Below are positions 1-64,000 of a stretch of 64,000 bases of DNA, one piece after another. A program made the translations under genes and the position numbers. The notes beneath the pieces are model-generated. The model was not told the origin of the DNA, ran no database searches, and worked only from the letters and a program-made list of their open reading frames with translations. Origin of the DNA: Kiritimatiellia bacterium (GTDB taxonomy: Bacteria; Verrucomicrobiota; Kiritimatiellia; JAAZAB01); the NCBI GenBank assembly GCA_040767085.1, contig JAXGPF010000006.1:224001-288000 (forward strand). The letters are read 5' to 3'. The stretch's first letter is position 1. Each line of letters begins with the position of its first letter.

Positions 1-13
1 AGAGGAGATTCCC

Positions 14-640
14 ATGAATGAACGCGCTCAAATGCTGGTGCCGATGGTAGTGGAACAGACCGGTCGCGGCGAACGCGCCTATGACATTTACTCGCGTCTG
101 CTCAAAGACCGCATTGTTTTTCTCGGCACCGCGGTAACGGACGAAGTCAGCAGCCTGGTCGTGGCCCAGTTGCTCTTTCTGCAGGCCGAAGACGCCGGCA
201 AGGAAATCAGTTTTTACATCAATTCACCCGGCGGCTCGGTGACCGCCGGCATGGCCATTTATGATACCATGCAGTTTGTGAAATGCGATGTGGCTACTTA
301 CTGCGTGGGCCAGGCCGCCAGTTTCGGCGCCGTATTGCTGGCCGCCGGCACCCCGGGCAAGCGTTTCGCCCTCCCCAACTCCCGGATCATGATGCACCAG
401 CCCTGGGGCGGCACCCAGGGCACCGCGTCGGATATCAGCATTCAAGCCAGGGAAATTCTGCGCCTGCGCGACATCATCAATGGCATCCTTTCCAAGCACA
501 CCGGCAAGCCCGCCGAAACCGTGGCGCGGGACACCGACCGGGATTATTTCATGTCGGCGGAAGAAGCCAAGGCGTACGGCCTGGTGGATGCCGTAGTCTC
601 CAGCCGCCGCGCGGTGGAAACCGGCAACGCCAAGCATTGA
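14..640 (+). CDS. clpP: ATP-dependent Clp protease proteolytic subunit
   Basis: [24 protein letters not shown] (catalytic Ser), MMHQP and DTDRD motifs; GAGGAG RBS; followed by clpX. Confidence 0.97.
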
Positions 641-677
641 CGGCAGCCGGCCGGACGATTATGGGAAGCATATCATC

Positions 678-1925
678 ATGACGCGCAAAAAAATGCCTGC
701 CTGCGGATTTTGCGGACGACCGCAATCGCAGGTCCGCCAACTGGTCATCGGCCCGGAAGTCAACATCTGCGACGACTGCATCAAGCTCTGCGAGTCCATG
801 CTGCAGCCGGCGGCTGCCTCCGGGGGCAAGCCGGAGCAGTTCAAAATCCTGAAGCCGCAGCAAATCAAGCGTTTCCTCGACGACTATGTCATCGGCCAGG
901 AACAGGCCAAAAAAGTGCTGTCCGTCGCCGTTTACAACCACTACAAGCGCCTGACCCAGTCGGACGCCATCCCCCGGGATAACCCGCTCGCCAAAGTGGA
1001 AATCCAGAAGAGCAATATCCTGCTCCTGGGCCCCACCGGCAGCGGCAAGACCCTGCTCGCGCAGACCCTGGCGCGCGTGCTCGACGTTCCTTTCAGCATC
1101 GCCGACGCCACGCCCCTGACCGAGGCCGGCTACGTCGGCGAGGATGTCGAAAACATCCTGCTGCGCCTGATCCAGGCCGCCAACATGGATGTAGCGCGCG
1201 CGGAAAAGGGCATCATTTACATTGACGAGATCGACAAAATCGGCCGGCGGGCGGAAAACGTCTCCATCACCCGCGATGTTTCCGGCGAAGGCGTCCAGCA
1301 GGCGCTGCTGAAAATCCTCGAAGGCACCATTGCCAACGTGCCGGCGCATGGCGGCCGCAAGCACCCGCAGGAACAATTCATCCGCATCAACACCGAGGGC
1401 ATCCTTTTCATCTGCGGCGGCGCTTTCGTGGGATTGGATGACATCGTGCGCCGCCGCCTTGGCGCCCGCGCCATGGGCTTCGGCGCCGGCAACGCCGGCG
1501 CGGCCGCGGCTGGCGACCTGGAAAACATCATCCGGCACGTCGAGCCCGAAGATTTGATCCGTTACGGCATGATTCCCGAATTCGTCGGCCGCATTCCGGT
1601 GGTGACGGCGCTGGACGCCCTGAACGAAGCCGAACTGGTGCGGGTGCTGACCGAACCCCGCAACAGCATGGTCCGCCAGTATGAAAAACTGATGGCAATG
1701 GAAAAAATCAAGCTCTCGTTCGCGCCGGAAGCTCTCCGCGAAATGGCGCGCATGGCGATCCGGAAAAAAACCGGCGCCCGCGGGCTGCGCGCGATCCTCG
1801 AACAAATCATGCTCGACCTGATGTACGAAGCGCCATCACGCACCAAGACGGAATACCACGTTACGGACCGCGTCGTCACCGGGGCGGATTCGATCTTCGA
1901 CCATGCCGGCCGGATCAGCGCTTGA
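678..1925 (+). CDS. clpX: ATP-dependent Clp protease ATP-binding subunit
   Basis: N-terminal C4 zinc finger (CGFC...CDDC), Walker [29 protein letters not shown]. Confidence 0.97.
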
Positions 1926-1950
1926 CCGGCACGCATGCCCGGCGGGCGTG

Positions 1951-2433
1951 TCAGTCCCCGGTGAATTCCCGCAAATGCGTATTGTGTTCCCGGATGCCGC
2001 CGGCCTGGCGTTGTCCAGTACCGAACGACTGGCAGGCGCCTTGAACCAGCAGAATGGCCCCCGCCATGGCGGCCAGGCTGACGCACCAGGGAATCAACGC
2101 TCCCCAGTAACTTACCTGCATCAGTCCGCAAATCACGACCACGCTGAAGACCAGCCCGACCAGCCCCAGCAGCCCCCAGGCCATGAGATGACCCGGCAGG
2201 TGCGCCTGCGTCACCGCCACCACGGCAACGGCCATGGCCCAGGCGATTAACACGACCAGCAGTGACCGCCAGAATCCAGGCTGCTCAAACCGGAAGGCCC
2301 GGCCGGCCAGCCACAGCGTCAGCGTCCCCGCCAGAATGGCCAGGCCCAGGGTCAGCCAGCGCTCGAAATCCGAGCCCGGCGCCTGGAGCAGCCAATCCAG
2401 CGCCGGCAGAATCTGAACAATGTACTTTTGCAT
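1951..2433 (-). CDS. hypothetical membrane protein (about 4 TM helices)
   Basis: 160-aa ORF with four hydrophobic segments, GGAGG RBS, co-oriented just downstream of panD. Confidence 0.7.
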   Translation of the reverse strand: MQKYIVQILPALDWLLQAPGSDFERWLTLGLAILAGTLTLWLAGRAFRFEQPGFWRSLLVVLIAWAMAVAVVAVTQAHLPGHLMAWGLLGLVGLVFSVVVICGLMQVSYWGALIPWCVSLAAMAGAILLVQGACQSFGTGQRQAGGIREHNTHLREFTGD

Positions 2434-2451
2434 GGCAAGCGCCTCCCATGA

Positions 2452-2817
2452 TTATACTTCGCACAGCGGTCCGGCTGGACGGTTATGTTCGTCCAGCACC
2501 AGCACCAACGGCCGGTGCCGCCGGGCTTCCGCCGCCGGCACGGCGGCGAAGGCCATCACCACCAGCCGGTCGCCGATGCGCCCCAACTGCGCCGCCGGCC
2601 CGTTCAGGCACACAACGCCGGAATGGCGCGGCGCCGGCATGGCATAAGTTTCAAAGCGGTTGGCATTAGCGCGGTTGGACACCAGGATTTTTTCGTACGG
2701 CAGGATTTTCACCGCGTCCATCAATTCCTGGTCCAGGGTTAGACTACCCTGGTAATCCGGCTCCACCGCCGTGACAGCGGCCATGTGCAACTTGGATTTC
2801 AGCATGATCAGGTCCAT
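2452..2817 (-). CDS. panD: aspartate 1-decarboxylase
   Basis: MLKSKLH, YQGS (Gly-Ser self-cleavage site), RFETY, LNGPAA; start moved to the ATG at 2817 after a GGAGGAG RBS. Confidence 0.95.
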   Translation of the reverse strand: MDLIMLKSKLHMAAVTAVEPDYQGSLTLDQELMDAVKILPYEKILVSNRANANRFETYAMPAPRHSGVVCLNGPAAQLGRIGDRLVVMAFAAVPAAEARRHRPLVLVLDEHNRPAGPLCEV

Positions 2818-2929
2818 GTAGCTTCTCCTCCCCTGGAGCCCATTTATACAACTTGCCCGGCTGAAATCCAAGCAAAGTTTACGCAGGCGGCCGGCGCTGA
2901 CAGGCCTGCGTCATGCTCAGCGGCTTGCT

Positions 2930-3250
2930 CCCGCGCCTTGTGCGCCGTTCCGGATGAAAAGGCAGGGCGCGCAGTGCCGTCAGCGCGGCCCGCGCCTTGC
3001 GCGCCGTTCCGGAGGTAGGGCGCGATCTCCGAGCGCGCCGTTCCGGATCGGAGGCAGCCAGGGCGCTAGCCGCGGCAGCGGCACTGGCCGCCCCACCGAA
3101 GGATGAATACGGATTCCGGAGGCAGGGCGGGGTCTCCCTGCGGGCTACGTCCGGCTTTGACGGACGTCGCTTAAGCTATACAGGAAATACAGGACAAGCC
3201 GCACCAAGTCATCTTTTCCGGGAATGACGCAGCCCTGTCGGCGCCGGAGG
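2930..3250. repeat. cluster of GC-rich REP-like palindromes and dispersed repeat
   Basis: GTAG-GGCGCG-N9-CGCGCC at 3015-3039; direct repeat CCCGCGCCTTGYGCGCCGTTCCGGA at about 2930 and 2989; 3121-3240 resembles 38115-38200. Confidence 0.55.
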
Positions 3251-3257
3251 TTGAATA

Positions 3258-3605
3258 TTATACGCCACGGTCAAGAATTCGCTTAAGCACGACCGCTTCG
3301 TTGTGCAACTCATCCTTGGCGGCGTAAACAAGGGTGATGTCTCCCTGACGCGCGAGCGCTCTAAGCTCTGACAATACCGGATTGATTTTAAGCTCGGTAA
3401 GATATTTCCTTTGAAACTCGGGCCACTTTTCAGGATCGTGCCCGAACCATTTGCGCAGTCCGGTGGATGGCGCCGCGTCCTTCAGCCAAAGATCGATTTT
3501 AGCCTTGCTCTTTGTCAATCCGCGCGGCCAGAGCCTGTCAACGAGAATTCGCATCCCGTCGGTTTTTGCCGGTACTTCATAAGCTCGTTTCAGGAAAATG
3601 CTCAT
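3258..3605 (-). CDS. DUF488 (YeaO-like) family protein
   Basis: KRAYE...DGMRILVDRLWPRG...WLKDAAPSTGLRKWFGHDP...ITLVYAAKD..HN motifs. Confidence 0.9.
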   Translation of the reverse strand: MSIFLKRAYEVPAKTDGMRILVDRLWPRGLTKSKAKIDLWLKDAAPSTGLRKWFGHDPEKWPEFQRKYLTELKINPVLSELRALARQGDITLVYAAKDELHNEAVVLKRILDRGV

Positions 3606-3623
3606 CTTTTACCTCTCTGTGAC

Positions 3624-3659
3624 GCTTAACGTTGCCCTTGAGCGGCGCGCGTTAACGCG
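3624..3659 (-). other. partial attC-like integron recombination site
   Basis: On the minus strand, CGCGTTAACGCGCGCCGCTCAAGGGCAAC-GTTAAGC ends in a GTTRRRY core 18 nt before the DUF488 ATG; only one arm is present. Confidence 0.45.
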
Positions 3660-3668
3660 GAGTAGTTA

Positions 3669-4781
3669 GGGTCACGTCTAAATTTGTAATATTTTCAGCA
3701 CTTTACAGCAGGCCGTATTGACATCTCTGTCAATCTCGCGTTGGGCTTCCAAGCGTCGCACCGCTTCACCAACTGCAGCATAATCCAGGCCGCCCACCGC
3801 CGCGCCAAGTTCATGATAGGTCAGCCCGGTGCAAGCCCGCGCCGCCCATAATGCCACATCCCGCCCCCAATCGCCATGCCGGTTGACAAAGACCGCCCAC
3901 TTTTCCTGCTTCACCGTTTCAACCGTTTTAACCACCTCCGCAAAACTACGTAAGCCGCGTAAAGCACGCTTCGCCGGCCACTCCCGGCATAACGGTTTAG
4001 CTCCTTGCTTTATAGCCTGAAAATATCCTTCGGCGCCAACCGCCAAATTGCTTCGCAAGCGCTCGGCCCAGTTCTCGGCATAGCCACCCCTGACATATCG
4101 CTCAAGTTCCGCACGATACCGCCGGCACCGCTCCGCCCCACGACCGCCTGCTCTTTTCAAAATCGCTTCCTGATGCAACCAGTCCGGGCCGCGGTTATAA
4201 CCGGCAAAGGCACAATATGAACTCCACGCATGCTCCCGTAACACCTTCAGCCGTGAAGCCACCTCGGTGGCACTAGCCGCCTGCTTCAACCCTAACCCTT
4301 CAAGACGCCGCCCGTGTTTATCCAGCCCCAGCCATTTCACACGCACCGGATTCAAATGCACATACTGGCTCAGCCGATAGAGCCACCCACCGCCCTCCAC
4401 CGGCACACTCTTAAAGCGCCCCTGGAACAACGGCCCAACCCGGTCATGCCGCCGGTTAAACCAAATACTGTAGCTCACATTTAACCATTGCATCCCACGG
4501 CTTAGATTGCCCTCCGGCACGCGCACAATCAAATGATAGTGATTGTCCATCAGCACATAACCATGCACTTCAAACGCATAGCGCTGGCTAACCTTTGCAA
4601 GCAACCCCATAAGATGCTCGTAATCGCCCTGGTCGCAAAAGATCCCCGCGCGATTAATCCCGCGGTTCACCACGTGATACCACCCGCCTGCATGCTGCAA
4701 TCGAAGTGCTCTAGCCATGTTTAGATGCCAACACAATCCGTAATTCTTGTCAAGTATTTATTACTTATTTAGACATGACCC
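3669..4781 (-). mobile_element. RAYT-type HUH transposase element with 23-bp imperfect terminal inverted repeats
   Basis: GGGTCACGTCTAAATTTGTAATA (3669-3691) vs the reverse complement of 4759-4781, GGGTCATGTCTAAATAAGTAATA (20/23); TTA on both flanks. Confidence 0.75.
3678..4718 (-). CDS. REP-associated tyrosine (Y1/HUH) transposase with C-terminal DnaA-C-like helical domain
   Basis: YHVVNRG, YVLMDNHYHL (HUH), GPLFQGRFKS, YVHLNPVR, WSSY. Confidence 0.92.
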   Translation of the reverse strand: MARALRLQHAGGWYHVVNRGINRAGIFCDQGDYEHLMGLLAKVSQRYAFEVHGYVLMDNHYHLIVRVPEGNLSRGMQWLNVSYSIWFNRRHDRVGPLFQGRFKSVPVEGGGWLYRLSQYVHLNPVRVKWLGLDKHGRRLEGLGLKQAASATEVASRLKVLREHAWSSYCAFAGYNRGPDWLHQEAILKRAGGRGAERCRRYRAELERYVRGGYAENWAERLRSNLAVGAEGYFQAIKQGAKPLCREWPAKRALRGLRSFAEVVKTVETVKQEKWAVFVNRHGDWGRDVALWAARACTGLTYHELGAAVGGLDYAAVGEAVRRLEAQREIDRDVNTACCKVLKILQI

Positions 4782-4973
4782 TTATCTGATTATCTGCCGC
4801 CGCATGACTCCAGTTGGCGATATTATACTGGACAACACCGGAATTATTGAGCAAAATTCATTATGTATGATTAATTAGCGGCCAACGATCATACACACGT
4901 GAGCCAGGTTGCCGGGCGGCGTTTATTACGCAAACATTTTGCCTTGGATTATCGGCGAATTTCAGTTCTGCCT

Positions 4974-6698
4974 ATGAATGTTTTAAGCGAACAACACATA
5001 TTGCTGTTTTTAATCCAGCTGCTCATCCTCATGGGATGCGCGCGCGGGGCCGGCGCATTGTTACACCGCATCAACCAGCCAAGTCTTCCCGGCGAGATAT
5101 TTGTTGGATTGCTTTTAGGCCCCACCTTGTTTGGCAGATTTCTGCCGGATATCCAACAGATTCTGTTTCCTCCGGATCCCGTTCAATGGGCGATGCTGGA
5201 TGCGGTGTCTTGGCTGGGGGTGTTGTTTCTGCTGCTGGATACGGGGTTGGAAGTGGATTTTTCCATTGCCTGGCGGCGGCGTGGCAGCGCGTTGATGATA
5301 GCCGTCGCCGACATCATTATTCCCATCCTGCTGGTGTTTGCGGTCTTCGTCTGGATGCCGGGCCGTTATTTTGTCGACCCCGGAGATCGCTGGCTGGTGG
5401 CGCTCTTTATTGGAACCGTTTTGACGATCAGCGAGCTTCCGGCAACGGCAAGCGTGCTCAACGATCTCCGGTTGATTAAATCTGAAATGGGGTACCTGAT
5501 ATTGTCGGCCCTGACCGTCAACGATCTCATTGGCTGGGTTTTATTTACGATCATGCTGGGGATGTTCACCGCCGCCGTGGCCGCCTATGGCTCCATTGCC
5601 ATCGTGTTTCTCGGGACCATTGCCTTTGCCGCCCTGGCTTTGACCCTGGGCAGGCGATTATCCACCGTCCTGTTTGACTATCTCAAGAATAAGGATGTGG
5701 CCGAGCCGGCTACGTCCCTCACCATCACCATGCTGCTGGGACTGTTGTTTGGCAGCGTAACCCAGTGGATGGGCATCCATGCGCTATTCGGCTTTTTCAT
5801 TGCGGGGATCGTCGTGGGCGAGGCGAAAGCGGTCTCCGAACAGACCCGCAGGATTATTTCTCAATTGGTGCATACGCTTTTTGTGCCGATTTTCTTCGCG
5901 ACGATCGGGCTTAAAATCGACTTTATCGGCGAATTCGATTGGCTGGCGATCATCGTGATCTTTGCGGCGGGTGTCGGCGGGCGGTATCTTGGCGCATGGC
6001 TTGGCGTAACCTGGAGTTCCGTGCCGCGCATCAATCGTGATTTGATTTCCATCGCGCACACGCCCGGCGGCATTATGCAGATCGTGATCGCTATCCTGGC
6101 GCTCGAAAGCAGGATTATCACGAATGCCGTATTCGTTTCCATTGTGCTGGGAGCGATCCTGTCAACCATGCTCATGGGCCCCTGGATGAAGCGGTCTTTT
6201 TCCAAACGCACGGCCTTGCAGCCAGGCGACCTGCTTCGCATCGGCGCAATCATTCCGCACCTTGAATCAACGGACCGCCAGGGAGCGATTTGGGAGATGG
6301 CTGCGGCCTTGGCGGCAGCCGGCGGCGTCAAGTCTCATGAGCGCTTGCTGTCCAAAATCATGACACGCGAGGCGGATTTCGGGACGGCCATCGGCTCGGG
6401 TATCGCCATTCCCCATGCCCGCCTGGAGCATTTAAAGGATCCGGTCATCGCCTTCGGCCGTTCGGTAGCGGGCCTTGACTGGAATGCGCCCGACGGCCAG
6501 CCTGTACGTTATGTTTTCCTGCTTGCGACACCGCTGGACATGGAAGACATGCATATACAGATACTGGCTGTCATCGCGCGCAATATGTCGCATCATAAAT
6601 TTGAAAAGCGGCTGCGGGAGGCCACCAGCTCGAACGAAATCGAAACAATACTGAGGTCGGACATATTTAATGCTGGATCCGGGACACCGGACGCTTGA
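4974..6698 (+). CDS. cation:proton antiporter (CPA2/Kef-like) fused to C-terminal PTS EIIA(Fru/Ntr-type) domain
   Basis: Multi-TM N-terminus with GEIFVGLLLGPT, GLEVD and NDLIGW; C-terminal RE..FGTAIGSGIAIPHAR...WNAPDGQPV. Confidence 0.88.
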   Translation: MNVLSEQHILLFLIQLLILMGCARGAGALLHRINQPSLPGEIFVGLLLGPTLFGRFLPDIQQILFPPDPVQWAMLDAVSWLGVLFLLLDTGLEVDFSIAWRRRGSALMIAVADIIIPILLVFAVFVWMPGRYFVDPGDRWLVALFIGTVLTISELPATASVLNDLRLIKSEMGYLILSALTVNDLIGWVLFTIMLGMFTAAVAAYGSIAIVFLGTIAFAALALTLGRRLSTVLFDYLKNKDVAEPATSLTITMLLGLLFGSVTQWMGIHALFGFFIAGIVVGEAKAVSEQTRRIISQLVHTLFVPIFFATIGLKIDFIGEFDWLAIIVIFAAGVGGRYLGAWLGVTWSSVPRINRDLISIAHTPGGIMQIVIAILALESRIITNAVFVSIVLGAILSTMLMGPWMKRSFSKRTALQPGDLLRIGAIIPHLESTDRQGAIWEMAAALAAAGGVKSHERLLSKIMTREADFGTAIGSGIAIPHARLEHLKDPVIAFGRSVAGLDWNAPDGQPVRYVFLLATPLDMEDMHIQILAVIARNMSHHKFEKRLREATSSNEIETILRSDIFNAGSGTPDA

Positions 6699-6711
6699 GA
6701 TCCTTGCAAAA

Positions 6712-6863
6712 GCAACAGTTCAGCCCTTTTCACCGCCCCGGAGTCATGAGGAATCAGCGTAGAGGGCGGCATGTGCGGCGGAGGTGTCGGCGGTGACGAG
6801 TTTATAGAGGAAGCGGATGGACGGCTGGTTTTGGCGGCGGGCGGTGCCGAGGATGCTGGCAGT
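6712..6863 (-). pseudogene. IS66-family transposase C-terminal remnant with degenerate terminal IR
   Basis: Minus frame reads TASILGTARRQNQPSIRFLYKLVTADTSAAHAALYADSS* (stop 6744-6746); GCAACAGTTCAGC at 6712 resembles GTAA-type IS66 ends. Confidence 0.45.
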
Positions 6864-6907
6864 CGTGGATACAGGCTGCGGGCTGCAAAGTCAGGCCGGT
6901 ATCTGGT

Positions 6908-6936
6908 TTACCGGAACGCTAACATATTTCTAATAA
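6908..6936 (+). promoter_or_regulatory. Pho-box-like direct repeats upstream of phoB
   Basis: TTACCGG, CTAACAT and CTAATAA at 6908, 6919 and 6930 (11-bp period). Confidence 0.6.
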
Positions 6937-6978
6937 TTTTGAGCTTTATCCATGCCGGTGCTTTGCTAGACTCGCGGC

Positions 6979-7665
6979 ATGGTCAAGGCAAAAATATTCA
7001 TCGTCGAGGACGAGGCTGACATCCTTGAACTGCTCCGTCACAACCTGGCCCGCGAGGGCTACCAGGTCTTTACCGCCGCCACGGGCGAGGAAGCGGTCAA
7101 AAACATCCCCCGCCAGATGCCGGACCTGGTGCTGCTCGATTTGATGCTGCCCGGCCTGGACGGCCTGGAAGTCTGCCGCGCGCTCAAGCAGTCGCCGCAA
7201 ACCGCAGGCATCCCCATCATCATGGTCACCGCCAAGGGCGAGGAAAGCGATATTGTCGCCGGGCTGGAACTGGGCGCGGATGATTATATCGCCAAGCCCT
7301 TCAGTCTCAAGGTCCTGGTAGCCCGCGTGCGGTCGCTGCTCCGCCGCAAGCGCAACATACTGGCGGATCCGGCGGCCATCGTCCGCGCGCATGACCTGGT
7401 CGTCAACCCCGGCCGGCACGAAGTCCTGCTCAAGGGCAAGCCGTTGGAAATGACCTTTTCCGAACTGCGCATCCTGCATTACCTCGCGAGCCGCCCGGGC
7501 TGGGTCATGACCCGCGACCAGATCGTGGACGCCGTGCGCGGCGCGGATTATGCCGTCACCGACCGGGCAGTGGACGTGCAGATTGTCGGCATCCGCCGGA
7601 AACTGGGCACGCGCGCGGACTACATAGAAACCGTGCGCGGCGTGGGCTATCGTTTCAAGGAATGA
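6979..7665 (+). CDS. phoB: OmpR/PhoB-family response regulator
   Basis: IVEDE, LLDLMLPG, GADDYIAKPF, winged helix DRAVDVQI...IETVRGVGY; pst context. Confidence 0.9.
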   Translation: MVKAKIFIVEDEADILELLRHNLAREGYQVFTAATGEEAVKNIPRQMPDLVLLDLMLPGLDGLEVCRALKQSPQTAGIPIIMVTAKGEESDIVAGLELGADDYIAKPFSLKVLVARVRSLLRRKRNILADPAAIVRAHDLVVNPGRHEVLLKGKPLEMTFSELRILHYLASRPGWVMTRDQIVDAVRGADYAVTDRAVDVQIVGIRRKLGTRADYIETVRGVGYRFKE

Positions 7666-9449
7666 CCGGAACCATGCGTCCGCAAAAACTTGTTTGGCGC
7701 ATTTATTTCTCTTTTTTCGCCGCCACGCTGCTGGCGTTGACTGCCGCCGCCTGGCTGGCGGCGCGCGCTTTCCGCGAGTTTCATCAAACTCATACCGCGG
7801 ATGTGCTGGTGGCGCGCGCCCGGATTATCGCACAGGGCCTGGTGCAGGACCCGGCGGCGGATCCCGCCCGGATGGATGCCCTTTGCAAGGAGCTGGGGCG
7901 GCTGTCCGCAACCCGGATTTCCATCATTCTGCCGGGCGGACGCGTCGTTGGCGACTCGGAAGAAAAACCTGAAGGCATGGAAAACCATCGGCGCCGCCAG
8001 GAAGTGGCGGCGGCGCTGGACGGGCGGGACGGCCAGGCCGTCCGTTACAGCAACACGCTCCGGCGGAACCTGATGTATGTCGCCGTGCCGGCCGTGCATG
8101 CCGGCCAGGTGATGGCGGTAGTCCGGACGGCGCTGCCGTTGGCGGATGTGCACTGGGCGCTGGCGGCGGTCTACCGCCACATCGCCGCCGGCGTCGCGGC
8201 GGTCGCCCTGCTTTTCGCCGTGATCGCCCTCGTCCTGTCGCACCGCATTTCCCGCCCGTTATCGGAAATGCGTGCGGCCGCCGAGCGCATATCCCGGGGC
8301 GAACTTGACACCCGCGTGGCCGACGGCGGCGGCGACGAGATCGGCGCCCTGGCCCGCGCGCTGAACCGCATGGCGCGCGCGCTGCGGGAGCGCATGGAAA
8401 CAATTGACCGCCAGCGCACCGAGCAGGCCGCCGTCCTGGCCGGCATGGCGGAAGGCGTCTTGGCCCTGGACGGCGACGGGCGGGTCATACAAATCAACCG
8501 CGCGGCCGAACAACTGCTGGAATGCCCTGCCGGCCAGGCGCGCGGCCGCATGCTCCAGGAAATCGCGCGCAACCGGCAACTGCAGGAATTCGCTGCCGCG
8601 ACCCTCGCAGCCCGGGCGCCGGGTGAAACCGAAATCGTTTTGCACGGCCCGCAGGAAATTTTCCTGCAACTGCACGGCGCGGCGCTGCAGGACCATGCCG
8701 GCCGGCAAATCGGCGCCGTGATCGTCTTGAACGACATCTCGCGGCTCAAACGCCTGGAAAACATGCGCCGCGATTTCGTCGCCAACGTCTCGCATGAACT
8801 GAAAACCCCGATCACCGCCATCAAGGGCTGCGTGGAAACCCTGGCCAACACCGCGGCCGCCGGCGGCGCGGAAACGGAACGTTTCCTGGCCATGCTGGCC
8901 CGTCACACCCGGCGCCTGGATGCGATTGTCGAAGATTTATTAAACCTCTCCCGGATCGAATTCGACGCGGAGCGGCAGAATACCCCCCTGGAACCAACCG
9001 CCGTTGCCGGAGTGCTCCGCCGCGCGGTTGACGCCCTGGCGGCGGCCGCCGCCGCCAAGCGCATCGCCATCGCGCTGGCCTGCCCGGACGGACTGGCCGC
9101 GCCGATCAACGCGCCGCTTCTGGAAACCGCCGTCGTAAACCTTTTAAGCAACGCCGTTAAATTCAGCGGCCCGGACACGCGCATCGAAGTGCGGGCGGAA
9201 GCCGCGCACGGCCGGCTGGCGATCAGCGTTGCCGATCAGGGCCCCGGGATTGAAGCCAGGCACATCCCCCGCATTTTTGAGCGGTTCTACCGCGTGGACC
9301 AGGCGCGCAGCCGCGCGCTGGGCGGCACGGGGCTGGGCCTGGCGATCGTCAAGCACATCGCTATCGCCCACCGCGGGACTGCCGCCGTAACCAGCACACC
9401 CGGTGCCGGCTCCATTTTCACCATCACCATCCCGCAGTCACTTCCCTGA
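7662..9449 (+). CDS. phoR: phosphate regulon sensor histidine kinase (HAMP-PAS-HisKA-HATPase)
   Basis: MENH..R.EV sensor motif, RRDFVANVSHELKTP, FERFYRVD..RSR..GGTGLGLAIVKH. Confidence 0.92.
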   Translation: MTGTMRPQKLVWRIYFSFFAATLLALTAAAWLAARAFREFHQTHTADVLVARARIIAQGLVQDPAADPARMDALCKELGRLSATRISIILPGGRVVGDSEEKPEGMENHRRRQEVAAALDGRDGQAVRYSNTLRRNLMYVAVPAVHAGQVMAVVRTALPLADVHWALAAVYRHIAAGVAAVALLFAVIALVLSHRISRPLSEMRAAAERISRGELDTRVADGGGDEIGALARALNRMARALRERMETIDRQRTEQAAVLAGMAEGVLALDGDGRVIQINRAAEQLLECPAGQARGRMLQEIARNRQLQEFAAATLAARAPGETEIVLHGPQEIFLQLHGAALQDHAGRQIGAVIVLNDISRLKRLENMRRDFVANVSHELKTPITAIKGCVETLANTAAAGGAETERFLAMLARHTRRLDAIVEDLLNLSRIEFDAERQNTPLEPTAVAGVLRRAVDALAAAAAAKRIAIALACPDGLAAPINAPLLETAVVNLLSNAVKFSGPDTRIEVRAEAAHGRLAISVADQGPGIEARHIPRIFERFYRVDQARSRALGGTGLGLAIVKHIAIAHRGTAAVTSTPGAGSIFTITIPQSLP

Positions 9450-9563
9450 TGGTATTCCTCTGCAACATAACGCCACCTTGGCGTCTTGCCGTATCCTGCG
9501 CATTCTTAACGAAGCAGGGGCGGTTCATTCTTCTTCTCCCGCCCTTGGCGTTCCTGCCCCGCC

Positions 9564-10724
9564 TCAGAACTTGGCAGATAAATCCAATTGGAAACGTTTA
9601 TAATCCTTGCTGGCCTCGCCGTCCTTGATACCCAGTTCGTTGATGAAATAGGTGGCGCCCAGGGTCCAGTTTTTGTCGATCTGGTAGGCGGCCATCAACT
9701 TATGCCCTTTGCCGTCGGTGCCGCCGCCCCAGGAATCGGAATCCGTGAATGCGCCGACCACCGCATCGGCTTCCAAATGCCGGTAATTGTAGCCCAGTTC
9801 GAAGGAACGCGGCGTCCTGGCTTCGCCGAAGGCGACGCCGGCGAGATAGCCGGTGTCATTGTCATCCGCCTCGGTATTTTTAACGCAATTGCCGTAAATT
9901 TTCCAGGGCAAACCGGTCAGTGGGCACTTGAATCCGACGGACGCCAGCAATTCCAGTTCACGGTACTCATCGGCATAAACCGCCTTGGTTACATTGCCCT
10001 CGGCATCCATGGTCGTGACAACGGTGTTGCCGTAGCCTTTAAAGCTGTCTTCCCAGTCAATCACACCGAAGCCTGACATGTGTTCGTAATAATAATAGCT
10101 GACCCCGGCCAGGAATTTCAGGCCGGCATCGGTTTTGACGTCCACGCCGGCCTGCCCGGCATATATCATCGTGTCGCTGTCCTTGCCGCGCTCCGTTACG
10201 GCCAGCGCCGCGCCATTCAAGAGCAGATCCGCCGGCCCCAGGCCCAGCTTGTAACGCAGGGCGCCGCCCTCCGGGTTCAAATCGCCGTCCCACACCAGAT
10301 CGCTTACCTGCAAAAACGGTTTTTGCATTTTGCCGCCGATGAGTGCCAGGCCCGGCGTTACTTCCGGCCGCCAGTCCACGTATGCCAGTTCCAGGGCAAT
10401 GTCCTTGCTGGTAAAGCCGTCGCCCATGGTCTGGTTCCCGGAAACCGGGTCTTTGCCGCCGGTCCGAATGCCGACCCCAGCCTTGACTTCCTCATTAACC
10501 TGGCCTTCAACCCCCAGCCGCGCGCGAATCCGCTCGCGCGAGCGGGAAGGATCGCCTTCCTTGTCAATGTTTTCATAACGCACCCGCACATCGCCTTTCA
10601 CCTTGATACGATCCGCCCATGATTCCTGCCTGGCTTCGACCATGGGCGTCTGTCCCAATGCCAGACCGGCTATCCCCGCCGCCAGACCCGCAACACCAAC
10701 CGTTATTCTTGATTTTCTCATCAT
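9564..10724 (-). CDS. putative outer-membrane porin (likely phosphate-regulated)
   Basis: Signal peptide, GDVRVRYE...RERIRARLG, DLVWDGDLNPEG, terminal FQLDLSAKF beta-signal; divergent from pstS. Confidence 0.8.
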   Translation of the reverse strand: MMRKSRITVGVAGLAAGIAGLALGQTPMVEARQESWADRIKVKGDVRVRYENIDKEGDPSRSRERIRARLGVEGQVNEEVKAGVGIRTGGKDPVSGNQTMGDGFTSKDIALELAYVDWRPEVTPGLALIGGKMQKPFLQVSDLVWDGDLNPEGGALRYKLGLGPADLLLNGAALAVTERGKDSDTMIYAGQAGVDVKTDAGLKFLAGVSYYYYEHMSGFGVIDWEDSFKGYGNTVVTTMDAEGNVTKAVYADEYRELELLASVGFKCPLTGLPWKIYGNCVKNTEADDNDTGYLAGVAFGEARTPRSFELGYNYRHLEADAVVGAFTDSDSWGGGTDGKGHKLMAAYQIDKNWTLGATYFINELGIKDGEASKDYKRFQLDLSAKF

Positions 10725-10854
10725 TGACCCTTTTTTTGTTTTCTCAATCACGCTGCGTCCTTTACTAAATCTTCCACCGCGCCATTTCTTTATTACATGC
10801 TTAGCAAAGCACCTCCTTCGTTTCTAAAATACATGCACCAAAGGTAAACCGGCC

Positions 10855-10940
10855 CCGTTAGGCTGGTTTTGACGCCGTGTTAAAAATATGTTTTGGCGCT
10901 TTAACCTGAATCTAACATGTTCAACACACTGGATTAACCG
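10855..10940. promoter_or_regulatory. divergent Pho-box arrays between porin and pstS
   Basis: Plus strand TTAACCT (10901), CTAACAT (10912), TTAACCG (10934); minus strand CTAACGG, TCAAAAC, TTAACAC, AAAACAT at 10855/10866/10877/10888. Confidence 0.65.
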
Positions 10941-11116
10941 CCTTCCGGCAGACTATGCGCCATCAACGGAAGCGGAAAGGAGGTGTACCGGCGCGCGGAA
11001 CCCGCGGGTTTCAGCGGCCAGATCAAACGGCAGCGAGTCTAAAACAACCAGTCTGCCGGACCGGGTGCCGGCATCACCCGCCGGCAAAACAGCCGGCGCA
11101 ATCGAAGGCGCATATC

Positions 11117-11944
11117 ATGAATAAAATCATCGTCACAACGGCGGTATGTCTGGGAATCGGATGGGCGGCGGCGCAGGAGCGGATCGTGATTGACGGATCC
11201 ACGACGGTGGGGCCGATTGCCAAGGCTTTCGCCGAACATTACATGCAAAAGCATCCTGACGCCAATCTGACCGTCAGCGAGTCTGGCAGCGGCAACGGCG
11301 CCAAAAGCCTGATCAACAAAACCTGCCAGATCGCCATCATGTCGCGATTCATGAAGGCCGGCGAATTCCAGGCCGCGGTGGAAAAGGGTGTCCTCCCGGT
11401 GGCGCACGTGGTGGCGCTGGATGGTTTGCCGATCCTGGTACATCCCGCCAACCCGGTGGGCAACCTGACCCTGGAACAGCTGCGCAAAATCTATACGGGT
11501 GAAATCGTCAACTGGAAGGAAGTCGGCGGCGCCGATTTGAAGATTGTCGTGATCAGCCGCGACACCAACAGCGGCACCTACGAGACCTTCTACGGCCTGG
11601 TGATGGAGCATGGCGGCAGCAAGGAAAAGATTGGCGCCGGCGCGGAATACGTCGGCAGCAACGGCGCTGTCCGCCAACGCGTCCAAAGCACGCCCGCGGC
11701 CATCGGCTACGCCGGCCTGGGTTTTGTTGACAGCACCGTCAAGGCCCTGTCAATCAACGGGGTGGCGCCCAGCCGGGAAACAGTGACCAGCGGCGAATAC
11801 CCCATCGCCCGGGCGTTGTACATGTTCACCGATCAATATCCGCCCATGGGCAGCCATCTCTACCGTTTCGTCACCCTGCACTTGAGCCCCGCCGGCCAGG
11901 AAATCGTCGAGACCATCGGTTTTGTGCCCGTTACGCAATATTGA
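11117..11944 (+). CDS. pstS: phosphate ABC transporter substrate-binding protein
   Basis: IDGSTTV.P, SGSGNG, VALDG, SRDTNSGT, YPIARAL; signal peptide. Confidence 0.93.
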   Translation: MNKIIVTTAVCLGIGWAAAQERIVIDGSTTVGPIAKAFAEHYMQKHPDANLTVSESGSGNGAKSLINKTCQIAIMSRFMKAGEFQAAVEKGVLPVAHVVALDGLPILVHPANPVGNLTLEQLRKIYTGEIVNWKEVGGADLKIVVISRDTNSGTYETFYGLVMEHGGSKEKIGAGAEYVGSNGAVRQRVQSTPAAIGYAGLGFVDSTVKALSINGVAPSRETVTSGEYPIARALYMFTDQYPPMGSHLYRFVTLHLSPAGQEIVETIGFVPVTQY

Positions 11945-11953
11945 ACTCCGCCC

Positions 11954-11989
11954 GGCCGGATGATGCGCATCCCCGCGCGTCATCCGGCC
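11954..11989 (+). terminator. GC-rich stem-loop after pstS (terminator or mRNA stabiliser)
   Basis: GGCCGGATGATGCGC-ATCCCC-GCGCGTCATCCGGCC; no U-tract. Confidence 0.5.
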
Positions 11990-12004
11990 CCTGAGGAGAC
12001 AGTC

Positions 12005-12033
12005 TTAACCTTTTTCTAACATTTCGCTCACAC
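12005..12033 (+). promoter_or_regulatory. Pho-box-like repeats upstream of pstC
   Basis: TTAACCT (12005), CTAACAT (12016), CTCACAC (12027); first two identical to those upstream of pstS. Confidence 0.65.
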
Positions 12034-12118
12034 AGGGCAAACCCCTGACTGACAGGCTTGCCGCGGTTTTCCAGGATGTGTCCTGAAGGGATATCAAGTC
12101 CGCCGCAGACGGCTTTAT

Positions 12119-13288
12119 ATGACAGACCGCCGATCCATCCCTAACGGCCAAACGGTTGCCGGCAGCAACCTGTTGCTCAGCGCACCGCTCCATCTTCGTA
12201 AAAACCTTGCCGGCATGTTCGGGAAACTCCTGCTTTTCGCCGTTGCCGCCACGGCCACCCTGGCCGTTTTATTCATTTTTTATTTCATCGCCCGCGATGC
12301 CTGGCCGTTTTTCAAGGCGCGCGGGCTGACGGAATTTTTCTCCGAAACCGCCTGGTATCCCTCCCGCGATCCGGCCCGCTTCGGCGCGCGGGCGATTTTT
12401 GCCGGCAGCGCGCTGGTCACGCTGGGCGCGGCGCTGGTGGCGGCGCCGCTGGGCGTGGCCGCGGCGGTGTGTTTGAGCGATGTCCTACCGTTTCAGGCCC
12501 GCCAGACGGTCAAACCGGTCATCGAAATTCTGGCCGCCATCCCTTCCGTGGCTTACGGCTTCTTCGCGCTGGTGGTATTGGCGCCCTTGATGCAACAGCA
12601 TGGCGGCCGTATCCTCTGCGCAGCATGGTGGCTGCTGGCCGCCCCCATGCTGCTGTTGCTTGCCGCGGTCGCCGGTGAAATAGCCGCCGCCGCTGCGCGG
12701 CCGGCTGCTGCCCGGCGCCTGCGCTGGCCGTTGACCGGCATGCTGGCCGCCGCGGCGCTCTGGCTGGCATGGCGCGTCGGGCAGACGCTGGCGGGCATGT
12801 CCATCATTTCCGGCGCCAATGCCTTGAATGTGGCCATGATTCTCGGCGTCATGGCGTTGCCGACGGTGGTCAGCGTTTCCGAGGATGCCTTGCAGGCGGC
12901 TGGACGCGAATTACGCGAAGCCAGCTACGCCCTGGGCGCCACACGCGCGGAAACCGTCTGCCTGACCATCCTGCCCGCCGCCGGCAGCGGCATCTTCGCC
13001 GCCATCCTGCTGGGAGTGATGCGGGCCCTCGGCGAAACCATGGTGGTCTGGATGGCATCCGGCAACGCCGCGCAAATCCCGTCGCCCTGGTTTAACTACC
13101 TGATGCCGGTGCGCACGCTGACCGCCACCATCGCCGGCGACATGGGCGAAGCCGATCATGTAACCGGGTCGGACCGCTACCATGTGCTTTTTGCGATGGG
13201 GTTATGCCTGCTGCTGTTTTGCCTGATATGCAACCTGGCGGCCGAATGGATCGTGGCCCGGCAGCGCCGCAAGTTGAAAGGAGCATGA
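12119..13288 (+). CDS. pstC: phosphate ABC transporter permease
   Basis: KPVIEILAAIPSVAYGFF, SEDAL...LREASYALGAT..ET, RALGETM. Confidence 0.93.
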   Translation: MTDRRSIPNGQTVAGSNLLLSAPLHLRKNLAGMFGKLLLFAVAATATLAVLFIFYFIARDAWPFFKARGLTEFFSETAWYPSRDPARFGARAIFAGSALVTLGAALVAAPLGVAAAVCLSDVLPFQARQTVKPVIEILAAIPSVAYGFFALVVLAPLMQQHGGRILCAAWWLLAAPMLLLLAAVAGEIAAAAARPAAARRLRWPLTGMLAAAALWLAWRVGQTLAGMSIISGANALNVAMILGVMALPTVVSVSEDALQAAGRELREASYALGATRAETVCLTILPAAGSGIFAAILLGVMRALGETMVVWMASGNAAQIPSPWFNYLMPVRTLTATIAGDMGEADHVTGSDRYHVLFAMGLCLLLFCLICNLAAEWIVARQRRKLKGA

Positions 13289-14619
13289 TGCAACTGACCA
13301 CCCGCAAACTCCTGGACCGGGCATTCTCCGCCGCCGGCTTCTTCGCCATTGCGCTGATGATCGCCGCCCTGGCGGTGATTGTCGTTCCTATCTTCCGGCA
13401 AGGCCTGGGCGCCGTCTGTTTCCGGGCCACGGTGGAACACCGCAAGCAGATGCGCGCGCTGTTCGGCCGCGGCGGCGGCGGCGCCTTGCAGCGGGAAATC
13501 GCCGCGGCGGAGGCTGCGCGCCAGCCGGTTTACGAAATGCTGGCGTCCTATGAAAACCTGCCGGCCGCCCAGCGGCGCCCGACGGCAGGGGCATACCGCG
13601 ACCTGGAAAAAGCGCTGCGCGCCCTGCTTGGTCCGTTGCCGGGAGATGCGCCCCGGCTCATGCCGCGCGAGCAATTCGGGCAGGCGCGCTGGGACCGGGC
13701 CGCGGTCAAGCTGCAAGAATTGCTGTACGTCAAGACCTGGGACTATTCCACCCCGGGCGTATTGGGAGTTGCCAAGTACACCCCCCGCAAGGAACAATTC
13801 GCCGGGACGCCGCTCTACCACCTGCCGGATTACGTGGCGCAAAACCTGCCGGCCATGCTGCGGCCGCGCCGGACTTTTTACTGGCGGTTCCTGACGGACA
13901 AGGCCGTGGACATTCATTTCTTCGGCGGGATCGGCCCGGAACTTTTGGGAACCCTTTACCTGACACTGGGCGCGATGCTGTTCGCGGCGCCACTGGGCAT
14001 CGCCGCCGCCATTTATTTCGCCGAATATGCCCGCCAGGGGCGCATTGTCAGCCTGCTGCGTTCCTGCGTCAGCACGCTGGCCGGAGTGCCCAGCATTGTT
14101 TTCGGCCTGTTCGGCCTGGCGTTTTTCATTAATATCCTGCGGGTGTCCCCCTCCAAGAGCGTACTGGCCGGGGCGCTGACCCTCGGGCTGCTGATTCTGC
14201 CAACCGTGATCCGCGCCGCTGAGGAAGCCATCATGGCCGTCCCGCAAGCCTACAAGGAAGCCGCCCTGAGCCTGGGCGCCGGCCGCTGGCACACCATCCT
14301 GACCGTGATATTGCCGGCGGCGTTGCCCGGCATCCTTACCGGCGCGGTGATCAGCATGGGGCGGGCGGCCGGTGAAACCGCGCCGATCATTTTCACGGCC
14401 GCCGTCAGTGTGGGCCTGGCTTTGAAACCCTGGGAGACGCTCGCCAATCCCACCCCGGCGCTTTCGTGGAATATTTACAACCTGGCCACGGAGCACGAGG
14501 CGGCGGACGAAATCCGCCATGTCCAATTCGGCATGGCCATGGCTCTGGTCGGGCTGGTGCTGCTGTTGAACATGGCGGCGATCTTCGTCCGGGCCCGCAT
14601 TGCCGCCCGGATCAAGTGA
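13285..14619 (+). CDS. pstA: phosphate ABC transporter permease
   Basis: LAGVPSIVFGLFG, EEAIMAVP..YKEAALSLGA, GRAAGETAP; ATGA overlap with pstC. Confidence 0.93.
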   Translation: MMQLTTRKLLDRAFSAAGFFAIALMIAALAVIVVPIFRQGLGAVCFRATVEHRKQMRALFGRGGGGALQREIAAAEAARQPVYEMLASYENLPAAQRRPTAGAYRDLEKALRALLGPLPGDAPRLMPREQFGQARWDRAAVKLQELLYVKTWDYSTPGVLGVAKYTPRKEQFAGTPLYHLPDYVAQNLPAMLRPRRTFYWRFLTDKAVDIHFFGGIGPELLGTLYLTLGAMLFAAPLGIAAAIYFAEYARQGRIVSLLRSCVSTLAGVPSIVFGLFGLAFFINILRVSPSKSVLAGALTLGLLILPTVIRAAEEAIMAVPQAYKEAALSLGAGRWHTILTVILPAALPGILTGAVISMGRAAGETAPIIFTAAVSVGLALKPWETLANPTPALSWNIYNLATEHEAADEIRHVQFGMAMALVGLVLLLNMAAIFVRARIAARIK

Positions 14620-14637
14620 TAATTTTACGGGGAACCA

Positions 14638-15444
14638 ATGATGCATATGAACCAACCCAATGCCATTGAGCCGGCCGGGCCGGCGGCCGGCGCGGCGCAT
14701 GTGGTGGCGCGGAATTTTTCCGTCTTTTACCGCCGCAACCAGGCGGTAAAAGAAGTGACGCTCGACATCCCGCGCGGGTGCGTGACGGCCATCATTGGCC
14801 CCAGCGGCTGCGGCAAGAGCACTTTTTTGCGGGCCATCAACCGCATGAACGACCTGGTGCCGGGCTGCCGCACCGCCGGCGCCTTGTTGTTTGACGGCCA
14901 GGATATCCATGCGCCGCGGCTGGATGTGGAAACCCTGCGGCGGCGCATCGGCATGGTCTTCCAGAAGCCCAATCCGTTTCCCAAGAGCATTTTCGACAAT
15001 GTGGCCTACGGGCCCCGGCTGCACCGGCGCCTGAGCCGGGCCGCGCTCGCGGAAATCGTCGAAGCCAGCCTGCAGGGGGCCGCGTTGTGGGACGAAGTCA
15101 AGGACCGCCTGCAAGCCAATGCTCTGGGTCTTTCCGGCGGCCAGCAGCAGCGTTTGTGCATCGCCCGCGCGCTGGCCGTGCAGCCGGAAATCCTGCTGAT
15201 GGACGAGCCGACTTCCGCGCTGGATCCGCGCGCCACGACGCGCATCGAAGACTTGGTTGACGAGCTGCGCGGCCGCTATACCATCATCATTGTGACGCAC
15301 AACATGCAGCAGGCGGCCCGCGTCTCGGAATTCACCGCGTTTTTATACGAGGGCGTGCTGGTGGAATTCGGCGTCACCAGGGAGTTGTTCACCAAGCCAC
15401 GGATGAAACAAACGGAGGATTATATCACCGGCCGGTTCGGCTGA
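14638..15444 (+). CDS. pstB: phosphate ABC transporter ATP-binding protein
   Basis: [49 protein letters not shown]. Confidence 0.96.
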
Positions 15445-16151
15445 TGAATCTGGAGGAAACCGCCATGCGCATACACATGCAACGGGAACTGGAAAAATTG
15501 AAACGCCAAATCTTGCAGCTTGGGGCCGAGGTGGAGGAGGATGTATACAACGCCGTCCAGGCGCTGGACACGCGCAACCGGGCGATGGCGGAAACGGCAA
15601 TTGCCCGCGAAGCGCGGACCAACGCCATGGAAGTGGACGTGGAGGAGGAATGCCTGAAAATCCTGGCGCTGCACCAGCCGGTGGCCGCGGACTTGCGCTA
15701 TATCATCGCCGTCCTGAAAATCAACCAGGACCTGGAGCGCATCGGCGACCTGGCCGTTCACATCGCCGAGTGCAGCCTGAAACTCTGCCGGCAGCCCAAA
15801 CTGGAAATGCCATTCCGGCTGGGCGATATGGCCGGCAAAGCGCAACTGATGTTGAAAAAGGTGCTCGACGCTTTCGTCAATCAGGATGAGACCGCCGCGC
15901 ATGAAGTATGCGCCGCCGATCATGCCATTGACCGCATCAAGGATGAAATTTTCCAGCAGGCTAAAAACGCCCTGGTCCGGCATCCGGAGCAATGCGACAC
16001 CCTCATCGAAATCATGAACGTCGCCCGGCATCTCGAGCGCATTGCCGACCATGCCACCAATATCGCCGAGGATTTGATTTACCTGATTGCCGGGCGGATT
16101 GTGCGCCACACCCCCGAGGTTTCGGACCGGGGCGCGCCCACCCAAAAATAG
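15444..16151 (+). CDS. phoU: phosphate signalling complex protein
   Basis: QPVAADLR...DLERIGD and LERIADHATNIAE repeats. Confidence 0.95.
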   Translation: MNLEETAMRIHMQRELEKLKRQILQLGAEVEEDVYNAVQALDTRNRAMAETAIAREARTNAMEVDVEEECLKILALHQPVAADLRYIIAVLKINQDLERIGDLAVHIAECSLKLCRQPKLEMPFRLGDMAGKAQLMLKKVLDAFVNQDETAAHEVCAADHAIDRIKDEIFQQAKNALVRHPEQCDTLIEIMNVARHLERIADHATNIAEDLIYLIAGRIVRHTPEVSDRGAPTQK

Positions 16152-16201
16152 CGGAAAGGCGCCATAGCTCCATCGCGTTGTGAAAATAACGCCGTGGCGG
16201 T

Positions 16202-18406
16202 TCAGCGGACGATTGCCAGGGTTTCCTTCCCGAATTGGCGGGCTTTGGCCGGACCGATGCCCCGGATGTTCAGCAACTCCTCCAGCGTGCGCGGCTGGGC
16301 CAGGGCGATGGCTTTGAGCGTCTTGTCGGTGTAAATGATGAACGCCGGGACATTGCCCATGGCCGCCGCCTTGCGCCGCCGCCAGTCTTTCAGCCGGAGC
16401 CAGGCCGCGGACGCCAGGCTGTCCGCCGGAAAATCGGCTGGCGCCGCAGTGGATGTTTTTTTGGCGTTCCTGATGCCGGGCGCCGGTTTGGCCAGCGGTC
16501 CGGCCGCAAAGGATATGCCCGGCGCTGCGCGCCGCGCAGGTATTTTCAGCGGCACGCTTTTTTGAGCCCTGGCCACCTCAAAACCCAGCGAGGTCAATGC
16601 AAGCGTGGGATATTTGCCGGCGCTGGCCGCGATACAGCCGATGGCGATAAGTTCTTCAATCAGATTCCACGTAAAATCCGGCCCCTCATCCGCCAGCAGT
16701 CCGTAGGTGGATTGTTTATCCAGGCCGCAATCCAGAATTTCCCGGGCGCGGGAGCCGACCAGCGTTTGCGTGATGCGGCCGCGCCCGAACCTTCCTTGCA
16801 GACGCCATACGCACGACAACGCTTTCTGAATGATGACTGTCTCTTCCGGGGTGGGCAGGCGCGCGTCCGCGCACAGGACGGTTTTGCGCCGGCAATTGTC
16901 GCAGCGCCCGCAGACGCGGTGCTGGCCGGATTCCGCATCGCCAAAATAGTCCAGGATGAAATGCTGCCGGCAACCGGCGCACCCGGCGTAGTCAAGCATG
17001 AGGCGCAATTTCTGCTCATCCCGCGCGCGTTTAACGTCCAGGCGTTCGTAATCGATTGCCAGGCTGTCCGGCGGTTTGACGGGCCGGATTAAATCGGTGG
17101 TGTAGGTTCGTCCGCCCGCCGCGTAATCGCGGCGGATAAAGCCCGCGCGCTCCAGCAGGTGCAAAGCCGTGCCCACCGCCATCTCGTTGGGCGCGCCGTC
17201 CACTTGTTCGGCGATATCCGCGATGGACATTTGGATGGAGCCGCCGGCGCACAAGCGGAGCAGTGTTGCGCGCGTGTCGTTAACGATGGCGCGGGTTGGG
17301 TTGGCGCCTTCAATGAAATACTCCTGCGTGCGGATATCCGCGTAATTGAACAGCAACTCGCAATGCGCCGGCTCGCCATCGCGGCCCGCGCGGCCGGCTT
17401 CCTGGTAATAGGCTTCCACGCTGCCGGGGATGTCATAATGCAGAATGAAGCGCAAGTCGGCGCGGTCAATGCCCATGCCGAAGGCGTTGGTGGCCACCGC
17501 CACCGGGACCGCGCCGGTCATGAACCGGGTCTGGGCGGCGGTGCGCTGCTCATCAGTCATGCCGCCGTGGTAGGCCACGCAGTCAACGCCATGGTCGCGC
17601 AGCTCCCGGCAGCGACGTTCGACATTTTTGCGCGTGGCGCAATAGACGATGCCGGTCCGCCCGGCGCCGACCACCGCCAGCATGCGCGCGAGTTTTTCCG
17701 CGTTGTTACGCGTGCGTTGGACGGTAAAATCGAGGTTGGGACGGGCAAAGCCGGCGACGAATATGCCAGGCGGCCGGCGCGGCGCCTGCGCCAGCGCCAG
17801 TTGCGCGATAATGTCGGCGCGCACTTCCGGCGTGGCGGTGGCGGTCAATGCGATTACCGGCGGTTGCCCGATTTCCCGCAAGGCGTTTTTCAAGCGCAGG
17901 TAGTCCGGCCGGAAATCGTGCCCCCATTGCGAGATACAGTGCGCCTCGTCAATCGCGAACAGGGCGATAGAGAGGGGCGCCAGCGCGGCGACAAACCGCG
18001 AACTTTTGAAACGCTCGGGCGCAATATACACCAGGCGGAACTCGCCGCGCGCCATGCGCGCGATGCGATCGGTAAGTTCGCGGTCGTTCAGGGATGAATT
18101 TATGAACGCGGCCGGGATGCCCTTGCCGGTCAGGCTGTCCACCTGGTCTTTCATCAGGGCGATCAGCGGGGAAACCACCACCGTGAGGCCTTCCAGCAAC
18201 ATAGCCGGGAGTTGATAGCAAAGCGATTTGCCGCCGCCGGTGGGCATGACCGCCAGGGTATCCTCCCCGGCCAGCACGGACTGGATAATCGGTTCCTGGC
18301 CGTGGAGAAACTTGCGGAACCCGAAATGGCGTTCCAGGACGGCTTGCGGGGTGCGGGCAGCCGGCGTTTTGATGGAATTGACTCGATTACCTTGAATTTT
18401 AATCAT
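16202..18406 (-). CDS. recQ: ATP-dependent DNA helicase RecQ (RQC and HRDC domains)
   Basis: MPTGGGKSLCYQLPA, DEAHCISQWGHDFRP, ATNAFGMGID, YYQEAGRAGRDG, zinc-binding CR...CGRCDNC, HRDC. Confidence 0.95.
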   Translation of the reverse strand: MIKIQGNRVNSIKTPAARTPQAVLERHFGFRKFLHGQEPIIQSVLAGEDTLAVMPTGGGKSLCYQLPAMLLEGLTVVVSPLIALMKDQVDSLTGKGIPAAFINSSLNDRELTDRIARMARGEFRLVYIAPERFKSSRFVAALAPLSIALFAIDEAHCISQWGHDFRPDYLRLKNALREIGQPPVIALTATATPEVRADIIAQLALAQAPRRPPGIFVAGFARPNLDFTVQRTRNNAEKLARMLAVVGAGRTGIVYCATRKNVERRCRELRDHGVDCVAYHGGMTDEQRTAAQTRFMTGAVPVAVATNAFGMGIDRADLRFILHYDIPGSVEAYYQEAGRAGRDGEPAHCELLFNYADIRTQEYFIEGANPTRAIVNDTRATLLRLCAGGSIQMSIADIAEQVDGAPNEMAVGTALHLLERAGFIRRDYAAGGRTYTTDLIRPVKPPDSLAIDYERLDVKRARDEQKLRLMLDYAGCAGCRQHFILDYFGDAESGQHRVCGRCDNCRRKTVLCADARLPTPEETVIIQKALSCVWRLQGRFGRGRITQTLVGSRAREILDCGLDKQSTYGLLADEGPDFTWNLIEELIAIGCIAASAGKYPTLALTSLGFEVARAQKSVPLKIPARRAAPGISFAAGPLAKPAPGIRNAKKTSTAAPADFPADSLASAAWLRLKDWRRRKAAAMGNVPAFIIYTDKTLKAIALAQPRTLEELLNIRGIGPAKARQFGKETLAIVR

Positions 18407-18603
18407 GGTCCAGCAGGGCAGCAGGGGGTCAGTCCGTGAATATTAGCATATTTTTGGTTTTAAACGCCGATTTCTGAGTTCATCGTCCACGCCTCGCTCA
18501 ACTTATCCGCACTACTTTTGATACGGAAGCACGATGCCCCCTTTTCAATTATGCACTAATCCATTCGGCGTTCAAACAAGCGCGACGATTACGAACCGAT
18601 GCA

Positions 18604-19656
18604 CTAAGGTTCCGGCCCATCCGGTACGGCGAAGACGCAACGGAATCCGCGCAGGTTAAAGCACTTGTTGCAGGAAATGCAGGCGGCGCGCGATTGGCTG
18701 TCGGCGGCAAACCGGTTCACCAGGTCCGGCTCGCGGATGAACGGCCGGCAGAGCGATACCAGGTCGCAAACGCCGTCGGAAACCATCCGCTCCATCACCG
18801 CCAACGAGCGCAATCCGCCGACCAGCATCACCGGGATTTGCACCCTTGCCCGGATGGCCGCGGCGGCCGCGGCGAAATACGCTTCGTCGGAAGCGGCGTT
18901 GATGTGTTCGGCCACCGGCTGCGCATGGGGACCGGGGAAGGTGCAGGAAACCTCGATCGCGTTCATCCCCGCGTCCTGCAAGGCCGCCGCCGTGGTCAAA
19001 GTCTCCGCCAGCGGCAGACTGTCGTCCCGCCCATCCATGGCCCCAAGCTTGCACAGCAGGAGGCGGTCCGGCCCGATGGCCGCGCGCAAGCGCAAGGCGA
19101 TCTCCACCAGCAACCGCCGGCGGCCGGCGGCATCCGCGCCATACTGGTCGGAACGCCGATTAGCCGCCGGCGTCAGGAATCCGCTGAGCAGATACCCATG
19201 CGCGGCATGCATCTGGACGCCGTCAAATCCGGCCCTGATCGAGCGGACGCCGGCCGCGACAAACCGCTCAATCACATCCTCGATCTCGGCGGCCGTCAAT
19301 TCCGCCGGCGGGCGGGCGGCGAAGTTGATTTGCGCCACTGCGTGCGCACCGTTGAGTTTTGCGGCCTGCGCCAGGCGCGTCAAGCCGGGCAGGTGCCGGT
19401 CGGACCACGCCCCGGTTTGCGCGGGCGAGCATTTCCTCTCAGGATGGACATACATATGCCCGGTGATGATCAAGCCCACGCCCCCGGCGGCGAGCTGCTC
19501 GTAAATCGGAAATATGCTCTCCTTGAGAACGCCATCCTTGTCGGCGCGGCCTTCGCCTGTCGCCGACCGGACAAACCGGTTTTTCAGGGTGTATGTTCCG
19601 ATCCGGCAAGGTTGGAACAGTATGGGATGTTGTGTATGCATCATCACCTTGTGCAT
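18604..19656 (-). CDS. NADH:flavin oxidoreductase (Old Yellow Enzyme family)
   Basis: LKNRFVRSAT, GGVGLIITG, AGFDGVQMHAAHGYLLS.FL, RPFIREPDL, CISCNKC. Confidence 0.9.
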   Translation of the reverse strand: MHKVMMHTQHPILFQPCRIGTYTLKNRFVRSATGEGRADKDGVLKESIFPIYEQLAAGGVGLIITGHMYVHPERKCSPAQTGAWSDRHLPGLTRLAQAAKLNGAHAVAQINFAARPPAELTAAEIEDVIERFVAAGVRSIRAGFDGVQMHAAHGYLLSGFLTPAANRRSDQYGADAAGRRRLLVEIALRLRAAIGPDRLLLCKLGAMDGRDDSLPLAETLTTAAALQDAGMNAIEVSCTFPGPHAQPVAEHINAASDEAYFAAAAAAIRARVQIPVMLVGGLRSLAVMERMVSDGVCDLVSLCRPFIREPDLVNRFAADSQSRAACISCNKCFNLRGFRCVFAVPDGPEP

Positions 19657-19710
19657 GAACAGGCCGCCGTTAAAATTGAGCCCGCGGCGTCCGGCAGGCA
19701 TCCGCCATCT

Positions 19711-20622
19711 TCATTGCCCGAATGTGACCAGGAGCGTCTCCGGGCGGGCGGCGCGAATGGCCGCCTCGATCTGCGACTGCACGCCGTGTATCTCAAATAC
19801 GGTAAGTTCGTTGGGCAAGGCAAGCTCAACATGGACGAAAAGTTTACGCCCGGCGCGGCGCAACCTTACCGCGCCGAACTGAACGCGAGGGCAGCGCTGC
19901 GCCAATACGGTAGCGACTTGTTTCCGGACCTGTTGCATAATGTCCGACTGAAAGTTTGCGTCGAGCAGGTCGGCGTAACTTTCCAAGTAGGTTTTGAGCG
20001 GTTCCTTGAGAATGGCAATGCCCAGAATGATAGCCATGACAGGGTCAACGTATGGGGCCAGCCATTGCAGCCCAGAGCCGGACTGGTGTTCGAGCACCCA
20101 GGCGACGGCGAAGCCCGCCAGCACGCCAACGCTCTCGATTGCCGCAATGCCCCAGGTTAACGCCTCTGTCTTGAGGAGGGGCGATCCGACGGCATTTTGC
20201 GCAGCCCTGATCCTGAGCCACAGCGACGCCGAAATGATCGTAGCCGTCGCGGCGAAGCCCAGGGCGATCGGGTAGGCCGCGATGTTGTCAGGATGCCGGA
20301 TGTCCTGGATGGCTAATAGAACGGCGATCAACGAGCCTGCGATGAGGAGGGTCGCCGACGCATTGACCACGGCCGGCTCGAGCTTATGGTAGCCAAAAGG
20401 GAACCGCTCGTCGGGCGGACTCTCGAGCGTGCGCACAATCACGAGCGAGACAATGGCCACGGCGGCATCCACAATATACAAGAACGCCTCGATCAGCAGT
20501 GTGCAGGAGTCCGTCCAGAGGCATCCTGCCGCGGCCAGGGCGCCGATGATTCCACACCCCCACGCGGACAGCCTGAAGCACGATATCTCAACGCGCGCAT
20601 TGTCTTTTGGATGGTTTGCCAT
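19711..20622 (-). CDS. cation diffusion facilitator (CDF) family transporter
   Basis: PPDERFPFGYHKLEP, PYVDPVMA, C-terminal RRAGRKLFV dimerisation domain; start at MANHPK. Confidence 0.82.
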   Translation of the reverse strand: MANHPKDNARVEISCFRLSAWGCGIIGALAAAGCLWTDSCTLLIEAFLYIVDAAVAIVSLVIVRTLESPPDERFPFGYHKLEPAVVNASATLLIAGSLIAVLLAIQDIRHPDNIAAYPIALGFAATATIISASLWLRIRAAQNAVGSPLLKTEALTWGIAAIESVGVLAGFAVAWVLEHQSGSGLQWLAPYVDPVMAIILGIAILKEPLKTYLESYADLLDANFQSDIMQQVRKQVATVLAQRCPRVQFGAVRLRRAGRKLFVHVELALPNELTVFEIHGVQSQIEAAIRAARPETLLVTFGQ

Positions 20623-20684
20623 CGCACCGCTGCTCCTGTTCACTGGGTGAGGTTGGAATATGCTGGCCGGGATTGCGGCTGATC

Positions 20685-21557
20685 TCACGTGAAATTCGAG
20701 CCGCGCCAGTGGAGTTTCTGCCGCAGCACGGCGAAGTAGCTGTAGTCGGGCAGTTTGACAAAATGCGCCTTGACCGGGCTGGCGGTGATTTGCACCTCGT
20801 CGCCGGTCTGCAATCCCTCGCCCGTCTGGCCGTCCACGGAAAGCAGCAGGTCGCCGGCGCAGCGCGTCACGCGCACGGTAATCAAATGCCGGTCCGGGAT
20901 CACCAGCGGGCGGGAACTCAAGGTATGCGGGCAGATCAGGCTGATGACCCAGGCGGCGGTTTCCGGGTGCAGGATCGGCCCGCCGGCGGACAGCGAGTGG
21001 CCGGTGCTGCCGGTAGGGGTGGAAAGGATTAAACCGTCGCAGATATACGAGGAGACCGCCTCGCCGTCCACCAGCAAATCCAGGGTGACGATCCGCGACG
21101 AGGCGCCGCGGTCCATGACAATGTCGTTCAACGCGCGGTACCGGCTGATTTCGCGGCCATCCCGCATTACCCGGCACTCGGCCAAGGCGCGCGGATGCAC
21201 GGTAAAATCACCGCGCGCCACGCAGGCGAGCGCGTGCTCCGCGCGGTCCTCCGCCACGCTCGTCAAGAATCCCAGACTGCCCAGGTTGACGCCCAGCACG
21301 GGAATTTCCCGGCCGTTCAGCAGCCGCACCGCGCGCAACATGGTGCCGTCGCCGCCCAGCGCCATTAACAAATCAACCTGGCCGGCCAACTCCTCGGGCG
21401 CCAGACAAAGCGCTTCCGGCGCGTGTTCGGAAGCCGGGGGGCAAGCGGCCAGGCCCAGGTTCAATTCCCGGGCCCGGGCGCACAGGTTCCGCAGGACTTG
21501 ATCGGCGGAGGGCTTGTTGCAATTGGCGAACAATCCGATGGTTTTAACGCGTTTCAC
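20685..21557 (-). CDS. nadK: NAD kinase
   Basis: GGDGTML, GVNLGSLGFL, ALND, DGLILSTPTGSTGHSLSAGGP; GTG start overlapping the tlyA stop. Confidence 0.93.
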   Translation of the reverse strand: MKRVKTIGLFANCNKPSADQVLRNLCARARELNLGLAACPPASEHAPEALCLAPEELAGQVDLLMALGGDGTMLRAVRLLNGREIPVLGVNLGSLGFLTSVAEDRAEHALACVARGDFTVHPRALAECRVMRDGREISRYRALNDIVMDRGASSRIVTLDLLVDGEAVSSYICDGLILSTPTGSTGHSLSAGGPILHPETAAWVISLICPHTLSSRPLVIPDRHLITVRVTRCAGDLLLSVDGQTGEGLQTGDEVQITASPVKAHFVKLPDYSYFAVLRQKLHWRGSNFT

Positions 21558-22297
21558 GGTTTCTCCCACAAAATCAGAAATTCGACATTGCCGGCCGGGC
21601 CGGTGATGGGCGATTCGCATACCCCCCGGCACAGCCAGCCCAGTTCCGTCTCGCCAAAGGCGCGGATGCGCGCCACCACCTCCGCCCGCACCGCCGGATC
21701 CCGCACCACCCCGCCCCGCCGGACCTGCTCGCGGCCCGCTTCGAATTGCGGCTTGATCAGCGCCACGGTCTGGCCGCCGCGGGGCAGGACGCGATCCACT
21801 GCCGGCAGGATTTTAGTCAGCGAAATGAACGAAACATCCACCGTCGCCAGGTCCGGCATGGCGGGGAGGTCGGCCGGCGCCAGGTGGCGGGCATTGATTT
21901 TTTCCAGCACGGCGACCCGTTCATCCTGACGCAACCGCCAGTGCAACAACCCCTGCCCCACATCCAGCGCCATCACCCGCGCCGCGCCATGCTGCAAGAG
22001 GCAATCGGTAAACCCGCCGGTGGAGGCACCCACGTCCAGGCAGATTCGCCCGGCTACCGGCAGGCTAAAATATTCCAGCGCCCTTTGCAACTTCAATCCG
22101 CCGCGGCTGACGAACTGCTCCCGGGCTGCCAGGATTATCTGGCGGGCCGGGTCAACTTTCTGCCCCGGCTTCGACACCGGCTGGCCGTCAACCAGCACCG
22201 CTCCGGCCAGGAGCAGACGCTGGGCCTGCTCGCGGCTTTCGGTCAGCCCCCGATCCACCAGCAATTGGTCTATCCGCCGCGGTTTTTCTTTCTGCAT
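21554..22297 (-). CDS. tlyA: TlyA-family rRNA 2'-O-methyltransferase
   Basis: S4 domain, FVSRGGLKL, LDVGASTGGFTDCLLQ, DVSFISL, KPQFE, SPITGPAGNVEF. Confidence 0.94.
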   Translation of the reverse strand: MQKEKPRRIDQLLVDRGLTESREQAQRLLLAGAVLVDGQPVSKPGQKVDPARQIILAAREQFVSRGGLKLQRALEYFSLPVAGRICLDVGASTGGFTDCLLQHGAARVMALDVGQGLLHWRLRQDERVAVLEKINARHLAPADLPAMPDLATVDVSFISLTKILPAVDRVLPRGGQTVALIKPQFEAGREQVRRGGVVRDPAVRAEVVARIRAFGETELGWLCRGVCESPITGPAGNVEFLILWEKP

Positions 22298-22342
22298 GGA
22301 ATCTACCGCCTGATGCGCGCCGGGTCCGCCAACGCGCCCGGT

Positions 22343-24247
22343 TTACCTGAGCGCGGCGCGCACCGCCTCCGCCACGGCGGCAGCCGTAAAATCATGGCGC
22401 GCATGCAACACATCCGCCGCCCCATGCGGCAGGAACCGGTCGGGCCAGCCGAAACGCAACAGCCGTCCGGCAAAGGCATGGTCCGCCAGCCACTCGCCCA
22501 CCGCGCTGCCGAACCCGCCGGCCAGCAGGCTGTTTTCGAGGGTTACAATCACGCGCGCGTCCCGGCAATGCTGCGCCAGCAATTCCACGGCCAGCGGCCG
22601 GATGAAGCGGGCATTGACCACGCCCGCCGCCACGCCGCCGGCTGCCATCTGCGCGGCCGCTTCCCGGGCCATCGGCGTCATATCGCCCAGCGCCCAGATC
22701 TGCACCGGCCCGCCGGGCGACAAGACTTCCGCCTGGCCGGGGACCAGGCAGGGCGGATGTTCGGGCAAGGCCGCGCCCGGACCGCAGCCGCGCGGATAGC
22801 GGATGATGGCCGGCCGGCCCCACTGCGGGGCGGAATGCAGCAGGGTTAGCAGCTCGGCTTCATCGCGGGGCTGGGCGATGACCAGGTTGGGGACGGCGCG
22901 AAACAGCGGAATATCGAACACGCCATGATGCGTCGGCCCATCGTCGCCGACAATGCCCGCGCGGTCCAGACACATGATCACCGGCAAATTCTGGAGGCAG
23001 ACGTCATGGATGATGTAATCCACCACCCGCTGGGAGAAGGTGGAGTACAGCGTCAGGAACGGCACATGGCCTTCCGCGGCCAGCCCGGCGGCGAAAATCA
23101 CGGCATGCTCCTCGGATATGCCGACATCGAAGAAGCGCTCCGGAAACCGCCGGGCAAAGTTCTTCAAACCGGTGCCCACGGCCATGGCGGCGGTGATGGC
23201 CACCACCCGGCTGTCGCGCGCCGCCAACTGCTCCAGCGCGCAGCCGAAGACATCCGAGTATTTCAAACGCGAATTCTGCAGCAGCGGCCGGCCGGTGGCG
23301 CACTCGAACGCGCCGGTGCCATGCCAGATTTCCGGCGCCTGCTCGGCGAAGGGATAGCCCCGGCCTTTCTGTGTGGCGACATGCAGGAGGATCGGCTCGT
23401 CCGAGCGGCGGGCCAGTTCCAGGGCGTGCAGCAGCCCGCGGAAGTCATGGCCGTCGATGGGCCCGATGTAACGCAGGCCGAATTCCTCGAAGAGCACGCT
23501 GTGCAGGAAGAGGCTTTTGACGGCTTCCTCCATGCGCAAGTACACCCGGCGCAGCCAGCCGAATCCCAGCCAATTGCGGGCCAGTTTTTCCATCGAGGAT
23601 TTCCAGCGGTTGTAGCGGGGATTGGCCAGCAGCGTGCCCAGGTACCGGGCAATCGAACCGACATTGGCGGAGATGGACATCTCGTTGTCGTTCAGCACGA
23701 CAATCAGACGGCGCGTGGTAAACGCCAGGTTGTTCAAGGCTTCAAAAGAGGCGCCGCAGCCCAGCGCCCCGTCGCCGACCACCGCCAGGACATGCGCATC
23801 GCTCTGGCGGCGGTCGCGCGCGACGGCCATGCCCAGCGCCGCCGAAAGCGCCGTGCCGGCATGGCCGGCGCCGAAGGCGTCATACGGGCTTTCCGCGCGC
23901 GACAAAAATCCGGACAGACCGTCCGTCTGGCGCAAGGTGCGGAACCGGTCGCGGCGGCCAGTGAGAATTTTGTAGGTGTAAGCCTGATGGCTGACATCCC
24001 AGAGCAGCTTGTCCCGCGGCGGATCGAAAATCTTCAGCAGGGCAATGGTCAGTTCCACCGTGCCCAGGTTGGCAGCCAGATGCCCGCCGTTGGCGCTGAC
24101 GGTGCGGATGATCAGCGCCCGGATTTCCTCCGCCAGGCGCGGCAAATCCGCGTCGGCTAGTTTTTTCAAGTCCGCCGGGCTGTTGATTTGCGCCAGCAGT
24201 TCCCCTTCATAAGCCGGGGGCGTCGTCGCTTTTTGCATGCGTTTCAT
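22343..24247 (-). CDS. dxs: 1-deoxy-D-xylulose-5-phosphate synthase
   Basis: GGHLA.NLG.VELT, WDVSHQAY, GDGAL...LNDNEMSI, YIGPIDGHD, DRAGIVGDDGPTHHG. Confidence 0.96.
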   Translation of the reverse strand: MKRMQKATTPPAYEGELLAQINSPADLKKLADADLPRLAEEIRALIIRTVSANGGHLAANLGTVELTIALLKIFDPPRDKLLWDVSHQAYTYKILTGRRDRFRTLRQTDGLSGFLSRAESPYDAFGAGHAGTALSAALGMAVARDRRQSDAHVLAVVGDGALGCGASFEALNNLAFTTRRLIVVLNDNEMSISANVGSIARYLGTLLANPRYNRWKSSMEKLARNWLGFGWLRRVYLRMEEAVKSLFLHSVLFEEFGLRYIGPIDGHDFRGLLHALELARRSDEPILLHVATQKGRGYPFAEQAPEIWHGTGAFECATGRPLLQNSRLKYSDVFGCALEQLAARDSRVVAITAAMAVGTGLKNFARRFPERFFDVGISEEHAVIFAAGLAAEGHVPFLTLYSTFSQRVVDYIIHDVCLQNLPVIMCLDRAGIVGDDGPTHHGVFDIPLFRAVPNLVIAQPRDEAELLTLLHSAPQWGRPAIIRYPRGCGPGAALPEHPPCLVPGQAEVLSPGGPVQIWALGDMTPMAREAAAQMAAGGVAAGVVNARFIRPLAVELLAQHCRDARVIVTLENSLLAGGFGSAVGEWLADHAFAGRLLRFGWPDRFLPHGAADVLHARHDFTAAAVAEAVRAALR

Positions 24248-24500
24248 CCTCGTTTTCCGGCGCCGGCTGAAAAGGCGTCAGTTGCGCCGCGCCGTCCTGC
24301 TTCAGCAGGATTTCGATTTTCTGCTCGACTTCGTTGAGTTTATGGGAGCAGAACCGGAGCAGGCGCATGCCTTCCTCGAAATGCAGCATCATTTTTTCCA
24401 GCGGCAGTTCGCCGTCTTCCATTTCCTGGACGATTTTCTCCAGGCGCTCCAATGACTTTTCAAAGTCCGGCGGTTTGGCCGGATTTTTCGATGGTGACAT
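24207..24500 (-). CDS. xseB: exodeoxyribonuclease VII small subunit
   Basis: FEKSLERLEKIVQEMEDGELPLE....FEEG. Confidence 0.92.
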   Translation of the reverse strand: MSPSKNPAKPPDFEKSLERLEKIVQEMEDGELPLEKMMLHFEEGMRLLRFCSHKLNEVEQKIEILLKQDGAAQLTPFQPAPENEDETHAKSDDAPGL

Positions 24501-25773
24501 TTTGCAACACCTCGGATTCAACCGCATCCCGCGCGAAGCGGGTTGTGAGCCGGTCGCCCGCCCGCAAGCCGGCGCCGGATTTTAAAACGCGGCCATCCGG
24601 CCGCATGGTAATGCTGTAGCCGCGGTCCAGGACCGCCAGCGGATTGATGGCGCGCAATTGCGCCGCCAGCCGCGCCAGCCGCGCTGCGCGCGCCTGGCGC
24701 CAGCCGCGGGCGGACTGCTGCAGGCGCAGGCTGTATTCATCCAGCGACTGCTGCCGCATGCGCCAGACGTTCTGCAGACTGTGCCGGGCGCGCGAGCGCA
24801 ACTGGTCAACCTGCCCGCGGCGCCGCCGCGCCAGTTCGCCCGGCGCGCGGAAAAAATAAGCGCCCGCCGCCGACCCGCAACGCCGGCGCAGGTCGCGCAA
24901 CCGGATCTGCAACGCGCGCGCGCCCTGCCGGCGCAAGCGCTCCAACAGTTCCTCGAACTCCGCCTTGGCGCCCACCACCAGTTCCGCGGCGGCCGACGGT
25001 GTCGGCGCCCGCAAGTCGGCGACAAAATCGCTGATGGTGAAATCCGTTTCATGTCCGACCGCGGAAATCACCGGCAGGGCCGACCGCGCGATCGCGCGCG
25101 CCACGCACTCCTCGTTGAAACACCACAAATCCTCCAGGCTGCCGCCGCCGCGGCCGACAATCAGGACATCCAGCCCGCCCAGGGCGTTCAAGTCGTCAAT
25201 CGCGGCGGCGATTTCCGCGGCGGCGCCCTCGCCCTGCACCCGCGCCGGCGCCAGCACGACATGCAGGTTGGCATAACGCCGGTTCAGGATGTTCAAGATG
25301 TCGCGGATCGCCGCCCCGGTAGGCGAAGTCACGATGCCGATATGCTGCGGCAGGCGCGGCAACGGCCGTTTGCGCGCCGGATCGAACAATCCTTCCCGCT
25401 CCAGCCTGGCCTTCAAGGCCTCAAACGCGGCATGCAGCGCGCCCCGGCCGCCGGGCGTCATCCGGCGGATCACCAACTGGTATTGCCCGCTTTTCTCGTA
25501 AACGCTGAGCAGGCCCTGGACCTTGACCAGCAGGCCGTCCTGCGGCGTAAAACGCAAGTCGCGCTGGCTGCCCCGGAACATCACCGCGGCAATCTGGGCT
25601 TCTGCATCCTTGATCGTGAAATACAGGTGGCCGGAGGCCGGCCGCCGGACGTTGGAAAGCTCGCCTTCCAACCAGACCTCGCCGATCTCGTCCTCCAGCA
25701 CCATCCGGATCAGGCGCGTGAGTTCCGCGACGCGGTAAACCTTTTCCGGCTCATTATGCGGCAATTTGAACAT
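24460..25773 (-). CDS. xseA: exodeoxyribonuclease VII large subunit
   Basis: GELSN...SGHLYFTIKD, TSPTGAAIRD, RGGGSLEDLW.FN, VGHETDFT, RAPTPSAAAE. Confidence 0.96.
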   Translation of the reverse strand: MFKLPHNEPEKVYRVAELTRLIRMVLEDEIGEVWLEGELSNVRRPASGHLYFTIKDAEAQIAAVMFRGSQRDLRFTPQDGLLVKVQGLLSVYEKSGQYQLVIRRMTPGGRGALHAAFEALKARLEREGLFDPARKRPLPRLPQHIGIVTSPTGAAIRDILNILNRRYANLHVVLAPARVQGEGAAAEIAAAIDDLNALGGLDVLIVGRGGGSLEDLWCFNEECVARAIARSALPVISAVGHETDFTISDFVADLRAPTPSAAAELVVGAKAEFEELLERLRRQGARALQIRLRDLRRRCGSAAGAYFFRAPGELARRRRGQVDQLRSRARHSLQNVWRMRQQSLDEYSLRLQQSARGWRQARAARLARLAAQLRAINPLAVLDRGYSITMRPDGRVLKSGAGLRAGDRLTTRFARDAVESEVLQNVTIEKSGQTAGL

Positions 25774-25892
25774 AGAGCGCATCATAACGCTAAAAAGCCG
25801 CCGCCGCAACAGGAAAGCCCGTCCCGTGCGAACTCGCGGCCGGCGCAATGCCCGGGCCGGCAGCCACTGGATTTCTGGGACAATGGCTTGCT

Positions 25893-26031
25893 GGGTGTAA
25901 GACAAATTAGTTGAAGTGGTACGGCAGCAGGGAATTCACATGGTTGTATCTATAGCGGACTCATGAATCACACTGAAATCCTCCGTGAAATTAAAGTTTA
26001 TTCAAAGCATCTATAAATTTGTCGTACAACC
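25893..26031. mobile_element. 139-bp MITE (internally deleted copy)
   Basis: TIRs GGGTGTAAGACAAATT...AATTTGTCGTACAACC; perfect 9-bp flanking duplication TGGCTTGCT (25884-25892, 26032-26040); homologous to 59925-60308. Confidence 0.85.
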
Positions 26032-26184
26032 TGGCTTGCTCGATTATGCAGAAATTTGTGCAGAAAAGACTTGCCAAGCCGGCGCGTTAATATTAAAAAG
26101 ACCGTTCTGTTGCCTGTAAACCAGCGCCAACCGGGAGGAAGGCGCGCGGCTCCGGCCGCGACAAACCACAGCGAGGTGCTTTTT

Positions 26185-26754
26185 ATGTATTCCGCTTCCG
26201 ACCTGCGCAAGGGACTGCGCATTCAAATTGACGGCGTGCCCTATTACATCACGGAATTCAATTTCGTCAAGCCCGGCAAGGGCGCCTCCATTTACAACTG
26301 CAAGTTGAAAAACCTGATCAACGGCAGCACCCTGACCAAAAGCTACCGGTCCAACGATAAATTCGATGAGCCGCAGATCGAAGACCGCAAAATGCGTTAT
26401 TCGTATAACGATGGTGCGAATTACGTGTTCATTGACGCCGACTTTGAGCAACTGGAAATTTCGCCCGAAGTGCTCGGCGATTCGCGCTACTTCCTGAACG
26501 AAGACATGCCCGTGGATGTCCTGGTCTTCAACGGCCAGGCCATTGGCGTGGAATTGCCCACCTTCATCGAAAAGGAAATCATCGAGACCGAGCCGGGCGC
26601 GCGCGGCAATACCGCCACCAACGTGTTGAAGCCCGCCAAAATCGCCGGCGGTTTCGAAATCCAGGTGCCGCTGTTCGTCAACCAGGGCGATGTCGTCAAA
26701 ATCGACACCCGCACCGGCACTTACAGCGACCGGGTGCGGACTTTCCGCAATTGA
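26185..26754 (+). CDS. efp: elongation factor P
   Basis: ASDLRKG, VKPGKG loop, TEPGARGNTA, VPLFVNQGD..KIDTRTG.Y. Confidence 0.96.
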   Translation: MYSASDLRKGLRIQIDGVPYYITEFNFVKPGKGASIYNCKLKNLINGSTLTKSYRSNDKFDEPQIEDRKMRYSYNDGANYVFIDADFEQLEISPEVLGDSRYFLNEDMPVDVLVFNGQAIGVELPTFIEKEIIETEPGARGNTATNVLKPAKIAGGFEIQVPLFVNQGDVVKIDTRTGTYSDRVRTFRN

Positions 26755-27701
26755 CGATGCCCGACTGCCTTAATCCCGATCCCGACGCCGCCCGCCTTCG
26801 GGGCCTCCGGCCGGCCTTGGAGCGGCGGGCACGCATCATGGCGGCAGTGCGGAATTTTTTCACCAGCCGCGGTTTCCTGGAGGTGGAAACCCCCACCCGC
26901 GTTACCGTACCCGCCTTGGAAGAGCAGATTGACGCCCAACCGGCCGGCGCGGCCTGGCTGCGCACCTCGCCGGAGCTGCACATGAAGCGGCTGCTGGCCG
27001 CCGGCTACGACAAGCTGTTCCAAATCGGCCCTTGCTTCCGCCACGGGGAATACGGCGACCGGCATAACCCGGAATTCTGCATGCTCGAGTGGTACCGCGC
27101 CCACGCGGATTACCGCGCCATCCTGGACGATGTTCAGGGCTTGATTCCCGCCGCCGCCCGGGCGGGCGGCGGCGATGCAAACAGCTTCGTTTACCGCGGC
27201 CGGCGGATAGACCTGTCCCAACCCTGGCACGTCCAGACGGTAGCCCGCGCCTTTCAGGATGCCGCCGGTTGGGATCCCACGCGCGCCTTCGACGCCGGCC
27301 GGTTCGAGGCCGACCTGCTCGCCCGGGTGGAACCGAGCCTGCCGCCGGACCGCCCGGCCGTGCTGATGGATTACCCCGCCGCGGCGGCGGCGCTGGCGCG
27401 TTGCCGCCCCGGCCAACCGCCTGTCGCCGAACGCTGGGAACTTTACATCGGAGGGTTGGAGATCGCCAACGCCTTTTCCGAACTGACCGACCCGGTGGAA
27501 CAGCGCCGGCGCTTTGAAGCCTGTGCCGCGGCGCGGCGCGCGGCGGACAAAAACGTCTACGCGTTGGACCATGATTTCCTGGCCGCCCTTGAGGCCGGGA
27601 TGCCGCCCAGCGCCGGCGCGGCGCTCGGACTGGACCGGTTGGTCATGCTCTGCTGCGACGCCGCCAGCCTGGATGAGATTTTGCCTTTCCGCGTCCGCTG
27701 A
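26751..27701 (+). CDS. epmA: EF-P lysine-34 lysyltransferase (LysRS paralog)
   Basis: FLEVETP, LRTSPELHMKRLLAAG, HNPEF.MLEWY, ERWELY, GAALGLDRL; overlaps the efp stop. Confidence 0.93.
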   Translation: MTMPDCLNPDPDAARLRGLRPALERRARIMAAVRNFFTSRGFLEVETPTRVTVPALEEQIDAQPAGAAWLRTSPELHMKRLLAAGYDKLFQIGPCFRHGEYGDRHNPEFCMLEWYRAHADYRAILDDVQGLIPAAARAGGGDANSFVYRGRRIDLSQPWHVQTVARAFQDAAGWDPTRAFDAGRFEADLLARVEPSLPPDRPAVLMDYPAAAAALARCRPGQPPVAERWELYIGGLEIANAFSELTDPVEQRRRFEACAAARRAADKNVYALDHDFLAALEAGMPPSAGAALGLDRLVMLCCDAASLDEILPFRVR

Positions 27702-27832
27702 ACAAGCCTGGAGCGCGCCGGATAAAACCTGCGGCGAAATGGCCGGCCGCACACACATCCAACCAGGCGCCAAGGTTGGCACAGGCCATGATCATCAAAC
27801 CGGCGTTGATATCCGGACAAGCGGCCATCGCT

Positions 27833-28768
27833 TCACAACCCCTGGCGCAGCACCTGGAGCACCAGCGGGCCAAGGAGCACCAGGAAGACGGCGGGGAAGA
27901 TGAAGGCAATCAGCGGAAAGAGCATTTTCACCGGTGCTTCGTGCGCCAGTTTTTCCGCGCGCAGAAAACGCTTGGCGCGGATTTGATCGGATTGGATGCG
28001 CAGCGTGGCGCCGATGCTCACGCCCATTTCATCGGCCTGCGTCAAGGCCGTCACCAGCGAATGGATGTCCGGCTGGTCCACCCGCCCGGCCATGTGGCGC
28101 AGCGCCTCGCGCCGCGTCTTGCCCAGTTGGATTTCGAACAGCACCCGTCCCAATTCCTCCCCCAGGGCGTCCATTTTCCGCCGCTCGATGATGTTGCGGA
28201 TGGCCGTCATGAAATCCAATCCCGCCTCCACGGAAATGGTCAGGAGATCCATGACAAACGGCAATGCGCGCAGGATTGCGCGATGGCGGAGCGCGACGGC
28301 TTTTTTCAGCCAGAAGCGCGGATAAAACGCCATCCACAGAAACAAGGTCAACGCTAACGCCGCCGGCCGGCCGGACAGGCCTTGACCGGCCGAGGCGAAT
28401 ATACCCAGCATCGCCAGCGCCAGCCCGCCGCCCCAGAGCAGCGGGACGAGCAGGCACAGCGCCAGATACTCCTGCGCGCTCAGGGTATCCTCGTACCCGG
28501 CGGCAGTCAGCCGCGTTTCCAGCCGCGCGCACAGGGGTTGAAACCGGGGACGGTGAAAATAAAACGCCGGGTAGAGGGTCAAGGGCATTAAGGCCCGCAA
28601 CAGCAACGGCAGCCGCCGGGCCTGGCGCGCCAAACCGGCCGCGCCCGGAGCGAGCGGCGCGGCCAGCGTCAACCGCGCCAGGGTCCAACTCAATCCGCAG
28701 GCGAAGACCGCCCACAAGCCTGCCAGCAGGAGTTCCTGCGTGGTAAAATTAAGTCCGGCCGGGTTCAT
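27833..28768 (-). CDS. tadC: Tad pilus assembly protein TadC (T2SS F family)
   Basis: LP..MDLL.ISVEAGLDF, QADEMGVSIG.TLR.QS, AEKLA...PVKMLFPL. Confidence 0.9.
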   Translation of the reverse strand: MNPAGLNFTTQELLLAGLWAVFACGLSWTLARLTLAAPLAPGAAGLARQARRLPLLLRALMPLTLYPAFYFHRPRFQPLCARLETRLTAAGYEDTLSAQEYLALCLLVPLLWGGGLALAMLGIFASAGQGLSGRPAALALTLFLWMAFYPRFWLKKAVALRHRAILRALPFVMDLLTISVEAGLDFMTAIRNIIERRKMDALGEELGRVLFEIQLGKTRREALRHMAGRVDQPDIHSLVTALTQADEMGVSIGATLRIQSDQIRAKRFLRAEKLAHEAPVKMLFPLIAFIFPAVFLVLLGPLVLQVLRQGL

Positions 28769-29664
28769 ATATCAATCGCCACGATTTTGCGGATTAACAA
28801 GGCGCCGATGATTTCCAGAAACAGGATGGCGCCGATCATGGCCAAGCCGACAGGCGAATGGGCGAAGGTGCCCATCATCCGCGGGTCAATGGCAAACATC
28901 ACCGCCGCCAGGATCAAAGGCATCAGCCCTACTACCACCCCCTGCAACCGCCCCTGGGCCGTCAGCGCCAGCACCCGGCCCTGGATGCGGATGCGTTCGC
29001 GGATGGTATGGGCGATTTTTTCAAAAACCTCGGTAAGATTACCGCCGGTCTGCCGGGCGATCTCGATGGCCCGGATCATGATGGTCAAATCCTCGCTGTC
29101 CACCCGACGCTCGAGGTTGCCCAGGGCCTCCTCGAATTTCACGCCAACGCGGGTCTGCTGGAGAAACAGGCTGAATTCCTGCGAAATCGGGTTGCGATTC
29201 TGCTTCACAATCTGCTCGAACGCCTGGAGAATGCTCGACCCGGAACGCAGGGCATTGCTCATGGTCATCAGGGCATCCACCAACTGCTCGTTAAAATCGC
29301 GGCGGCGCTTCTGCTTCAGCATCGCCAGGGCCCGGCCCGGCAGGGTCAACGCCACGCCGCCGGCAAGGCCGCCGACGGCCAACCCGCGCAGCACCCCGGC
29401 CAGCGAGCCGAAATCGCCCACCGCCAGGAAAAACGTCAGGAATACGACCGCCGCCGCCACCCAGGCGATCTCCAGCAGGCGACGGGGCGGGATGAAGTAA
29501 AACATCTCGGCGAATTGCCGCGCCGTGCGCTCGGTATAAACGGCGGCATAACTTTCCGCGCCGGACTGGAGGGCGCGCAGGCAGGCGTAAGCCAGGAGCG
29601 CGAAACTCAAGCCGTACAGCAGCGGAATCAGCCCCAACCATGAAATTTCGTGAAAGTTAAACAT
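28765..29664 (-). CDS. tadB: Tad pilus assembly protein TadB
   Basis: QLVDAL..MSNALRSG.S, I.RQTGGNL.EV, LTAQGR. Confidence 0.9.
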   Translation of the reverse strand: MFNFHEISWLGLIPLLYGLSFALLAYACLRALQSGAESYAAVYTERTARQFAEMFYFIPPRRLLEIAWVAAAVVFLTFFLAVGDFGSLAGVLRGLAVGGLAGGVALTLPGRALAMLKQKRRRDFNEQLVDALMTMSNALRSGSSILQAFEQIVKQNRNPISQEFSLFLQQTRVGVKFEEALGNLERRVDSEDLTIMIRAIEIARQTGGNLTEVFEKIAHTIRERIRIQGRVLALTAQGRLQGVVVGLMPLILAAVMFAIDPRMMGTFAHSPVGLAMIGAILFLEIIGALLIRKIVAIDI

Positions 29665-29727
29665 GGTCAGTGGTCAGTGTTCGGGTTTCAGTGTTCGGTG
29701 GTCGGTGTTCAGTGTTCGGTGGTCGGT
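29665..29727. repeat. heptamer tandem array (9 x GKTCRGT-like)
   Basis: GGTCAGT GGTCAGT GTTCGGG TTTCAGT GTTCGGT GGTCGGT GTTCAGT GTTCGGT GGTCGGT, abutting the tadB start codon. Confidence 0.9.
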
Positions 29728-30194
29728 GAAGAAGGCCAGCCGGGGTGCCGTAGTTCCCATGCCGTTTCATACTCGCCGGCCGGCTCCGCCACGCTCCAAC
29801 GGCGATCTTTCTCGGGAAGATGCCTTTCCAGCGACTTCTCAATACCATTCAGCATTCGAATGCATTGTTTATAACGCTCTCGATATTTCATGAATACATC
29901 ATTCTTGATGTACCCCTTCAACTTGGCCATAAAAAGGTGATGCAGTGTTTCATCTGCCTCCCCGCGGCTGCGGTTGACCCCCTCAACCTTGTTGCGCACG
30001 TGGCGGTCATCATTTTTCTCGGCCAGTTGTGCGGGTGAACTGTTGGACGACCGCCTTATCTGCGCCCCCAGCTCATACCGTTCCTCTGCCGGCCAGGCAT
30101 GACTGAGATCACATATTTCAATATGTAGTTCACAGAGCTTCTGATAAACTTTCAGGTCCGCCACATCCAAATACGTTTTGGCGGTTTCCTCCAT
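29709..30194 (-). CDS. four-helix-bundle protein (23S rRNA IVP / Avd-like family)
   Basis: DLKVYQK...WPAEERYELGAQIRRSSNS.PAQLAE...SRGEA.ET..HL...GYI...RMLNG; GGAGG RBS; visibly more AT-rich than the tad genes. Confidence 0.88.
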   Translation of the reverse strand: MEETAKTYLDVADLKVYQKLCELHIEICDLSHAWPAEERYELGAQIRRSSNSSPAQLAEKNDDRHVRNKVEGVNRSRGEADETLHHLFMAKLKGYIKNDVFMKYRERYKQCIRMLNGIEKSLERHLPEKDRRWSVAEPAGEYETAWELRHPGWPSSPTTEH

Positions 30195-30204
30195 TCCCAT
30201 CCTC

Positions 30205-30255
30205 CACTGAACACTGAACACCCTTTTCCGTCCTGAACACCGAAATCCGAACACG
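30205..30255. repeat. heptamer array inverted relative to 29665-29727
   Basis: CACTGAACACTGAACAC...CTGAACACCGAAATCCGAACAC. Confidence 0.8.
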
Positions 30256-30298
30256 GCCCGCGGACACTGCTCCCGCAAACATACACCCCCGCCCCGCT

Positions 30299-31999
30299 TC
30301 ACCGCCGCCGGGCCGGCGGCTCGAACATGGCCATGTCTATTTCCAGGCCGCGGCTGCGGATGTCTTCGATGAAAGTCGGCACCGAACCGGAAGGCTGGAT
30401 GGCGCCGAGGACGCGGCCCTCGGCATCCAGCCCCGTCTGTTTGAACACGAAAATATCCTGCATGGTGATCCGGTCGCCCTCCAGGCCGGCGACTTCCGTA
30501 ACGGCGGTCACCTTGCGCGAGCCGTCGCTCAGGCGGGCGGTCTGGATGATCAGGTGGATGGCCGAAGCGATCTGCTCGCGGATCGCGCGCGAGGGCAGTT
30601 CGATGCCGGACATGAGGGTCATGGTTTCCAGGCGCGAAATCACATCGCGCGGCGAGTTGGCATGCACGGTGGTCAGGGATCCGTCGTGGCCGGTGTTCAT
30701 CGCCTGCAACATGTCCAGGGATTCGCCGCCGCGGCACTCGCCAATGATGATGCGGTCGGGGCGCATGCGCAAGGCGTTGCGCAGCAAATCGCGGATGGTG
30801 ACCGCGCCCCGGCCCTCGATGTTGGGCGGACGCGACTCCAGCCGCACCACGTGCGCCTGGGAGAGGCGCAACTCCGCCGAATCCTCAATCGTGACGATGC
30901 GATCGGTATTCGGCAGGAACGAACTCAGCACGTTCAAGAAGGTAGTTTTACCAGAGCCGGTGCCGCCGGCCACCACGATATTGCGGCGCAGCATGACGCA
31001 CAGGCGGAGGAATTCCGACATGGCGGGGGTCAACGTGCCCAGGCGGATCAAATCCGTCACGCTGAGGGCATCGCGCGCGAATTTGCGGATGGTCAGGCAT
31101 GGCCCGCTCAATGCCAGGGGCGGGATGATGGCATTGACCCGCGAACCATCCTTCAACCGGGCATCCACGTAGGGCTGGCTTTCGTCTATCCGACGGCCGA
31201 TGGGCGCCACGATGCGCTCGATGATGGCCAGCACGGAAGCGTCGTCCAGAAACACCCGGTCGCTCAACACCAGCCGGCCGCGCTTTTCCACGTAGATCTG
31301 GTCATGGCGGTTGACCATGATTTCCGTGATCTCGGGATCGGCCAGCATATCCTCCAGCGGCCCCAACCCCACCGCTTCGTCGTAAATTTCCTTGATCAGC
31401 ACCGCCGGCTCGATCCAGGCCGGCAGCCGCTGGCGCACTTCCTGGACGATCTGCTCCAGGGTCTGGCGCACCCGCTGGTGCAAATCCGCCTCCTGGATGT
31501 GGGAGGCCGTCAGCCGCTTCATATCCAGCCGCTCGAGCAGCACGGTGTGAATCTGCCGCTTCATCTGCCGCTTCTGTTCCTGCGCCGGATCGGCCCGCAA
31601 AACTTCCGACTGGGAAGGGACCGTCGAATCGCGCGGCGCGCGGACAGTGGCGCCAGGCGGCGGCGCGGCCGCCGGCGCTGGGGCCGGCGGCGGCGCCGCC
31701 GGCCGGCGCACTACCAGGCCGTATTCGCCGCAGCGGATTTCCTGGCCCGGCTTGTACGGGGCGCGCCCCCGCACCGGCGCGCCGTCCAGCATGGTGCCCA
31801 AGCCGCTGTCGAGGTCCTCCACAAAAAATCCGTCTTCGCGCAGCAGCAAGATCGCGTGCCGGCGCGCGACGGCGGCGTCGGGGATGACGATTTTATTGCC
31901 CCGTTCCGAGCCGATGGGGTACACTCCCATGGGCACCAGCTGCTGTTGCAGCGGCGTCCCGGCATGGTTGATTTCCAGTTGGAGCAAATTTTCTGACAT
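30299..31999 (-). CDS. cpaF: Tad/Flp pilus assembly ATPase with N-terminal FHA-like domain
   Basis: GLGPLE.ML.DP.ITEIMVN, DARLKDGSRVN, GGTGSGKTT, IEDSAEL, LRMRPDRII.GECRG, MNTGHDGS; N-terminal FHA-like segment and Pro/Ala linker. Confidence 0.93.
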   Translation of the reverse strand: MSENLLQLEINHAGTPLQQQLVPMGVYPIGSERGNKIVIPDAAVARRHAILLLREDGFFVEDLDSGLGTMLDGAPVRGRAPYKPGQEIRCGEYGLVVRRPAAPPPAPAPAAAPPPGATVRAPRDSTVPSQSEVLRADPAQEQKRQMKRQIHTVLLERLDMKRLTASHIQEADLHQRVRQTLEQIVQEVRQRLPAWIEPAVLIKEIYDEAVGLGPLEDMLADPEITEIMVNRHDQIYVEKRGRLVLSDRVFLDDASVLAIIERIVAPIGRRIDESQPYVDARLKDGSRVNAIIPPLALSGPCLTIRKFARDALSVTDLIRLGTLTPAMSEFLRLCVMLRRNIVVAGGTGSGKTTFLNVLSSFLPNTDRIVTIEDSAELRLSQAHVVRLESRPPNIEGRGAVTIRDLLRNALRMRPDRIIIGECRGGESLDMLQAMNTGHDGSLTTVHANSPRDVISRLETMTLMSGIELPSRAIREQIASAIHLIIQTARLSDGSRKVTAVTEVAGLEGDRITMQDIFVFKQTGLDAEGRVLGAIQPSGSVPTFIEDIRSRGLEIDMAMFEPPARRR

Positions 32000-32007
32000 G
32001 CCAGCCT

Positions 32008-32808
32008 TTACAGTTCCTGCTTGTGGCGGATGTCGCGCTGCCGGATCATGTTCAATTCCTGCAGCTTGTCCTGGATACGCTGATAATCTATCGGCGGCAA
32101 ATCCTTGACGAAGGTCACGTCGGCCGGATTGCGGAGTGCCAGCGAGAGCCGGCCCCTGACGGACTGGGCAAACACCAGCAATTCCACTTCGCGCGGGGTA
32201 ACTTCCAGGGTGATCGTGCTGTATCCCGCCCGCGCCGCCTGGCGCTCGCCCGTTTGCGGCCGGGCCGCCATCTGCTGGCCGGCGGCCAGCACCGTCACAT
32301 CCTGCAGGACGGTCAGTGTGACGATTTCCTGCTCGTTGGGCCGGTTGGTGGAAGGAATGGTGAACGTGCCGATGATGTCCACATGATCGTTCGGCCGCAC
32401 CATGCCGCTGACCGACGAAACGGCGTCAACCGAAATCGAGATGGCGCGCAGCGACAGGGTCACAATATCGGCCAGGCCGGCCTCCGCGCGATACGGCACG
32501 TCCACGTCCGACCACAGGATCGGCTCGTTTTTGTTGATGGTGAAGAGCAGCTTTTTGCCGACGATTTCCTCGGCCGATTCCGGCAGCACCGCCCGGTTGC
32601 CGACATTGCGGCGGAACACCTTCAGCTTGCCGAGGTCGGTCCGCTTGAGGACCGAGCCGGCCGGCAGGTCCTGCGCCGCACCCACCACCCAGATGCTGCT
32701 GGCGCCGCTCATGATCAGTTCCTTCTCGTGGCGCAGATAGGCGCCGGTCAGCAGGAACGCCAGGATCCCGCATACCAGCGCAATGACCAGGACGAGTTTT
32801 TGCTTCAT
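32008..32808 (-). CDS. cpaB: Flp pilus assembly protein CpaB/RcpC
   Basis: N-terminal TM, SAF domain (AAQDLPAG), RAISISVD....SGMVRPNDHVDI, LQDVTVLA, LSLALRN. Confidence 0.9.
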   Translation of the reverse strand: MKQKLVLVIALVCGILAFLLTGAYLRHEKELIMSGASSIWVVGAAQDLPAGSVLKRTDLGKLKVFRRNVGNRAVLPESAEEIVGKKLLFTINKNEPILWSDVDVPYRAEAGLADIVTLSLRAISISVDAVSSVSGMVRPNDHVDIIGTFTIPSTNRPNEQEIVTLTVLQDVTVLAAGQQMAARPQTGERQAARAGYSTITLEVTPREVELLVFAQSVRGRLSLALRNPADVTFVKDLPPIDYQRIQDKLQELNMIRQRDIRHKQEL

Positions 32809-32866
32809 GGCATTTTACCGTTTGCTGTTTTCCAGGCGGCCGGGCTGCCGGGCGGCGGCGCAGTCT

Positions 32867-33838
32867 TTAAATCGCTTCAATGGTGGAGGGCGGCTTGGCG
32901 GTGATGTTGTACGTCACGCTGACCACGCCCGGCACTTCGCGGGTGATCTGGTCGCCCAGTTTCACCAGGGTTTTATAGGGCAGATGCGTGGGACGGGCGG
33001 TGACGGCATCGCGGCTGTCCCAGCAGCGCACTTCGATCTGGCGGCCGAAGTCGCGGCGGCCGGCCCGGATGCCCGTCACGCGGTCGGCGTGCAAAATCGC
33101 CAGGCATTGGAACGCCGGCACGCGCGCCAGGACGCGCTCCACAACCGCCGTGGCCTGGCGCACCAATTCCACTTCCGCGGGGGTGACTTCGCCGATCACG
33201 CGCGCGGCCAGTGCCGGCCCGGGGAACGGCGGCCGCTGGCAGAGGGCGGCGGGCAACCCCAGGGCGCGCCCCACGCGGCGCACGGCCGGTTTGCGCAGGT
33301 TGATCAAGGGTTCCAGCACGGTATAGCCGTAGGCTTTGCGGGTGTCGATGCCCAGTTGGGACAGGATGTTATGCTGGCGCTTGATCCCGGCCACCGTTTC
33401 CTCCACGTCGGTCAGAATCGTGCCGTGCAGCAGAAAGCGCGCGCCGGTCCGCCGGACCAGCCGGCCGAAAACTTTTTTGTAAAAGGCATGGGTGATGGCC
33501 TGGCGCTTGGCTTCCGGGTCGGTCTTCCCCTTGAGTTCGGCGAAAAACTCGCGGCGCGCGTCCACCAATTCGACCGGGACGCCGCGCTGGCGGAACAGCT
33601 TGACCACGGTCTGCGGCTCGCCCGCCCGCATCAAGCCATTGTCAATGAAATAGGTTTTCAGGCGCGCGCCCAACGCGCGGTGGGCCAGCAGCGTCACCAC
33701 CGACGAATCCACGCCCCCGGAGAGCGCGTTGATGGCGATGCCATCGCCTACCGCCGCGCGCAAGGCCGCGACCTGGTCCCGGATGTATTCCGCCGGCTTC
33801 AGCCTGGCCAGAGTGATTTCCTTGAGTTTAGTTTTCAT
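32867..33838 (-). CDS. GMP synthase ATP-pyrophosphatase subunit (stand-alone subunit B)
   Basis: ALSGGVDSSV, FIDNGLMR, TDPEAKR, IKRQHN, PFPGPALAARVIGEVT, YNITAKPPSTIE; no glutaminase domain. Confidence 0.85.
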   Translation of the reverse strand: MKTKLKEITLARLKPAEYIRDQVAALRAAVGDGIAINALSGGVDSSVVTLLAHRALGARLKTYFIDNGLMRAGEPQTVVKLFRQRGVPVELVDARREFFAELKGKTDPEAKRQAITHAFYKKVFGRLVRRTGARFLLHGTILTDVEETVAGIKRQHNILSQLGIDTRKAYGYTVLEPLINLRKPAVRRVGRALGLPAALCQRPPFPGPALAARVIGEVTPAEVELVRQATAVVERVLARVPAFQCLAILHADRVTGIRAGRRDFGRQIEVRCWDSRDAVTARPTHLPYKTLVKLGDQITREVPGVVSVTYNITAKPPSTIEAI

Positions 33839-33923
33839 GTACGCTCCCGTTTGATTCGATGCAGCCTGTTGATTCGCGGCAGTATATCGCACCGGGCGAC
33901 AAACACCAACAGGAAAATTCCGG

Positions 33924-34442
33924 TTAAAATTCCACGCCCGGCCGCGCCGCCACGCCCCGGTCATAGGGATGCTTGACGGCGCGCATTTCGGTGACCAGGT
34001 CCGCCCGTTCCAGCAGGCGCGGATGCGCATCGCGTCCGGTAATCACCAGTTCCACGCCGGCCGGCCGGATGTCCGCCAGACGGAGCAGCCGGTCAACGCC
34101 GAACAGGCCGGCGGCGACGGCGCAATTAGCCTCGTCGGCTATCACCATGTCATAGGCGCCGCCGCATAATGCCTGTTCCAGATCGGCCAGGCCGGCGGCC
34201 GCCGCGCGGATATCTTCCGCGGCGGGCGGCCCTTGTATAAACCGGCCAAGGCCGTACTGCCGGCAAGCGATCTGCGGCAGATATGTGCGCAAGGCCCGGA
34301 TTTCGCTGAACGCGCCGGACTTGATGAATTGCCCGATGAATACCCGCAAGCCTGCGCCCGCGGCGCGCAATGCCAGGCCCAGCGCCGCGGTGGTTTTCCC
34401 CTTGCCGCCGCCGGTATATACTTGAAGTAAGCCGGTCTGCAT
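33924..34442 (-). CDS. cobO: cob(I)alamin adenosyltransferase (CobO/BtuR family)
   Basis: VYTGGGKGKTTAALGLALRA, QFIK, ELVITGR, ADLVTEM..KHPY..G..AR.GVEF. Confidence 0.92.
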   Translation of the reverse strand: MQTGLLQVYTGGGKGKTTAALGLALRAAGAGLRVFIGQFIKSGAFSEIRALRTYLPQIACRQYGLGRFIQGPPAAEDIRAAAAGLADLEQALCGGAYDMVIADEANCAVAAGLFGVDRLLRLADIRPAGVELVITGRDAHPRLLERADLVTEMRAVKHPYDRGVAARPGVEF

Positions 34443-34443
34443 A

Positions 34444-35484
34444 TTAAACATCCACCGGCGGCGGGCGCTCGCCAAAACGTTCCGCCAGTTGCAACGTTTC
34501 TTTCAGCGGCCGCATGCCATCGGTGGCGCCGGGATGCGCCAACGAAGCCGCCGCGGCGCAGGCGCCCAACCGCATGCCATCCTGGTAATTCCATCCCTCA
34601 TGCAGGGCGTAGAGCATGCCCGCGCAGAAGGCGTCGCCGGCGCCCACGGCGCCCTTGATATAATCGGCCGGCAGCCGCAACGAACCGCGCGCCAGGCGTT
34701 GGCCTGAGCGCGTCTGGAGATAGGCGCCCTCTGGCATATGCACCACCACCAGTTCCATGCCGCCCATCTCCAGAAGTTTTTCCGCCGATGCCAGCAAGGC
34801 CGCGCCGTTAAAGCTGCCGTCGTCGCGGCGGATGGGCAGGCCCACCGTCCGGCCGGCTTCGATTTCGTTCAGAATCAGGTAATCGGTGTACGGCAGGGCC
34901 GCCGGCACGATCCGCGCGAACCGGTCGCTTTCCTCGCTGACCACATCCACGCTGGTCTTGATGCCCGCAGCCTGCACATGGCGCAACAGCCGGGCGGCCG
35001 CGGTGCCGTATTGCTTGTCGGGCGCATCCATGGCGTCCAGCAGCAGCAGGTAGCCCAGGTGAAAGATGCGGCAGGACAAGCGCGCCACCGGCACATGCTC
35101 CGGGCTGAAGCGGGCATTGGCGCCGCGGCAATGGTAAAACACGCGGTCGCCGGTGCCGCTTTCCGTCATGACGTCGGTAAAGGATGTCGCGGCGTCCGGC
35201 AGCGCCAGCAGGCCGGAGCAATCTATTTTGCATTCCGCGCAATTGCGCAGCACAAAATCACGGCCGGCATCCGCGCCCACCACGCCAATCCCGGCCAGCG
35301 GGAAATCGGCGCCCAGCCGGCCCAGGTCCATCAGCACGTTGAACGGCGCGCCGCCGGTGCCCAGGGTTTCCGACTGGATGTTGGCGAGCATGCCGCGCCC
35401 CGGCAGGCAGTCCAGCATTTTCACATGATCCACGATCCAGTTGCCCGCGCAGGTGATCCCGCGCAGTTGATTTTTCGATTGCAT
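34444..35484 (-). CDS. PfkB-family carbohydrate kinase
   Basis: GGAPFNV, GVVGAD, LNEIEA, VGAGDAFCAG. Confidence 0.9.
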   Translation of the reverse strand: MQSKNQLRGITCAGNWIVDHVKMLDCLPGRGMLANIQSETLGTGGAPFNVLMDLGRLGADFPLAGIGVVGADAGRDFVLRNCAECKIDCSGLLALPDAATSFTDVMTESGTGDRVFYHCRGANARFSPEHVPVARLSCRIFHLGYLLLLDAMDAPDKQYGTAAARLLRHVQAAGIKTSVDVVSEESDRFARIVPAALPYTDYLILNEIEAGRTVGLPIRRDDGSFNGAALLASAEKLLEMGGMELVVVHMPEGAYLQTRSGQRLARGSLRLPADYIKGAVGAGDAFCAGMLYALHEGWNYQDGMRLGACAAAASLAHPGATDGMRPLKETLQLAERFGERPPPVDV

Positions 35485-35501
35485 GATTCCCCATCCCAAG
35501 G

Positions 35502-36650
35502 TTAGTACAACAAAACTTCCCGGCGCTCGGCGTTAAAACGGCGCAAGCCGGCGCGCCACCCGGCGCTGATTGCCCGCCAATCCCGGCCCTGCTGCAACTG
35601 GATGCGCGTCATGGGCGAGCCGTAAAGCTTGTCAAAAAAATCCGGTCGGGCGTCGGGCGCGCGCCAGATGCGCGCGGCGCCATACAACCGCTGCAGGCAC
35701 TCCAGGATCGCCAGGCTGGCGGCCGCGGGCCGGAAAATCCGCGGATCATGCACCGCCAGGCGGATGCCATCCAGCAGGCGGTCCGCGCCGGCCGGCTGGT
35801 AAGGATGGGCGTAAAACTTCACCCCGGGCAATGCCTGCCGGCGCAGCCAATCGAGCGCGGGCGCGGCGCGCAGCCACGGCGCGCCGAAAACCTGGAAGAC
35901 CAGGTTGGTGCCACGTCCGGTGTCCACCGCCGGCAGCGCCTCGCCGAACACCGTCGCCAGGTAACAGCGGGCGGTTTCCCAGGAGCGGATGCCGGGCGAC
36001 GGCGGCAGCCAGGGCGGCCAATCGGCCTCCCGGCCCGGTTGCCGGCGGTATCCCGCCATGGGCGCCACGCGCACATCCGCGTCCAGGCCAAGCTTGCGCC
36101 GCAGCCAGAGCGCCGTCTCCCCCGGGGTCATACCATAAGCCATGGGCGCCGGCACGGCGCAGACAAAGCTGTCGCAACTCCCATCCGGCAGTGGCCCGTC
36201 GGCAACATGCGGCAGGGGGATCGGCCGATCGGCGACGATCACTGGAAGGCCGGCGGCGGCGGCGGCTTCCAGCACACCGCGCAACGTGGAGACGTAAGTG
36301 TAAGGCCGCGCTCCCAGGTCCTGCAAATCGAACACGAGCAAATCCAAGCCCCGCAATTGCGCCGGTGTCGGACGCCGGGCGGAGCCGTACAGGGAATAAA
36401 CCGGCACATTCCAGGCCGGGTGGCGGCGATGTCCCACCCGGGCGCCCGCGCCGGCGGCGCCGGCAAATCCATGTTCGGGCCCGAACAGCGCCGCCAGCCG
36501 GGTGCCGCGGCCAAGCCGCAGCCTTTCCGCGGTGGTCGCGCCCTGGCGGTCCACGGCGGCCAGGTGGCTTACCAAGCCCACACGCGCGCCAGCCAGCCAG
36601 CGCCGGCGGCTTCCGAGCAATACATCTATTCCGGGTCGGAAAGCGCCCAT
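35502..36650 (-). CDS. DUF1343 / NamZ-like exo-beta-N-acetylmuramidase
   Basis: LFGPEHGF.G, VYSLYG..RRPT, FDLQDLGAR.YTYVST, DRP.PL, GMTPGE, W.PPSP, GRGT. Confidence 0.85.
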   Translation of the reverse strand: MGAFRPGIDVLLGSRRRWLAGARVGLVSHLAAVDRQGATTAERLRLGRGTRLAALFGPEHGFAGAAGAGARVGHRRHPAWNVPVYSLYGSARRPTPAQLRGLDLLVFDLQDLGARPYTYVSTLRGVLEAAAAAGLPVIVADRPIPLPHVADGPLPDGSCDSFVCAVPAPMAYGMTPGETALWLRRKLGLDADVRVAPMAGYRRQPGREADWPPWLPPSPGIRSWETARCYLATVFGEALPAVDTGRGTNLVFQVFGAPWLRAAPALDWLRRQALPGVKFYAHPYQPAGADRLLDGIRLAVHDPRIFRPAAASLAILECLQRLYGAARIWRAPDARPDFFDKLYGSPMTRIQLQQGRDWRAISAGWRAGLRRFNAERREVLLY

Positions 36651-36659
36651 GTCACGCCG

Positions 36660-37904
36660 TCATTTCGCCATGATACGCGGATCGGTTACCCGCTGTTCGC
36701 GCACGTTCTTCTTCTCGCCCTTGGCCGACCGGCGCAGTTTTTCCAGCAAGGCGGCATACTTGGCGCGGCCGATCGGCAGCTTGACCCAACCGCCGGTATG
36801 CGACGACAGGGTAATGGCGTTGGCCAATTCCAACGAACCCAGCCCGCTCTCGCCCGGCGTCACCAGCGGCGCGTCGAACAGAATATGGTCCACGGTATTC
36901 TTGATCACCTGCGTGTGGCTGACGGCATGCGGCGGCGCGCGGTCGAAATCTTCATAATCGCTGTGGGCCAACTGCGCCATTTGAGTGGCGACGGGCACCT
37001 CCCAGACCTGCGGGCTGCCCCACATATCCGTGCTTTTCCGTACATGCTCGCCCAGGGAGGGATGGTACTGATAAAACGATAATTTCCCGTCGCGCAGGAA
37101 CAATTTGCCCTTGTCGCCGCAGATTTCGATGGTCTGGCCGGGCGCCGTCTCGCAGGTCGTACAATAAAGGTAGCCCACGCCGCCGTTGGGATAGCGCAAC
37201 AACGCCTCCGCCTGATCCTCCACTTCGATCTTATGCATGCGGGTGGAAGTAATGCCCAGGACCTCGCTGGGCAAGCCGGCCAACTGGATGAACATGTCAA
37301 TCATGTGCGGCGATTGGTTCATCATCACGCCGCCGCCTTCACCCCGCCAGGTGGCGCGCCACCGGCCGGCGTCATAGTAACTCTGCGAGCGGTACTGCAA
37401 ATCCACCAGCATGGTCCGGTTGATGGCGCCGATATGGCCGCCCTGGATCAATTCGCGGGCCTTGACCATGGTGGGGCTGAACCGCATTTGAAACATGACC
37501 GTGAAAACCACCTTGTTGCGCTTGGCCGCCTGCACCATTTTTTCCGCGGTGGCGATGGATTCGGTCAGCGGTTTCTCGGAAATCACGTGCAGGCCGGCCT
37601 GCATGGCGTCCACCGCCACCTGCATATGGAAGGGATGGGGCGTGGCGATCAAGACCAGGTCGCACACGCCGGCCTTGATCAATGCCCGGTGATCGCCGAA
37701 ATGCGGCACGCCCCACTCCTGGCCGACTTCCGCGGCCGAGGGCAGATTCGTGTCGCATACCGCCGCCAGCCGCGCATGGGGCACTGACTGAATACAGCGG
37801 CAATGCCCGCGTCCCATGCCGCCGGTGCCGACCACGGCAATGCGGACAAAGCCGTTGCGGCGGGATTGCTGACGGTCCTTCCTGCTGAGCTTGCTCTTGG
37901 CCAT
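36660..37904 (-). CDS. Gfo/Idh/MocA family oxidoreductase
   Basis: VVGTGGMG, ATPH..H, HVISEKP, WRATW.GEGGGV.MNQSPH. Confidence 0.92.
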   Translation of the reverse strand: MAKSKLSRKDRQQSRRNGFVRIAVVGTGGMGRGHCRCIQSVPHARLAAVCDTNLPSAAEVGQEWGVPHFGDHRALIKAGVCDLVLIATPHPFHMQVAVDAMQAGLHVISEKPLTESIATAEKMVQAAKRNKVVFTVMFQMRFSPTMVKARELIQGGHIGAINRTMLVDLQYRSQSYYDAGRWRATWRGEGGGVMMNQSPHMIDMFIQLAGLPSEVLGITSTRMHKIEVEDQAEALLRYPNGGVGYLYCTTCETAPGQTIEICGDKGKLFLRDGKLSFYQYHPSLGEHVRKSTDMWGSPQVWEVPVATQMAQLAHSDYEDFDRAPPHAVSHTQVIKNTVDHILFDAPLVTPGESGLGSLELANAITLSSHTGGWVKLPIGRAKYAALLEKLRRSAKGEKKNVREQRVTDPRIMAK

Positions 37905-37946
37905 GCGTCTGCTCCTTGTTCTCAATTTTCATTGAAGGTGTGGCCT

Positions 37947-37974
37947 ATGATACCGTCCCGGCGGGTGGTGTCAA
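37947..37974 (-). promoter_or_regulatory. sigma70-like promoter
   Basis: Minus strand TTGACA-16 nt-TATCAT upstream of the 36660-37904 gene. Confidence 0.55.
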
Positions 37975-38114
37975 GGCAAACCCGGCATTCCCCCTCAAGG
38001 CTGCAGGGATGCGTCATTCTAGGCGGCACGCTCCCGCGCCAGGCGGGACAAGCCGGAGGTTCACCCCGCTCTGGGCGGGGACGTGCCCTACCAAAGGCAA
38101 AATTATTAAAAAAT

Positions 38115-38200
38115 GGCAGGGCGCGGTCTCCCTGCTTCGCTGAAGCTATGCAGGGCAAGCCGCACCGCGCCGTCTTTCCCGGGAAGGACGCAGCCGTGCC
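38115..38200. repeat. dispersed REP-like repeat with nested palindromic insert
   Basis: GGCAGGGCG.GGTCTCCCTGC...AAGCTAT.CAGG..CAAGCCGCACC...TCTTT.CCGGGAA.GACGCAGCC, shared with 3121-3240. Confidence 0.6.
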
Positions 38201-38290
38201 GCCAAATGGCTTGCCTTAAGATTGTGCTTGATTTATCAGGCGGCATCCGGCAGGATTTCGCCCTGAAATAAATTCATTACTGGAGGCTAC

Positions 38291-39052
38291 ATGTCCTTGC
38301 GCCGCATCATCCAAACCGCCTGCATTATCGCCTGTATCCCCTGTCTGTCCCGGCTGGCGCCCGACGCCGCGGCTCAGTCCGCCGGTCTCGTTATCGAGCA
38401 AACCATGGAACTCAGCGTCATTCCCGGCCAGCCGCCCATGGCGAGCACGCAAAAAATCTGGCTGGCGCCCGGCAAAATACGCATGGAAATGCAAGGCGGC
38501 AGCATGCCTGGCATGGGTAACATGACCACGATCGTCCGGACCGACTTGAACAAGGTCTATATGTTGGACGATACCGCCAAAACTTACATGGAGATGCCCG
38601 CCGATCTGGCCGCCGGCACCACGGCCGCCAAAATTGAGATGAGGGCCACCGGCCAGAAGAAAAAGATCAAGGAATGGAATTGCGAGGAATACATCATCAC
38701 CGGCAGCGGCGAAATGGCCGAGATCAAGATGACCGTCTGGGCGTCCGAGGATATCAAGGTTGACGAAAAACTCCGCGACAGCCTGCTGGCCTCGATCAAA
38801 AATCCCATGTTAAATTCGCTGGCCGATAAGCTGCGCGAACTCAAGGGATTCCCCGTGGAGCAATCCATCGCTATCAATATGGGCGGTATGCCCACCACCA
38901 CGGCCACACGGCTCAATTCCGTGGCAGAACAGAACATTCCCGACGATAAGTTCGAAGTACCCGCGGGCTATGCCCTGCGCCAGATGTTCCCGCAAGGGGG
39001 GCCTCCCAAAGCGCCAGGCGGCAGTGCTGTTACCGCCGGCAATCCGGATTAA
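38291..39052 (+). CDS. secreted DUF4412-like protein
   Basis: Signal peptide, KIRME, IVRTD..KVYMLD...KTYME, TG.KKKI..WNC.EY, GFP, FEVPAGY. Confidence 0.75.
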   Translation: MSLRRIIQTACIIACIPCLSRLAPDAAAQSAGLVIEQTMELSVIPGQPPMASTQKIWLAPGKIRMEMQGGSMPGMGNMTTIVRTDLNKVYMLDDTAKTYMEMPADLAAGTTAAKIEMRATGQKKKIKEWNCEEYIITGSGEMAEIKMTVWASEDIKVDEKLRDSLLASIKNPMLNSLADKLRELKGFPVEQSIAINMGGMPTTTATRLNSVAEQNIPDDKFEVPAGYALRQMFPQGGPPKAPGGSAVTAGNPD

Positions 39053-39250
39053 CCGCCAAAAAACGCAAGGTCTGCACTGGCGGAATCCGGAACGGCATAA
39101 TTATCCGCAAAAGAACGGCAGAATGCATAGACGGAATCCGGAACGGAATAATTATCCGCTAAAGAACGCAAAAGAGCGCATAGACAGAATACAGAACGGC
39201 AGAATTAACCGCCAAAGAATGGCAAGCGCATAGACGGAATCCGGAACGGC
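39048..39250. repeat. four tandem copies of a ~52-bp unit
   Basis: ATTAWCCGC.AAAGAACG...GCATAGACGGAATCCGGAACGG units starting at 39048, 39100, 39151 and 39204. Confidence 0.85.
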
Positions 39251-39343
39251 GCGCAATATGCGCGTCCTTCCGTCTTAATGCTCATATCATTCCGGCTGTA
39301 GCGGCCGAACTGTGTTCGGCTTCCGATTGGGTCGTGGTCATCC

Positions 39344-39799
39344 TCACCGCATTTTGAACATGACCCCGTTGGGAATGTATTCGAAGCACCCTAAATCAGC
39401 CTGGCCGCTGAACCGGTCGGGCTGGGTATGCCGGTCCAGGTCCACCGCGCCGGCTTCCTGCATCCACGGCCGGTTGGTTCCGGCATTGATGACCGTCGAA
39501 CCGCCGGCCAAGCGGTAATTCCCGGCCACGTGATTAGTGCCATACCCGCTGCCGGGATCAATCACCAGCGGATCAGCGGTAGTATTGCCGGCACCCGGCA
39601 AGGCCAACGGCGCGCAGCAATATTCCAGGAAATTCGATCCCGCCACGGTGTCGCAAAACACCTCGGCGGTCGCGGTTGGATGATTGGACCAGACAATGGT
39701 ATTGCGCACCGGGTTGGTGCCCAGCATGTATATGCCGGCGCCCACCGAAGTGCTGTAATTGCCGAAAACCGTGCAATTTTCAACGTAACCGGTCCAAAC
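39344..39799 (-). pseudogene. 3' fragment of secreted beta-helix / choice-of-anchor-Q-like protein truncated by an IS
   Basis: VENCTV.GN...NTIVW.N...NYRL..GS..INAGTN.PWM.EAGAVDLD...DLGCFEY; paralog of 44424-45857; frame runs into the IS end at 39800. Confidence 0.8.
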
Positions 39800-41185
39800 T
39801 GTCGTAAACAAATGACTTGGCCGCATAATTAACAAATGATTTGTCCGCTTAAAGCTGTCAGGATGGTGCATTCAAAGGGGGGTTATATGGATGAATATCC
39901 GAAGGCAGCACTGGAGCGGGCAATGAAGGTACAGGAAGTGATCTTGCGTGCGATTGAAGGGCGGTTAATGTGGTGGGAGGCGGCGGAGATACTAGGTGTG
40001 AGCTACCGGACCATGCGGCGCTGGAAAGGGCGCTACGAGCGGTATGGTTACGACGGGCTGCTGGATCGTCGGCGGAAGATACCGGGGCCGCGGCGCGTGC
40101 CCCTTGCGACGGTGAAGCAGGTGCTGAGGTTGTACCGAGAAGAATACATGGATTTCAATGTGAGGCATTTTCACGAGAAGCTGCAGGCGGAGCATGGGAT
40201 CGAGCTCAGTTATCAGTGGGTCAAGAGCGCCTTGCAGACGGCCGGGTTGGTGGCGAAGGCCCGGAAACGAGGGCCGCATCGGCAGCAGCGGGAACGGCGA
40301 CCAATGGCGGGGATGATGTTGATGGTGGATGGCAGCACCCATGCCTGGTTGCCCCTGCTGGCGGGCCAGAAGCAGGATCTGATCCTGGTGATGGACGATG
40401 CCACCAGCGAAGTCTACACGGCCTATCTTGTGCCCCAGGAAGGGACATTAACGGTGATGAAGGGGTTGAAAGAAGTCATTATTAAACATGGGGTTTTCTG
40501 CAGTCTGTACACGGATCGTGGCAGTCATTTCTTTTATACGCCCAAAGAAGGCGGGGCGGTGGACCGGCGTCAATTGACGCAAATTGGACGGGCGTTGCAA
40601 CAGTTGGGGATCGAACATATTCCGAGCTATAGCCCCCAGGGACGTGGGCGAATAGAGCGGATGTTTAAGACCTGGCAAGGGCGCCTGCCGCAGGAATTAA
40701 GGCAGGCGGGAATCCGGACGATGGCCGAGGCCAACGTCTATATTCAACAACAGTTTCTGCCTTCCTTCAATCGCAACATGAAGGTGAAGGCGCGGGAAAC
40801 AGGAACGTGTTTCGTGCCTTGCGGTGAGCAGGATTTGGACAGCATTTTCTGTGTGCAGCATGCGCGAGAGGTTCAAAATGACAATACCGTGGCTGTCGGG
40901 AGTCGCCGCTTGCAGATTGGACCATCAAAATGGCGTTTCAGCTTCGCCAAGTGCCGGGTTAAAGTCTGCGAGCACCTCGATGGCACGGTGTCCATCCGTT
41001 ATGGCCCGCATGTGGTTGGCCGCTACCAAGGACCGTTGAACATTTCGGCGTCGCTGGAGGACGTCGCATAAACTTTTTCCTCCCCCGCGGGGGAGGAAAA
41101 TCCTCACCCCAGGAGCAACAACACACAATAACAAATCGGACAGATCACTTGTTACAAAAAGCGGACACTTGACTTGTTACGAACA
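39800..41185 (+). mobile_element. insertion sequence, IS1202/ISNCY-like (copy A)
   Basis: TGT...ACA ends with repeated sub-terminal AACAARTSA...TGTCCGC-type motifs at both ends; single DDE transposase. Confidence 0.85.
39887..41071 (+). CDS. DDE transposase (IS1202/ISNCY, IS481-related fold)
   Basis: HTH EAAEILGVS.RTMRRW, DGSTHAW, MDDATS, YTDRGSHF, SPQGRGRIERMF.TWQGRL. Confidence 0.93.
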   Translation: MDEYPKAALERAMKVQEVILRAIEGRLMWWEAAEILGVSYRTMRRWKGRYERYGYDGLLDRRRKIPGPRRVPLATVKQVLRLYREEYMDFNVRHFHEKLQAEHGIELSYQWVKSALQTAGLVAKARKRGPHRQQRERRPMAGMMLMVDGSTHAWLPLLAGQKQDLILVMDDATSEVYTAYLVPQEGTLTVMKGLKEVIIKHGVFCSLYTDRGSHFFYTPKEGGAVDRRQLTQIGRALQQLGIEHIPSYSPQGRGRIERMFKTWQGRLPQELRQAGIRTMAEANVYIQQQFLPSFNRNMKVKARETGTCFVPCGEQDLDSIFCVQHAREVQNDNTVAVGSRRLQIGPSKWRFSFAKCRVKVCEHLDGTVSIRYGPHVVGRYQGPLNISASLEDVA

Positions 41186-41201
41186 GCATTTTTTGGCATG
41201 G

Positions 41202-42654
41202 TGTCGTGGAGTTTTCAAAAGCGGAATTATTGGAGCGAGCAAAAGCGGAAAAGAAACGCATACAATCAGTCTGGTTAGTGAGGCCGGTTGGTGAACAGAA
41301 CGACGGGGCGTTTGAGCTTGTCTGGCCGCTCCTTGATGATCGAGACGGTTCCGTCCAGATGTTCACATACAATGGCCCTGGTGCCAAGGCTACCCCGAGT
41401 AGGGAAAGAGCCTTGTCGGAATTGGACGCGACCGCCCACGGCGATCGTGACGGGATGCCATAGAGACCAGACGTAGTTCCACCAAGGGTCCTTGGGGACG
41501 GGGCGCAGCTTGTTTCGACCCTGTGCGATGGCATTGTCCCAAGCCGTCTGTGGCGTCATGCCCAGTTCACGATGGCGCTCACGCCGGTTCCGATGATCAC
41601 GCAGCGCGTAAATGTGCCGGTTTACCTCTTCTAATTCGGAAGATGTGGACAGACCGTTATGGGCAAAGTATGGCGGCAACCGATCTTGCCAGACTTGGTG
41701 GATCCGTTCGACCTTGCCCTTTGCTTCAGGGGTATTGGCAACGATGAACGACACGTCGTAGAACATCAGGCGTTGCTCGATGCAGGTCACGTTGTCTTCC
41801 TTGTGCGCCGTGAATATCCCTGCTTGATCTACATAGATTTGCAGAGGCAACCCATGCTCCATGAATGCGTTGTGCAAGAAATGCAGGTAGGCGGGTATAT
41901 TCTCGCGGCGGTAGATGGCACATCCCACTTGCATACGACTGCAGTCGTCGAGCATGTCCAGCAGTGGATAAGCCGGCTCCTCACGGCCAAACCAATGATC
42001 CGGGGTGGCATCCATCTGCCAAAGTTCACCAACGGCTTGGCGTTGCCAGCGCCTCAGGTGAACAGGAAGACGAGGTGGTTTTGGGGTCGGGCAAATTCCT
42101 TCGCGTATCGCCCAATGACGGACTTGGGAGCGAGCCAGTGTAATGCCGTATTGACGATCCACCTCGCTGGCCGCAAATGCATAGTTGTAACCATTGCGGA
42201 TGGCGGCCTTCAGGAAACTCACAACGTTTTCATCCCATGGCGCCGCATGATTGCCACCGGATATGCCTGGCCGCCAAACAGCATCTTTGCCCGCTGCGCG
42301 TGCCTTTAGATAGCTACTACGCAACTCGTAGAGCCTGGTCTTGCCCATCCCCAAGGATTCACAAGCCTGCTCGATGGTCATCGTTCCTTCACACACCTGC
42401 TTGAGCACGTCATGAACATGTGCCAAGCCCAACCGGGATCCTATTTGTTTTTTCATGCGGTCATTATAGACCGCATTCCGCTTTTGCTCGCTCCACGGGC
42501 GCGCGCCCCCTAGGGGGCGTCACATCCTTGCCCCTCTCCTTCGCAACCATATCCGTACCAGCACCTTCCACTCCTCTTATTCCCGATCCCAGCCTTTCCA
42601 CTCCCTTTCCGCTTTTGCTCGCTCCAGCATTCCGCTTTTGCTTTTCCCCCGACA
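41202..42654 (-). mobile_element. insertion sequence, IS1202-like (copy B) with 16-bp target duplication
   Basis: TGTCG...CGACA ends, repeated CAAAAGCGGAA motifs; GCATTTTTTGGCATGG at 41186-41201 and 42655-42670. Confidence 0.88.
41275..42456 (-). CDS. DDE transposase (IS1202/ISNCY-like)
   Basis: GELWQMDATPDHWF, LDDCSR, HGLP.QIYVD, PEAKGKVER..QVWQDRL. Confidence 0.9.
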   Translation of the reverse strand: MKKQIGSRLGLAHVHDVLKQVCEGTMTIEQACESLGMGKTRLYELRSSYLKARAAGKDAVWRPGISGGNHAAPWDENVVSFLKAAIRNGYNYAFAASEVDRQYGITLARSQVRHWAIREGICPTPKPPRLPVHLRRWQRQAVGELWQMDATPDHWFGREEPAYPLLDMLDDCSRMQVGCAIYRRENIPAYLHFLHNAFMEHGLPLQIYVDQAGIFTAHKEDNVTCIEQRLMFYDVSFIVANTPEAKGKVERIHQVWQDRLPPYFAHNGLSTSSELEEVNRHIYALRDHRNRRERHRELGMTPQTAWDNAIAQGRNKLRPVPKDPWWNYVWSLWHPVTIAVGGRVQFRQGSFPTRGSLGTRAIVCEHLDGTVSIIKERPDKLKRPVVLFTNRPH

Positions 42655-42743
42655 GCATTTTTTGGCATGGCCAACATTTCGTTTGACATTCCGGCGGATT
42701 TGAGCTAAGGAAATTGTCCTACGCATCACCGGAATCTTGAATT

Positions 42744-43457
42744 TTGAAAAGCAAACCAAAGCGCCTGCTGATCGTCACCGACAATCGTTACGTCTCCGCC
42801 GTGCTTTGCCACGGCCTGGGATTGCCGCCCTGGCGGGACTTGCCCGCGGCGCAGGCTGATCCCGGCTTGCGCCAGGCCATGACCGCCTCCGTCAACCGCG
42901 CCATCCAACAAGCGCGCCGCGCCGGCTTCAACGCCTTTGATGTGCATGAGGCTTTCCCGGTGGACTTCATGCGCATGGACCCCGCCGCCGAGATTATCCG
43001 CAACGCGGATTATTTTCTACTCGAACGCCATTATCACTCCGTCCGGTTCCTGCGATGCGGTTTCAAACGGCTGCAACGCGGGACGCACCTGGCCATGATC
43101 AAGTCCCTGCGCCTGGGCCGGGCGGCGCTCACGGAGACCGCCCTGCTGGCGCTTTACTTCCGAAGCCACGGGATCAGACCGCTGAACATGGCCAGGACGG
43201 CATCGCCGGCGCGGTTGCCCGCGGAATTCACCATCAGTTTTGATCCCCGCGTCACATTGAAAAACGCGGCGGTCTACCCGGGCGTCATCCGGTCCGCCCC
43301 GCATGTCTTTACCGCGCGGATCGCGCGGACCGATCAGCTCCTGGAATTCTATCGTTACGCCGGCTTGCAGATCATTAATGCCAATATTCAGCCTGCCGTG
43401 GAAGGCATGCAAGGGGCAAAGGGGCAAAGGATCACAGGCGCAAAGTCTGGAGCTTAA
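42744..43457 (+). CDS. hypothetical protein, possibly degenerate M55 peptidase homolog
   Basis: LLIVTD...MTASVNRAI...DVHE...LTETALLA echoes the downstream M55 layout but lacks the DxE motif; TTG start. Confidence 0.5.
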   Translation: MKSKPKRLLIVTDNRYVSAVLCHGLGLPPWRDLPAAQADPGLRQAMTASVNRAIQQARRAGFNAFDVHEAFPVDFMRMDPAAEIIRNADYFLLERHYHSVRFLRCGFKRLQRGTHLAMIKSLRLGRAALTETALLALYFRSHGIRPLNMARTASPARLPAEFTISFDPRVTLKNAAVYPGVIRSAPHVFTARIARTDQLLEFYRYAGLQIINANIQPAVEGMQGAKGQRITGAKSGA

Positions 43458-43500
43458 AATTCCGGCTTAGCCGCTTTGATCCTTTGAGCCTTTGCTCCTC
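43409..43500. repeat. inverted octamer tandem arrays
   Basis: CAAAGGGG CAAAGGAT CACAGGCG CAAAG, then 28 nt, then CTTTGATC CTTTGAGC CTTTGCTC. Confidence 0.75.
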
Positions 43501-43543
43501 ATCATAAAACCGGATTGCAGGCATGCGCCTGCGTCGAACAAAT

Positions 43544-44359
43544 ATGCGCATCTACATCGTTACCGACATTGAAGGCGTCAGCGGCGCGGTCTGGGGCGGC
43601 TTCGGCCTGCCGCCATCCGGCGAAGTTCCGTTTAACACCGAAGTCATGACCGCGGAAATTAACACGGTAGTCCGGACGTTGATGGATGCAGGCATCCGCG
43701 ACATCACCCTGAACGAAGCGCACAAATTCCAGCCCGGTGTGCTGCCGGACGGCGTCAAGATCATTCACGGCGCAATGATGACGGAGAAATACGACGCCTT
43801 GTTCTTCGTCGGCCAACACGGGCCCGCCGGCGACCCGCAAGCCGTCATCGCCCATTCCTTCAACAGCGCCTGCAACTACAAAATGACGCTGAACGGGCTC
43901 TGGACCGGAGAATTGACCTACATGGCCGCAGTCGCCGGCGCGCTGGGCACGCCCACGGTTTTCGCCTCGGGCGACCACCAGGTGCTGCTGGAAACCCGTC
44001 GCAACCTGCCCGCGCCCATAGAATTCGTGCGCGACGAATACGGTTTGTCAAACCACTCCGCCATCTGCCGGCCCTTCCGCGCCATCGAGCGTGAATTGAA
44101 GGAAAAGACCCGGCGCGCGCTTGATCGCATCGGCAAAACACCGCCATTCGACCTGGGCCGGATCGAGATGCGGATCACCCACCGTTACCACGGCATGAGC
44201 GAAAAAGCCCGGCGTTTCCCTTTCGTTCGGTGGGAAAACAACGAGCTGGTCATCCAAGCCGCCGACATGCTGGAAGCCGACCGGCTGCGCCGGCAGATCA
44301 TCCTGGCGCGCGATTTCTGGTCGCTGGCCTACGCCAACCGGTATCGATCGGCCATCTGA
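43544..44359 (+). CDS. M55 family metallopeptidase (DppA-like D-aminopeptidase)
   Basis: MRIYIVTDIEGVSG, EAH, FVGQH, IAHS, GE, P.VFASGD. Confidence 0.85.
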   Translation: MRIYIVTDIEGVSGAVWGGFGLPPSGEVPFNTEVMTAEINTVVRTLMDAGIRDITLNEAHKFQPGVLPDGVKIIHGAMMTEKYDALFFVGQHGPAGDPQAVIAHSFNSACNYKMTLNGLWTGELTYMAAVAGALGTPTVFASGDHQVLLETRRNLPAPIEFVRDEYGLSNHSAICRPFRAIERELKEKTRRALDRIGKTPPFDLGRIEMRITHRYHGMSEKARRFPFVRWENNELVIQAADMLEADRLRRQIILARDFWSLAYANRYRSAI

Positions 44360-44423
44360 CATCCGGATGGTTGGGAAAGCCCACCATCCACCCGGAATAC
44401 CGTCGGCGCATTTGTCAGGTCTG

Positions 44424-45857
44424 TCATCGCAACATGTAAAGCGAGCCTGACGGAAAATATTCAAAACACCCCATGTCCACCAGCCGCAGGAACCGGTCCA
44501 GCCGGCGGCGGCCGTCCAGGTCCACCGCGCCAGCCTCCAGCATCCAGGGCTGGTTGGTCCCGGTATTGACGCAGGGCGATCCTGCCGGCAGGCGGAAGTC
44601 GGCGGCGGTCGGGGCGATAAACAGCGGATCCGTATCCTTCGCATCCGTCACGCTGACGTTCGCCACCGTCGGCACGGGCGCGATACAGGTATTGGATATG
44701 TAACCCGCCTGCACCGTCTGAAAATAAAAATTGCTGTTGGCGTTGACTCCATTGTCATTGTCGTAAACGATGCAATTCACCAGGCTGAACACCTGGCCGG
44801 CGGCGTTATGAATGACAAACACGCCGGCGCCATCCACCTGGTCGGCGGTGGCGCGATTGGACACAATGGTGCAATTCTCCACCACCGCCGTCCCCCGGTA
44901 AATGTACACGCCGCTCCCGCGGCGCCCAGCGACATTGCCCGCCACCAGGCAATTGCGCATGATATTGGTCGCGGCCGCAAACAGCACCACCCCCCCGCCG
45001 CTGTTGGTCCCGCCGGTGTTGCCGACTATCCGGCAACCTTCCAGCACACCTCCGGCGGAATAGATGCCGCCGGCGCAGGGAAATGAACCGCCGCCAACCG
45101 TATTGGATGCCACCAGCGTGTTTCTAACGACAGCGGCGCCTGACAGACACACCCCCCCGCCGGCCGAGGCGCCGCCGCTGGCCTGGTTATCGCGGACGAT
45201 GCAATCAGCCATCATCCCCGACGCGAGGTAAACCCCGGCGCCGCTGGTGGCGGTGTTACCGACAATTTCACAGTTGGTGACCATCACAGCATCAACCGTC
45301 GTAGTGGAATAACCATAAACGCCGCCCCCCGTTTCATCCGGCCGCGCCGAATTACCGACCACCAGGCAGTCCGCCAATGTCCCGGCGGCTTCGATAAAAA
45401 CACCTCCGCCGCGCCGATCATCAGAGCTCATGCGCCGGTTGTAGTCCGATGCCACGGCATAGCCACCCGTGATGGTGAACCCTCGCACCATGGCATCAAT
45501 ATGGTCAATATACACGCAGCGGTTGGTCACCGGCTTGCCGGAAAAATTATTCCCATGCAACACCGTCCCGGCGCGGTCAAGCGCCCCATCGTTCCAACTG
45601 CGCAAGGTTACCGGCTTCCGGATAAAGATTTCATTCGTCAACAAGTACAAACCGGTGGACACCAAAATCGTATTGTAATCCTCCGCGGCATTGACCGCGT
45701 CCTGGATGTTGGTGGCCGCCTCCGCCCACCCGTTGGTGAAGGGATGCGTCGGATCAATCCCGGGCGTCTCCGGCGGCACGACATAATGCGTGGCCGTCCA
45801 GCCGTTCCATGCCGCTAAAACCGCCACCACGATCGTCAGACCCTGACTTGCGCGCAT
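44424..45857 (-). CDS. secreted parallel beta-helix protein with choice-of-anchor-Q-like C-terminus
   Basis: Signal peptide, ATHYV...W.EAATNIQDAV, repeated C...GN.A..GGGV, DFRL..GSPCVN.G...DMGCFEY. Confidence 0.85.
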   Translation of the reverse strand: MRASQGLTIVVAVLAAWNGWTATHYVVPPETPGIDPTHPFTNGWAEAATNIQDAVNAAEDYNTILVSTGLYLLTNEIFIRKPVTLRSWNDGALDRAGTVLHGNNFSGKPVTNRCVYIDHIDAMVRGFTITGGYAVASDYNRRMSSDDRRGGGVFIEAAGTLADCLVVGNSARPDETGGGVYGYSTTTVDAVMVTNCEIVGNTATSGAGVYLASGMMADCIVRDNQASGGASAGGGVCLSGAAVVRNTLVASNTVGGGSFPCAGGIYSAGGVLEGCRIVGNTGGTNSGGGVVLFAAATNIMRNCLVAGNVAGRRGSGVYIYRGTAVVENCTIVSNRATADQVDGAGVFVIHNAAGQVFSLVNCIVYDNDNGVNANSNFYFQTVQAGYISNTCIAPVPTVANVSVTDAKDTDPLFIAPTAADFRLPAGSPCVNTGTNQPWMLEAGAVDLDGRRRLDRFLRLVDMGCFEYFPSGSLYMLR

Positions 45858-45974
45858 AACAATACCTCCTGTTTGATGTTGCATCATCACCTTCACCTGT
45901 CTGCGGCCACCGTCAAATACCCGCCGCGCCCGACGCCTGATCCAGACTGTCTCCAACTGGTTATATTGCCAGCC

Positions 45975-46913
45975 TCAGCACCGCCCCCGCGCCAGCAGGC
46001 GCGCGCGTTTCCGGCGCGAACGCTGGAAATAATCGTCCAGCGTTTCCAGTTCAAATTCGCGGATCATGTGGTCCACGCTAACCTTCGGATGCAGGGAAGT
46101 CAACAAATACACGCCTTCTTCGCCGGCGGTGTCAACCTGCACCTGCTTTTTATATTTCGCCTTCAAGGCGGGGATTTTCAGGCGGTTGAAATCTATATGA
46201 ATCACGCGGCAATCCAGGTTGATTTCCGCGAAGATGGATATCCCCTCCGCCCGGCCGTCTTTCACGATCCGCCCGAGGGGATTGACAATCCGGCCTTTGG
46301 GCCCGCAAATGGCGCTGGCGATGAACATCTGGTTTTCATACGCCATGACCGGAATCTGGAACCCGGCGGGAAACGCCGAAAGGAAACAAAACAGCTCCGT
46401 CTTTTTTGCCCGGTATTCCGCGAACAACTCGCGGAAGTTGAAATCGAAACAGATACCCGCGCCGATCCGGCCGAAATCCGCGTCAAACGCCACGGCGCCC
46501 CGGCCCGGCAGAATCCCGCGTTCCATTTCGCCAATGGTCGGAAACGTCTTGTCATACACGCTGGCAATCCGCCCCTGCCGGTCGAATAAAACGGCGCTGT
46601 TGTAATAGCGCCCCGCGATGGCCGCGCGGCGGGGGTAACTGGCATAGATATAAAACTTATGGCGCCGGGCCTGCGCCGCGAGGAATTGGGTCACCGGCCC
46701 CGGCTGCGCGCCGTCAATAGTTTCCGATGCCCCTTCAAGCTTGTATTGCGTGCCGGTCAGCGCGAAATGTTCCGGCAGCAGAACAATGTCCGGCCGGTCA
46801 TAAGCCGCGCGCTCAAGCAACATCCCCCAGATTTTCAGGATCGCCTCCGGCCCGGCTTTAATTTCCTTGGCACTATTGCTGTACGAGATGGTGGCTACAC
46901 CTACTGTACGCAT
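45975..46913 (-). CDS. carbon-nitrogen hydrolase (nitrilase superfamily)
   Basis: Glu-Lys-Cys triad: LLPEH, YDK, ICFDFNF. Confidence 0.9.
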   Translation of the reverse strand: MRTVGVATISYSNSAKEIKAGPEAILKIWGMLLERAAYDRPDIVLLPEHFALTGTQYKLEGASETIDGAQPGPVTQFLAAQARRHKFYIYASYPRRAAIAGRYYNSAVLFDRQGRIASVYDKTFPTIGEMERGILPGRGAVAFDADFGRIGAGICFDFNFRELFAEYRAKKTELFCFLSAFPAGFQIPVMAYENQMFIASAICGPKGRIVNPLGRIVKDGRAEGISIFAEINLDCRVIHIDFNRLKIPALKAKYKKQVQVDTAGEEGVYLLTSLHPKVSVDHMIREFELETLDDYFQRSRRKRARLLARGRC

Positions 46914-46937
46914 TGATTGCTCCTTCCATTTTCCGCA

Positions 46938-48578
46938 TCATGGTTTTAAGTTCTCGCCATCCGCTCCCAGCCATTGCAGGCATTCTTCAAAATGGCGCAA
47001 TTCCGCCGCCCGGCGCCCGCCATGGCAGGGACAGCCGTCGGCAAACAGGCCGTACAACACAACCCGCCCGGCACCGATCCGGCCGGCAACCACTGCCGCG
47101 CGCCCGTCCGCGTCCCTGGCCGCGGTTCGGCCGGCCCGGCCCGGGCGGAATTGCAGGTGATCGGCAAACGCATGCCGGAACCGCCGGCCGGCGGCGCGGT
47201 CCAGGCGGCCATCCAAACTCCCGGCCGCAATGACAGGCTGGCGCGATTTGCCGATGGCGCGGGCCAGCTCTGGAAACAGGGCCCGGTACCGCCCCCACCC
47301 GGCGGCGTCATATACCAGCATCAACCGTCCACCCGACTCCGCCCATTTGCGCAGCCGGCCAGCCGCCAGATTAAACCGCCAGGCCGATCCGGCGCGGGAA
47401 ATCACCACGATCTCGCACTGCCGCCAGTCCGCCCGTTCCAGCCGCGGCAGGATGAAGGCATTCCAGCGGCCCGGGCGCGCATTCAAATATTGCCGCAGCC
47501 CGTCCGCATCCGGATTAGCGTAATAAATCCCCACCCGCAGACCGGCTTTGGGCGGAATCGCCAGGGGGGCGTCCGGGTTCTCCGCCGGCACGCGCGCCGG
47601 CCGGCCATGCCAGCGCGCGATTTCCACCGCCGCCTGATCAATGGCTTCCAGGTGCAACTGCCGGAACTCCGGGAGCATGGGCTTCCAGGTTGTCTGCAAA
47701 AATCCCAGGACATGCCGCCTTGACAGGTGGCGTCGGGCAAAGGCTGCCGTCGCGCGCAGATTATCGGGATCGGACCAATTGCTCGCAGTCAGAATCTGGT
47801 CGTAACCGGCGCGATCCAGGTCGCGGTAAGTCCGGACCGGCCAGGCCGTCACCGGCCGCGGTCCCAGTTCCGGCATGGAGCGGATCATTTTGCGCGCCAT
47901 ACGCACCGGCCCATACCACCAATTGCCCTGAATCACGTGTCGGGAGACGTTCCGCGGATATGCATCGCCGTGAAACCAGTGCGCATCGGCCCACATCCAC
48001 GGCCGCGCGCCGTGCCGGGCAACCTGGTTGCATAAATATTTAAGATCATGCCACCATAAATCACCCGCCCGGATGACAATATACTGGTTATGGACCTGGT
48101 TAACCGCGGTTTCCTCGTCCATCCCGATATGGAAGAAACGCGGCCGGTCAAACAGCTCGCAGACTTCCGCGATCAAGTCGGCGCAAACCCGGTAATACTC
48201 CGGGGTGGACAGGCATCGGGCGTAAGGCCCCAACCAGTTATCATGGCCGGCGGAAAAATTCAGCTTCGGAATGGGCTCCAGCCCCAGGGCGCGCAACCGC
48301 GCCAGTTCGCGCCGGAGCCGGGCCGCGGTCCAGGCGCCCTTGACGGCGATTTCCGGGTGGCTGGCATAGCGCACGCCGTCGCCAAGGTCCAGCACTACCA
48401 TGTTCATGCCGGCCGCGGCCATTTTACCGGCGATCTCGCGCCACAATCCGTCATCAAACCGCAGATAAGGCCTGGTCAGGGCGTAATGGTCAGGCCCCAG
48501 GCGGTCGCGCCGGTCAAACCACATGTTAAAGCTCAGGTGGACCAGATTGCCCCAAATAATTGGACGTGTTTTTTGCAT
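46938..48578 (-). CDS. glycoside hydrolase-like TIM barrel (GH20-like) with C-terminal class-I GATase-like domain
   Basis: DGVRYASHPE, GLEPIPKLNFSAGHD, FFHIGMDEE, PWMWAD; C-terminal LRKWAESGGRL...IGAGRVV. Confidence 0.7.
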   Translation of the reverse strand: MQKTRPIIWGNLVHLSFNMWFDRRDRLGPDHYALTRPYLRFDDGLWREIAGKMAAAGMNMVVLDLGDGVRYASHPEIAVKGAWTAARLRRELARLRALGLEPIPKLNFSAGHDNWLGPYARCLSTPEYYRVCADLIAEVCELFDRPRFFHIGMDEETAVNQVHNQYIVIRAGDLWWHDLKYLCNQVARHGARPWMWADAHWFHGDAYPRNVSRHVIQGNWWYGPVRMARKMIRSMPELGPRPVTAWPVRTYRDLDRAGYDQILTASNWSDPDNLRATAAFARRHLSRRHVLGFLQTTWKPMLPEFRQLHLEAIDQAAVEIARWHGRPARVPAENPDAPLAIPPKAGLRVGIYYANPDADGLRQYLNARPGRWNAFILPRLERADWRQCEIVVISRAGSAWRFNLAAGRLRKWAESGGRLMLVYDAAGWGRYRALFPELARAIGKSRQPVIAAGSLDGRLDRAAGRRFRHAFADHLQFRPGRAGRTAARDADGRAAVVAGRIGAGRVVLYGLFADGCPCHGGRRAAELRHFEECLQWLGADGENLKP

Positions 48579-48824
48579 ATCATTGTCAAACAAGCGGCCT
48601 GCGGCCACAATCTGCCGTCGCAAAAGCTATGGCAGACGCAGTCCGGCGGCCGCCGGACCGCCGTCGAAAGTGCAAGCTACAAGTGAAAGCTTGCCATGAG
48701 CGGAGTCGAATGGTGTAGTTTGATCCAGAACCAATCCGGAATCATCCGCCCCGCCCGGCTATGCCGGACTGACTGCATCCAGTCGCTACTGGACAAGCCT
48801 GCACCTGTCGCCTGCACTTGCACC

Positions 48825-48893
48825 GTGCCTTAAACTATGGAAACTGCCATTCAATTTTTCTTTTTTTATGACAGTTTCTGTAGTTTACGGCAC
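48825..48893. repeat. 26-bp imperfect inverted repeat with 17-nt loop
   Basis: GTGCCTTAAACTATGGAAACTGCCAT versus ATGACAGTTTCTGTAGTTTACGGCAC (22/26 complementary). Confidence 0.75.
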
Positions 48894-48923
48894 TTATATC
48901 CTCGCGGTGCCCGATACTCAAGG

Positions 48924-50840
48924 TCATTCCACATCCCAGGGAATATCGTAATCAATATTGCCGGCCATCTTTTCCGTGCAGGCGCCCCGCCGGAGGTTGC
49001 CCAACACGTATCGTTCCACCGCTTCCGTATCGCGGTAATGCAGCAAGCCCCGGCCCAGCATTTCGGCCTGCGCCAGCGCCAAAATCCGCCGCTCCACCTG
49101 CTCCAGGCGGCCGTATTCGGATTGCGCCGCCGCCATGTCCTTCTTCTGCAGGCAGCCGCGGATTTTCAGCCAGCCCAGGCGGTATTGCTTGCTCAGCATG
49201 GCGTAACGCAGGGTGGCCGCCGCCTGGGCAACGCGCGCGGCGTAAACCGCCCCGGCTGGTTGCGCCGCCGCGCCGGCCTGTTTCAACAAGGCTTGCAGAT
49301 GGGGCGTATCCCGGTCGAATATTTCCAGCAGCAGCTCGCTCGCATTGCTGGAATGGCGCGCGCAGGCTTTCTGCTGCAACGCGCGGTAATATGCCTGCAT
49401 CGGCTCCGCCGCCGGACCGTAAAATCGCCGGCAGTAGGCCGCCATGACGGCATCCGCCGGAAGTTCGGTGTCATAGGACGACTCGGCGGCCAGGTAAAAA
49501 TTCAATCCGTAGGTTCCGAAATCCGGCACGCCGGCCTGTGTGTAGAACCCGTCCAAGCCCAGGCTCCGGCAGAGGCGGAAATCCTCGGCGATGGTATTGT
49601 AAAAAGGGAACGGCAGGTTCATGGTGCCGTTGGTGCCCATGAAATAAGCGTGAAAATACACGCGGCCCGGAGCGATCTCGCGCCAGCGGCGCAGGATGGC
49701 CGGGTATTGGGTGTAGCGCTCCTCGAGCATTTTGTGGGGCGGCATGCTCTGATAATCCCCGGCGCGGATACCCGCCGCCAAAGGGCGGTCGTAATAGCGC
49801 TCGAACAGGGCCAGGACCGCGTCTATGTTCGGATGCAACCGGAATTGCGGGTCGTCCGGCGGCGGCAGGGTATTGGTATAAAACAGCGCGGCAAACCGCT
49901 GCCGTGGGAATCGCCGCGCCACCTTTTCCACCACGCGGTTGCAAAACGCCGCGTAAGTCAGCGACTTCACCCGGCCGGCGTAAATCCGGGGTTGCAGCGG
50001 TGAAAACCGCAGCGGCTCAAATCGTTCGCAAGCCGGGCATTCACACCAGCCGGCCGGGCCGTCATTGGCTCCCAGTCCGATAATATCCATGCCCGGGTTG
50101 GCTTCCAGGTACCGGATAATATTTTCCGCGCTGATTTCGGCGGCGGCGGGATTGGTCATGCAGATCTGGGCGCCGGCAGTTTGCGCGGGATTCACGCGCC
50201 GCCCGCCGCGCCAGGAGTATAACTCCGGCTGGGCGGCAAAATATTTTTCCGGCGGTAGCCAGTAATTGAAGGTATGCAGGCCGAACAGGAACTCCAGACC
50301 GCGTTCTTTCAAGGCGGCGATGGTGACTTCCTTTTTATGCGGCTCCACTTCGAAATGGGACAGCAGGGCGAAATTCATGCGGCGCTTGGTCAGCCAGTCA
50401 ATCACCGGCAGGTCGTCGTCCTCGGCGCGCATCCAGTCGTACCGATGCAATTGCATGCCGCGGATCAGCGTGGCCGGCTGCTTGATCACGTCCATCGCCG
50501 GGATTTCCAGCGCCGCCCGGCGGGGGACGTCGTCCACTCCCGGCGCGGCCCAGAAGCAGCCCGCATATTCCTCCAGCAGCCAGTAAACCGCATGCAAGGC
50601 CTCCAGGCGGGTATGACCGGCCAGGCTGAGGACGGCGCCATCGCAGCGGACACGGAATGCTTGCGGCGGCAGGCTGCCGTCCACCTTGATCTCAACGGTT
50701 GCCGGAGCGCCGGCGGATCGGTCAGCCGGATCAATTCCCGCGATCTGGTTGAGATAACGCGCGAATTCCCGACCGGCCAGGGCGGCTTCATCGGCACAAT
50801 TAATTCCGGCCGCCACTTGCTTGTTTTTGATCAGAAACAT
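48924..50840 (-). CDS. DUF4838 domain-containing protein
   Basis: AVYWLLEEYAGCFW..PG, HTF...LPPEKYF..QPE.Y, QICMTNP, ND...WCEC..C, YC..FYGPAAEPM..YY. Confidence 0.8.
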   Translation of the reverse strand: MFLIKNKQVAAGINCADEAALAGREFARYLNQIAGIDPADRSAGAPATVEIKVDGSLPPQAFRVRCDGAVLSLAGHTRLEALHAVYWLLEEYAGCFWAAPGVDDVPRRAALEIPAMDVIKQPATLIRGMQLHRYDWMRAEDDDLPVIDWLTKRRMNFALLSHFEVEPHKKEVTIAALKERGLEFLFGLHTFNYWLPPEKYFAAQPELYSWRGGRRVNPAQTAGAQICMTNPAAAEISAENIIRYLEANPGMDIIGLGANDGPAGWCECPACERFEPLRFSPLQPRIYAGRVKSLTYAAFCNRVVEKVARRFPRQRFAALFYTNTLPPPDDPQFRLHPNIDAVLALFERYYDRPLAAGIRAGDYQSMPPHKMLEERYTQYPAILRRWREIAPGRVYFHAYFMGTNGTMNLPFPFYNTIAEDFRLCRSLGLDGFYTQAGVPDFGTYGLNFYLAAESSYDTELPADAVMAAYCRRFYGPAAEPMQAYYRALQQKACARHSSNASELLLEIFDRDTPHLQALLKQAGAAAQPAGAVYAARVAQAAATLRYAMLSKQYRLGWLKIRGCLQKKDMAAAQSEYGRLEQVERRILALAQAEMLGRGLLHYRDTEAVERYVLGNLRRGACTEKMAGNIDYDIPWDVE

Positions 50841-50864
50841 CCCAACCCCCGGGTTTGAGCGCCA

Positions 50865-53800
50865 TTACAGGCCGCTATTTTCAAGCTTGATGATGTTAAG
50901 TCTGCCGGCGCGGTCAAACGCGACAAAACCGTTTTCGTCCGCCGGCAAGGCCGCCAGTTTGGAGCAGGCGAGCGATGCCCGTGCCGCCAGTTGCCAGTTC
51001 GCGTCATATGCCCGCAAATCCATGTCGGTGGCGACTATCAGCAGCGGCCCGGATGCGCGCGCGCAACCGATCATGTCCACCACCGGCTGGCCGAGCGCCA
51101 TCCGGCCGAGTAATTGGCCGTCGTCCCGGTTAAACGCGCTGATGAAGCCATCCTCGCCGCCCACGAGAAAATCCTTTTTGCCGTCGCCGTTCAAGTCAAC
51201 CAGCGCCCCGGCAGTGATGGGGCGGGTGTAAAGCTGGCTCCAAAGCACGATGGAGTAGATCGCGCTGCCCTTCAGGCCGGTGTCGGTCTTATAAAACCCG
51301 AAGCCGCGCGGCCCGATGACGGACAAGCGCGGCTCTTTTTCATCCGTCAACTCGGCGGCAAAACGGCCGTCGGGAATCAAACTGCGATACGAAAATGCGC
51401 TCAACTCGCCCGAAGGGGCCATCTGGAGGATGTTGACATCCCCGGGGCCGCTGTTGTTGACCTGGTGCAGCAAGAAAGCCGCGCGTCGGCCGGCGCCATT
51501 CAGGTCCGGCTGGCTTTGCAAGACCTGGCGCACATAGCGGCCATCGAGCAGGCGATTCCCTGCGACATTGCCGGTGGGATCCAATAATGAAGCGTAGCAA
51601 TATCCGCCGGCAATCACGTATTTTTTGCCCGGGGCCGGTTCCCAGAGTCCCACGCCGGTCGGCGCCGCGCCGTACGGCCAGTTTTTGCCGCCGCTTTGGG
51701 TATCCAGTCCCTGTAAATCTTTTTCCCAAATCAGCGCGCCATCCGCCGCCAGCAATATGACTTTATAATCCTCGGAAGCCGCCATGACTTCCTGCCGGCC
51801 GTCGCCGGCAACATCGCCGGCCGCGACGCAGGAGAAAGCCCCGGCCGCTGTTTTGCGCCACAACTCGCGCCCATCGCCGCCGTAGACCTTCAGCACTCCC
51901 CGGCCCATCGCATCGCGATAGGCGGCGATGATTTCCGTCCGCCCATCGCCCTCCAGGTCCGCAACCTGGACGGAATCAATGGCGGCGCCGGCGGTTTGTT
52001 CCCCGAAAAGTTCGACTTCCTTTAAATATACATACGGGGAAGAAATTTTGAATGGCAGCGTCACCCGCAAGCCGTCCGCCATAACGCCGCCCAAATTCAT
52101 GGCGACGCAGCCCAGGACGCCGGCTTTGCCCTTGTTGTTGATTTTATACACAGGTGAATATTCAAGCGCCGCCTGCAGGGCGCGCCGGTCAGCAATAAAA
52201 CCATCCACGCTGGCTGTCAGTTGCGCCGGCGGCGAGCCCGTGCCGCAGCATTGAGCGAGGCTGCCGTAAAAATACAGGATCATTTGTTGAAGCTTGCGCG
52301 GCGCCGGCAGGGTCAGTGCGAATTCCGGCCGGGTATCCGCCGGCCAGGCCAACATGCCGCGTATGACCGGTTCCTTGGTGCCATCCACGGCCAGCGCCGG
52401 TTCCCCGGCAATTCCGGCGCTCATGAAATCCAGGCCGGGAATTTTTACCTCCACCCGGCAGGCATTGCTGTTGGCGGCATGGACCTTGAAAACAAGCTTC
52501 TGTTTTGCATCCACCGCCGGCTCGTCCGGGCCGGCCGCCGCCGGCGCCGCCGGCGCGGCGGCCTGCTTCAGGATGTCCCGGCAGCGGGCAGCCAGGCCGC
52601 CGCCATCCGTTGCCAGGGGGTTGCCTGGCGGCTCTGGCGTTGGCCATTCCCAGGTCTGCGCGGCGGCCATCAATTGCGCGGGGCCCGCGCCGGCGCAAGC
52701 CGCGCCGCTGCGCAAGTCAACCGCCATGGTCCGGGCTTCCCCGCCAGCCAGAACCTGGACTCCTTGCAAATCAAGCTGCCGGCCGTTGGATACATAAAGC
52801 TTATCGGCGGTGAACGCATAAATGCAGCCGGGATCGGCGGTGATCTTCAAGGCGTTCGGATGGCCGGTCCCAAGGCCCAGCAGCATGGGGCCGGCATCGC
52901 CGCCTTTGACCAAAACCGTATGCGCATCCACGCGCACCGGCTCATAATCCGCGTTTTCGCCCCGCCCCCGGGCATATAAAAGATTCTGAAAATCGACGAC
53001 TGCCCCCGCCGGCAAACACCCGGACCGCATCTGACGCAAAAAGAACGGGCAGGCGGAACTTTCCAGTTGCGTCCATTGTTTGGTTGACGCCGCCACGGAC
53101 GACGCGCTCTTCAAATGAAACTCGCTGGCGCCGGCGCGGGAAACCAGGCAACGGTCTTCCCGCCACTCGGCGCCATGCAACAAACGCCAGGAACAAGTGA
53201 CGACATAATTGTTGGAGGCCAGGGGAATGACATGGTCCATGATTAAAAACCAGCCCCCGGGCACCCAGGCGATGGTCCTGGTCCAGTCCACCCCCATATA
53301 ATCCGGGAGGGTGGTCCGGCTGACCGACAAATCCGCAAACCGGGCCAGGTTATCCGCGCGGCAGGCGAAAACGGCATTCGTCGCGGGCCGATTGACCCCA
53401 TCGCTGACAAATATGCCATTCCGGTAAAATGTCCCCTTCTCGTCGGTGTTATGAAACAGCCAGATCTGGCCGCGGTCAACATATTGCGGAATGCAATTCG
53501 CGCCGTTGCGGCTTTGCAGGCATTGCAAAAGCAGGTATTGATCATCCCGGCCGAACCCGGACCGGAAATAAATCTTATCCATAACCGATGCCGGAGGGAG
53601 GGCGGCGGGTTTCAGTGGAAAATATTTATCATAACGCCGGGCATCCAGCGGCAGGACCGTCATACCCGCCAGATATTCGGGCCGCGCCGCCGCGGAATCG
53701 TCAACCGGCTCGAAATGGCATTCATTGTCGCGCGCCTCGCCCAGCCCCAGCACATTCGGTCCGAAATACGTTTTGCCCCTGTGGCAAACATCAAAATTGT

Positions 53801-55265
53801 TTTTCAGCCAGGCGAAGCGCGGATCGTCGTAGACATAGTTCAGCAAGTTGCACTGGTAGCGCAGGCCGTGGCTGGCATCATACATGGATTCCGGCGCGCC
53901 TTCCTGGTAATCCACCAGGCCGCAGGCAAATCCCAGCGGGTTGAAATAATTCAGGAAAAATAAAAATCCCTGGCGCGCCATGCCGGACCGGAAATAGCCA
54001 TCATGGCCGGATAATAACGACCAGCGCAGGAACATCTCCGCCGTGTCCTGGCTGCTATAGCGGTCGTCATCGCCGCGGCTGCCGGTCACGGCAAACTTGA
54101 ACGTGTCGTCCGCATAACCGCGCCATTGGCCGGCAATCTGCCGCAACTCAGGCGAATCGGGGAAATTGCGTAGAATGTAATCGGCCGCGATATAGGCGCT
54201 CATCCAGCGCGCCGTGTGGTGGCGGCCGCCGCCGGATTGCTGCGGGGCGTAAAGCTGGCAGCCCGGAGCCCGAAACGCCGTTTCCACCATCCGGCGCGAA
54301 ATCCTGTGCAATTCCGGCTCGGTGAAAACGCCGGCCTCCTCCATGATATCCCAGGAGCGGAAAAACCGCTCGAAACGGTAGTGGCTGACCGAGTATGGCC
54401 CGTCGCCGTAATGCTCGTCAATGCAGAGCATGATCTTGCGCGCGCTTTCCGCCCAGCGCCGGTCGCCGGTCCAGTGATACCGGAACGCCGCCAGGGCGAA
54501 ACCATCCACGGGCTCGCGGTGAATGTTGGCGGTGATTTGCGCATAATCCACCGTGTAACTTGCGGCTTTTTCCGCCAGACCGTCGAGGATCGGCTGCATC
54601 CTCCCGCCCGGGCTGACCAGGAGCAAATGGGGAATGGCGGCATGCCCACCCGCTATGGCCGGCAGCGTTTCCAGGAACGCCGCCACTGCCCCCGCGATTC
54701 CCGCGGGCGCCGATGCGCCGATGATGATGACGTTCTTGCCGGTGCCCCAGGGATTGGCAATGGAACGCACCACATGGCCGCCGCCGCCCGGGTAAGCGCC
54801 ATCCACCCCGCACCAAAAGCCTGCGTAGAGGGGCAGGATGGCCCGGTTATTCCAGACATTGCCTACCAGGATCAGGTTCCGGCGCTGGTATTCCGGCAAA
54901 ATCGGCGACAAGTGCCGCGGGCAGAGTGCTTCATCCGTCAGCAGGGGAATTGCGACGCCGTACCTGGCTTGCATGGCTGCCGCCAGTTCGCGCGCGGCGC
55001 GGGCGTAATCCGGCGCGGCGGCGGGATAGACAATCGCGCAATCCGCCCGGCCGTCCGCGACCAGCGCCGTATCCGGATACAGCCTGGGCGCGGGGATGGC
55101 GGGAATGTTTTCCGCCAGGCCGCCGGCCGCCGACAGGCACGCCCACAGAAGCAGCGCGCTCCAAATGTATCCGCGTTTAACTTGCCGCGGCGCGGCGCGA
55201 AACATCGGAGGCCGGCGTCTCCAAGCCGTCCAGCCGGCGCTGGTCAACACATCCTTGTAGCGCAT
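50865..55265 (-). CDS. large secreted modular protein (heparinase II/III-like region and C-terminal beta-propeller)
   Basis: 1466-aa ORF; hydrophobic signal; DK.YFRSGF..DDQYLLL, W.R.I.W..G.WFL..D, several DxxGDG FG-GAP-like repeats; start uncertain. Confidence 0.7.
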   Translation of the reverse strand: MRYKDVLTSAGWTAWRRRPPMFRAAPRQVKRGYIWSALLLWACLSAAGGLAENIPAIPAPRLYPDTALVADGRADCAIVYPAAAPDYARAARELAAAMQARYGVAIPLLTDEALCPRHLSPILPEYQRRNLILVGNVWNNRAILPLYAGFWCGVDGAYPGGGGHVVRSIANPWGTGKNVIIIGASAPAGIAGAVAAFLETLPAIAGGHAAIPHLLLVSPGGRMQPILDGLAEKAASYTVDYAQITANIHREPVDGFALAAFRYHWTGDRRWAESARKIMLCIDEHYGDGPYSVSHYRFERFFRSWDIMEEAGVFTEPELHRISRRMVETAFRAPGCQLYAPQQSGGGRHHTARWMSAYIAADYILRNFPDSPELRQIAGQWRGYADDTFKFAVTGSRGDDDRYSSQDTAEMFLRWSLLSGHDGYFRSGMARQGFLFFLNYFNPLGFACGLVDYQEGAPESMYDASHGLRYQCNLLNYVYDDPRFAWLKNNFDVCHRGKTYFGPNVLGLGEARDNECHFEPVDDSAAARPEYLAGMTVLPLDARRYDKYFPLKPAALPPASVMDKIYFRSGFGRDDQYLLLQCLQSRNGANCIPQYVDRGQIWLFHNTDEKGTFYRNGIFVSDGVNRPATNAVFACRADNLARFADLSVSRTTLPDYMGVDWTRTIAWVPGGWFLIMDHVIPLASNNYVVTCSWRLLHGAEWREDRCLVSRAGASEFHLKSASSVAASTKQWTQLESSACPFFLRQMRSGCLPAGAVVDFQNLLYARGRGENADYEPVRVDAHTVLVKGGDAGPMLLGLGTGHPNALKITADPGCIYAFTADKLYVSNGRQLDLQGVQVLAGGEARTMAVDLRSGAACAGAGPAQLMAAAQTWEWPTPEPPGNPLATDGGGLAARCRDILKQAAAPAAPAAAGPDEPAVDAKQKLVFKVHAANSNACRVEVKIPGLDFMSAGIAGEPALAVDGTKEPVIRGMLAWPADTRPEFALTLPAPRKLQQMILYFYGSLAQCCGTGSPPAQLTASVDGFIADRRALQAALEYSPVYKINNKGKAGVLGCVAMNLGGVMADGLRVTLPFKISSPYVYLKEVELFGEQTAGAAIDSVQVADLEGDGRTEIIAAYRDAMGRGVLKVYGGDGRELWRKTAAGAFSCVAAGDVAGDGRQEVMAASEDYKVILLAADGALIWEKDLQGLDTQSGGKNWPYGAAPTGVGLWEPAPGKKYVIAGGYCYASLLDPTGNVAGNRLLDGRYVRQVLQSQPDLNGAGRRAAFLLHQVNNSGPGDVNILQMAPSGELSAFSYRSLIPDGRFAAELTDEKEPRLSVIGPRGFGFYKTDTGLKGSAIYSIVLWSQLYTRPITAGALVDLNGDGKKDFLVGGEDGFISAFNRDDGQLLGRMALGQPVVDMIGCARASGPLLIVATDMDLRAYDANWQLAARASLACSKLAALPADENGFVAFDRAGRLNIIKLENSGL

Positions 55266-55298
55266 TCTGACTCCTGACTGATACTGAATACTATCATA

Positions 55299-56321
55299 CT
55301 ATCCCTCTCGGGCAATCTGGTCGCATAATGCCAGCGATTTGCATGCGTCCGCGAAATTGCAATGCGGCTCCTGGCCGCTGTGGACGCAGTTGATGAAATA
55401 ACGGTCGGCATACGCGAACCCGTTAAATGCCACAAATTCGGCGCCGTCGAGATAGGAGCGGTTGGAGGGCATTTCCCGGTCCACGTATACGGCCGGCTTT
55501 TCTCCGGGCCGGTAAATCACGGCGCGCATTTTTTTGTCGCCCAAAGCGCCCTCCGGATCCGTTTCCATGACGGCGGTAATTCCCGGGCCGTGAATCTGCC
55601 ACATCTGCAGACGTTCGCCCGCGCGCACATTCCCGCTGAACATACCCGTTACCTGGTTGTCGAAGCGGACCAGCGCGTGATAGGCCGTGGTTTGACCGTC
55701 GCCCGCCGCGCGGCCGCCGGCGGCATGGCAGGCGGCGGCTTCGCCCCCAGCCAGGAAGCGCATCAAGTCCACGGCATGGATCATCTCGGAATGCAGAGGC
55801 GCCAGCCCGCCTGATTTAAGCCCCGGGAAAGCCTTGTAATACTGGCAGACGACGTGCGACACCGGCCCCTGCCGGCGCACCACGTCCAGGCAAAACGTGA
55901 CCAACGGGTTAAAACGCCGGTTAACGCTGACCATGGTGATGCAGCCTTGCCGTTGCGCTTTGTCCGCCAGGGGCCGGGCTTCCGCCAGCGTCATGGCCAG
56001 CGGCTTTTCCACCAGCACCGCCCGGCCTTGATCCAGCATTTCGTTGACAATCTGAAAATAAATGTCCGGCCGGTAATGCCCGTGCGGGTATTGCGCCATC
56101 AGCACCAGCACTGCCCGGGGATTTTCGATCTCGAGCATTTTGCGGTAATCCGTGTACCGCCGGGCCGGAGGAATACGCGCGGCATCGCCGGCCCGCGCCA
56201 GCAGTTCCGGGTTGATATCGCAAATACTCAACTCCACATCCGGAAATTTTGACAGGCCGGGCAAGTGATAGTCCCGCCCGGCATGTCCTGTTCCTATGAC
56301 CGCCGTTTTGATTTTTTCCAT
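55299..56321 (-). CDS. Gfo/Idh/MocA family oxidoreductase
   Basis: VIGTG..G, VLVEKP, NRRFNP, IHAVDLMRFLAG. Confidence 0.9.
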   Translation of the reverse strand: MEKIKTAVIGTGHAGRDYHLPGLSKFPDVELSICDINPELLARAGDAARIPPARRYTDYRKMLEIENPRAVLVLMAQYPHGHYRPDIYFQIVNEMLDQGRAVLVEKPLAMTLAEARPLADKAQRQGCITMVSVNRRFNPLVTFCLDVVRRQGPVSHVVCQYYKAFPGLKSGGLAPLHSEMIHAVDLMRFLAGGEAAACHAAGGRAAGDGQTTAYHALVRFDNQVTGMFSGNVRAGERLQMWQIHGPGITAVMETDPEGALGDKKMRAVIYRPGEKPAVYVDREMPSNRSYLDGAEFVAFNGFAYADRYFINCVHSGQEPHCNFADACKSLALCDQIAREG

Positions 56322-56342
56322 GCTCATTCCTGGGTTAGCCAA

Positions 56343-57743
56343 TCAGTCCGGGTTGGCCGCCGCCGCGGCCAGATTGTCGCAAAATTCCGCGGCGCTTTGC
56401 ATGCCGTTAACGAACAGCATGGTTTCATCCGCCGCCACCCTTTCACGGCGATCGCCCAACAGTAATTCCGGGAAACATGCGGTCCCGGTAAGATTCTCAT
56501 GTAGTTTATAATTTCCCGGCGTTGCGGGGATGGCGGATTCCGCCAGGCCGGCGCGCGCGGGGATTGGCCCGCCTTGCGCGGCAATATAATCCTGGGCTGC
56601 CGCACTCAGACAGAAATCCAGGAAGGCCGCCGCGGCGTCGAGGTTGGTCGTCTGGCGGGCAATCGCCAGGCCGTCCGCCAGCAGCAGGCTGGCCGGCCGG
56701 CGGCAGCGGGGAAAGGGCGCCACATCCCAATCAAACTGGAGCCGCGGCCGCAGGGTTGCCATGGTATGATAGCTGATCAGGGTCATGGCCGCCTTGCCGC
56801 GCACAAACAACCGGTAAGGATCCGCCACGCCGTGCAGCGGCGCGCAGATTTTCCGCTCCACCATCTCCCGCAGGCCAAGCAGTCCGGCCAGCGCCCCCGG
56901 CGCGGCCAGGCCGAACGTGCCGCGCGCCGCGTCCCACAGCCTTCCGCCATGGCTGTAAACAAACATCATCCAACGATTGCTGAGATTGGGGCACAGAAAT
57001 CCGTATTGCGGCATGCCCGGCGCGCCGCGTACCGGTCGCGCCAGCCGCTCCGCCAACGCCTGGAAGTCCGACAGTGACCAACCGGCTTCCGGTTCCCGCG
57101 CGCCGGCCGCGCGCCACAACTCGCGGTTATAGGCCACAACCACCGGCCCGAAGGCCAGCGGCACGCCATAGCGGGTTTTATTGACGCGGAACGCCGCCCA
57201 GGGCGCGGCATGAGTCATCGCCGCGTATTTGCGCCCGAGCCCGTTCAACGACATGAAATGCGCCGGCGCGTCGAATCCCTGAAACAAGGAGGCCGAAATA
57301 CGGACGAGGTCCACCCGGCCTTCCGCCAGCATCTGCCGGACAATCTCGCAATAGCCATGGATGGGCAGCGCTACCCGCTGCAGCCGCACCGCAGGGCAGG
57401 CGCATTCGAACCGGTCCAGCAGCGCGGCGAATGAATACTTATTTTCTTCAAAATATGCCAGCGTCAGGACTTGTTGGGCGCGCTTGGCGGCAAATGTGCC
57501 ATGGCGCGGCCGGCGGAAGACCGCGCCTTCCCGGCGCAGCAAATCCATGGCGCGGCGGGCAATCGCGCGGCTCACGCCGAACCGGGCGGCCAACTGATAT
57601 TCCGTCGGCAACCGGGCGCCGGCATCGGCGCGCTGGAGATAAAGCCGCCGGATGGCGGCGCTGACCTGCTCGGCCAGGGGGGCCTTCCCGCTCCAATCCA
57701 ACGCGACGCCGGAGATGCGCAAGCCGGAATTTGATTTGGTCAT
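56343..57743 (-). CDS. GntR-family regulator fused to sugar ABC solute-binding domain
   Basis: LPTE.QLA.RFGVSR...RRA...L..EG GntR HTH, then YGVP.......YNREL...G..EP...W, F..GKAAM, FDWDVAPFP; no signal peptide. Confidence 0.85.
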   Translation of the reverse strand: MTKSNSGLRISGVALDWSGKAPLAEQVSAAIRRLYLQRADAGARLPTEYQLAARFGVSRAIARRAMDLLRREGAVFRRPRHGTFAAKRAQQVLTLAYFEENKYSFAALLDRFECACPAVRLQRVALPIHGYCEIVRQMLAEGRVDLVRISASLFQGFDAPAHFMSLNGLGRKYAAMTHAAPWAAFRVNKTRYGVPLAFGPVVVAYNRELWRAAGAREPEAGWSLSDFQALAERLARPVRGAPGMPQYGFLCPNLSNRWMMFVYSHGGRLWDAARGTFGLAAPGALAGLLGLREMVERKICAPLHGVADPYRLFVRGKAAMTLISYHTMATLRPRLQFDWDVAPFPRCRRPASLLLADGLAIARQTTNLDAAAAFLDFCLSAAAQDYIAAQGGPIPARAGLAESAIPATPGNYKLHENLTGTACFPELLLGDRRERVAADETMLFVNGMQSAAEFCDNLAAAAANPD

Positions 57744-57859
57744 TTGGCCATAAAATAAAACGGCAATAGGCTTTTGTCAAATGATTTTTTGATGAAGTTT
57801 TAAAGTTGCCTTGAAAAACAGCATTTGCTAGCGTCATTCAATTAAAGGTAAAGTAAAGC

Positions 57860-58654
57860 ATGAAACCTTCCATCTTCACGTCGTTTAACCGTAATATCCC
57901 TTTGGCCGAAGCGTTGGCGGCAATCCGGCAAGCCGGATTCGACACTGTGGCGATAGACGGGTATCCAGCGTATTCGGGATACAACACGCCGGCCGGACAA
58001 GCCGTGTTGCAGCGCCTGCTGGCCCGGCATGCCTTGCAGGCGGATTCCGTGCATGCCCCGTTTCCGGAAGCAGATAGTCTCTTTGCGCTGGATGAGGAAC
58101 GGCGCCGGGAGTCGGTCCGGCAGGCTAAGCTGGCGGTGGATACCGCGGCCTTGCTGAATGCCGGCGTGGTGGCGCTGCACCTGATTCCCTACGGCATCAC
58201 CGATGCGGAGCAGGAACGCCGCATGGTCGGCCAGGGACGCCGCAGCCTCGCCGAATTGGTGGATTATGCCGGCCCCAGGAACATCAAACTCGCGCTGGAA
58301 AACGGCCAGCAGCAGCCTTACGACCTGGTGCTGGAAGGCATGCTCGCGGAATTCGGCGACCCGGTCGGCCTGTGCTACGACACCGGCCATGCCAATGTGC
58401 GGGGCAATTGTTTCGACTTGCTGGAAAAATACGCGGTGCGCCTGCTGAATTTTCATATCCATGACAACTGCGGGAAAGACACGCATGCGCTGCCGGGCGA
58501 AGGCACGATTGACTGGGAAAAATTCCGGGCGGTATGCCGGCGCCACCGGTTCGCCCATAATTTACATATTGAAGCGCATCCTTCCAATTCGGCTTTCAAG
58601 GACACCGCGGAATTTCTGGCCGAAGCCCGGAAACGCGCGGAAAGTCTGATTTAG
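57860..58654 (+). CDS. sugar phosphate isomerase/epimerase (AP endonuclease 2 TIM barrel)
   Basis: SVHAPF, LALEN, CYDTGHAN, HIHDN.G.D.H.LPGEG.IDW. Confidence 0.88.
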   Translation: MKPSIFTSFNRNIPLAEALAAIRQAGFDTVAIDGYPAYSGYNTPAGQAVLQRLLARHALQADSVHAPFPEADSLFALDEERRRESVRQAKLAVDTAALLNAGVVALHLIPYGITDAEQERRMVGQGRRSLAELVDYAGPRNIKLALENGQQQPYDLVLEGMLAEFGDPVGLCYDTGHANVRGNCFDLLEKYAVRLLNFHIHDNCGKDTHALPGEGTIDWEKFRAVCRRHRFAHNLHIEAHPSNSAFKDTAEFLAEARKRAESLI

Positions 58655-58815
58655 AATTCTTTTGCCATGCCGGGAGCCGCCCTTGCAGTCCGCGAGCACA
58701 CGTCGTTTATAGGGCATGGTGACAGCCCGTTGGCTCTGCTGGCCTTGGATTTCCTGGCGCACCGCCGCTTGTCATAAGGCCGCGCGCCCGCATTCGCGCC
58801 CATCCAGGAAAGATT

Positions 58816-59772
58816 TCACGGCTCGATGTGGCCCGGGGCGTGCCGGTGCGCCAGCGCGCGCGCGAAATAATCGTCCAGCAATTCAATTTCAAATTCCGCG
58901 GCCATGGCGCGGGCGCTGGTCTCCGGAATTTCGCTGGAAATCAGCACGGAGCCCAGGCGGCCGGGGTCGCGGATGGTCACGCCCGGGCCGTACTTGACCT
59001 TGAGCGCCGCCAGTTTGTCCCAGTTGTAATCCAGATGCGCGACCACGCAATCCAGGTTGACCGCGGCGGTGACGAAATCGAAATAGTTGGTGCTCTGGGC
59101 CAGGATTTCCCCCAGCGGGTTCAGCATCACTCCCTGCAACTCGCGCTTGCCGAAGGCGCCCACCAGGTGCGCCCGGCAGGAATAAGCCCAGTAATTCTGC
59201 ATCAGGCCGCCATGGTACATCGAGCAGAAGACCAGCAGATCCGGGCGCGCTTGCGCGTATTTAAGGCGCAACTCGTCAAAATTCAGGTCAAAACAAATCG
59301 CGCATCCCACCCGCCCGAAATCGCACTCGAACACCGGGGCATCCTTGCCGAACAAGGCCTGCGACTGGGTATGCTCCTCGATCACCAGGTGATTCTTGTT
59401 GTAAATGCCCAGCACCTGGCCCCGCCGGTCAAGCAATTGGGTGGAATTGCGGAAGGAGCCATCCGGCAATTCGCGCATGGCGGAGTAAGCGATGTAACAA
59501 TGGTTGGCGCGGGCGATCTCGCGCATGGCATCGCGCACCCGGTCGCCGCGGGCGCGGTAATACTTCAGAACGCGCGTGCAGTCGGGCGCGAAATCCGCCG
59601 GCCGGTCGCAACACTCGGGCAGCACAATCAAATCCGGCCGGTCCGGCAACACCTGGGCAATGCGCCCGCGCAGGTGTGCAATGACTTCTTCCACAACCCG
59701 GCGGTCATCCGCCCCATCCACATCCTGCGCCGCGCCGCAACTGATGGAACTGATTTTAACATATTTTGCCAT
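58816..59772 (-). CDS. carbon-nitrogen hydrolase (nitrilase superfamily)
   Basis: VLPEC, YNK, ICFDLNF; paralog of 45975-46913; start at MAKYVK. Confidence 0.9.
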   Translation of the reverse strand: MAKYVKISSISCGAAQDVDGADDRRVVEEVIAHLRGRIAQVLPDRPDLIVLPECCDRPADFAPDCTRVLKYYRARGDRVRDAMREIARANHCYIAYSAMRELPDGSFRNSTQLLDRRGQVLGIYNKNHLVIEEHTQSQALFGKDAPVFECDFGRVGCAICFDLNFDELRLKYAQARPDLLVFCSMYHGGLMQNYWAYSCRAHLVGAFGKRELQGVMLNPLGEILAQSTNYFDFVTAAVNLDCVVAHLDYNWDKLAALKVKYGPGVTIRDPGRLGSVLISSEIPETSARAMAAEFEIELLDDYFARALAHRHAPGHIEP

Positions 59773-59924
59773 AAGGTTTCCTTCGTTGCAATGTCCGGCG
59801 CCCTGCGCCGTCGCATACCCTCCGTGCCGGGCGCCAAACCAGCGGAACATTATTCCGCGCGCCGGCGGGAAGTCAACCACATTCCAAGACCACGACACCA
59901 CATTCCTAAACCGCTGCATGCATA

Positions 59925-60308
59925 GGGTGTAAGACAAATTTGTTGGTAATTTGAATAAACTTTAATTTAACGGCGGATTTCAGTGTGATATATGATCCCG
60001 CCATAGATACAATTCTGTAAATTCCGGTAATTTCGGCCAGGTTACACTATCCTGGCCGAAATTGGGCCACCGCGTTGCGAATTCCGCTCCCCGAGCCTGT
60101 CGAGGGGTTCGAAAAGACAAGGCAAGTTTGGGGTGGATGCGTGCGCGCCGGCGGGCGGGGCTAATCTCGAGATTGCCCCGCTCCCGGCAAGTTCGCCCGC
60201 AGGGTCCGCGCAGCGGACAGACGCCTCAAAATCGCCGCAGTGCTTTTCGAACGGAATTCGCTACGCATCCCTGCCACCGCATTACCTCAACTAATTTGTC
60301 TTACACCT
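59925..60308. mobile_element. 384-bp non-autonomous MITE
   Basis: TIRs GGGTGTAAGACAAATTTGTTG and CAACTAATTTGTCTTACACCT; flanks GCATGCATA / GCATGCCCA (7/9); internal hairpin. Confidence 0.82.
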
Positions 60309-60379
60309 GCATGCCCAATCCGCGCAGTGGGGATTATTAGCATGAGCGGCCGGCGCGGAACGCTGTCGTTGATCCTGTC

Positions 60380-61348
60380 TCACCCGCGTCCGGCACAGAA
60401 GAGCGCGATGTTTTTGAACAGCTTGACGGTGTCCGCCAGGTTGGCTTCGCCGGTAGCCTTCAGGATTTCGGCCAGGCCGGCATCGGGATGCGGGCTGACC
60501 AGCACCACCCTCCCCTTGCCGCAGCCGGCGCGGATGATCGGCGCATATTTTTCCGTGGAATCGAAGTACGCCGGCGCGATGTCGCGGCCGCGCCGGACCA
60601 GCAACGGCCCGTTGCAACGCTTGATTTTCAGCCGGACGGTATAGCGCCTGAGAAATGCCGGGCGCGGATACAGGGCGTAACATACCCGCGCCGCGGAGCC
60701 GGCCAATCCGCGCGCCAGGGGATCGGCCGGGTCCAGCAGCACATCGGCAAAGCCCTGTTCGCGGAAGTAAACATAGGTGGAATCGCATAGGCCCAGGTAA
60801 TCCTTCAACGGGAAAAACGCGCCCGCGCAGAACCCGAACAAGCCGCCGCCGGCGCGCACATAGTCCCGGAAACGGCGGCCCATGGCGGCATTGAGAAAAT
60901 AGCCAAAACCGCCCGGGCAGAAAACCGCGGCATAGCGGCGCATCTCACCGGCCAGGATCTGCTCCGACTGGATGAACTCGTAGTTCAAGCCGGCGATGTC
61001 GAACAATTCCGCCGTGGGATTGGCGCGGTTGGCCCCGGAAAAGCGCCAGGGATAATCGGTGTAAAATCCGATTTTTTCACGCCGGTTGAAGGCGGCGGTT
61101 TCCGCGGCGCGAAACCCGCGGATCATGCCCGCCAGGCGCCGCCGCTGCGGCGGCGCCAGCCCGCCGGCCGGCTTCGTGGGCTGGTGCATCCGCCGCACGG
61201 CCTGTTCCGCGGCGGCGCGGGTGCGGCCGGCATGGCTCCAGAAAATTTTCGATCCGCCGCCCTGGGCGAAGATGGGCATGTAATAGCCATCCGGGCATTT
61301 GCGGATCAGCTTGATATCCTGCTCGAGTTCATTCCGTCGGACATTCAT
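60380..61348 (-). CDS. BPL-N / class-I glutamine amidotransferase-like domain protein
   Basis: VFCPGG, RDYVRAGG..FGFCAGAF, GKGRVVLVSPHP. Confidence 0.75.
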   Translation of the reverse strand: MNVRRNELEQDIKLIRKCPDGYYMPIFAQGGGSKIFWSHAGRTRAAAEQAVRRMHQPTKPAGGLAPPQRRRLAGMIRGFRAAETAAFNRREKIGFYTDYPWRFSGANRANPTAELFDIAGLNYEFIQSEQILAGEMRRYAAVFCPGGFGYFLNAAMGRRFRDYVRAGGGLFGFCAGAFFPLKDYLGLCDSTYVYFREQGFADVLLDPADPLARGLAGSAARVCYALYPRPAFLRRYTVRLKIKRCNGPLLVRRGRDIAPAYFDSTEKYAPIIRAGCGKGRVVLVSPHPDAGLAEILKATGEANLADTVKLFKNIALFCAGRG

Positions 61349-61374
61349 GTTACACCAGGATTTCTTTTAAAAGT

Positions 61375-61402
61375 TTTCCGTGTTCGGGGTTCCGTGTTCG
61401 GG
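61375..61402. repeat. orphan heptamer array
   Basis: TTTCCGT GTTCGGG GTTCCGT GTTCGGG; same unit type as 29665-29727. Confidence 0.6.
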
Positions 61403-61481
61403 GTGTCCATTGCATGGGACAGGCATTTTTGGATATTTAAAATTAGGCGGCCAGGCCCCTGGCCGCTTTCTTCAGCGGTAC

Positions 61482-62492
61482 TCAAGGCGCAAGAATCCGG
61501 GCGACGATTTCGCCTTGCCCCGCGTAGGGATGGGTGGCGGCGTGATGGTCGCCGCGATTGTGGGGATCGATGCGCAGGCATCCGTGGCGCTGGAGATAGC
61601 CCGCGGCCGGCGCGCGCACCGCCCGGGTCTCCAGGGTTGCGGAATCGTAAATCCACCCCAGCAACGCGCCTTTTTTCACCGGCGCCGCCAACCGGATGCC
61701 GGCACGTAAAAACAGGCCCGCGCTGGGCGCCGCCACTTCGATGGCCTGCGCGTCATTGGTCCAGACCTGCGGCACATCGCCCTGCTCCGGCCGGCCCGGC
61801 AGCATCTTCAGCAGTTTTAGACAGTTTTGCACCGCGCGCAAGCCGCGGCGCACTTCCGCTGACACGAGAATATTCTGGCCTGAAAATTCGATGCAGATGG
61901 CGGCGCGGCCGGTGTCGTTGAAATACGAGGTCAGCGTGCAGGGCGTCACCGGCCGCCTTTTGCGTTCCGGCATCCATGCGGAATGGCTCGCAAACCTTAT
62001 CCCCGAGGCCTTGGCCAGTTGCAGGCTGGGCCCGTAACCCGTGCGCGCCAGCACGCCGGCCGCCCAGGTATGATTCCAGGAATGCAGGTCAATATTATGG
62101 GTGGCCTGGTCCACCAGGGCGTGCTTGAGCGCAAACGAGGCGCGCTGCGCGCTGGTGCCCGCGGGGTCGCCCGGCCAGGTGCCGTTGATGTTATTGACCC
62201 GATCGCGGGAGTAAACCCGGCCGATCTCGTAGTCAATATGCGGCTGATGCTTCTGGATCGCGCGCAGGTTGGCAAACGGCAGCAGCAGGCACCGGCCGCG
62301 CTCCAGCCGGCGGCGGAGCATTGGCATCAGCCGCCGGATGACTCCCGTCCCATGCAATTCCGTGCCATGCAAGGCGGCGGTGATCAGCACGCAGGGGCCC
62401 GGACGGCCGGAATCAATTTCGCAATATGAAATTTTATATTCCGCGCCGTCGGACTCGGCGGCCGGAATGGATTTGATTTTTAATGCGTTCAT
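61482..62492 (-). CDS. succinylglutamate desuccinylase/aspartoacylase (M14) family protein
   Basis: GP.VLITAALHGTE, P.AN, NIN..WPG, IDLHS, C-terminal barrel-sandwich AP..G motifs. Confidence 0.85.
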   Translation of the reverse strand: MNALKIKSIPAAESDGAEYKISYCEIDSGRPGPCVLITAALHGTELHGTGVIRRLMPMLRRRLERGRCLLLPFANLRAIQKHQPHIDYEIGRVYSRDRVNNINGTWPGDPAGTSAQRASFALKHALVDQATHNIDLHSWNHTWAAGVLARTGYGPSLQLAKASGIRFASHSAWMPERKRRPVTPCTLTSYFNDTGRAAICIEFSGQNILVSAEVRRGLRAVQNCLKLLKMLPGRPEQGDVPQVWTNDAQAIEVAAPSAGLFLRAGIRLAAPVKKGALLGWIYDSATLETRAVRAPAAGYLQRHGCLRIDPHNRGDHHAATHPYAGQGEIVARILAP

Positions 62493-62932
62493 GATTTTAT
62501 TTCACTCAAAATAACAACGTGAATATCGCTGATTTTCCGGAGGCCAACATCATTGGTTATCAACACGCCGCCGTGTTCCAGCGCACAGGCGGCCTGAAAC
62601 ATATCCGGCAGGGGCAATCCATATTTTGCTCTTAATGCTCCAGCCATGGCGCCGGTTTTACAGGTAAATTCGCAAAGCTTAATATTTTCCGCGTTCACGA
62701 AAGCCTGGCGATATATGTCAGCCAGATCATTGCGCCCGTTGCGCAATGGTTTCACCAAAATTTCCGCCATGGTCACCGGTGTTATCAGTCCCTGGAAATT
62801 TCCGGCTTCCGCGCGCTGTAACAACCATTCGACCACTCCGCCATATTTCTCGTGATTCTCGAAAAGATATATCAGCAGCATGGTGTCAATCACCGCGCCG
62901 CGGCAGCCTTTGAGTTGCTCCGGCAATTTCAT
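62489..62932 (-). CDS. vapC: PIN-domain toxin (VapC family)
   Basis: IDT..LIY, T.AEILVKP, LRAKYGL.LPD..Q.A.A, LITND. Confidence 0.88.
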   Translation of the reverse strand: MKLPEQLKGCRGAVIDTMLLIYLFENHEKYGGVVEWLLQRAEAGNFQGLITPVTMAEILVKPLRNGRNDLADIYRQAFVNAENIKLCEFTCKTGAMAGALRAKYGLPLPDMFQAACALEHGGVLITNDVGLRKISDIHVVILSEIKS

Positions 62933-63162
62933 GGCCGGCTGCCCCATTCAGACCGTAATTGCTTGACATAGTCGGTGGCATCCCGGCCATCGCTCAATTC
63001 CCGGCCGATCCCCCGCAGGCCGCTGGTGGTGGCCGGATACATCACAATGCAGCGTCCGCGGCACTCCATGTTGACGCGCGAAAAAGGGCGCAAGCCCAGT
63101 TTTTGCCGTTCCGCGCGCGGGATCACCACCTGAAACCGTTGCCCCACTTTGGCGGTTGTCAT
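62929..63162 (-). CDS. AbrB/MazE/SpoVT-family antitoxin
   Basis: KVG.RFQVVIP..ER.KLGL...LRG.G...YV..LR.EW; AGGAGG RBS; ATGA overlap with the toxin. Confidence 0.88.
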   Translation of the reverse strand: MTTAKVGQRFQVVIPRAERQKLGLRPFSRVNMECRGRCIVMYPATTSGLRGIGRELSDGRDATDYVKQLRSEWGSRP

Positions 63163-63591
63163 ACACTACCTCCTTTTTCATTCATTTCAGCTTATATCAT
63201 ATTGCCCACCCCAAAAAAGTCAACCATTAAAAGATTAGGGTCAGTCCCGTATTATAGTATTTTGTTCAGACAGATGCGCATTAGAACGCTTTATCGGTTC
63301 TGGTTCATCCCGACCAGCCGCGGGAAATGCAACCAGCAAACTGTCTGCTCCACTGATTTTCCAAGGCTTGCGCAAGCCCGCAATCCGCCATTGCCAAGGC
63401 TTTGGCGGAGACATTCCAACTTCCAGTATTAACCAATTGCCGCCGTGTGCAGGCGGAGATTGACCCTGATGCCGATTTGGTTTACGATGTAACTGGTTTA
63501 GGGGAATGGCGCTTTGACATTTGCCCGCTGGCATCGGTTTTATGCGCGCCAGTAACTGCGTCTGCTCTCTGCTTGAAATATGCATAATCCC

Positions 63592-64000
63592 ATGATATTC
63601 GATTGCTGGACTTCCTATGGGATTGGCCCGAAGAAGGAAGAGCAGGAACGCTGGGCTTTGGCGCACCTGCTGGAGGATCTCGACCATTTCGGACTGGCCG
63701 GCGCGCTGGTGCGCCATGAGCAGGCGCAGCATTACGATCCGATGTTCTGCAACCGGAGGTTGCTGGCGGAACTGGCCCCGCATCGTAACAAACTGTTCCC
63801 CTGCTGGTCGGCGATTCCGCATCAATACGGGGATTTTCCGGCGCCGGCTGAATTTTTGCGCGAGGCGGATGCCGGCGATGTGCGGGCATTCTGCATTCAG
63901 CCGAAATTGCACGGGGTGCCGGCGGACGCCGGCGAGTGGCGGGAATTGGCGGATGCGCTGAACCGGCGACAGACTTTGATTTTGACGCCTTTGTCGGAAT
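63592..64000 (+). CDS. amidohydrolase-family protein (partial, runs off window)
   Basis: Hand-translated open frame MIFDCWTSYG...LLEDLDHFGLAGALVRH...NRRLL...LFPCW..IP...VRAF.IQPKLH; absent from the ORF track because it has no stop in the window. Confidence 0.7.
   Translation, partial: MIFDCWTSYGIGPKKEEQERWALAHLLEDLDHFGLAGALVRHEQAQHYDPMFCNRRLLAELAPHRNKLFPCWSAIPHQYGDFPAPAEFLREADAGDVRAFCIQPKLHGVPADAGEWRELADALNRRQTLILTPLSE

Follow-up and report, generated by a model that had tools for sequence, protein, structure and literature searches.

The tad operon of a Kiritimatiellia bacterium raises the question of why a small gene for a four-helix-bundle protein should stand between cpaF and tadB, framed by two arrays of heptamers that are complementary to each other. 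For the protein family concerned (PF05635/TIGR02436), first met in the intervening sequences of rRNA, we know of no established function, and tandem heptamer repeats are a separate puzzle of long standing. The reading developed here is that the locus is probably an accessory cassette of the intervening-sequence type, made of a PF05635 gene and two mutually inverted heptamer arrays that are inherited and exchanged as a unit, and that it has lodged in the spacer between cpaF and tadB.

Layout of the locus

The window, that is, the whole 64-kb stretch of DNA that was analysed, belongs to contig C25 of this genome (labelled G000 where its relatives are compared), and the locus lies on its minus strand. 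From upstream to downstream, the features are the following:

32008-32808, minus: cpaB/RcpC-like gene
30299-31999, minus: upstream neighbour, a cpaF/tadA-type secretion ATPase with an N-terminal FHA domain (Pfam T2SSE, E 4e-64; FHA, E 9e-12)
30255-30298, minus: repeat-free spacer that follows the cpaF stop codon and precedes the first heptamer (from the sequence)
30201-30254, minus: 5′ arm of GTGTTCR-type heptamers (from the sequence)
29709-30194, minus: four-helix-bundle gene of 161 aa, PF05635/TIGR02436 (profile matches)
29665-29728, minus: 3′ arm, complementary to the 5′ arm and made of nine CACYGAM heptamers in phase with one extra base (from the sequence)
28765-29664, minus: downstream neighbour, tadB, a T2SSF platform protein, without Shine-Dalgarno (Pfam)
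27833-28768, minus: tadC, a second T2SSF protein (Pfam)

The start of tadC overlaps the stop of tadB. A first-pass annotation of this DNA had pointed out that an AT-richer gene of the 23S-IVP/Avd-like kind separates cpaF from tadB, which is confirmed by the PF05635 match and by a composition still foreign to the operon (GC 52.5% and GC3 58%, against a GC3 of 80-85% in cpaB, cpaF, tadB and tadC). The cassette holds this one ORF only, of helical-bundle fold, and neither a transposase nor a recombinase is present in it; no trans-acting enzyme was identified, and a scan of the cassette for promoters and terminators found no promoter-like site and no terminator.

The same annotation had placed GTTCAGT-type heptamers before the ribosome-binding site of the small gene and nine complementary heptamers up to the ATG of tadB, and both arrays are indeed there. 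The outer half of the 5′ arm (30254-30234) reads GTGTTCG GATTTCG GTGTTCA and is followed by a 12-nt break, after which the inner half (30221-30201) reads GTGTTCA GTGTTCA GTGGAGG, the last unit doubling as the Shine-Dalgarno (GGAGGA) of the small gene. On the mRNA strand, the 3′ arm (29728-29665) runs CACCGAC CACCGAA CACTGAA CACCGAC CACCGAA CACTGAA ACCCGAA CACTGAC CACTGAC C, nine heptamers in perfect phase whose first units are also the last codons of the small gene. The TGA stop of this gene (29709-29711) falls within the third unit, 44 nt before the ATG of tadB, which in turn begins at the next base after the end of the arm. Allowing up to 2 mismatches, the double unit GTGTTCRGTGTTCR occurs 14 times in the window where 0.82 copies are expected, a number that 0 of 100 shuffles reached, and 10 of the 14 copies fall in the two arms.

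A protein of the PF05635 family

The small protein matches PF05635 (23S_rRNA_IVP) with an E-value of 2e-21 and 76.7 bits (cut-off 33.8), as well as TIGR02436 ('four helix bundle protein') with 74.5 bits (cut-off 24). An AlphaFold model built with 26 sequences (pLDDT 84) gives a core of residues 15-123 comprising four helices (15-32, 36-61, 66-92 and 98-123), followed by a low-confidence tail (124-161) whose last codons are supplied by the 3′ arm. The best structural match of this model is Xcc0516 (2GSC; TM 0.90-0.92, rmsd 1.2), the second is BT_0352 (2RLD; TM 0.79-0.88), both PDB entries having five chains, and the third is the DGR protein Avd (4DWL; TM 0.87), with a sequence identity of 7%. 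The family motif has been given as GxxRxxxSxxxNxxE (PMC3936711), and in the alignment of the subfamily R48, S52 and E59 are invariant, with Q56 at the N position of the motif throughout. No catalytic fold is known in a PF05635 protein, the family being one of helical bundles only, and PADLOC gave no match for either of the two PF05635-family proteins of the genome. Within the phylum, PF05635/TIGR02436 was found in 142 of the 201 genomes sampled, a single genome holding as many as 22 copies.

Avd itself is a nucleic-acid- and RT-binding partner in diversity-generating retroelements (PMC10053308), and what it shares with the small protein is the same four-helix-bundle fold (PDB 4DWL, 8UB7). Unlike in those retroelements, neither a reverse transcriptase nor a template/variable repeat lies near the tad cassette, and the genome's sole RVT_1 match lies on a different contig (C22, the window being on C25).

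Inverted arrays across the family

The architecture of the tad locus recurs in other members of the family. The sample was made up of close relatives at 62-89% identity (80 loci), diverse PF05635 genes of the phylum (29 loci) and the two copies of the genome itself, and its arms were scored as the best local alignment of the 5′ flank with the reverse complement of the 3′ flank, with a threshold of 30 and with flank windows displaced by 700-1400 nt inside each locus serving as controls. This threshold was reached by 85 of the 109 evaluable loci, in comparison with 3 of 551 shifted controls, these loci being non-independent in that several come from the same MAG and the 80 close relatives were chosen by protein similarity; 78 non-duplicate cassettes were kept for the later counts. 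The best period of the flanks was 7 in almost all cases and occasionally 8. The association of homologues with inverted 7-mer arrays that had been anticipated from the tad locus was in this way borne out, rather than homologues being found apart from such arrays. The second copy of the genome (C23:84278-84583) shows the same layout with TAACACC-type 8-mers, and a plasmid of Tolypothrix sp. PCC 7910, an organism in culture, carries an annotated four-helix-bundle gene flanked by GGGGAGC.../...CTCCCCTG units.

Close relatives with the same heptamer family are found in unrelated contexts and in several phyla: at 62-89% identity they come from MAGs labelled Verrucomicrobiota, Lentisphaerae, Desulfobacterales, Sumerlaeota, Armatimonadetes and Lewinellaceae, and even the nearest ones (86-88% identity) have other genes around them. 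A stop-codon pattern, with 5′ arms free of stops and 3′ arms closed in all frames, is present in 45/55 and 42/55 loci of the close subfamily, respectively; it fails in the 23 distant loci and hence as a rule for the family.

The sequence of the unit also goes with the lineage of the protein. In the close subfamily, whose hosts are labelled as several phyla, the dominant unit is GTGTTC, GGTTTC, GGTGTC or GAGTTC in 78 of 81 loci, and 30 distant loci display 27 different units, none of them (0/30) of the close-subfamily type. Among 25 distant loci, the similarity of the units rises with the identity of the proteins (Spearman rho 0.225, a value that 4 of 2000 permutations reach). Since unconstrained flanks should be randomised at 62-70% protein identity, we infer a constraint on the unit sequence, the simplest source of which would be recognition by the co-travelling protein, and to this link between unit and protein shared descent could in part contribute. 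Altogether, the comparison suggests that the small protein recognises its own arrays, a step for which the subfamily-specific unit, the five-chain relatives and the kinship of fold with the nucleic-acid- and RT-binding Avd would provide the basis. The tad locus and its controls show that PF05635 genes and heptamer arrays make up one unit, which resides in ordinary operons, and a repeat that follows its protein lineage gives a testable handle on the function of the family, by way of array binding and RNase III cutting.

A literature search found no paper on a PF05635 gene with inverted heptamer arms outside rRNA. Inside rRNA, PF05635-type genes have been described in insertions of CPR bacteria (10.1101/2024.02.27.582315). 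Genes for 23S_rRNA_IVP proteins have also been noted inside cas operons, for example between cmr3 and cmr2, where they were read as having a possible Cas-associated function (PMC3936711). As at the tad locus, a gene of the PF05635 family is there wedged into an unrelated operon; unlike the case described here, flanking repeats go unmentioned in the corresponding passage of that paper. In practice, PF05635 genes inside operons (cas, tad and others) are not to be taken for components of the respective systems.

Occupied and empty junctions between cpaF and tadB

Whether the small gene belongs to the operon or merely resides in it is best seen in the relatives. The tadB loci of 40 relatives were sought and 30 loci were obtained, 29 of them with both flanks (own genome included). 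Only two of these 29 junctions carry the small gene, those of the own genome and of the congener G001, so that it is absent from 27 of the 28 other junctions. Outside the genus it was found in 0 of 24 junctions, and cpaF and tadB abut or overlap in all 24; inside the genus it is present in two of five members (G000 and G001) and missing in G002, G003 and G004. The comparison of junctions proposed with the first-pass annotation thus yielded empty alleles at both levels, instead of a gene fixed at this position in relatives without arrays, and together with the lack of a transposase inside it supports the notion of a discrete, transposase-free cassette. The cassette is therefore accessory and dispensable for the tad operon, and not part of the Tad machinery.

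The five spacers of the genus are very different from each other. That of G000 measures 634 nt, with the cassette inside, and that of G001 about 830 nt, with the same gene (89% identity) and a much longer 3′ array (~38 units vs nine in G000). In G002, the spacer of about 176 nt consists of a hairpin that has no gene, is built from other heptamers (CAGTATT.../...ATTCTGA) and carries small hairpins at its ends; G003 keeps, in 50 nt, one heptamer and one terminal hairpin of the G002-type element, as a 42-nt end remnant; and G004 has 31 unrelated bases. Neither a target-site duplication nor sharp ends are visible at the tad locus, where the alleles are unlike each other throughout the spacer and in codons 2-3 of tadB.

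For the pair G000 and G001, the dS of the small gene is 0.44 and its dN/dS 0.13, to be compared with 0.58 and 0.09 for tadB and with 0.44 and 0.03 for the end of cpaF. The cassette has diverged in step with its neighbours, and the small protein is under purifying selection. Judged from these sequences, the cassette was evidently at the tad site before G000 and G001 split. A tree of tadB-tadC groups G001 with G002 and G003 (support 83/99) and leaves the placement of G000 open, the cpaF tree being a polytomy, so that one gain followed by loss and two gains are not firmly separable; the equal dS of gene and flanks favours, however, one old gain. One such gain, with a later replacement in the line of G002 and G003, would be the simplest reading, though not a proven one.

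Predicted pairing of the arms in the operon transcript

It had been proposed that the arms pair, possibly in several registers, and loop out the gene, and folding of the region lends support to this idea. More than ten alternative inverted pairings exist between the arms (e.g., 19 nt at 95%, 31 nt at 81%), and hence several registers are possible. In the predicted RNA fold of 29640-30300 the arms pair around the ORF (MFE -253.8 kcal/mol; z = -7.1, 20 shuffles), and the inner part of the repeat-free spacer (~30255-30270) is paired with the units at the end of the 3′ arm. The arm-arm duplex alone amounts to -76.6 kcal/mol, includes the Shine-Dalgarno of the small gene and reaches to a few bases short of the tadB AUG. 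Predicted pairing of the arms in several registers is thus physically plausible in G000; in G001 the arms are unequal (a 3′ array of ~270 nt vs ~95 nt at the 5′ side), so that much of its array would be unable to pair.

The best known relatives of such a structure are in ribosomal RNA. The intervening sequence at helix 45 of the Coxiella burnetii 23S rRNA has an S23p ORF, tandem heptamers upstream and a 28-bp terminal stem, and undergoes cleavage by RNase III, as described in a paper that also cites an ORF-bearing 23S rRNA intervening sequence of Leptospira (PMC4990558). These elements and the tad cassette are alike in having the same protein family in the loop, terminal inverted repeats that fold into a long stem enclosing the ORF, tandem heptamers directly before this ORF, a sporadic distribution and no transposase. 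They differ in that the host transcript of the tad cassette is a protein-coding operon and not rRNA, in that its arms are whole heptamer arrays on both sides, and in that cleavage by RNase III was shown for Coxiella, whereas the tad cassette is a predicted substrate only. The 23S gene of the present genome has no large insert (2953 nt vs a model of 2925 positions).

By extension, a cassette with no promoter of its own would be transcribed with the operon, a dependence on the host transcript that also suits the strong co-orientation of related cassettes with their neighbours. The arms in this transcript would form an imperfect helix of ~60 bp that encloses the ORF, buries its Shine-Dalgarno and ends a few bases short of the tadB AUG. 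As in the 23S rRNA intervening sequences of the same gene family, this helix would be a likely substrate of RNase III, the gene of which is present in the genome, and cleavage would separate cpaF, the cassette and tadBC from each other on the operon mRNA. The chances that such a candidate cleavage step takes place appear to us roughly even.

Public RNA data contain one metatranscriptome with 0.11 of the sampled words. From four RNA runs, three exact, read-sized contigs were recovered at the locus (28700-28941, 29287-29423 and 30100-30244), with neither joints nor informative ends. The contigs of runs X2-X4 match the heptamer array only, at 90-95%, and then continue into unrelated sequence, which indicates that they derive from other organisms.

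Selection for a helix in the sense RNA predicts an excess of G:U over A:C among the transition mismatches of the arms, and the counts in the 78 non-duplicate cassettes (62 G:U vs 83 A:C) speak against it. The initial proposal of a mobile or regulatory cassette acting on the operon mRNA holds, in consequence, for the discrete cassette, but finds no backing in the arms as regards the action on mRNA.

Gene-less arrays and possible propagation at the DNA level

Arrays also occur without a gene. In G000, GTGTTCR arrays with no small gene nearby are found at about 10 other places, one of them a gene-less hairpin. The triple GTGTTCR unit was detected in 8 of 9 relatives that have the subfamily gene and in 12 of 32 that do not, a reversed-pattern control giving 0-1 matches, and pattern matches are numerous in relatives that yielded no subfamily gene (32 in G002, 20 in G003 and 38 in G014). 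A gene in cis is thus not strictly needed. A second, AGAATTC-type gene-less hairpin lies in G000 at C25:47916-48087, where the orthologous spacer is empty in G002 and G003 and partially filled in G001; it is a true insertion polymorphism with clean empty sites. Dozens of copies of this element, at 75-95% identity, are present in G001-G003, and one of them is the copy that fills the cpaF-tadB spacer of G002.

Similar repeats have been described elsewhere, including the paired inverted GGGAATC heptamers of Xanthomonas and the GGGGA(T/C)T repeats of Nostoc, which were treated as G-quadruplex-forming in a paper that also cites the heptanucleotide repeats of cyanobacteria (PMC4692102). They resemble the arrays of the present genus in being intergenic and tandem, often as convergent pairs capable of forming stem-loops, and in varying in length between close relatives. 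The main text of PMC4692102 makes no mention of xcc0516, of 'four-helix' or of 'hypothetical protein', and hence draws no link there between the repeats and PF05635 genes.

These observations bring up an explanation that is possible, if clearly short of probable, namely that the cassette is a mobile element acting at the level of DNA, with the inverted arrays as hairpin ends of the MITE/REP kind, the protein as a recognising helper, the gene-less arrays as non-autonomous derivatives and the RNA pairing as a by-product. MITEs and REP/REPIN sequences are short, hairpin-forming intergenic elements with many copies and presence/absence polymorphism, and the gene-less heptamer hairpins of the genus behave in this manner: they are indel-polymorphic, and one of them fills the spacer between cpaF and tadB in G002 and persists in that of G003 as a 42-nt remnant. 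The symmetric mismatches of the arms and the distribution of GTGTTCR arrays among relatives with and without the subfamily gene go in the same direction. On the other hand, the cassette ends in periodic arrays where those elements have unique inverted repeats, it is accompanied by neither a transposase nor a RAYT-type gene, and the tad locus displays neither a target-site duplication nor sharp ends. The protein has no known catalytic fold and the cassette no recombinase or transposase to move it, and searches of plasmids and phages gave no close relative (4 distant cyanobacterial matches and 0 matches, respectively). Moreover, among the 69 related loci with both neighbours callable by a longest-ORF heuristic, 49 cassettes are co-oriented with both neighbours and 2 opposed to both, which would be unexpected for a purely DNA-level element unless its expression needs read-through.

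This explanation overlaps with that of the intervening-sequence-type cassette and differs from it only in where the arms act. We read the cassette as having been propagated at the DNA level and, once in the operon, as being transcribed along with it, with arms that would then form a helix visible to RNase III. A bolder and more doubtful extension is that each four-helix-bundle protein reads the sequence of its own arrays specifically, that protein and arrays make up a transposase-free mobile or self-maintaining system and that the gene-less hairpins are its offspring. If this were true, the very many gene-less hairpins of heptamers or octamers in bacterial genomes, including those of Xanthomonas, of cyanobacteria and of the G002 spacer, would be non-autonomous offspring of such systems, and the rRNA intervening sequences would be one landing site among many.

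Proposed regulation of tadB and other explanations

The first-pass annotation had noted that the cassette leaves no conventional ribosome-binding site for tadB, and had supposed that the paired arrays cover its initiation region. No such site is present, as stated, but this is nothing special. A Shine-Dalgarno core precedes just 663 of the 2529 ORFs of at least 300 aa in the genome (162 in a control window), it is missing from cpaB, cpaF, tadB and tadC alike, and the tadB alleles of all five members of the genus, cassette-free ones included, do without it. Absence of the site being the norm of the genome, its absence before tadB is no sign that the cassette has taken over initiation.

It is accordingly unlikely that the cassette has been recruited as a regulatory device, in which the helix would occlude tadB initiation and translation or cleavage would tune the cpaF:tadB ratio. 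Such a role could be suspected from the 3′ arm, which ends one base before the tadB ATG, with the predicted helix within a few bases of it and the stop of the small gene inside the arm at 44 nt from the ATG, as well as from the retention of the cassette since the split of G000 and G001. The operon exists, however, without the cassette in 3 of 5 congeners and in 24 of 24 relatives out of the genus, the same subfamily adjoins unrelated genes elsewhere, the array length is four-fold different between the two carriers, and ribosome-binding sites are lacking genome-wide. Because tadB remains under purifying selection downstream (dN/dS 0.09), the cassette is tolerated, and more likely a selfish passenger than an evolved regulator of tadB.

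Slipped-strand phase variation, by which the number of heptamers would decide whether tadB or the small gene is expressed, is highly improbable. The different numbers of units in G000 and G001 (nine vs ~38) and a period that is not a multiple of three would agree with it, but there is no promoter-like site whose spacing the arrays could alter, the arrays stop before the ATG of tadB and so cannot shift its frame, and the 3′ arm carries stop codons, as a result of which a change in units affects no more than a few residues at the end of the small protein. Least credible of all is an ordinary lineage-specific Tad accessory protein with incidental flanking repeats, since a gene that lies inside the operon, co-oriented and under purifying selection, is nevertheless absent from 27 of the 28 other junctions, differs from its neighbours in GC3 (58% vs 80-85%), has its nearest relatives (86-88% identity) in other contexts and belongs to a family in which arms are 28-fold enriched over the controls.

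Four-helix-bundle genes and their arrays

A second gene of the four-helix-bundle family PF05635 is found in the genome that carries the window (G000), on another of its contigs:
C23:83940-84700 (locus L001:1160-1920), second PF05635 locus

This gene encodes 116 aa at a GC content of 39%, and it is preceded by five tandem units of ~64 nt, each containing GGTGTTAAGG-type words, and followed by some twelve 8-mers TAACACC(C/T) that reach the ATG of the next gene. As for the window gene (29709-30194), its GC3 is 58% versus 80-85% in the neighbouring genes, and despite this gap its synonymous divergence from the copy of a congener equals that of the neighbours, its composition showing no drift toward that of the host.

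Arrays and elements without the gene

Heptamer arrays also form a gene-less hairpin element, of which the following copies serve as examples in G000 and in its congener G002:
G000 C25:47916-48087, element copy
G000 C22:298480-298640, element copy
G000 C22:451900-451950, element copy
G000 C25:195200-195330, element copy
G002 C27:7899-8086, element copy

The element is ~170 nt long, with inverted AGAATTC/ATTCTGA arms around a loop of ~50 nt and termini made of two small hairpins (TTTCAAAA-n4/5-TTTTGAAA). Because dozens of copies occur across three congeners and the empty sites are clean, it looks like a MITE built from heptamer arrays. In one copy, a GTGTTCG array is nested inside the loop.

Two further arrays lie in the window:
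61373-61400, solo array of GTGTTCG-like heptamers (TTCCGTGTTCGGGGTTCCGTGTTCGGGG)
43411-43445, 8-mer array of AAGGGGCA units

The solo array is preceded by TTTTAAAAG, and neither a PF05635 gene nor an inverted partner array is present in its vicinity. The 8-mer array is one example of several 8-mer families that occur genome-wide in G000 (AGGGGCAA/CCTTTGCC and TAAAACCT among them) and whose cognate PF05635 gene is absent from this genome; units similar to these flank the PF05635 genes of relatives (loci L120 and L125).

Occurrence in other organisms

Within one genus, loci L114 (genome G039) and L125 (genome G054) place PF05635 cassettes ahead of the same downstream gene, with GGCACTA heptamers as arm units in the former versus GGCACAAAGG-type 8-mers in the latter. 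This is the second case, after the cpaF-tadB spacer, of one intergenic site occupied by different class members.

The heptamer array at window 29687-29721 is matched at 90-95% by metatranscriptome contigs labelled anaerobic digester (runs X2-X4), in which the surrounding sequence is unrelated; since the array recurs in such unrelated sequence, the heptamer family of the window cassette is, as judged from these matches, also present in RNA libraries from other organisms.

A putative insertion sequence

Another repeat in the window adjoins an open reading frame:
39836-41071, + strand, ORF encoding HTH_28/HTH_32 domains plus a leucine zipper of the IS481 type
~39807-39852, 46-nt tandem beside it

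The 24-nt unit of this tandem was located by TRF at 31 places in the genome, and therefore the ORF and the tandem probably constitute a high-copy insertion sequence.
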